Positions 1-14,861 of a DNA stretch of 14,861 nt are shown here, one piece after another. The notes beneath the pieces are model-generated. The model was not told where the DNA came from. It was given only the letters and a program-made list of their open reading frames with translations, and searched no databases. The translations under genes and the position numbers were made by a program. The stretch comes from a virus. Lineage: Duplodnaviria; Heunggongvirae; Uroviricota; Caudoviricetes. The stretch lies in IMG/VR virus record IMGVR_UViG_2778261068_000004; one strand, given 5' to 3'. Each line of letters starts with the position of its first letter. Positions within the stretch are counted from its first letter, which is position 1.

Positions 1-201
1 ATGATCCTGAAACAAGATCTGAAATGGTCACCGGACGGTATGCGTGTTGAGGTCATTCGGGCCGGTGAGTATGACGACGGGGCGCTTCCTGCCCGGGTGC
101 AGGAGATTGCACTTCAGGCCGGGTTAGCAGAGCGCGGAACCAGTGCAAAAAGCAGTAAAGCGGCAAAAGAGAAAAAAGCCACGACCAGTAAAGAGGGCTG
201 A
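1..201 (+). CDS. Small hypothetical head-module protein (66 aa as given; may be the 3' end of a longer gene running off the window)
   Basis: ORF in frame from position 1, Lys-rich C-terminus (AKSSKAAKEKKATTSKEG). It is followed 2 nt later by the next gene, which has an AGAGGG Shine-Dalgarno-like sequence. No recognisable motif. Confidence 0.3.
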   Translation: MILKQDLKWSPDGMRVEVIRAGEYDDGALPARVQEIALQAGLAERGTSAKSSKAAKEKKATTSKEG

Positions 202-203
202 GT

Positions 204-527
204 ATGCTTCTGACAATGGAAGAGATTAAAGCCCAACTCCGGCTGGATGAGGATTTCGATGCTGATGACCGCCATCTGCAACTGCTGGCCTGTGCGGCGC
301 AAAAGCGGACGGAAACGTATCTGAACCGGAAGCTCTATGCACCGGATGAAACCATTCCGGACAGCGATCCGGACGGGCTGCACCTGCCGGATGATATTCG
401 TCTGGGGATGCTGATGCTTATCAGCCATTTTTACGAAAACCGCTCTTCGGTTACGGAAGTGGAGAAACTCGACATGCCGCAGAGTTTTGGCTGGCTTGTC
501 GGCCCGTACAGGTACTTTCCGCAATGA
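204..527 (+). CDS. Head-tail connector / DNA-packaging protein (phage gp6-like family)
   Basis: 107 aa; N-terminus MLLTMEEIKAQLRLDEDFDADDRHLQLLACAAQKRTETYLNRKL matches the pattern I recall for gp6-like head-tail connectors (L-x-E-x-K-x-x-LR-x-D, acidic stretch, then L-x-x-L-I/A-x-AA). Overlaps the next gene by 4 nt (ATGA). Confidence 0.55.
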   Translation: MLLTMEEIKAQLRLDEDFDADDRHLQLLACAAQKRTETYLNRKLYAPDETIPDSDPDGLHLPDDIRLGMLMLISHFYENRSSVTEVEKLDMPQSFGWLVGPYRYFPQ

Positions 528-934
528 AAATTCGTCAGGCGCAGACCAGCGCAACCTACATTCTGCCGGACCCCGGCGAACTGAATAAACGCGTCCTGAT
601 CCGCCAGCGGGTGGATATGCCCGCGGATAACTTTGGCGTGGAGCCTCAATATCCGGTTGCGTTCCGGGCATGGGCGAAGGTTGTCCAGACCAGTGCCACC
701 ACCTGGCAGGAAACCGCGCAGACCGGAGACGCCATCACCCATTACATCACCATTCGCTACCGCCGGGGGATCACCGCTGATTATGAGGTGGTCTGCGGTG
801 ACAGTGTGTACCGGGTGAAACGTCAGCGTGATCTGAACGGGGCGCGGCGCTTTCTGCTGCTGGAGTGTACGGAGCTGGGCGAATTTACGCAGAGTCACGG
901 AGGCAACAATGGCGACTTCCTTTTTGCACGTTGA
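524..934 (+). CDS. Head closure / head-tail adaptor protein (SPP1 gp16 / HK97 gp9-like)
   Basis: 136 aa; contains F-R-A-W-A-K-V ... W-Q-E ... I-T-I-R-Y-R ... Y-R-V ... L-L-L-E-C-T-E, the pattern I associate with phage head-tail adaptor proteins. Position between connector and neck genes fits. Confidence 0.55.
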   Translation: MKIRQAQTSATYILPDPGELNKRVLIRQRVDMPADNFGVEPQYPVAFRAWAKVVQTSATTWQETAQTGDAITHYITIRYRRGITADYEVVCGDSVYRVKRQRDLNGARRFLLLECTELGEFTQSHGGNNGDFLFAR

Positions 935-1415
935 TTTTCAGCAGCCCGCGGAGATGCGCTTTAACCGCGCCCGTGTCCGGCTGGCGTTTGTCACGATTGG
1001 TCAGCGTCATATGCGTGATGCCCGTCGGCTGGTGATGCGCCGTGCGCGGTCGGCACCGGGTGAAAACCCCGGTTATCAGACCGGACGCCTGGCTCGTTCG
1101 ATTGGTTACATGGTACCCAGAGCCAGTAAACATCGTCCTGGTTTTATGGCACGTATAGCCCCTAACCAGCGTAATGGAGAGGGAAACCGCCGTATCACCG
1201 GCGATTTTTATCCGGCTTTTTTGTTCTATGGCGTGAGGCGAGGGGCAAAGCGTCGTCGCAGCCATCATCGTGGTGCATCCGGTGGCAGCGGCTGGCGACT
1301 GGCTCCACGTAATAACTTCATGGTGGAAACGCTTGAAAAGAACCGCAGCTGGACACGCTATTTTCTGGCGCGGGAATTGCGTAAATCACTGAAGCCGGAG
1401 CGACGACACAGATGA
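909..1415 (+). CDS. Neck / tail-completion protein, HK97 gp10-like family
   Basis: 168 aa, very Arg-rich, includes TGRLARSIGY, which resembles the conserved core of HK97 gp10-family proteins. The start is ambiguous (ATG at 909 overlapping the upstream gene, or the internal Met at about 954). Ends in an ATGA overlap with the next gene. Confidence 0.5.
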   Translation: MATSFLHVDFQQPAEMRFNRARVRLAFVTIGQRHMRDARRLVMRRARSAPGENPGYQTGRLARSIGYMVPRASKHRPGFMARIAPNQRNGEGNRRITGDFYPAFLFYGVRRGAKRRRSHHRGASGGSGWRLAPRNNFMVETLEKNRSWTRYFLARELRKSLKPERRHR

Positions 1416-1972
1416 AACTGACGCCTGTTATTGCTGCACTGCGTGCCCGCTGTCCGTATTTTGAAAACCGGGTTGCAGGCGCGGCCCAGTTCAAAAATCT
1501 GCCGGAGGTCGGAAAGCTGAAACTCCCGGCGGCATATGTTGTACCGGGTGATGATTCTCCGGGAGAAAACAAAAGCCAGACCGACTACTGGCAGGAGCTG
1601 AAAGAGGGTTTCTCCGTGGTTGTCATACTGAGTAACGGGCGTGATGAGCGCGGTCAGTTTGCCTCGTATGATGTGGTGGACGATGTCCGGCAGATGCTCT
1701 TTAAGGTCCTGCTGGGCTGGAACCCGGAAGCGTGCGGTAACCCGATTACCTATGACGGCGGCACGCTACTGGATCTGAATCGTCATGAGCTGATTTATCA
1801 GTTCGATTTTTCGGTCATCAGCGAGCTGACCGAAGACGATACCCGCCAGCAGGATGAGCTGAACAGTCTGGATGAACTGCGAACGCTGGCGATTGATGTT
1901 GATTATCTCGATCCCGGTAACGGGCCTGACGGCGATATCGAACATCACACCGAAATAACCCTTCCTTCCTGA
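1412..1972 (+). CDS. Tail terminator / tail completion protein (Mu gp37 / DUF1834-like)
   Basis: 186 aa; N-terminus MKLTPVIAALRARCPYFENRV ... AAYVVPGDD is reminiscent of the Mu-type protein encoded just upstream of the sheath gene. The assignment rests on gene order plus weak motif recall. Confidence 0.45.
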   Translation: MKLTPVIAALRARCPYFENRVAGAAQFKNLPEVGKLKLPAAYVVPGDDSPGENKSQTDYWQELKEGFSVVVILSNGRDERGQFASYDVVDDVRQMLFKVLLGWNPEACGNPITYDGGTLLDLNRHELIYQFDFSVISELTEDDTRQQDELNSLDELRTLAIDVDYLDPGNGPDGDIEHHTEITLPS

Positions 1973-1980
1973 GAATCTTC

Positions 1981-2151
1981 ATGTTTGTGAAACCTGTTAA
2001 AGGGCGGTCAGTGCCTGACCCTGCCCGCGGTGACCTTTTGCCCACCGAAGGGCGAAATGTTGACGAGAACAACTACTGGCTGCGCCGTGAAGCAGCGGGT
2101 GATATCCGGCGCGTGAATAAAAAGGTGAACACCGATGACGATAAGCTTTAA
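1981..2151 (+). CDS. Small (56 aa) protein preceding the sheath gene (Mu gp38-like position); not in the supplied ORF track
   Basis: Read manually: ATG at 1981, TAA at 2149-2151, translation MFVKPVKGRSVPDPARGDLLPTEGRNVDENNYWLRREAAGDIRRVNKKVNTDDDKL. It fills the otherwise unexplained 1973-2134 gap and overlaps the sheath start by 17 nt. Weak ribosome-binding site. Confidence 0.3.
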   Translation: MFVKPVKGRSVPDPARGDLLPTEGRNVDENNYWLRREAAGDIRRVNKKVNTDDDKL

Positions 2152-3631
2152 CACCATTCCGTCGAATACGCTGGTTCCGCTGTTTTATGCGGAAATGGAT
2201 AACCAGGCGGCGAATACTGCACAGGACAGCGGAGCATCGCTGCTGATTGGTCATGCCAATAACGGTGCAGAGATTGTTGCCAACAGTCTGGTGCTGATGC
2301 CGTCGGCAGACTATGCACGCCAGATTTGTGGTGCGGGAAGTCAGCTGGCGCGTATGGTCGAGGCTTATCGCCAGACCGACCCGTTTGGTGAGCTGTATGT
2401 GATTGCCGTTCCGGAAGCCACAGGCGCGGCGGCAACGGTTACGCTGACGGTGACCGGGGAAGCAACCGAAAGCGGCACGGTGAATGTCTATGTGGGACGT
2501 ACCCGCGTGCAGGCTCCGGTGACCAACGGCGATAACGTCACGACGATTGCCAGCAGTATCAAAGATGCCATCAATGCCGTTCCGACTCTGCCGTTTACAG
2601 CTTCATCTTCGGCTGGTGTTGTCACGCTGACCGCGCGTCATAAGGGGCTTTGCGGGAATGAAATTCCTGTCAGCCTCAATTACTACGGCTTCGGTGGGGG
2701 CGAAGTGCTGCCAGCGGGCGTACAGATTGCCGTGGCGACGGGGACCGCCGGAACGGGCGCTCCGGTTCTCACCGGCGCGGTGGCTGCAATGGCGGATGAG
2801 CCGTTTGATTATATCGGTCTGCCGTTCAACGACACGGCCTCCGTTAACACGCTGGTGACCGAGATGAACGATACCAGCGGTCGCTGGAGCTATGCGCGTC
2901 AGCTGTATGGTCATGTGTATACGGCAAAGACCGGCACACTGTCAGAACTGGTGAACGCAGGTGACCAGTTTAACCAGCAGCACATCACCCTGGCGGGGTA
3001 CGAAAAAGAGACCCAGACGCCTGCCGACGAGCTGGCGGCAAGCCGTACCGCCCGCGCAGCGGTGTTTATCCGCAACGATCCGGCACGTCCCACGCAGACC
3101 GGTGAGCTGGTGGGTATGTTGCCTGCGCCGAAGGGGAAACGGTTCACGATGACCGAGCAGCAGACCCTGCTGTCTCATGGCGTGGCAACGGCGTATGTCG
3201 AAAGCGGGGGGCTGCGCATTCAGCGTGATGTCACCACGTACAGGAAAAATGCTTACGGGGTTGCGGATAACAGCTACCTCGACAGCGAGACGCTGCATAC
3301 CAGCGCGTATGTACTGCGCAAACTGAAATCCGTCATTACCAGTAAGTACGGGCGTCACAAGCTTGCCAGCGACGGTACCCGCTTTGGTCCCGGTCAGGCG
3401 ATTGTCACCCCGGCGGTAATCAAAGGGGAACTGCTGGCAACCTACCGTCAGCTTGAGCGTGCGGGGATCGTGGAAAACTACGAACTGTTTAAGCAGTACC
3501 TGGTTGTGGAGCGTGATGCCAGCGATCCGAACCGCCTGAACACGCTGTTCCCGCCTGACTATGTTAACCAGTTGCGTGTTTTTGCCGTGGTTAACCAGTT
3601 CCGTCTTCAGTATTCAGAGGAGTCTGCATAA
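2135..3631 (+). CDS. Contractile tail sheath protein (Mu gpL / gp39-like)
   Basis: 498 aa; AAGGTG Shine-Dalgarno 8 nt upstream of the ATG. Size, position and N-terminus (MTISFNTIPSNTLVPLFYAEMDN) are typical of Mu-type sheath proteins. TAATG overlap with the tube gene. Confidence 0.8.
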   Translation: MTISFNTIPSNTLVPLFYAEMDNQAANTAQDSGASLLIGHANNGAEIVANSLVLMPSADYARQICGAGSQLARMVEAYRQTDPFGELYVIAVPEATGAAATVTLTVTGEATESGTVNVYVGRTRVQAPVTNGDNVTTIASSIKDAINAVPTLPFTASSSAGVVTLTARHKGLCGNEIPVSLNYYGFGGGEVLPAGVQIAVATGTAGTGAPVLTGAVAAMADEPFDYIGLPFNDTASVNTLVTEMNDTSGRWSYARQLYGHVYTAKTGTLSELVNAGDQFNQQHITLAGYEKETQTPADELAASRTARAAVFIRNDPARPTQTGELVGMLPAPKGKRFTMTEQQTLLSHGVATAYVESGGLRIQRDVTTYRKNAYGVADNSYLDSETLHTSAYVLRKLKSVITSKYGRHKLASDGTRFGPGQAIVTPAVIKGELLATYRQLERAGIVENYELFKQYLVVERDASDPNRLNTLFPPDYVNQLRVFAVVNQFRLQYSEESA

Positions 3632-3987
3632 TGGCCCGTATCGGGGGAACCTGTTATTTCAAAATTGACGGTCAGCAGCTATCGCTGACCGGCGGCATTG
3701 AGGTGCCCATGAACAGGACGGTCAATGATGACATCATCGGCCTGGACGGTTCAGTGGACCGCAAGGAAACTCACCGTGCGCCTTATGTCAAAGGGACCTT
3801 CAAGGTGCCGAAGAATTTTCCGGTGAGCAAAATCACCTCGTCTGATGAGATGACCATCACTGCCGAGCTGGCGAACGGTCAGGTCTATGTATTGTCGTCC
3901 GCCTGGCTGCACGGAGAAGCGAACCATAATGCCGAAGAAGGCACGGTTGATCTTGAGTTCCACGGTGAAGAAGGGGATTACCAGTAA
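3631..3987 (+). CDS. Tail tube protein (Mu gpM / gp40-like)
   Basis: 118 aa, immediately downstream of the sheath gene with stop/start overlap. Size and order match the canonical myophage sheath-tube pair. Confidence 0.75.
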   Translation: MARIGGTCYFKIDGQQLSLTGGIEVPMNRTVNDDIIGLDGSVDRKETHRAPYVKGTFKVPKNFPVSKITSSDEMTITAELANGQVYVLSSAWLHGEANHNAEEGTVDLEFHGEEGDYQ

Positions 3988-4256
3988 TGAAAGAGCTTGA
4001 GTTAAAGAAACCGATTATCGCTCATGGTGAGACACTCTCCGTACTGGAGTTTGATGAACCCACCGGGAAGGATGTCCGCGAGCTGGGGTATCCCTACCAG
4101 ATGAATCAGGATGAGTCCGTCAGACTTCTGGCGCATGTGGTGTCGAAATACATTGTGCGGCTGGCGAAAGTGCCGCAAAGCTCTGTCGACCAGATGTCTC
4201 CGGCAGACCTGAATGCAGCGGCGTGGCTTGTGGCTGGTTTTTTCCTCCAGGCCTGA
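3987..4256 (+). CDS. Tail assembly chaperone, short (zero-frame) form
   Basis: 89 aa ORF between tube and tape measure genes, the conserved position of lambda G / Mu gp41-type chaperones. A T-TTT-TTC slippery heptamer lies at 4238-4244, just before its stop codon. Confidence 0.65.
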   Translation: MKELELKKPIIAHGETLSVLEFDEPTGKDVRELGYPYQMNQDESVRLLAHVVSKYIVRLAKVPQSSVDQMSPADLNAAAWLVAGFFLQA

Positions 4257-4405
4257 CGGCTGAATACCTCACTGATCGCTTCTTTGACTGCGCCAGCTAC
4301 TGGCGCATTAATCCCTTCGAATTGCTGAATATGCCGATCAGTGAAATTCCCTTGCTGGTCAGTCAGGCAAACAGGATAGAGCAGGAGAAACGCACACATG
4401 GCTGA
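4223..4405 (+). CDS. -1 frame extension of the tail assembly chaperone (lambda GT-like fusion product, predicted)
   Basis: Open frame in the -1 register relative to the chaperone, overlapping its 3' end and running up to the tape measure start. No plausible independent start: the ORF tracker used GTG at 4223. A slip at 4238-4244 would give a fusion of about 139 aa. Confidence 0.5.
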   Translation: MACGWFFPPGLTAEYLTDRFFDCASYWRINPFELLNMPISEIPLLVSQANRIEQEKRTHG

Positions 4406-6233
4406 ATTTGAGCTTAAGGCGTTGATCACCGGTGTCGACAGGCTTTCTCCCGCGCTGTCGAAAATGCAAAAGAAAATCCGGGGATTTAAACGCCAGGCGG
4501 AAGAGGCGTCACAGGGTGGGCTGGCGCTTGGTGGCGGACTGGCAGCGGGGCTGACGCTTTCCCTGAAATCTTATGCCGATCAGGAAAACGCCGCTACCGG
4601 GCTGAAAGTCGCCATGATGGATGCGAACGGCGAGGTTGGAAAGAGCTTTCAGGACATCAATAAACTGGCTATTGGCCTGGGTAACCAGCTACCCGGTACA
4701 ACGACTGATTTCCAGAACATGATGCAGATGCTGGTGCGTCAGGGGATCCCGGCAGAAAACATTCTGGGTGGTGTGGGTAAAGCGACAGCTTATCTTGCGG
4801 TACAACTGAAAAAAACACCGGAAGCGGCTGCCGAGTTTGCCGCAAAGATGCAGGATGCTACCGGAACGGCCTCAGAAGACATGATGGGGCTGTTCGACAC
4901 AATTCAGAAGGCGTTTTATCTGGGCGTTGACGACACCAACATGCTGTCATTCTTCACTAAAACCAGCTCTGTTCTGAAGATGGTGAATAAGGACGGTCTT
5001 CAGGCTGCACAGAGTCTTGCCCCCATCAGTGTCATGATGGATCAGATGGGGATGAACGGGGAGTCGGCAGGTAATGCCCTGCGAAAAGTTATCCAGTCCG
5101 GATTAAGCGTTAAGAAAATCAGGGACGTCAATAAAATCATGGCCCGCCAGAAACTCGGGGTACAGCTCGATTTTACTGATGGCAAAGGGAGTTTTGGCGG
5201 TCTTGATAACATGTTCAGGCAACTGGCAAAGCTGCGAAAACTGACCGACGTTAAGCGAACAGGTGTACTTAAGGCAATATTTGGTGATGATGCCGAAACC
5301 CTTCAGGTGGTCAATGCACTAATCGATAAAGGAAAGGATGGCTACGATCAGATCCAGCAGAAGATGAATAAACAGGCCAGCCTGAATAAACGTGTTCAGG
5401 CCCAGCTTGGTACGCTGTCCAACCTGTGGGAGGCAATGACGGGGACCGCAACTAACGGCCTTGCGGCTATTGGCGGCGCATTTTCTGGTGACGCCAAAAA
5501 TATCACGCAATGGCTGGGGGAGTTAGGGGAAAAATTCACGAAGTTTGCGGATGAAAATCCCCGGGTTATTCGCGGCGTCGTCGGGCTTGCTGCCGGTCTT
5601 GCGATTCTGAAACTGGGATTGATGGGCGTTGGCGGTGCCATCAGTATTGTCAGCAGGATCATGTCGATGACGCCGATTGGCATGATTGCGACGGCGATAG
5701 CCCTGGCTGCGGGATTAATTATCACTAACTGGGATGTTGTCGGACCTTATTTCAAGAAGCTCTGGGAAACCATTGGTCCTTATTTTGAGGCTGGCTGGGA
5801 ACTTCTGAAGAAGGTTTTTGCCTGGTCGCCGCTGGGGATGGTAATCAATAACTGGGGACCGGTTGTTAAGTGGTTTCAGGATATGTGGGACAAGCTGAAG
5901 CCAATTATTGAGTGGTTTACCGACAGTTCCGGTGACACGGTCGATGCCATTAACTCTGCGCAGTGGGGCGCGGGTGCTTATGATGCTTATGGGACGGGAA
6001 TACCGGCACGGGGATACACACCTTATCAGGCGGTAGATCCGGCTCAGTCAAACAACGCCTCCGATGCCACAGGCCCGAATCCCTTCATGATTAACAAAGC
6101 TTCTGAGCCAAAAGTTGATGGTGAGATCAAGGTCTCTTTTGTGAATTCGCCTCCGGGTATGCGGGTTATGGAAACGCGATCCAGCGGTTTTGATGTCAGC
6201 CATGATGTTGGCTATACGCGCTTTGGCAGGTAA
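4398..6233 (+). CDS. Tail tape measure protein
   Basis: 611 aa. N-terminal region has the core I recall for tape measure proteins (LPGTTTDFQNMMQMLVRQGIPAENILGG ... AAEFAAKMQDATGT). Also has long Gly/Ala-rich hydrophobic segments and C-terminal Trp repeats spaced about 11 residues apart. Sits directly after the chaperone pair. Confidence 0.85.
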   Translation: MAEFELKALITGVDRLSPALSKMQKKIRGFKRQAEEASQGGLALGGGLAAGLTLSLKSYADQENAATGLKVAMMDANGEVGKSFQDINKLAIGLGNQLPGTTTDFQNMMQMLVRQGIPAENILGGVGKATAYLAVQLKKTPEAAAEFAAKMQDATGTASEDMMGLFDTIQKAFYLGVDDTNMLSFFTKTSSVLKMVNKDGLQAAQSLAPISVMMDQMGMNGESAGNALRKVIQSGLSVKKIRDVNKIMARQKLGVQLDFTDGKGSFGGLDNMFRQLAKLRKLTDVKRTGVLKAIFGDDAETLQVVNALIDKGKDGYDQIQQKMNKQASLNKRVQAQLGTLSNLWEAMTGTATNGLAAIGGAFSGDAKNITQWLGELGEKFTKFADENPRVIRGVVGLAAGLAILKLGLMGVGGAISIVSRIMSMTPIGMIATAIALAAGLIITNWDVVGPYFKKLWETIGPYFEAGWELLKKVFAWSPLGMVINNWGPVVKWFQDMWDKLKPIIEWFTDSSGDTVDAINSAQWGAGAYDAYGTGIPARGYTPYQAVDPAQSNNASDATGPNPFMINKASEPKVDGEIKVSFVNSPPGMRVMETRSSGFDVSHDVGYTRFGR

Positions 6234-6253
6234 TGAAAAATTAATCTGTTAAT

Positions 6254-6278
6254 GAGTCCCACTCCGGTGGGATTTTTT
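6254..6278 (+). terminator. Intrinsic-terminator-like hairpin between the tape measure and DNA circulation genes
   Basis: AGTCCCAC (6255-6262), loop TCCG, GTGGGATT (6267-6274), with six consecutive T at 6273-6278. Lies entirely in the gap between the tape measure stop (6233) and the GGAG + ATG at 6294. Confidence 0.4.
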
Positions 6279-6293
6279 ATGTACGGAGTTTAT

Positions 6294-7622
6294 ATGACGT
6301 GGAAAGACAGACTTCAGGACGCGTCATTTCGCGGTGTGCCGTTTAAGGTTGAAGAAGAAAGTGCGGGAACCGGTCGTCGTGTGGAAACGCACGAATACCC
6401 GAACCGCGACAAACCCTATACCGAAGACCTGGGGAAAATCACTTTCCGCCCGTCCATCACAGCTTATGTGGTGGGAGATGACTGCTTTGACCAGCGCGAT
6501 CGCCTGATTGACGCGCTGAATAAACCCGGTCCCGGCACGCTTGTCCATCCGACTTACGGTGAGCTGAAAGTCTGTGTTGACGGGGAAGTTCGGGTCAGCA
6601 CATCGAAGAGTGAAGGGCGTATTGTCCGCTTTGACCTGAAGTTTGTCGAAGCGGGAGAACTCTCTTACCCCACTTCAGGTGCGGCGACGGCGCAGACGCT
6701 GATGTCATCCTGTTCTGCACTGGATGACTGCATCAGTGACAGCTTCAGTTGTTTCAGTATCGATGGCGTGGCAGATTTTGTGCAGAACGACGTCGTCGGT
6801 AATGCCAGCACAATGCTTGGGTATGTTTCTGATGCGATAAAAGTGGTGGATTCTGCCGTATCGGATGCCGCCAGGCTGTTGCAGGGGGATATCTCGGTAC
6901 TTCTGCCGCCGCCATCGTCAGGCAAAAATTTCGTTGAGCAGGTGCAGAAAATGTGGCGTACCGGGAAACGCCTTTATGGTAACGCCAGCGACCTGGTCAC
7001 CATGATCAAAACGCTTTCTGGTGTCAGCCTCGGCAGCGATTTGCAACCGCGCGGCGTCTGGAAAACGGACAGTAAAACCACCGCCACAGCGACGCAGCAG
7101 CGTAACGTGGTTGCCAGCACTCTTCGTACGACTGCAATCAGCGAAGCGGCGTATGCCGTCACACGATTGCCTGCGCCAACAACTCCCGCGGTGATGCAGA
7201 ATGCCGCAGTGGGGCAGTCAACAACACCCGCGCAGAGCACCGGCTGGCCTTCCGTCACGCATCCGGCACTGAACAATGCACCTGCGGTGAAAAACACGGT
7301 TGACCTGCCAACGTGGGAAGAACTGACCGACATTCGCGACACAATGAATACGGCAATTGATAAGGAGTTGTCCCGTACAACCAGTGATGCGCTGTTTCTG
7401 GCGCTGCGCCGGGTGAAAGCAGATCTGAATGCGGATATCAACACGCGCCTTGAACAGTCTGCGCGGATCATTCAGCGCACGCCGGATGAGGTTTTACCCG
7501 CGCTGGTGCTGGCGGCGACCTGGTTTGATAACGCGGCGCGTGACGTGGACCTTATCCGGCGTAATGCTATTACGCATCCCGGCTTTGTGCCGGTGATCCC
7601 TCTGAAGGTGCCAGTGCAATGA
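6294..7622 (+). CDS. DNA circulation protein (Mu gp43-like), baseplate-associated
   Basis: N-terminus MTWKDRLQDASFRGVPFKVEEESAGTGRRVETHEYPNRDKPY matches the DNA circulation N-terminal domain as I recall it. GGAG sits 5 nt before ATG 6294; the track start at 6252 would lie inside the hairpin, so 6294 is preferred. Thr/Ala/Pro-rich linker in the C-terminal half. Confidence 0.7.
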   Translation: MTWKDRLQDASFRGVPFKVEEESAGTGRRVETHEYPNRDKPYTEDLGKITFRPSITAYVVGDDCFDQRDRLIDALNKPGPGTLVHPTYGELKVCVDGEVRVSTSKSEGRIVRFDLKFVEAGELSYPTSGAATAQTLMSSCSALDDCISDSFSCFSIDGVADFVQNDVVGNASTMLGYVSDAIKVVDSAVSDAARLLQGDISVLLPPPSSGKNFVEQVQKMWRTGKRLYGNASDLVTMIKTLSGVSLGSDLQPRGVWKTDSKTTATATQQRNVVASTLRTTAISEAAYAVTRLPAPTTPAVMQNAAVGQSTTPAQSTGWPSVTHPALNNAPAVKNTVDLPTWEELTDIRDTMNTAIDKELSRTTSDALFLALRRVKADLNADINTRLEQSARIIQRTPDEVLPALVLAATWFDNAARDVDLIRRNAITHPGFVPVIPLKVPVQ

Positions 7623-8698
7623 ACGACAATGTCACGCTACGGGTAAATGGCCGGGAGTGGAATGGCTGGACATCGGTGCGCATCGGTGCCGGTATTGAAC
7701 GGCTGGCACGGGATTTCAGTGTGGAGATCACCCGCCAGTGGCCGGGAGATGAGGGTATCACCACGCTTCAGCCGCGTATTAAAAACGGTTCAAAAGTGGA
7801 AGTTCTGATTGGTGATGAGCTGGTGATCACCGGCTGGGTGGAGGCGACGCCCGTTCGTTACGATGCCCGTTCGGTCAGCACCGGTATTGCCGGACGCAGT
7901 CTGACCGCTGACCTGATTGACTGTGCAGCCGAACCGACACAGTTTAACGGACGATCGCTGGTACAGATTGCGCAGGCGCTTGCTGCGCCTTTCGGCATTG
8001 AGGTGGTGAACAACGGTGCGCCGTCGGGTGTTATTCCGGATGTCCAGCCTGATCACGGCGAAACGGTGATCGAGGTGATCAACAAAATACTCGGTCAGCA
8101 GCAGGCACTGGCTTACGACGACCCGCACGGCAGGCTGGTGATTGGCGGTATTGGCTCAACGCGGGCACATACCGCGCTGGTACTCGGGGAAAACATCCTT
8201 TCCTGCGATACGGAGAAGAGTATCCGGGAGCGGTTTTCTGTTTACCAGGTGGCGGGGCAGCGTGCCGGAAACGACGATGATTTCGGTGAGGCCACCACCA
8301 CCGCGCTGCGGGCCCGCACAGAGGACGCATTTATTTCCCGTTACCGTCCGATGTATATCAGGCAGACAGGGCAGGCCACGGGGGCAGGCTGTATTGCCCG
8401 TGCTGACTTTGAAGCCCGACAACGGGCGGCGCGGACGGATGAAACCACCTATGTGGTGCAGGGCTGGCGACAGGGTAACGGTACGCTGTGGCAGCCCAAC
8501 CAGCGGGTGATTGTCTTCGATCCGGTCTGTGGTTTCGACAATACCGAACTGCTTGTCTCGGAAGTCACGTTTACTCAGGACCAGAATGGCACCCTGACGG
8601 AAATCCGTGTCGGCCCACCTGATGCTTATCTGCCTGAACCCGAAGCCCCCGGCGCGCGGAAAAAGAAAAAAGCCAGAGTACAGGAGGACCCGTTCTGA
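7619..8698 (+). CDS. Baseplate hub protein (Mu gp44 / P2 gpD-like)
   Basis: 359 aa; ATGA overlap with the upstream gene and TGATG overlap with the downstream gene. Position and size match the Mu-type hub protein. Confidence 0.7.
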   Translation: MNDNVTLRVNGREWNGWTSVRIGAGIERLARDFSVEITRQWPGDEGITTLQPRIKNGSKVEVLIGDELVITGWVEATPVRYDARSVSTGIAGRSLTADLIDCAAEPTQFNGRSLVQIAQALAAPFGIEVVNNGAPSGVIPDVQPDHGETVIEVINKILGQQQALAYDDPHGRLVIGGIGSTRAHTALVLGENILSCDTEKSIRERFSVYQVAGQRAGNDDDFGEATTTALRARTEDAFISRYRPMYIRQTGQATGAGCIARADFEARQRAARTDETTYVVQGWRQGNGTLWQPNQRVIVFDPVCGFDNTELLVSEVTFTQDQNGTLTEIRVGPPDAYLPEPEAPGARKKKKARVQEDPF

Positions 8699-9246
8699 TG
8701 AAGGCGATTGAAACCATACAGCGACAACTCCTCGGCCTGATTGGGCGGGCCGTGGTGAAAAGCATCAGTGCCGCCACGAAATGTCAGACCGTGGATGTGT
8801 CCCTGATTGCCGGTGAACCCAAAGCCGGGGTTGAACATCTCGAACCCTACGGTTTTACCGCAAGGGCAAACAGCGGTGCGGAAGCGGTGGTGTTGTTTCC
8901 GGATGGCGACCGTTCTCATGCGGTGGTTGTTACGGTGTCGGACCGTCGCTACCGCCTGAAAGGGCTGCAGACGGGTGAGGTGGCTGTCTATGACGATCAG
9001 GGGCAGTCCGTGACGCTGACCCGGGAGGGGATCGTGGTGGACGGTGCAGGTAAAACGATCACGTTTCGCAATGCACCTGAAGCACGTTTTGAAATGGACC
9101 TGGAAGTGACCGGACAGGTGAAAGACCTGTGCGACTCCGGCGGCACCACCATGTCAGCGATGCGGCTTGCCTATAACGGGCATCGTCACAGAGAGAACGG
9201 TCAGGGCAGTAACACCGACAAACCTGATAAAGCGATGGAGGCATGA
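8698..9246 (+). CDS. Baseplate spike / assembly protein V (Mu gp45 / P2 gpV-like)
   Basis: 182 aa; a His-Arg-His motif (YNGHRHRENGQG) near the C-terminus resembles the histidine-containing tip of gpV-type spikes. Gene order hub-spike-gp46-gp47. Confidence 0.7.
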   Translation: MKAIETIQRQLLGLIGRAVVKSISAATKCQTVDVSLIAGEPKAGVEHLEPYGFTARANSGAEAVVLFPDGDRSHAVVVTVSDRRYRLKGLQTGEVAVYDDQGQSVTLTREGIVVDGAGKTITFRNAPEARFEMDLEVTGQVKDLCDSGGTTMSAMRLAYNGHRHRENGQGSNTDKPDKAMEA

Positions 9247-9671
9247 TGGAAGTGTGGCTGACGGTGAACGGTAAACGCACCTGCGCCAGCGCATCGCTGG
9301 ATCCGCTGACCCGCGCCGTGGTGATTTCCCTGTTTACCTGGCGGCGGGCGGAGCCTGATGACAATGCCGACGTCCCGATGGGATGGTGGGGGGATACCTG
9401 GCCTGCGGTACAGAATGACCGTTACGGCTCCCGACTGTGGCTGCTTCAACGCAGCAAACTGACCAATCAACTGGTGCAGACGGTAAGGGGGTATATCCGC
9501 GAATGCCTGCAATGGATGATTGATGACGGCGTGGTGTCCCGTATTGATCTGGATATCCGCCGCACCGGGATTAATGAACTGGGTAACAGTATCACTCTCT
9601 GGCGTCGTGACGGACCGGTAATGGTTTCTTTTGATGATCTGTGGAGTGCGATAACGCATGGCGGACAGTGA
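9243..9671 (+). CDS. Baseplate protein, Mu gp46 / P2 gpW / T4 gp25-like
   Basis: 142 aa small protein between the spike and J-like genes. Start is ATG at 9243 or 9246 (ATGATG). Confidence 0.65.
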   Translation: MMEVWLTVNGKRTCASASLDPLTRAVVISLFTWRRAEPDDNADVPMGWWGDTWPAVQNDRYGSRLWLLQRSKLTNQLVQTVRGYIRECLQWMIDDGVVSRIDLDIRRTGINELGNSITLWRRDGPVMVSFDDLWSAITHGGQ

Positions 9672-10716
9672 ATTTCAGCGCCCGACGCTGGCAGAAAATA
9701 TCAGTATGCTCCGTAACGATTTATTCGCCAGGCTGGACGTCAGCGACACGCTCCGGCGTATGGATGAAGACGTGCGGGCAAAGGTGTATGCGGCGGCGCT
9801 GCATACGGTTTACGGGTACATCGATTATCTGGCAATGAACATGCTGCCTGACCTGTGCGATGAGTCCTGGCTGGCGCGACATGCTGCGATGAAACGGTGT
9901 CCGCGCAAGGGGGCCACGGCTGCCAGCGGGTATATGCGCTGGGAAGGTGTCAGCGATGGCCTGAAGGTGACCGCCGGGAGTGTTATTCAGCGCGATGACC
10001 TGGTTCAGTACACGGCAACTGCCGATGCAACCAGCGCCGGTGGTGTCCTGCGCGTGCCGATCGCCTGCTCAAGTGCAGGCGCGGTCGGTAACGCTGACGA
10101 CGGTACGTCATTAATCCTGGTCACGCCGGTGAATGGTCTGCCGTCTTCCGGCGTGGCAGATACCCTGACAGGTGGATTCGATACTGAAGAGCTGGAAACG
10201 TGGCGCGCCCGCGTCATTGAGCGGTATTACTGGACGCCTCAGGGCGGGGCTGACGGGGACTATGTCGTCTGGGCTAAAGAAGTGCCCGGCATTACCCGCG
10301 CATGGACATACCGTCACTGGATGGGAACGGGAACTGTCGGTGTGATGATTGCCAGCAGTGACCTGATTAATCCCATTCCGGAAGAATCAACGGAAACGGC
10401 AGCAAGACAACATATCGGGCCACTGGCCCCGGTGGCAGGCTCTGATTTGTATGTATTCAGGCCGGTGGCGCATAAAGTGGATTTTCATATCCGTGTGACG
10501 CCGGACACACCGGAAATACGGGCTGCCATCACCGCCGAGTTGCGTTCGTTCCTGCTGCGTGATGGTTATCCGCAGGGAGAACTGAAGGTGTCGCGTATCA
10601 GTGAGGCGATTTCCGGTGCGAACGGGGAATACAGCCATCAGTTGCTTGCACCGGCAGACAATATCTCCATTGCAAAAAATGAACTGGCGGTTCTGGGGAC
10701 GATTTCATGGACGTGA
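9658..10716 (+). CDS. Baseplate J-like protein (Mu gp47 / P2 gpJ-like)
   Basis: 352 aa; position and size match the baseplate J-like wedge protein of Mu/P2-type tails. Overlaps both neighbours. Confidence 0.75.
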
Positions 10717-11291
10717 CAAACGATGATTACATTCGCCTGTTGTCAGCACTGTTGCCGCCCGGTCCGGCGTGGTCAGCCAGCGATCCGGCGATTGCCGGTG
10801 CGGCACCGTCATTAACCCGCATTCATCAGCGTGCGGATGCCCTGATGCGGGAGCTGGATCCGCGCACCACCACCGAACTGATAAACCGCTGGGAGCGCCT
10901 GTGCGGTCTGCCGGATGAATGTATTCCGGCAGGGACACAGACCCTTCGCCAGCGTCAGCAACGGCTGGATGCGAAGGTTAACCTGGCGGGCGGCATCAAC
11001 GAGGATTTTTATCTTGCCCAGCTTGCTGCCCTGGGCAGACCAGATGCCACCATCACGCGATACGACAAAAGCACCTTCACCTGCTCATCGGCCTGTACTG
11101 ACGCGGTGAATGCGCCGGAATGGCGGTATTACTGGCAGGTCAACATGCCAGCTGCCACCAACACCACCTGGATGACATGTGGCGATCCCTGTGATTCCGC
11201 TCTGCGTATCTGGGGCGACACCGTTGTCGAGTGTGTGCTTAACAAACTCTGCCCGTCGCATACCTACGTAATTTTTAAATATCCGGAGTAA
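10707..11291 (+). CDS. Baseplate / tail-fibre attachment protein (Mu gp48 / e14 YmfQ-like, DUF2313)
   Basis: 194 aa; the same length and position as YmfQ of the E. coli e14 element as I remember it, directly upstream of the tail fibre gene. Confidence 0.65.
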
Positions 11292-11294
11292 TCC

Positions 11295-12035
11295 ATGCAT
11301 CGTATAGACACGAAAACCGCGCAGAAGGATAAGTTCGGCGCGGGTAAGAACGGTTTTACCCGTGGTAACCCCCAGACCGGCACACCTGCCACCGATCTGG
11401 ATGATGACTACTTTGACATGTTGCAGGAGGAGCTTTGCAGCGTTGTGGAGGCATCCGGTGCCAGTCTGGAGAAGGCGCGGCATGACCAGCTGCTTACCGC
11501 GCTTCGTGCGCTGCTGTTAAGCCGCAAGAATCCGTTTGGCGATATCAAATCGGATGGCACGGTGAAAACGGCTCTCGAAAACCTTGGTTTAGGAGAAGGC
11601 TCAGCATTGCCTGTTGGCGTACCTGTTCCGTGGCCCTCAGCCACTCCGCCAACAGGCTGGCTAAAATGCAACGGAGCAGCTTTTTCTGCTGAAGAATACC
11701 CGGAACTGGCAAAGGCTTACCCGACAAATAAATTGCCTGATTTACGTGGTGAGTTTATTCGTGGCTGGGATGATGGGCGCGGCATTGATACAGGGCGTGC
11801 TTTATTGAGTATTCAGAGTGATGAAGTCAGAAAGCTCGCATTAAAATACTGGGGGCCAGCTTCAAACAGTTCACCATCAAAAACATTTGCACTCAGCGAC
11901 AGTGCCGGTGGCGGGTTGTACACGGATGGAATAAGTCAGGCAAGCGGTGGGATTATCAACGCTTTTCAGCTCCCCGGCGGGAGTGAAACCCGTCCACGAA
12001 ATATTGCATTTAACTATATCGTGAGGGCTGCATAA
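11295..12035 (+). CDS. stf: Side tail fibre, currently expressed isoform (constant N-terminal part plus cassette A tip)
   Basis: 246 aa; GGAG 7 nt upstream. N-terminus [26 protein letters not shown] is the Mu S / e14 StfP-type N-terminus. The variable part after the crossover motif ENLGLGEG carries a phage tail-collar-like motif (PVPWP ... [23 protein letters not shown] ... [12 protein letters not shown]). Confidence 0.8.
11572..11597. repeat. Left hix/gix/pix-like recombination site (12-2-12, core TT) inside the tail fibre gene
   Basis: CTCTCGAAAACC-TT-GGTTTAGGAGAA. Quasi-palindromic and close to the Hin site TTCTTGAAAACC-AA-GGTTTTTGATAA as I recall it. The core TT occupies positions 2-3 of the Leu codon in ENLGLGEG. 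Confidence 0.6.
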
Positions 12036-12637
12036 TGGATAACGCCGTATTAAATAGCGAGCTTATTGCCACGAAGGCGGGGAATATTACCGTCTATAAC
12101 TATGATGGTGAAACTCGGGAATATATTTCCACATCAAATGAATATCTTGCCATTGGTGTCGGTATCCCTGCATATTCCTGTTTAGATGCGCCAGTTACAC
12201 ATAAAGCTGGTTATGCTATCTGCCGCTCAGCAGATTTTAACTCATGGGAATATGTGCCAGACCATCGCGGTGAAATTGTCTATAACACCGAAACGGGAGA
12301 TGCCAAAGAAATCACAGCACCAGGCGACTATCCCGAAAAAACAACCACTCTCGCACCGTTAACGCCATACGATAAATGGGATGGTGAGAAATGGGTGACC
12401 GATACTGAGGCACAGCATAGCGCCGCAGTAGAAGCGGCAGAAGCACAGCGCCAGTCGCTGATTGATGCTGCAATGGCTTCTATCAGTCTGATTCAACTGA
12501 AATTACAGGCCGGGCGGAAGCTGACGCAGACAGAAAACACCCGACTTAACGCCGTGCTGGATTACATTGACGCGGTGACGGCAACAGATACCAGCACCGC
12601 GCCGGATGTCATCTGGCCTGAACTGCCGGAGGCGTAG
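12035..12637 (+). CDS. tfa: Tail fibre assembly protein (cassette A)
   Basis: 200 aa; TAATG overlap with stf. N-terminus [30 protein letters not shown] is typical Tfa. C-terminal motif LNAVLDYIDAVTATDTSTAPDVIWPELP is shared with the opposite-strand paralogue. Confidence 0.8.
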   Translation: MDNAVLNSELIATKAGNITVYNYDGETREYISTSNEYLAIGVGIPAYSCLDAPVTHKAGYAICRSADFNSWEYVPDHRGEIVYNTETGDAKEITAPGDYPEKTTTLAPLTPYDKWDGEKWVTDTEAQHSAAVEAAEAQRQSLIDAAMASISLIQLKLQAGRKLTQTENTRLNAVLDYIDAVTATDTSTAPDVIWPELPEA

Positions 12638-13052
12638 GCCATTCAATATCTGGAGCACTGGAGGTATCAACCAGTTCCAGTGCGTCCAGATAATCCAGCC
12701 ACAAATTATATTGCGCCAGTTCCTCACCTTTCAGACGACCAATAGCTGCTTTGCCAGGCCATTGCTTACTGTTCATATATTCGTTGGCATTATCAATAAG
12801 ATTTTGCTTTTGAGCTGTGGCAAGGAGCATTGCTTCTTCAGGAGCCATTGGTAGAATATCAACCCACTTAGGTTGTCCATCATCATTTGCACCGCGCGCT
12901 TTCCCTTCAGGTGGTGTTCCTGAATAAGTCAAAAATATTTCATCAGATACTGGTGTAATATCATCCGGTAAGCTGTCATATGAGCGATATAGCTCCAGCA
13001 TATCTACCGGATAAAAAGCTAACGTCGTCCGTGAAAAATAATAATTACTCAT
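12609..13052 (-). CDS. tfa: Tail fibre assembly protein (cassette B, silent in this orientation)
   Basis: 147 aa on the minus strand; C-terminus YNLWLDYLDALELVDTSSAPDIEWPTPP parallels the Tfa motif of cassette A. Its 3' end overlaps the 3' end of the + strand tfa by 29 nt. Confidence 0.75.
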   Translation of the reverse strand: MSNYYFSRTTLAFYPVDMLELYRSYDSLPDDITPVSDEIFLTYSGTPPEGKARGANDDGQPKWVDILPMAPEEAMLLATAQKQNLIDNANEYMNSKQWPGKAAIGRLKGEELAQYNLWLDYLDALELVDTSSAPDIEWPTPPAVQAR

Positions 13053-13053
13053 A

Positions 13054-13407
13054 TCAGCACCCTATTGCAAACCAGCGAAAATTATAATTGCCACCAGAAG
13101 CATCACAGCGTAGAAGAAATCCTGTCCTGGTCATATTCCCTGCTGCCCCGGCAACAATTTTTCCGCCACCATTATCGTAGGACGTCACCACCTGAAAACA
13201 TTGTGACGGAAAAGCGATTGGGAAATTCATCTCATTGCCTGTCGAGCCTACATAACCCGTACCTGCATCTCCTGCCCCCCATTGGATAATCAATCCTCCC
13301 GGTAACTTCTGATATCCCTTGCTGGCAATGCTGCCAGAAAAAGAACTCATATCCGGTATCTGACCTGAACCTGTTCCTACATTTCGTTTTGCCGCTTCTC
13401 CCAAACC
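13054..13407 (-). CDS. stf: Promoterless alternative tail-fibre C-terminal cassette (tip B); becomes fused to the stf N-terminus after inversion
   Basis: Minus-strand frame reads ...INVGLGEAAKRNVGTGSG...GYQKLPGGLIIQWG...NFPIAFPSQCFQVV...GFLLRCDASGGNYNFRWFAIGC, resembling Mu S / lambda Stf-type C-terminal receptor-binding domains. It is in frame with the stf constant part across the crossover core. The Met codons at 13449 upstream are probably not used. Confidence 0.65.
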   Translation of the reverse strand, partial: GLGEAAKRNVGTGSGQIPDMSSFSGSIASKGYQKLPGGLIIQWGAGDAGTGYVGSTGNEMNFPIAFPSQCFQVVTSYDNGGGKIVAGAAGNMTRTGFLLRCDASGGNYNFRWFAIGC

Positions 13408-13421
13408 AACGTTTATGAAAA
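13396..13421. repeat. Right hix/gix/pix-like recombination site (12-2-12, core AA on top strand, i.e. inverted relative to the left site)
   Basis: TTCTCCCAAACC-AA-CGTTTATGAAAA. Its reverse complement shares about 19 of 21 nt with the left site around the core (AAACSTTGGTTTRGGAGAAG). Lies 55 nt upstream of the invertase ATG. Confidence 0.6.
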
Positions 13422-13475
13422 TGAAGAAATAACAAGCAAATGGCATCATTCCTGCTTTTACCAGGGGGATTTAAC

Positions 13476-14030
13476 ATGCTTATTGGCTATGTACGCGTAT
13501 CAACAAATGACCAGAACACAGATCTACAACGTAATGCGCTGAACTGTGCAGGATGCGAGCTGATTTTTGAAGACAAGATAAGCGGCACAAAGTCCGAAAG
13601 GCCGGGACTGAAAAAACTGCTCAGGACATTATCGGCAGGTGACACTCTGGTTGTCTGGAAGCTGGATCGGCTGGGGCGTAGTATGCGGCATCTTGTCGTG
13701 CTGGTGGAGGAGTTGCGCGAACGAGGCATCAACTTTCGTAGTCTGACGGATTCAATTGATACCAGCACACCAATGGGACGCTTTTTCTTTCATGTGATGG
13801 GTGCCCTGGCTGAAATGGAGCGTGAACTGATTGTTGAACGAACAAAAGCTGGACTGGAAACTGCTCGTGCACAGGGACGAATTGGTGGACGTCGTCCCAA
13901 ACTTACACCAGAACAATGGGCACAAGCTGGACGATTAATTGCAGCAGGAACTCCTCGCCAGAAGGTGGCAATTATCTATGATGTGGGGGTATCGACTTTG
14001 TATAAGAAGTTTCCGGTCGGAGATAAATGA
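13476..14030 (+). CDS. pin: Serine DNA invertase (Pin/Gin/Hin/Cin family)
   Basis: 184 aa from ATG 13476, with AGGGGG Shine-Dalgarno 8 nt upstream; the track's 13440 start adds 12 unlikely residues. MLIGYVRVSTNDQNTDLQ carries the catalytic Ser of small serine recombinases; GRRPKLTPEQ and the C-terminal HTH are as in Pin/Gin. Appears nearly identical to E. coli e14 Pin from memory. Confidence 0.9.
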   Translation: MLIGYVRVSTNDQNTDLQRNALNCAGCELIFEDKISGTKSERPGLKKLLRTLSAGDTLVVWKLDRLGRSMRHLVVLVEELRERGINFRSLTDSIDTSTPMGRFFFHVMGALAEMERELIVERTKAGLETARAQGRIGGRRPKLTPEQWAQAGRLIAAGTPRQKVAIIYDVGVSTLYKKFPVGDK

Positions 14031-14032
14031 AA

Positions 14033-14065
14033 CCGTAGCACGTCGTATGCAAGATCGTGCTGCGG
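14033..14065. terminator. Putative bidirectional terminator hairpin between the convergent pin and GIY-YIG genes
   Basis: CCGTAGCACG (14033-14042) pairs with CGTGCTGCGG (14056-14065), 10 bp including one G-U, with a 13-nt loop. T-rich on the + strand after the stem (TTTATGCTTAT) and on the - strand after the stem (complement of GATAAATGAAA). Confidence 0.35.
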
Positions 14066-14087
14066 TTTATGCTTATCACTTAAAGAC

Positions 14088-14861
<774 letters not shown>

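What the first reader, a model, noticed from the sequence alone, without database searches (positions are those of the whole stretch)
4238..4405. Programmed -1 ribosomal frameshift site in the tail assembly chaperone (lambda G/GT-like)
The zero-frame chaperone ORF ends ...GGT TTT TTC CTC CAG GCC TGA. The heptamer T-TTT-TTC at 4238-4244 fits the X-XXY-YYZ slippery pattern. A -1 slip there continues into an ORF that is open up to the tape measure start and has no convincing start codon of its own. This matches the conserved chaperone frameshift upstream of tape measure genes and would produce a minor fusion protein of about 139 aa.
Basis: partly seen in the sequence, partly recalled or inferred. 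Interest (0 to 1): 0.45.

Follow-up and report, generated by a model that had tools for sequence, protein, structure and literature searches.

The report
Tail chaperone -1 frameshift site
This is an unannotated but ordinary example of a well-known phage device: a run of six T's near the end of the tail-assembly chaperone gene lets a minority of ribosomes slip back one base and make a longer second protein needed to build the tail.

Summary
The window is an SfV/SfII-like E. coli/Shigella prophage with a Mu-like contractile-tail module. The 89-aa gene at 3987-4256 lies between the tube and tape-measure genes and belongs to Pfam PF10109 (Phage_TAC_7, the P2 gpE / Mu gp41 family). It ends GGT TTT TTC CTC CAG GCC TGA. 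T_TTT_TTC (4238-4244) is in the X_XXY_YYZ phase. The -1 frame stays open for 53 codons to 4405 and overlaps the tape-measure ATG (4398) by 8 nt, giving a 139-aa fusion.

Comparative evidence is strong.
- The T-run is present in phase in all 20 genomic relatives (38-100% identity) and in six further phages.
- Across 15 loci the three site codons are the only invariant residues that use a single codon; 29 others use two or more.
- Third-position variability switches from frame 0 to frame -1 at the heptamer.
- The extension has dN/dS about 0.19, no stops, and usually no start codon of its own.

The layout copies the established P2 E/E+E' frameshift (TTTTTTG, 91/142 aa, same 8-nt overlap). No conserved stimulatory RNA structure was found. 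No database record examined annotates the fusion. This is a known kind of feature and of low novelty. Efficiency and mechanism (ribosomal or transcriptional slippage) remain untested.

The parts
3987..4256 (+). Zero-frame tail assembly chaperone gene (89 aa), the gpE / gpG analogue
   Evidence: ORF list and translation. Pfam PF10109 Phage_TAC_7 matches at E=6.8e-15, 55.3 bits against a cut-off of 25. RefSeq calls it 'phage tail assembly protein'.
4238..4244 (+). Slippery heptamer T_TTT_TTC in X_XXY_YYZ phase (zero-frame codons GGT TTT TTC)
   Evidence: Sequence. Present in phase in all 20 genome loci, 6 further phages and 80 of 80 IMG/VR loci. The codons GGT/TTT/TTC are used exclusively in 15 loci, while 29 other invariant residues all use 2 or more codons.
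4236..4246 (+). Invariant 11-nt block GGTTTTTTCCT around the slip site
   Evidence: Identical in 15 loci of 55-100% protein identity. Variants are GGTTTTTTTCT (L020) and GGTTTTTTCAT (L025).
4244..4405 (+). -1 frame extension (53 codons plus TGA), the E'/T-like C-terminal domain of the fusion. Conserved motif FDCAxYWRIxPxExL...QANRI.
   Evidence: Translation. Aligned extensions from 19 loci. Median dN/dS 0.19 with no stops in the -1 frame, against 1.3-1.5 with many stops in the other frames. Wobble periodicity switches to the -1 frame. Matches phrog_32181.
3987..4405 (+). Predicted frameshift fusion product, 139 aa (3987-4244 read in frame 0, then 4244-4402 in frame -1, with base 4244 read twice)
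   Evidence: Constructed. tblastn of the fusion matches 23 phage records as two pieces in two frames.
4398..6233 (+). Tape measure protein gene. Its ATG overlaps the end of the -1 extension by 8 nt.
   Evidence: Pfam PF10145 and tape-measure PHROGs. The same 8-nt overlap is seen in P2 (E+E' ends at 1858, T starts at 1851 in L026) and in 12 relatives.
3631..3987 (+). Tail tube gene immediately upstream (context)
   Evidence: Pfam PF10618 Tail_tube, E=2.4e-33.
2135..3631 (+). Tail sheath gene (context: contractile, Mu-like tail module)
   Evidence: Pfam sheath domains. Annotated as 'similar to phage Mu GpL' in SfV.

Best explanation
Programmed -1 ribosomal frameshifting produces two tail assembly chaperones from one start codon.

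Mechanism:
- Most ribosomes translate 3987-4256 and release the 89-aa chaperone.
- A minority slip at the heptamer when tRNA-Phe occupies the P site (UUU, 4239-4241) and the A site (UUC, 4242-4244). Both tRNAs re-pair one base upstream on UUU UUU (4238-4243).
- Decoding then continues with CCU (4244) in the -1 frame for 53 codons and ends at 4405, on top of the tape-measure start.
- The result is a 139-aa fusion, ...AGFF-PPGLTAEY....

Inferred role, by analogy with lambda G/GT and P2 E/E+E':
- The shared N-terminal domain coats the tape measure protein.
- The frameshift-only C-terminal domain recruits the tube protein.
- The fixed low ratio of long to short form is needed for correct tail assembly, and neither protein ends up in the virion.

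Shown here: the sequence anatomy, the family membership of the N-terminal part, the selective constraint on the slip site, and the coding status of the -1 extension.

Inferred, not shown: that slippage is ribosomal, its efficiency, and the binding partners.
For: (1) Anatomy as described.
(2) The gene is a PF10109 tail assembly chaperone lying between the tube and tape-measure genes in a complete Mu-like tail module.
(3) T_TTT_TTY is present in phase at the homologous codons in 20 of 20 genome loci, from 100% down to 38% identity (Enterobacterales to Derxia). The -1 frame stays open 125-149 nt past the zero-frame stop in all of them.
(4) It is also present in ST64B, phiP27, SfIV, F1055, AH07 and BgVeeders33. 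Where the preceding residue changes (Gly, Arg, Asn), its codon still ends in T: GGT, CGT, AAT.
(5) In 15 loci, all 29 invariant degenerate residues outside the site use 2-5 synonymous codons. G84, F85 and F86 use only GGT, TTT and TTC.
(6) The least-conserved codon position is frame-0 position 3 upstream (0.58) and frame -1 position 3 downstream (0.64).
(7) The extension has median dN/dS 0.19 and no stops. The same DNA read in the other two frames gives 1.3-1.5 with hundreds of stops.
(8) Ten of 18 relatives have no ATG/GTG/TTG in the -1 frame upstream of the conserved motif, and three of these have none in the whole -1 ORF.
(9) Without the extension there would be a 141-nt non-coding gap in an operon whose other genes abut or overlap.
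(10) The layout equals P2 E/E+E', which is annotated as a -1 frameshift at TTTTTTG with 91/142 aa and an 8-nt overlap with gene T (PMC3091744).
(11) U_UUU_UUC is among the efficient -1 motifs in E. coli: 0.12% alone, 0.9% and 7.6% with stimulators (PMC4066793 and its supplement).
(12) T6 is stable in 80 of 80 near-identical IMG/VR loci.
Against: - No protein-level evidence exists for the fusion.
- No conserved stimulatory hairpin or pseudoknot lies within 5-9 nt of the heptamer. The 46-nt downstream fold has z = -0.18 and the alignment fold finds only a distant coding-explained stem. There is no Rfam match.
- An upstream Shine-Dalgarno-like element is present in many relatives and in P2, but it is weak in this window (-3.9 kcal/mol; 18% of background 9-mers are as good) and absent in ST64B and phiP27.
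- In a reporter the naked heptamer shifts only about 0.12%, so the yield here could be very low unless an unrecognised stimulator acts.
- The extension does not match Pfam PF06528 (the P2 E' domain). Its profile similarity to P2 E' is weak: E=0.009, probability 4.5%.
- No database record examined annotates the joined CDS.
Confidence: 0.88

Rival explanations
1. The same 139-aa fusion is made by transcriptional slippage, not ribosomal slippage. RNA polymerase adds one extra U while copying the T6 run. A fraction of mRNAs then carry U7, and ribosomes read them without shifting into what is the -1 frame of the DNA.
For: The site is a homopolymer. Some relatives have T7 (ST64B, phiP27, SfIV, L020). 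Sharma et al. note that UUUUUUU is depleted in all three phases in E. coli genes, possibly because of transcriptional slippage (PMC4066793). No downstream RNA stimulator for ribosomal shifting was found.
Against: From general knowledge, efficient slippage by E. coli RNA polymerase normally needs runs of about 8-9 or more. The run is always held in the exact X_XXY_YYZ phase, and the base before it is kept as T whatever the amino acid. That is what tandem tRNA re-pairing requires and polymerase slippage does not. The homologous P2 site is annotated as a translational frameshift.
Confidence: 0.08
2. The -1 ORF is a separate small gene (60 aa, GTG 4223 to 4405) translated from its own start, as some records annotate it ('hypothetical protein').
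For: A GTG lies at 4223 in the -1 frame. The ORF is annotated as a stand-alone hypothetical protein in phage vB_EcoM-689R6 and in one RefSeq genome. phrog_32181 and a few database proteins are such calls.
Against: There is no Shine-Dalgarno sequence before GTG 4223 (upstream ACCTGAATGCAGC). That start is present only in the closest relatives. Ten of 18 loci have no start codon in the -1 frame before the conserved motif, and three of these have none in the whole -1 ORF. In several relatives the -1 frame opens only 15-30 nt upstream of the heptamer. RefSeq has dropped the call in most genomes.
Confidence: 0.02
3. The heptamer is a chance by-product of a conserved Gly-Phe-Phe motif, and 4257-4397 is a non-coding spacer.
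For: In-frame slippery heptamers occur by chance about once per 590 codons in this window. G-F-F is conserved at the protein level.
Against: Synonymous codons are frozen only at these three residues. The T before the run is kept even when the residue is Arg or Asn. The 'spacer' shows -1 frame wobble periodicity, dN/dS 0.19 and no stops in 19 or more lineages.
Confidence: 0.01

Closest known systems
Bacteriophage P2 E / E+E' programmed -1 frameshift (FETUD tail operon; Christie et al. 2002, cited in PMC3091744)
   Same: - The N-terminal Pfam family is the same: PF10109 in both.
- The gene position is the same, between the tube and tape-measure genes.
- The slip site is at the homologous residues...V-G-F-L in P2 and ...A-G-F-F here, both on GGTTTTTT.
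- The direction is -1 in both.
- The sizes are nearly the same: 91/142 aa in P2 and 89/139 aa here.
- The 8-nt overlap of the extension's end with the tape-measure ATG is the same.
- No downstream hairpin is present in either (PMC3091744).
   Different: - The last base of the heptamer is C here and G in P2.
- The extension is not recognised by PF06528, the P2 E' domain. It shows only weak colinear similarity (hhalign E=0.009).
- The surrounding tail module is Mu-like, not P2-like.
- The P2 frameshift has been tested experimentally; this one has not.
Bacteriophage lambda G / GT -1 frameshift (Levin et al. 1993; Xu et al. 2004, 2013, 2014, as summarised in PMC5009743)
   Same: - The logic and gene position are the same: a chaperone gene before the tape-measure gene.
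- A -1 slip occurs near its 3' end.
- The result is a minor fusion whose extra domain is thought to bind the tube protein.
[quoted passage not shown]
   Different: - There is no detectable sequence homology. No lambda gpG or gpT Pfam family hit the fusion at E<=0.1.
- The lambda heptamer is G_GGA_AAG, decoded by tRNA-Lys and tRNA-Gly; here it is T_TTT_TTC, decoded by tRNA-Phe twice.
- Lambda has a non-contractile tail; this module builds a contractile tail.
Bacteriophage Mu gp41 tail assembly chaperone frameshift
   Same: - The Pfam family name covers both ('E, or 41 or 14').
- The tail module is the same in type and gene order: DUF2635 (gp38), sheath L, tube M, chaperone, tape measure gp42, gp43-gp48.
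   Different: - Mu is reported to use a -2 shift, not -1 (PMC5009743, PMC2628397).
- Its zero-frame product is 144 aa, and 144 nt separate its stop codon from the gp42 start.
- Mu has no T6 run at the corresponding place.

Membership tests
Phage_TAC_7 (Pfam PF10109; P2 gpE / Mu gp41 tail assembly chaperones) | Sequence match to the family HMM above the curated gathering score | tested here: met
   55.3 bits against a cut-off of 25, E=6.8e-15, residues 4-86 on profile positions 2-78 of 79. P2 E+E' scores 47.8 bits on the same model.
Conserved tail-assembly-chaperone frameshift of long-tailed dsDNA phages (Xu, Hendrix & Duda 2004) | Gene pair located between the major tail (tube) gene and the tape measure gene | tested here: met
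   Tube 3631-3987 (PF10618), chaperone 3987-4256, tape measure 4398-6233 (PF10145).
Conserved tail-assembly-chaperone frameshift of long-tailed dsDNA phages (Xu, Hendrix & Duda 2004) | [quoted passage not shown] The second ORF has no functional start of its own and ends near the tape measure start. | tested here: met
   T_TTT_TTC lies 4 codons before the zero-frame stop. The -1 ORF is open to 4405. The only upstream start is an SD-less GTG that is not conserved.
Conserved tail-assembly-chaperone frameshift of long-tailed dsDNA phages (Xu, Hendrix & Duda 2004) | The slippery site and the two-frame arrangement are conserved among relatives | tested here: met
   20 of 20 genome loci, 6 further phages and 80 of 80 IMG/VR loci. 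Synonymous sites are frozen only at the site, and the frame of selection switches there.
Conserved tail-assembly-chaperone frameshift of long-tailed dsDNA phages (Xu, Hendrix & Duda 2004) | Both the short and the frameshifted long protein are made in vivo at a fixed ratio and are required for tail assembly | not testable with these tools
   Needs a reporter assay, western blot or mass spectrometry, and genetics.
P2 GpE C-terminal (E') domain, Pfam PF06528 | The extension matches the PF06528 HMM | tested here: not met
   P2 E+E' hits PF06528 at 76.3 bits. The window extension and two distant homologues give no hit even at E<=10. hhalign of the extension profile against P2 E+E' gives E=0.009, probability 4.5%, colinear over 43 columns. 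Distant homology is therefore possible but not shown.
Lambda gpG / gpT families | Sequence match of the chaperone or the extension to the lambda gpG or gpT Pfam models | tested here: not met
   Only PF10109 was reported for the 139-aa fusion at E<=0.1. The feature is 'lambda G/GT-like' in function and layout only.
Canonical bipartite -1 PRF signals (heptamer plus downstream structure, e.g. IS3, dnaX) | A stable hairpin or pseudoknot 5-9 nt downstream of the heptamer, or an SD-like element about 10 nt upstream | tested here: not met
   The downstream 46 nt fold at -6.2 kcal/mol, z=-0.18. The consensus fold of 14 homologues finds only a 4-bp piece of a stem 45 nt away. The upstream SD-like score is unremarkable in the window. 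There is no Rfam hit.

The most novel reading that the evidence does not exclude
The site works at a biologically useful level (several per cent, as reported for P2) without any RNA structure. The stimulator would then be something not yet described for this class. Candidates are the invariant flanking bases (GG before and CCU after the T-run) or the conserved nascent peptide ...DLNxAxWxVAGFF in the exit tunnel. This would explain why the naked heptamers UUUUUUC and UUUUUUG give only about 0.12% in reporters, while frameshifting in P2-type chaperones is said to be 2-3 times more efficient than in lambda.
Probability: 0.1. Interest if true: 0.45.

Novelty: new member of a known kind. Interest (0 to 1): 0.15.

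Why it matters
The main value is for annotation. The 139-aa fusion is missing from every record examined: SfV, SfII, SfI, SfIV, ST64B, phiP27, AH07, BgVeeders33 and RefSeq E. coli prophages. The prophage segment was found in about 1,085 of 5,426 complete E. coli genomes. In some records the extension is mis-called as a 60-aa hypothetical protein. Adding a ribosomal-slippage CDS would correct a systematic gap for a very common Mu-like tail module. Biologically it adds one more well-supported case to the rule that long-tailed phages make two chaperones by recoding. It also shows that the P2-type T6 site is shared with Mu-like tail modules, although Mu itself uses -2. It does not open a new question by itself.

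Tried and rejected
- **Downstream stimulatory structure.** Single-sequence folds, a consensus fold of 14 homologues and Rfam found nothing at the right distance. The 8-bp hairpin at 4289-4307 is 45 nt away, is broken in distant relatives, and its sequence is accounted for by the conserved D-C-A-S-Y-W-R codons.
- **Upstream SD-like stimulator.** It is strong in some relatives and in P2, but not in this window and not in ST64B or phiP27. It was not adopted.
- **Natural in-frame fusions.** An exhaustive HMMER search with the 53-aa extension gave 10 hits: one full-length 'fusion', six short mis-called -1 ORFs and three repeat-protein artefacts. That fusion and the other full-length 'fusions' from the word-index search (P0001-P0006) are singletons whose indels lie at varying places. 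I judged them to be assembly errors.
- **Solved structures.** No relative was found by sequence.
- **IMG/VR scans for more diverse relatives.** They returned only near-identical loci. These were used only to show that T6 is stable.
- **Literature.** Xu et al. 2004, Christie et al. 2002 and Allison et al. 2002 are not held. I could not check whether SfV was already listed there. The SfIV genome paper calls the chaperone a hypothetical protein and does not mention a frameshift.

Full report
**What the window is**

The 1.1 kb around the finding is 98.4-99.5% identical to the phages vB_EcoM-689R6, SfII, SfV, SfI and SKA5. It is 100% identical to a prophage in E. coli strain 165, and related DNA is present in 1,085 of 5,426 complete E. 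coli genomes.

Pfam assigns the + strand genes to a complete Mu-like contractile-tail module:
- head-tail connector, head completion protein and tail terminator;
- DUF2635 (Mu gp38);
- sheath (2135-3631) and tube (3631-3987);
- an 89-aa gene (3987-4256);
- tape measure protein (4398-6233);
- DNA-circulation protein (Mu gp43-like);
- baseplate proteins gp44- to gp48-like;
- tail fibre and tail-fibre assembly proteins.

**Checking the observation**

- The zero frame ends GGT TTT TTC CTC CAG GCC TGA (4236-4256).
- T_TTT_TTC occupies 4238-4244 in the X_XXY_YYZ phase.
- The -1 frame reads CCT CCA GGC CTG ACG GCT GAA TAC... (PPGLTAEY...) for 53 codons, to TGA at 4403-4405.
- The fusion would be 139 aa.
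- The tape-measure ATG is at 4398. It is preceded by AGGAG inside the extension, so the extension ends 8 nt into the next gene.

The heptamer alone is not evidence. Seven in-frame X_XXY_YYZ heptamers occur in 4,117 codons of this window, and TTTTTTY is only mildly enriched, 12 against 5.3 expected. What sets this one apart is its position in the last six codons of the gene and its -1 extension. [quoted passage not shown]

**What the gene is**

The 89-aa protein matches Pfam PF10109, Phage_TAC_7 ('tail assembly chaperone proteins, E, or 41 or 14'), at 55.3 bits against a cut-off of 25. RefSeq names it 'phage tail assembly protein'.

The extension has no Pfam or NCBIfam match. It matches phrog_32181, a family of unknown function made of stand-alone calls of this ORF.

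**Comparative evidence**

A scan of one genome per species returned 20 loci with 100% to 38% protein identity. They range from Shigella, Edwardsiella, Buttiauxella, Citrobacter, Pantoea and Kosakonia to the betaproteobacterium Derxia gummosa.

1. *The site and the open frame are conserved.* Every locus has T_TTT_TTC (or T_TTT_TTT) in phase at the homologous codons. Every locus has a -1 frame open for 125-149 nt beyond the zero-frame stop.
2. *The extensions align and end at the next gene.* They share the motif FDCAxYWRIxPxExL...QANRI. They end within a few bases of the tape-measure start, and in 12 cases with the same 8-nt overlap.
3. *Most relatives have no start codon for the extension.* Ten of 18 distinct loci have no ATG, GTG or TTG in the -1 frame upstream of that motif, and three of these have none in the whole -1 ORF. 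In several relatives the -1 frame opens only 15-30 nt before the heptamer.
4. *An 11-nt block, GGTTTTTTCCT, is invariant in 15 loci*.
5. *Synonymous sites are frozen only at the slip site.* All 29 invariant residues with degenerate codons outside the site use two to five synonymous codons. Gly84, Phe85 and Phe86 use only GGT, TTT and TTC.
6. *The frame under selection switches at the heptamer.* Upstream, the least-conserved codon position is position 3 of frame 0 (identities 0.83/0.86/0.58). Downstream, it is position 3 of frame -1 (0.81/0.86/0.64).
7. *The extension is under purifying selection.* Nei-Gojobori estimates give a median dN/dS of 0.19 with no stop codons. The same DNA read in the other two frames gives 1.3-1.5 with hundreds of stops.
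8. *The arrangement extends to more distant phages.* tblastn of the fusion against about 50,000 phage genomes matched 23 records over most of its length, always as two pieces in two frames.
9. *The base before the run is kept as T.* In ST64B, phiP27, SfIV and F1055 (39-44% identity) the site is T_TTT_TTT. The preceding residue is Asn or Arg, yet its codon still ends in T (AAT, CGT).
10. *The run length is stable.* All 80 near-identical IMG/VR loci carry exactly T6 and an intact extension.

Together these results show that the -1 region is coding, that it is reached from the chaperone frame, and that the nucleotides of the T-run are themselves under selection.

**Comparison with known systems**

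*P2.* In the RefSeq record of phage P2, E+E' is annotated as a joined CDS with 'site of -1 translational frameshift'. The P2 site is GGT TTT TTG and gives 91-aa and 142-aa products. The extension ends 8 nt into the tape-measure gene T (PMC3091744). P2 E carries the same PF10109 domain, and the slip occurs at the aligned residues...DLVALAGKVVGFL in P2 and ...DLNAAAWLVAGFF here. The P2 extension belongs to PF06528. The window's extension does not hit that model, and a profile comparison gives only a weak colinear match, E=0.009 with probability 4.5%.

*Lambda.* Lambda G/GT is the functional paradigm (PMC5009743), but no lambda G or T family matched the fusion.

*Mu.* Mu has the same overall tail module but is reported to use a -2 shift (PMC5009743, PMC2628397). 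Its zero-frame product is 144 aa.

The feature is therefore best described as a P2-type E/E+E' frameshift cassette inside a Mu-like tail module.

**Mechanism and its weak points**

From general knowledge, E. coli has a single tRNA-Phe (anticodon GAA) that reads UUU and UUC. Both the P-site and the A-site tRNA can therefore re-pair fully after a -1 move on U_UUU_UUC.

Sharma et al. class H_HH.U_UU.Y among the most efficient heptamers in E. coli. For UUUUUUC they measured 0.12% without a stimulator, 0.89% with the IS911 stimulators and 7.6% with the IS3 pseudoknot. UUUUUUG gave 0.12%, 0.25% and 0.77% (PMC4066793).

I found no stimulator here.
- The 46 nt after the site fold no better than shuffles (z=-0.18).
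- The consensus fold of 14 homologues retains only part of a stem 45 nt downstream.
- Rfam finds nothing.
- An upstream G-rich, SD-like element is strong in some relatives and in P2 but unremarkable in this window.

P2-like phages are likewise reported to lack a downstream hairpin (PMC3091744), yet P2 frameshifting is said to be 2-3 times more efficient than lambda's (PMC5009743). The actual efficiency here, and what sets it, is therefore unknown.

Transcriptional slippage on the T-run would give the same protein and cannot be excluded from sequence alone. The strict phase of the run, and the retention of a T before it whatever the residue, favour tandem tRNA slippage.

**Rivals**

- Independent initiation at GTG 4223, as annotated in a few records, is contradicted by the missing SD and by the absence of any start codon in most relatives.
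- A chance heptamer next to a non-coding spacer is contradicted by the codon-level tests.

**Annotation status and novelty**

None of the records inspected carries a joined CDS. These were SfV, SfII, vB_EcoM-689R6, two RefSeq E. coli genomes, ST64B, phiP27, SfIV, BgVeeders33, AH07 and F1055. The SfIV genome paper calls the chaperone a hypothetical protein.

The original papers that might already list SfV are not in the held library. These are Xu et al. 2004, Christie et al. 2002 and Allison et al. 2002.

The phenomenon is textbook and the homologous P2 case has been tested experimentally. This is a correct but ordinary finding: a new, or at least unannotated, member of a known kind.

Noticed in passing
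window 11573-11598 and 13395-13420; genes 11295-12637 (+), 12609-13449 (-), 13440-14030 (+): This looks like an invertible tail-fibre segment of the Mu G / P1 C type. A serine invertase (Resolvase + HTH_7, 196 aa) sits next to an oppositely oriented alternative tail-fibre C-terminus (Gp53-like_C) and a tail-fibre assembly gene, which mirror the + strand tail-fibre/assembly pair. A 26-bp imperfect inverted repeat (about 21 of 26 identical, core AAACCTTGGTTT / AAACGTTGGTTT) lies inside the tail-fibre gene and just upstream of the invertase gene.
   Followed up: partly
window 4289-4307: There is a perfect 8-bp hairpin with a 3-nt loop (UGCGCCAG-CUA-CUGGCGCA) inside the -1 extension, 45 nt downstream of the slippery heptamer. 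It is conserved in close relatives but broken in L019, L022 and L025. Its sequence is explained by the conserved D-C-A-S-Y-W-R codons, and it is too far away to be a classical frameshift stimulator.
   Followed up: partly
window 1217-1223, in gene 909-1415: A second in-phase T_TTT_TTG heptamer lies in the middle of a 168-aa gene with no Pfam match. Its -1 frame is open for 29 codons. It is probably chance, and conservation was not examined.
   Followed up: no
window 4223-4405; L001 2124-2306; L005 1323-1505: The -1 extension is annotated as a stand-alone 60-aa 'hypothetical protein' in some records (URC08943.1, WP_001314907.1). In other RefSeq genomes it has been dropped, leaving a gap in the locus-tag numbering (RS20190 to RS20180). 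This is a systematic mis-annotation of the frameshift product.
   Followed up: yes
window 14088-14861 (- strand, runs off the window end): An ORF of at least 257 aa carries a LEM-3-like GIY-YIG nuclease domain. It lies downstream of the invertase, outside the tail module.
   Followed up: no
L009, L011, L016, L018, L026 (P2): 3-5 nt upstream of the T-run: Many relatives and P2 carry a Shine-Dalgarno-like G-rich element just upstream of the slippery run, for example GGGAGGTGG and TAAGGTGGT (-8 to -14 kcal/mol against the anti-SD). The window, ST64B and phiP27 do not. It may be an optional stimulator or a by-product of the W-x-V-A-G codons.
   Followed up: partly
proteins P0123, P0124, P0125: Three long tandem-repeat proteins (998, 216 and 561 aa) scored as hits to the 53-aa extension through many weak repeated matches. 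I judged them to be artefacts of summed repeat scores, not relatives.
   Followed up: partly

Follow-up and report, generated by a model that had tools for sequence, protein, structure and literature searches.

The P segment and pin invertase gene of a probable e14-family prophage in a virus record of the Caudoviricetes

Gene content of the locus

The window analyzed here, meaning the whole stretch of 14,861 nucleotides from IMG/VR virus record IMGVR_UViG_2778261068_000004, contains a tail fibre locus followed by a DNA invertase gene. The first gene of interest (10707..11291, plus strand) encodes a baseplate wedge protein of the YmfQ / Mu gp48 type (Pfam Phage_Mu_Gp48, E 3.4e-26). It is annotated as ymfQ in relatives and lies directly upstream of stf, placed like Mup48 before Mu S. 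The stf reading frame (11295-12035, plus strand) is composed of two parts. Its constant N-terminal part comprises 97 codons (11295..11585), ends in ...TALENL and lies outside the invertible segment; it shares 96% nucleotide identity with the 5' part of K-12 ycfK/stfP and is the same in both orientations of the natural genome pairs described below. The variable tip A (11586..12035, plus strand) is now joined to this constant part, giving a 246-aa Stf. Tip A carries a tail-collar domain (Pfam Collar, E 1.2e-15, residues 108-155) and matches PHROG tail fibre families. Its proximal part is 91% identical to K-12 stfE, and its distal part (11817-11984) is without a K-12 match. Tip A is followed on the same strand by the gene for a 200-aa tail fibre assembly chaperone of the TfaE type (12035..12637; Caudo_TAP, E 5.8e-32; phrog_105, E 6e-98), annotated as tfaE in relatives.

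A second cassette is encoded on the minus strand. It includes an alternative 147-aa assembly chaperone (12609..13052; Pfam Caudo_TAP, E 3.1e-28), the gene for which is convergent with tfaE and overlaps it by 29 nt at the 3' end, and the variable tip B (13054..13407), which has a gp53-like C-terminal domain (Pfam Gp53-like_C, E 2.7e-20) and occupies a non-fibre position in the present orientation. The locus thus has the architecture of host-range-type fibres, in which a constant N-terminal part is in frame with alternative tips, each with a cognate chaperone. Beyond tip B, a short minus-strand leader (MMPFACYFFIFINV, 13408..13449) has its own ATG outside the segment and reads into whichever cassette faces pin. 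The pin gene itself (13476..14030, plus strand) encodes a 184-aa DNA invertase with Resolvase (PF00239, E 3e-51) and HTH_7 (PF02796, E 6e-15) domains. Its true start is at 13476, as opposed to the ATG at 13440 in the mechanical list of reading frames. The gene is located outside the segment, with transcription directed away from it. The copies of pin and of the TfaE-type gene in relatives carry the automatic annotations pinE and tfaE.

On the basis of these features, we identify the locus, with a probability of about 0.9, as the P segment and pin of an e14-family prophage, that is, an element with an HK97-like head and a Mu-like contractile tail that is integrated at icd. Contig PTRR01000006.1 (GCA_002965665.1), which is 100% identical to the window over 7295-14861, contains an icd (Iso_dh) remnant downstream of the element. 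The phage record ON470584 (vB_EcoM-689R6) was considered as an isolated complete relative and rejected: the record is partial, includes host genes, stops at the invertible segment and is informative only on which genes a full-length e14-type prophage contains.

Inversion sites, reading frames and natural inversion

Two 26-bp recombination sites (pix), for which no strand is assigned, lie in inverted orientation, CTCTCGAAAACCTTGGTTTAGGAGAA at 11572-11597 and TTCTCCCAAACCAACGTTTATGAAAA at 13396-13421. The left site reads CTCTCGAAAACC-TT-GGTTTAGGAGAA, with its core at 11584-11585, and the right site reads TTCTCCCAAACC-AA-CGTTTATGAAAA, whose core at 13408-13409 is TT when read on the minus strand. 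The four half-sites (CTCTCGAAAACC, TTCTCCTAAACC, TTCTCCCAAACC, TTTTCATAAACG) form imperfect 12-bp inverted halves around each 2-bp core. When the sites are read from outer to inner half-site, both cores are TT, matching and non-palindromic. A repeat search recovered 20-nt arms common to both sites with 90% complementarity. When the whole window was searched with the degenerate invertase-site pattern TTCTCNNAAACCWWSGTTT at up to two mismatches, matches occurred only at the two pix sites, on both strands of each. The chance expectation is 0.02 matches, and none of 200 shuffles reached four.

Compared with the annotated Mu gix and P1 cixL sites, the pix sites show 17-21 identities in 26 positions; the left site has 21/26 in common with cixL and 19/26 with gix. 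The right site matches its K-12 e14 equivalent at every position (26/26), and the left site differs from its K-12 counterpart at one position (25/26), a G to A change at 11591 that leaves a synonymous Leu codon. Among GTDB species representatives, the exact right site was found at only three loci, of which two belong to E. coli records and one to a Shigella flexneri record. A preliminary description of this DNA had proposed two inverted 26-bp sites of the Hin/Gin type; their coordinates and letters proved exact, they are the only such sites of the window, and their type is borne out by these identities.

The core dinucleotides are placed identically with respect to both reading frames. Counting from the stf start at 11295, codon 97 occupies 11583-11585 (CTT, Leu), with the TT core at its positions 2-3. 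In the minus-strand frame ending at 13054, the codon at 13410-13408 (GTT, Val) again has the core at positions 2-3. With each core at positions 2-3 of the codon that precedes GLGE, either tip joins the constant Stf N-terminus in frame. Inversion between the cores in silico yielded an open fusion of 214 aa (...TALENL|GLGEAAKRN...), with the 147-aa alternative tfa beginning 1 nt past the stop codon of the fused stf. This fibre is identical at 213 of 214 residues to an annotated protein of strain 21EVA, a natural genome in which the segment is reversed. The same description had claimed this codon phase in both frames, an in-frame junction of the N-terminus of about 97 aa to the alternative tip with the alternative tfa behind it, and a copy that appears to have every part. 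All three hold: the recombinase, the sites, two tips and two chaperones were found intact.

Three near-isogenic pairs of genomes differ by inversion of the P segment. APEC 102026 and 21EVA are otherwise separated by 3 SNPs in 9,146 bp, and the cattle strains 118 and 119 by no differences in 9,172 bp. In the pair GCA_053259035 and L725, the flanks are 100% identical and there are two mismatches inside. In the three pairs, the breakpoints fall in the 16-bp sequence TTGGTTTGGGAGAAG, the left limit of which is exactly CC|TT, the predicted core. In EC17CM13 and L035, the A variant at 11591 moves with the collar cassette, which narrows the breakpoint interval to TTGGTTT. At one locus of clonal cattle isolates, five strains are in one state and ten in the other among the matches listed. 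Of 5,426 complete E. coli genomes, about 3,700 contain P segment or Pin matches. A junction census of the same 5,426 genomes showed both junction types to be common, with 516 for the collar cassette with the constant part and 906 for the collar cassette with the pin flank. The segment therefore occurs in both orientations among homologous prophages, exchanged exactly at the pix sites. These natural pairs provide a clean confirmation of the crossover position by sequence only, and breaks or differences between assemblies are to be expected at the P-segment locus.

The natural products also bear on the possibility that the sites are chance inverted repeats in tail fibre genes, due to the conserved GLGE-coding motif and not to selection for recombination. 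Part of the conservation of the inner half-sites is due to coding constraint, as these encode the conserved peptide NLGLGE. However, the outer half-site of the right site fits the 12-bp pattern despite its different sequence context, only 0.02 matches are expected by chance, and a cognate invertase lies 55 bp away. We gave this explanation practically no weight, and it is already refuted by the inversion products of the three pairs, which break exactly at these sites.

The Pin invertase and its relation to known switches

Pin is 99% identical to K-12 PinE and 79% identical to Gin of Mu and D108 (phrog_125 DNA invertase, E 1e-96), and it has the catalytic Ser9 within MLIGYVRVST. In Hin, residues Q151, R154 and L155, together with basic residues 47, 48 and 51, contact Fis and the enhancer (PMC3798978). 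The first three correspond to Q150, R153 and L154 of Pin, and the basic residues K46, K47 and R50 are also present. A stretch inside the 5' end of pin (13494..13565, plus strand), approximately 95 bp from the right site, is presumed to be the Fis-bound recombinational enhancer. It matches the position of the enhancer annotated in P1 cin (gene nt 19-90) and is identical to it at 57 of 72 nucleotides. We compared synonymous sites of pin with those of cin, gin and three other invertases: against cin, conservation was 55% in the presumed enhancer and 40% in the rest of the gene, and against gin the two values were 50% and 43%. This excess is slight and was not used as evidence; the presumed enhancer therefore rests on homology and position, not on an independent signal.

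The closest known system is that of K-12 e14. Its gene order (ymfQ, stf, tfa, tfa', stf', pin) and leader reading frame are shared with the window, and the distance between sites is 1,827 bp compared with 1,824 bp here. The interval 13395-13720, which spans the right site, the pin promoter region and the first 245 nt of pin including the presumed enhancer, is 100% identical in the two. The MG1655 reference orientation is opposite to that of the window, which also has other alleles of distal tip A and of the whole of tip B and its Tfa. In K-12, jayE and beeE are pseudogenes, whereas the upstream tail module of the window is uninterrupted, and mcrA lies downstream of pin where the window has PD-T4-3.

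Inversion of the P segment in K-12 e14 has been documented by experiment (Goldberg et al. 2014, PMC4272514, citing the earlier papers of Plasterk & van de Putte 1985 and Mehta et al. 2004), and Kirigo et al. (2025, PMC12529663) reported that the segment inverts and that deletion of pinE locks it. Knowledge of the P segment and Pin of e14 dates back to the 1980s, and inversion by PinE was published in 1985, 2014 and 2025. As this inversion is already published, our interpretation is supported and contains no novelty. The earlier characterization of K-12 e14 as a defective remnant is accurate for the rest of the prophage but not for the switch itself, which is intact and active in K-12.

By extension from these relatives, the window's own copy would be expected to switch. 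It is very improbable that it is a frozen relic that has all parts and no longer inverts, for example as a result of the G to A change in the left site or of two C-terminal Pin substitutions relative to PinE (K178, V181). Some relatives are clearly locked: pin is truncated in strain 82.0311 and several draft genomes, and in strain T22 the invertase of a P2-like phage is frameshifted. The window, however, encodes a full-length Pin that retains every catalytic and Fis-contact residue. K178 and V181 are also found in strain 118, in which the locus flips between clonal isolates, and in L725, for which a flipped counterpart exists. The A-variant half-site GGTTTAGGAGAA is one position off the P1 cixL inner half-site GGTTTAAGAGAA, and EC17CM13 and L035 carry this variant on the pin side, which shows that it has taken part in recombination. 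We rejected this reading on the grounds of the full-length Pin, the flipping relatives and the cis region identical to that of active K-12.

The Mu G segment, with which the locus had been equated in logic, agrees with it in gene order, frame and invertase placement. The operon order of Mu and D108 (baseplate J (gp47), gp48, S, U, U', S', gin) matches the window, and gin, like pin, is outside the segment and transcribed away from it. In Mu, the core likewise occupies positions 2-3 of a codon, that of the Leu in QNL|GLQE, for which the window has a homologous NL|GL motif. In contrast, Mu has a segment of about 3 kb, a constant part of about 170 aa, long S tips and a TC core, compared with 1.8 kb, 97 aa, tips of 149 and 117 aa and a TT core in the window. 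The Mu sites are embedded in longer 34-bp inverted repeats. The P1 C segment and Cin share the invertase family, the site type and the TT core with the window; the P1 segment is larger (4.2 kb versus 1.82 kb). Transcription of cin, which lies on the opposite side, runs towards the segment; as a result, cixL overlaps the 3' end of the gene, and about 500 bp separate the enhancer from the site. Salmonella Hin belongs to the same recombinase subfamily as Pin, uses the Fis/enhancer mechanism that is proposed for Pin and has its enhancer about 100 bp from the nearer site. However, Hin lies inside its own segment and flips a promoter instead of exchanging coding cassettes, and no tail fibre genes are involved.

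Predicted outputs of the switch

By analogy with Hin, Gin and Cin, Pin dimers would bind both pix sites and be activated by the Fis-bound enhancer in the 5' coding region of pin. Pin would then make cuts staggered by 2 bp at the central TT/AA of both sites, one half would rotate by 180 degrees and religation would follow, resulting in inversion of the 1.82-kb segment 11586-13407. The constant N-terminus would be driven by the late tail operon. A scan of 11000-14200 for promoters and terminators gave counts as expected by chance, with none above chance on either strand, and expression from the upstream late operon is thus an assumption. In the present state, the N-terminus would be produced with tip A, followed by TfaE; in the inverted state, it would be produced with tip B as a 214-aa Stf, followed by the 147-aa Tfa. 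Given in-frame fusion to either tip, a lysogen population would release virions carrying either of two receptor-binding tips.

Mu and P1 provide the precedent that flipping may change host range in the e14 family. In the literature on e14-family phages, a host-range effect of P inversion is not reported, and the function of PinE inversion has been described as 'not clear' (PMC12529663). As the Mu-like tail module upstream is uninterrupted, the present copy is usable for testing host-range change in an e14-family phage.

The leader provides the minus strand with a potential product of its own. In the present orientation, the leader-initiated frame (13054-13449) encodes 131 aa, with the ATG and 14-15 codons beyond the invertible segment; after inversion, it would encode 163 aa. 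The minus-strand cassette had been called silent, but it is not simply lacking a promoter and start, having its own ATG and leader codons.

It is conceivable, if rather unlikely, that the switch acts as an anti-phage device for the lysogen, besides or in place of its role in the virion. A truncated tip protein in free form, made of the leader and the tip facing pin, would mask receptors of the outer membrane, and the present product, leader plus gp53-like tip, would correspond to the 'defence-on' state of K-12. In K-12, StfE2 expression lowers T2 adsorption, and protection requires inversion (PMC12529663). In line with this report, the leader is the same as that of K-12 stfE/StfE2, the orientation of the window is the inverted state of K-12, PGAP calls the leader-initiated frame as a gene in relatives, and the adjoining PD-T4-3 is a known defence gene. 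However, the gp53-like tip is a diverged allele relative to K-12 StfP, with no match at the DNA level over 12814-13372, and the 131-aa frame has no match in PADLOC. The chance-level promoter scan of the minus strand, on which AGGA lies only 0-3 nt from the ATGs, likewise weighs against such a product. The K-12 adsorption assay used plasmid expression and came from one laboratory, and the uninterrupted upstream tail module argues for the virion as the primary role.

With the exchange of fibre tips on the virion as the preferred reading, a combined one would be slightly more speculative than the anti-phage device: in an e14-family prophage whose tail module is uninterrupted, a bifunctional switch may, in either orientation, place one tip on the virion fibre while the other, produced in the lysogen and fused to the short leader, acts as a free protein that masks a surface receptor and excludes other phages. 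If true, the StfE2 effect in K-12 would be the normal second output of the switch and not an oddity due to prophage decay. New tip alleles, the gp53-like one included, would then lead to new exclusion spectra.

Sites, reading frame and gene order

The invertible switch in the tail fibre gene is real, and the preliminary description located and interpreted it correctly. Its two 26-bp recombination (pix) sites lie in inverted orientation at exactly the positions claimed (11572-11597 and 13396-13421). When the whole 14,861-bp window was scanned with a degenerate invertase-site pattern, allowing up to two mismatches, these two places alone were matched, against a chance expectation of 0.02. Codon 97 of the stf ORF (11295-12035) is CTT (11583-11585), so the core TT occupies codon positions 2-3. 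The core has the same phase in the minus-strand ORF ending at 13054, where the codon is GTT (13410-13408); the phase proposed for both frames is therefore correct. When 11586-13407 is inverted in silico, the resulting Stf is an open frame of 214 aa (...TALENL/GLGEAAKRN...), with the 147-aa alternative tfa starting one base past its stop. This bears out the in-frame fusion of the constant part (stf codons 1-97) to the alternative tip, with the alternative tfa behind it.

Genes in the window were assigned using Pfam and PHROGs. They comprise Baseplate J (9658-10716, +), a Mu gp48-like protein (YmfQ; 10707-11291, +), Stf with a tail-collar domain (11295-12035, +), a Caudo_TAP chaperone of 200 aa (12035-12637, +), a second Caudo_TAP chaperone of 147 aa (12609-13052, -), a gp53-like C-terminal tip (13054-13449, -) and pin, a 184-aa recombinase with Resolvase and HTH_7 domains (13476-14030, +). 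Between 204 and 12637 every tail ORF is open, and the series is collinear with that of the annotated L725 prophage, to which it is 97% identical. In strain L725, an additional minus-strand OB-fold gene (L001 9737-10183) separates the tape-measure and DNA-circularisation genes; it is absent from the window (corresponding position 6233-6252).

Phage Mu has the same gene order (gp47, gp48, S, U, U', S', gin), and the comparison with the Mu G segment is apt. The Mu core likewise falls at codon positions 2-3, in the Leu of QNL/GLQE, so crossing over in frame is homologous between the two systems and was inherited. The window sites share 19 of 26 positions with Mu gix and 21 of 26 with P1 cixL. In P1, the Cin enhancer is annotated at nt 19-90 of cin; the matching stretch of pin (13494-13565), about 95 bp from the right site, is identical at 57 of 72 positions. 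A synonymous-site test for an enhancer in pin was only weakly positive. In addition, Pin keeps Q150, R153 and L154, as well as K46, K47 and R50, residues specific to Fis-dependent invertases (PMC3798978).

Relation to the e14 P segment of E. coli K-12

The window system is the P segment of the cryptic prophage e14, a textbook system already known and annotated by genome pipelines. The e14 sites of K-12 MG1655 are CTCTCGAAAACCTTGGTTTGGGAGAA and TTCTCCCAAACCAACGTTTATGAAAA; the right site is identical to that of the window, whereas the left differs by one synonymous base (11591, G in K-12 and A in the window). K-12 and the window are 100% identical over the right site, the intergenic sequence that follows and the 5' 245 nt of pin. 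K-12 PinE is 99% identical to the window Pin, with two C-terminal substitutions that also occur in relatives. Contig PTRR01000006.1 (GCA_002965665.1), 100% identical to 7295-14861, carries an icd remnant directly past the element, and icd is the e14 attachment site. In contrast, the MG1655 reference has the opposite orientation, and K-12 e14 has other alleles for distal tip A (11817-11984), all of tip B and the tip B chaperone. No DNA match was found in K-12 e14 for 11817-11984 or for 12814-13372 (nearly all of tip B), and the flanking parts are 87-96% identical. Unmatched tips between conserved flanks amount to cassette-level mosaicism of the receptor-binding ends.

The preliminary description took K-12 e14 for a defective remnant. 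The surrounding prophage has indeed decayed, but the switch itself is intact and active in K-12. Sequencing and PCR revealed both orientations side by side in clonal cultures derived from MG1655 (Goldberg et al. 2014, PMC4272514). The P segment was reported as 1,797 bp with repeats TTGGTTTGGGAGAAGG, with about 30% inversion in the wild type, locked pinE mutants, and inverted copies present in 33% of 562 genomes (Kirigo et al. 2025, PMC12529663). The same authors called the function of PinE inversion unclear. Host-range switching in e14-family phages would follow by analogy with Mu and P1.

The minus-strand cassette, previously termed silent, is not simply so: an ATG and leader outside the segment read into the pin-facing cassette. 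This leader, of 14-15 codons, is identical to that of K-12, and the leader-fused ORF is 131 aa at present (13054-13449, -) and 163 aa once inverted. In its present orientation, the ORF is the analogue of StfE2, the leader-fused chimera of K-12, but its tip allele has diverged. StfE2 is reported to prevent the adsorption of T2 (Kirigo et al. 2025, PMC12529663). No promoter was found for the predicted ORF 13054-13449.

Inversion among natural isolates

Genome comparisons show that these sites do undergo inversion in nature. In APEC 102026 and 21EVA the prophage is the same, and so are the accessions of the flanking proteins; an exact inversion and three SNPs are the only differences over 9,146 bp. 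For cattle strains 118 and 119, inversion is the sole difference over 9,172 bp. Base-by-base mapping in these two pairs places the breakpoint within TTGGTTTGGGAGAAG, its left limit falling exactly at the predicted CC/TT boundary. Likewise, GCA_053259035 and L725 have identical flanks (2 x 2,490 bp) and a segment inverted with two mismatches. The 11591 A variant accompanies the collar cassette where this faces pin (EC17CM13 and the related locus L035); since the variant stays with the cassette, parsimony narrows the crossover to TTGGTTT. Among the clonal cattle isolates listed, 5 and 10 strains are in opposite states at one chromosomal position. A junction count over 5,426 complete E. coli genomes found the collar cassette attached to the constant part in 516 of them and adjoining the pin flank in 906.

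Some copies are rearranged or interrupted. One P segment matches that of the window at 99.5% identity, but at L035 4956-5130 (GCA_025599845.1, JAOSFR010000001.1) its collar end adjoins a second outer half-site of the pin type together with 93 nt left over from pin, not the constant stf part. This suggests either that pix sites belonging to two different prophage remnants recombined, in a larger rearrangement of the chromosome, or that the assembly is wrong. Draft-genome contigs with the exact Stf (L022, L023, L024, L025, L026) break off within the invertible segment or at its edge; L024 ends at 6097, and one draft contig ends 5 bp short of the right pix site. Such ends would be expected from mixed orientations or repeated pin regions in short-read assemblies.

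Neighbouring genes and movement of the module

The gene directly after pin (14088-14861, -) is the anti-phage GIY-YIG nuclease PD-T4-3 (PADLOC, E 9.6e-140; Pfam LEM-3_GIY-YIG). Its position holds mcrA in K-12 e14 and in record ON470584, and GmrSD or DUF262 proteins in other relatives. Since the genes beside pin differ among relatives, this position looks like an exchangeable slot for defence genes. Three related loci (L009 4993-5175, L020 6134-6325 and L018) have an identical 246-aa Stf and a truncated or missing pin, followed by a GmrSD/DUF262 gene. Presumably, these loci can no longer leave the orientation seen in the window.

Parts of the module are also found at 507-3995 of NC_041848 (L015), a P2-like phage from E. 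coli O157:H43 T22. In this unrelated myophage, a P2-type fibre gene precedes the tip, chaperone and invertase parts, which cover 54% of the query at about 89% identity; the invertase has a frameshift after about residue 128. The entire invertible module moves between tail types, at times in a locked state.
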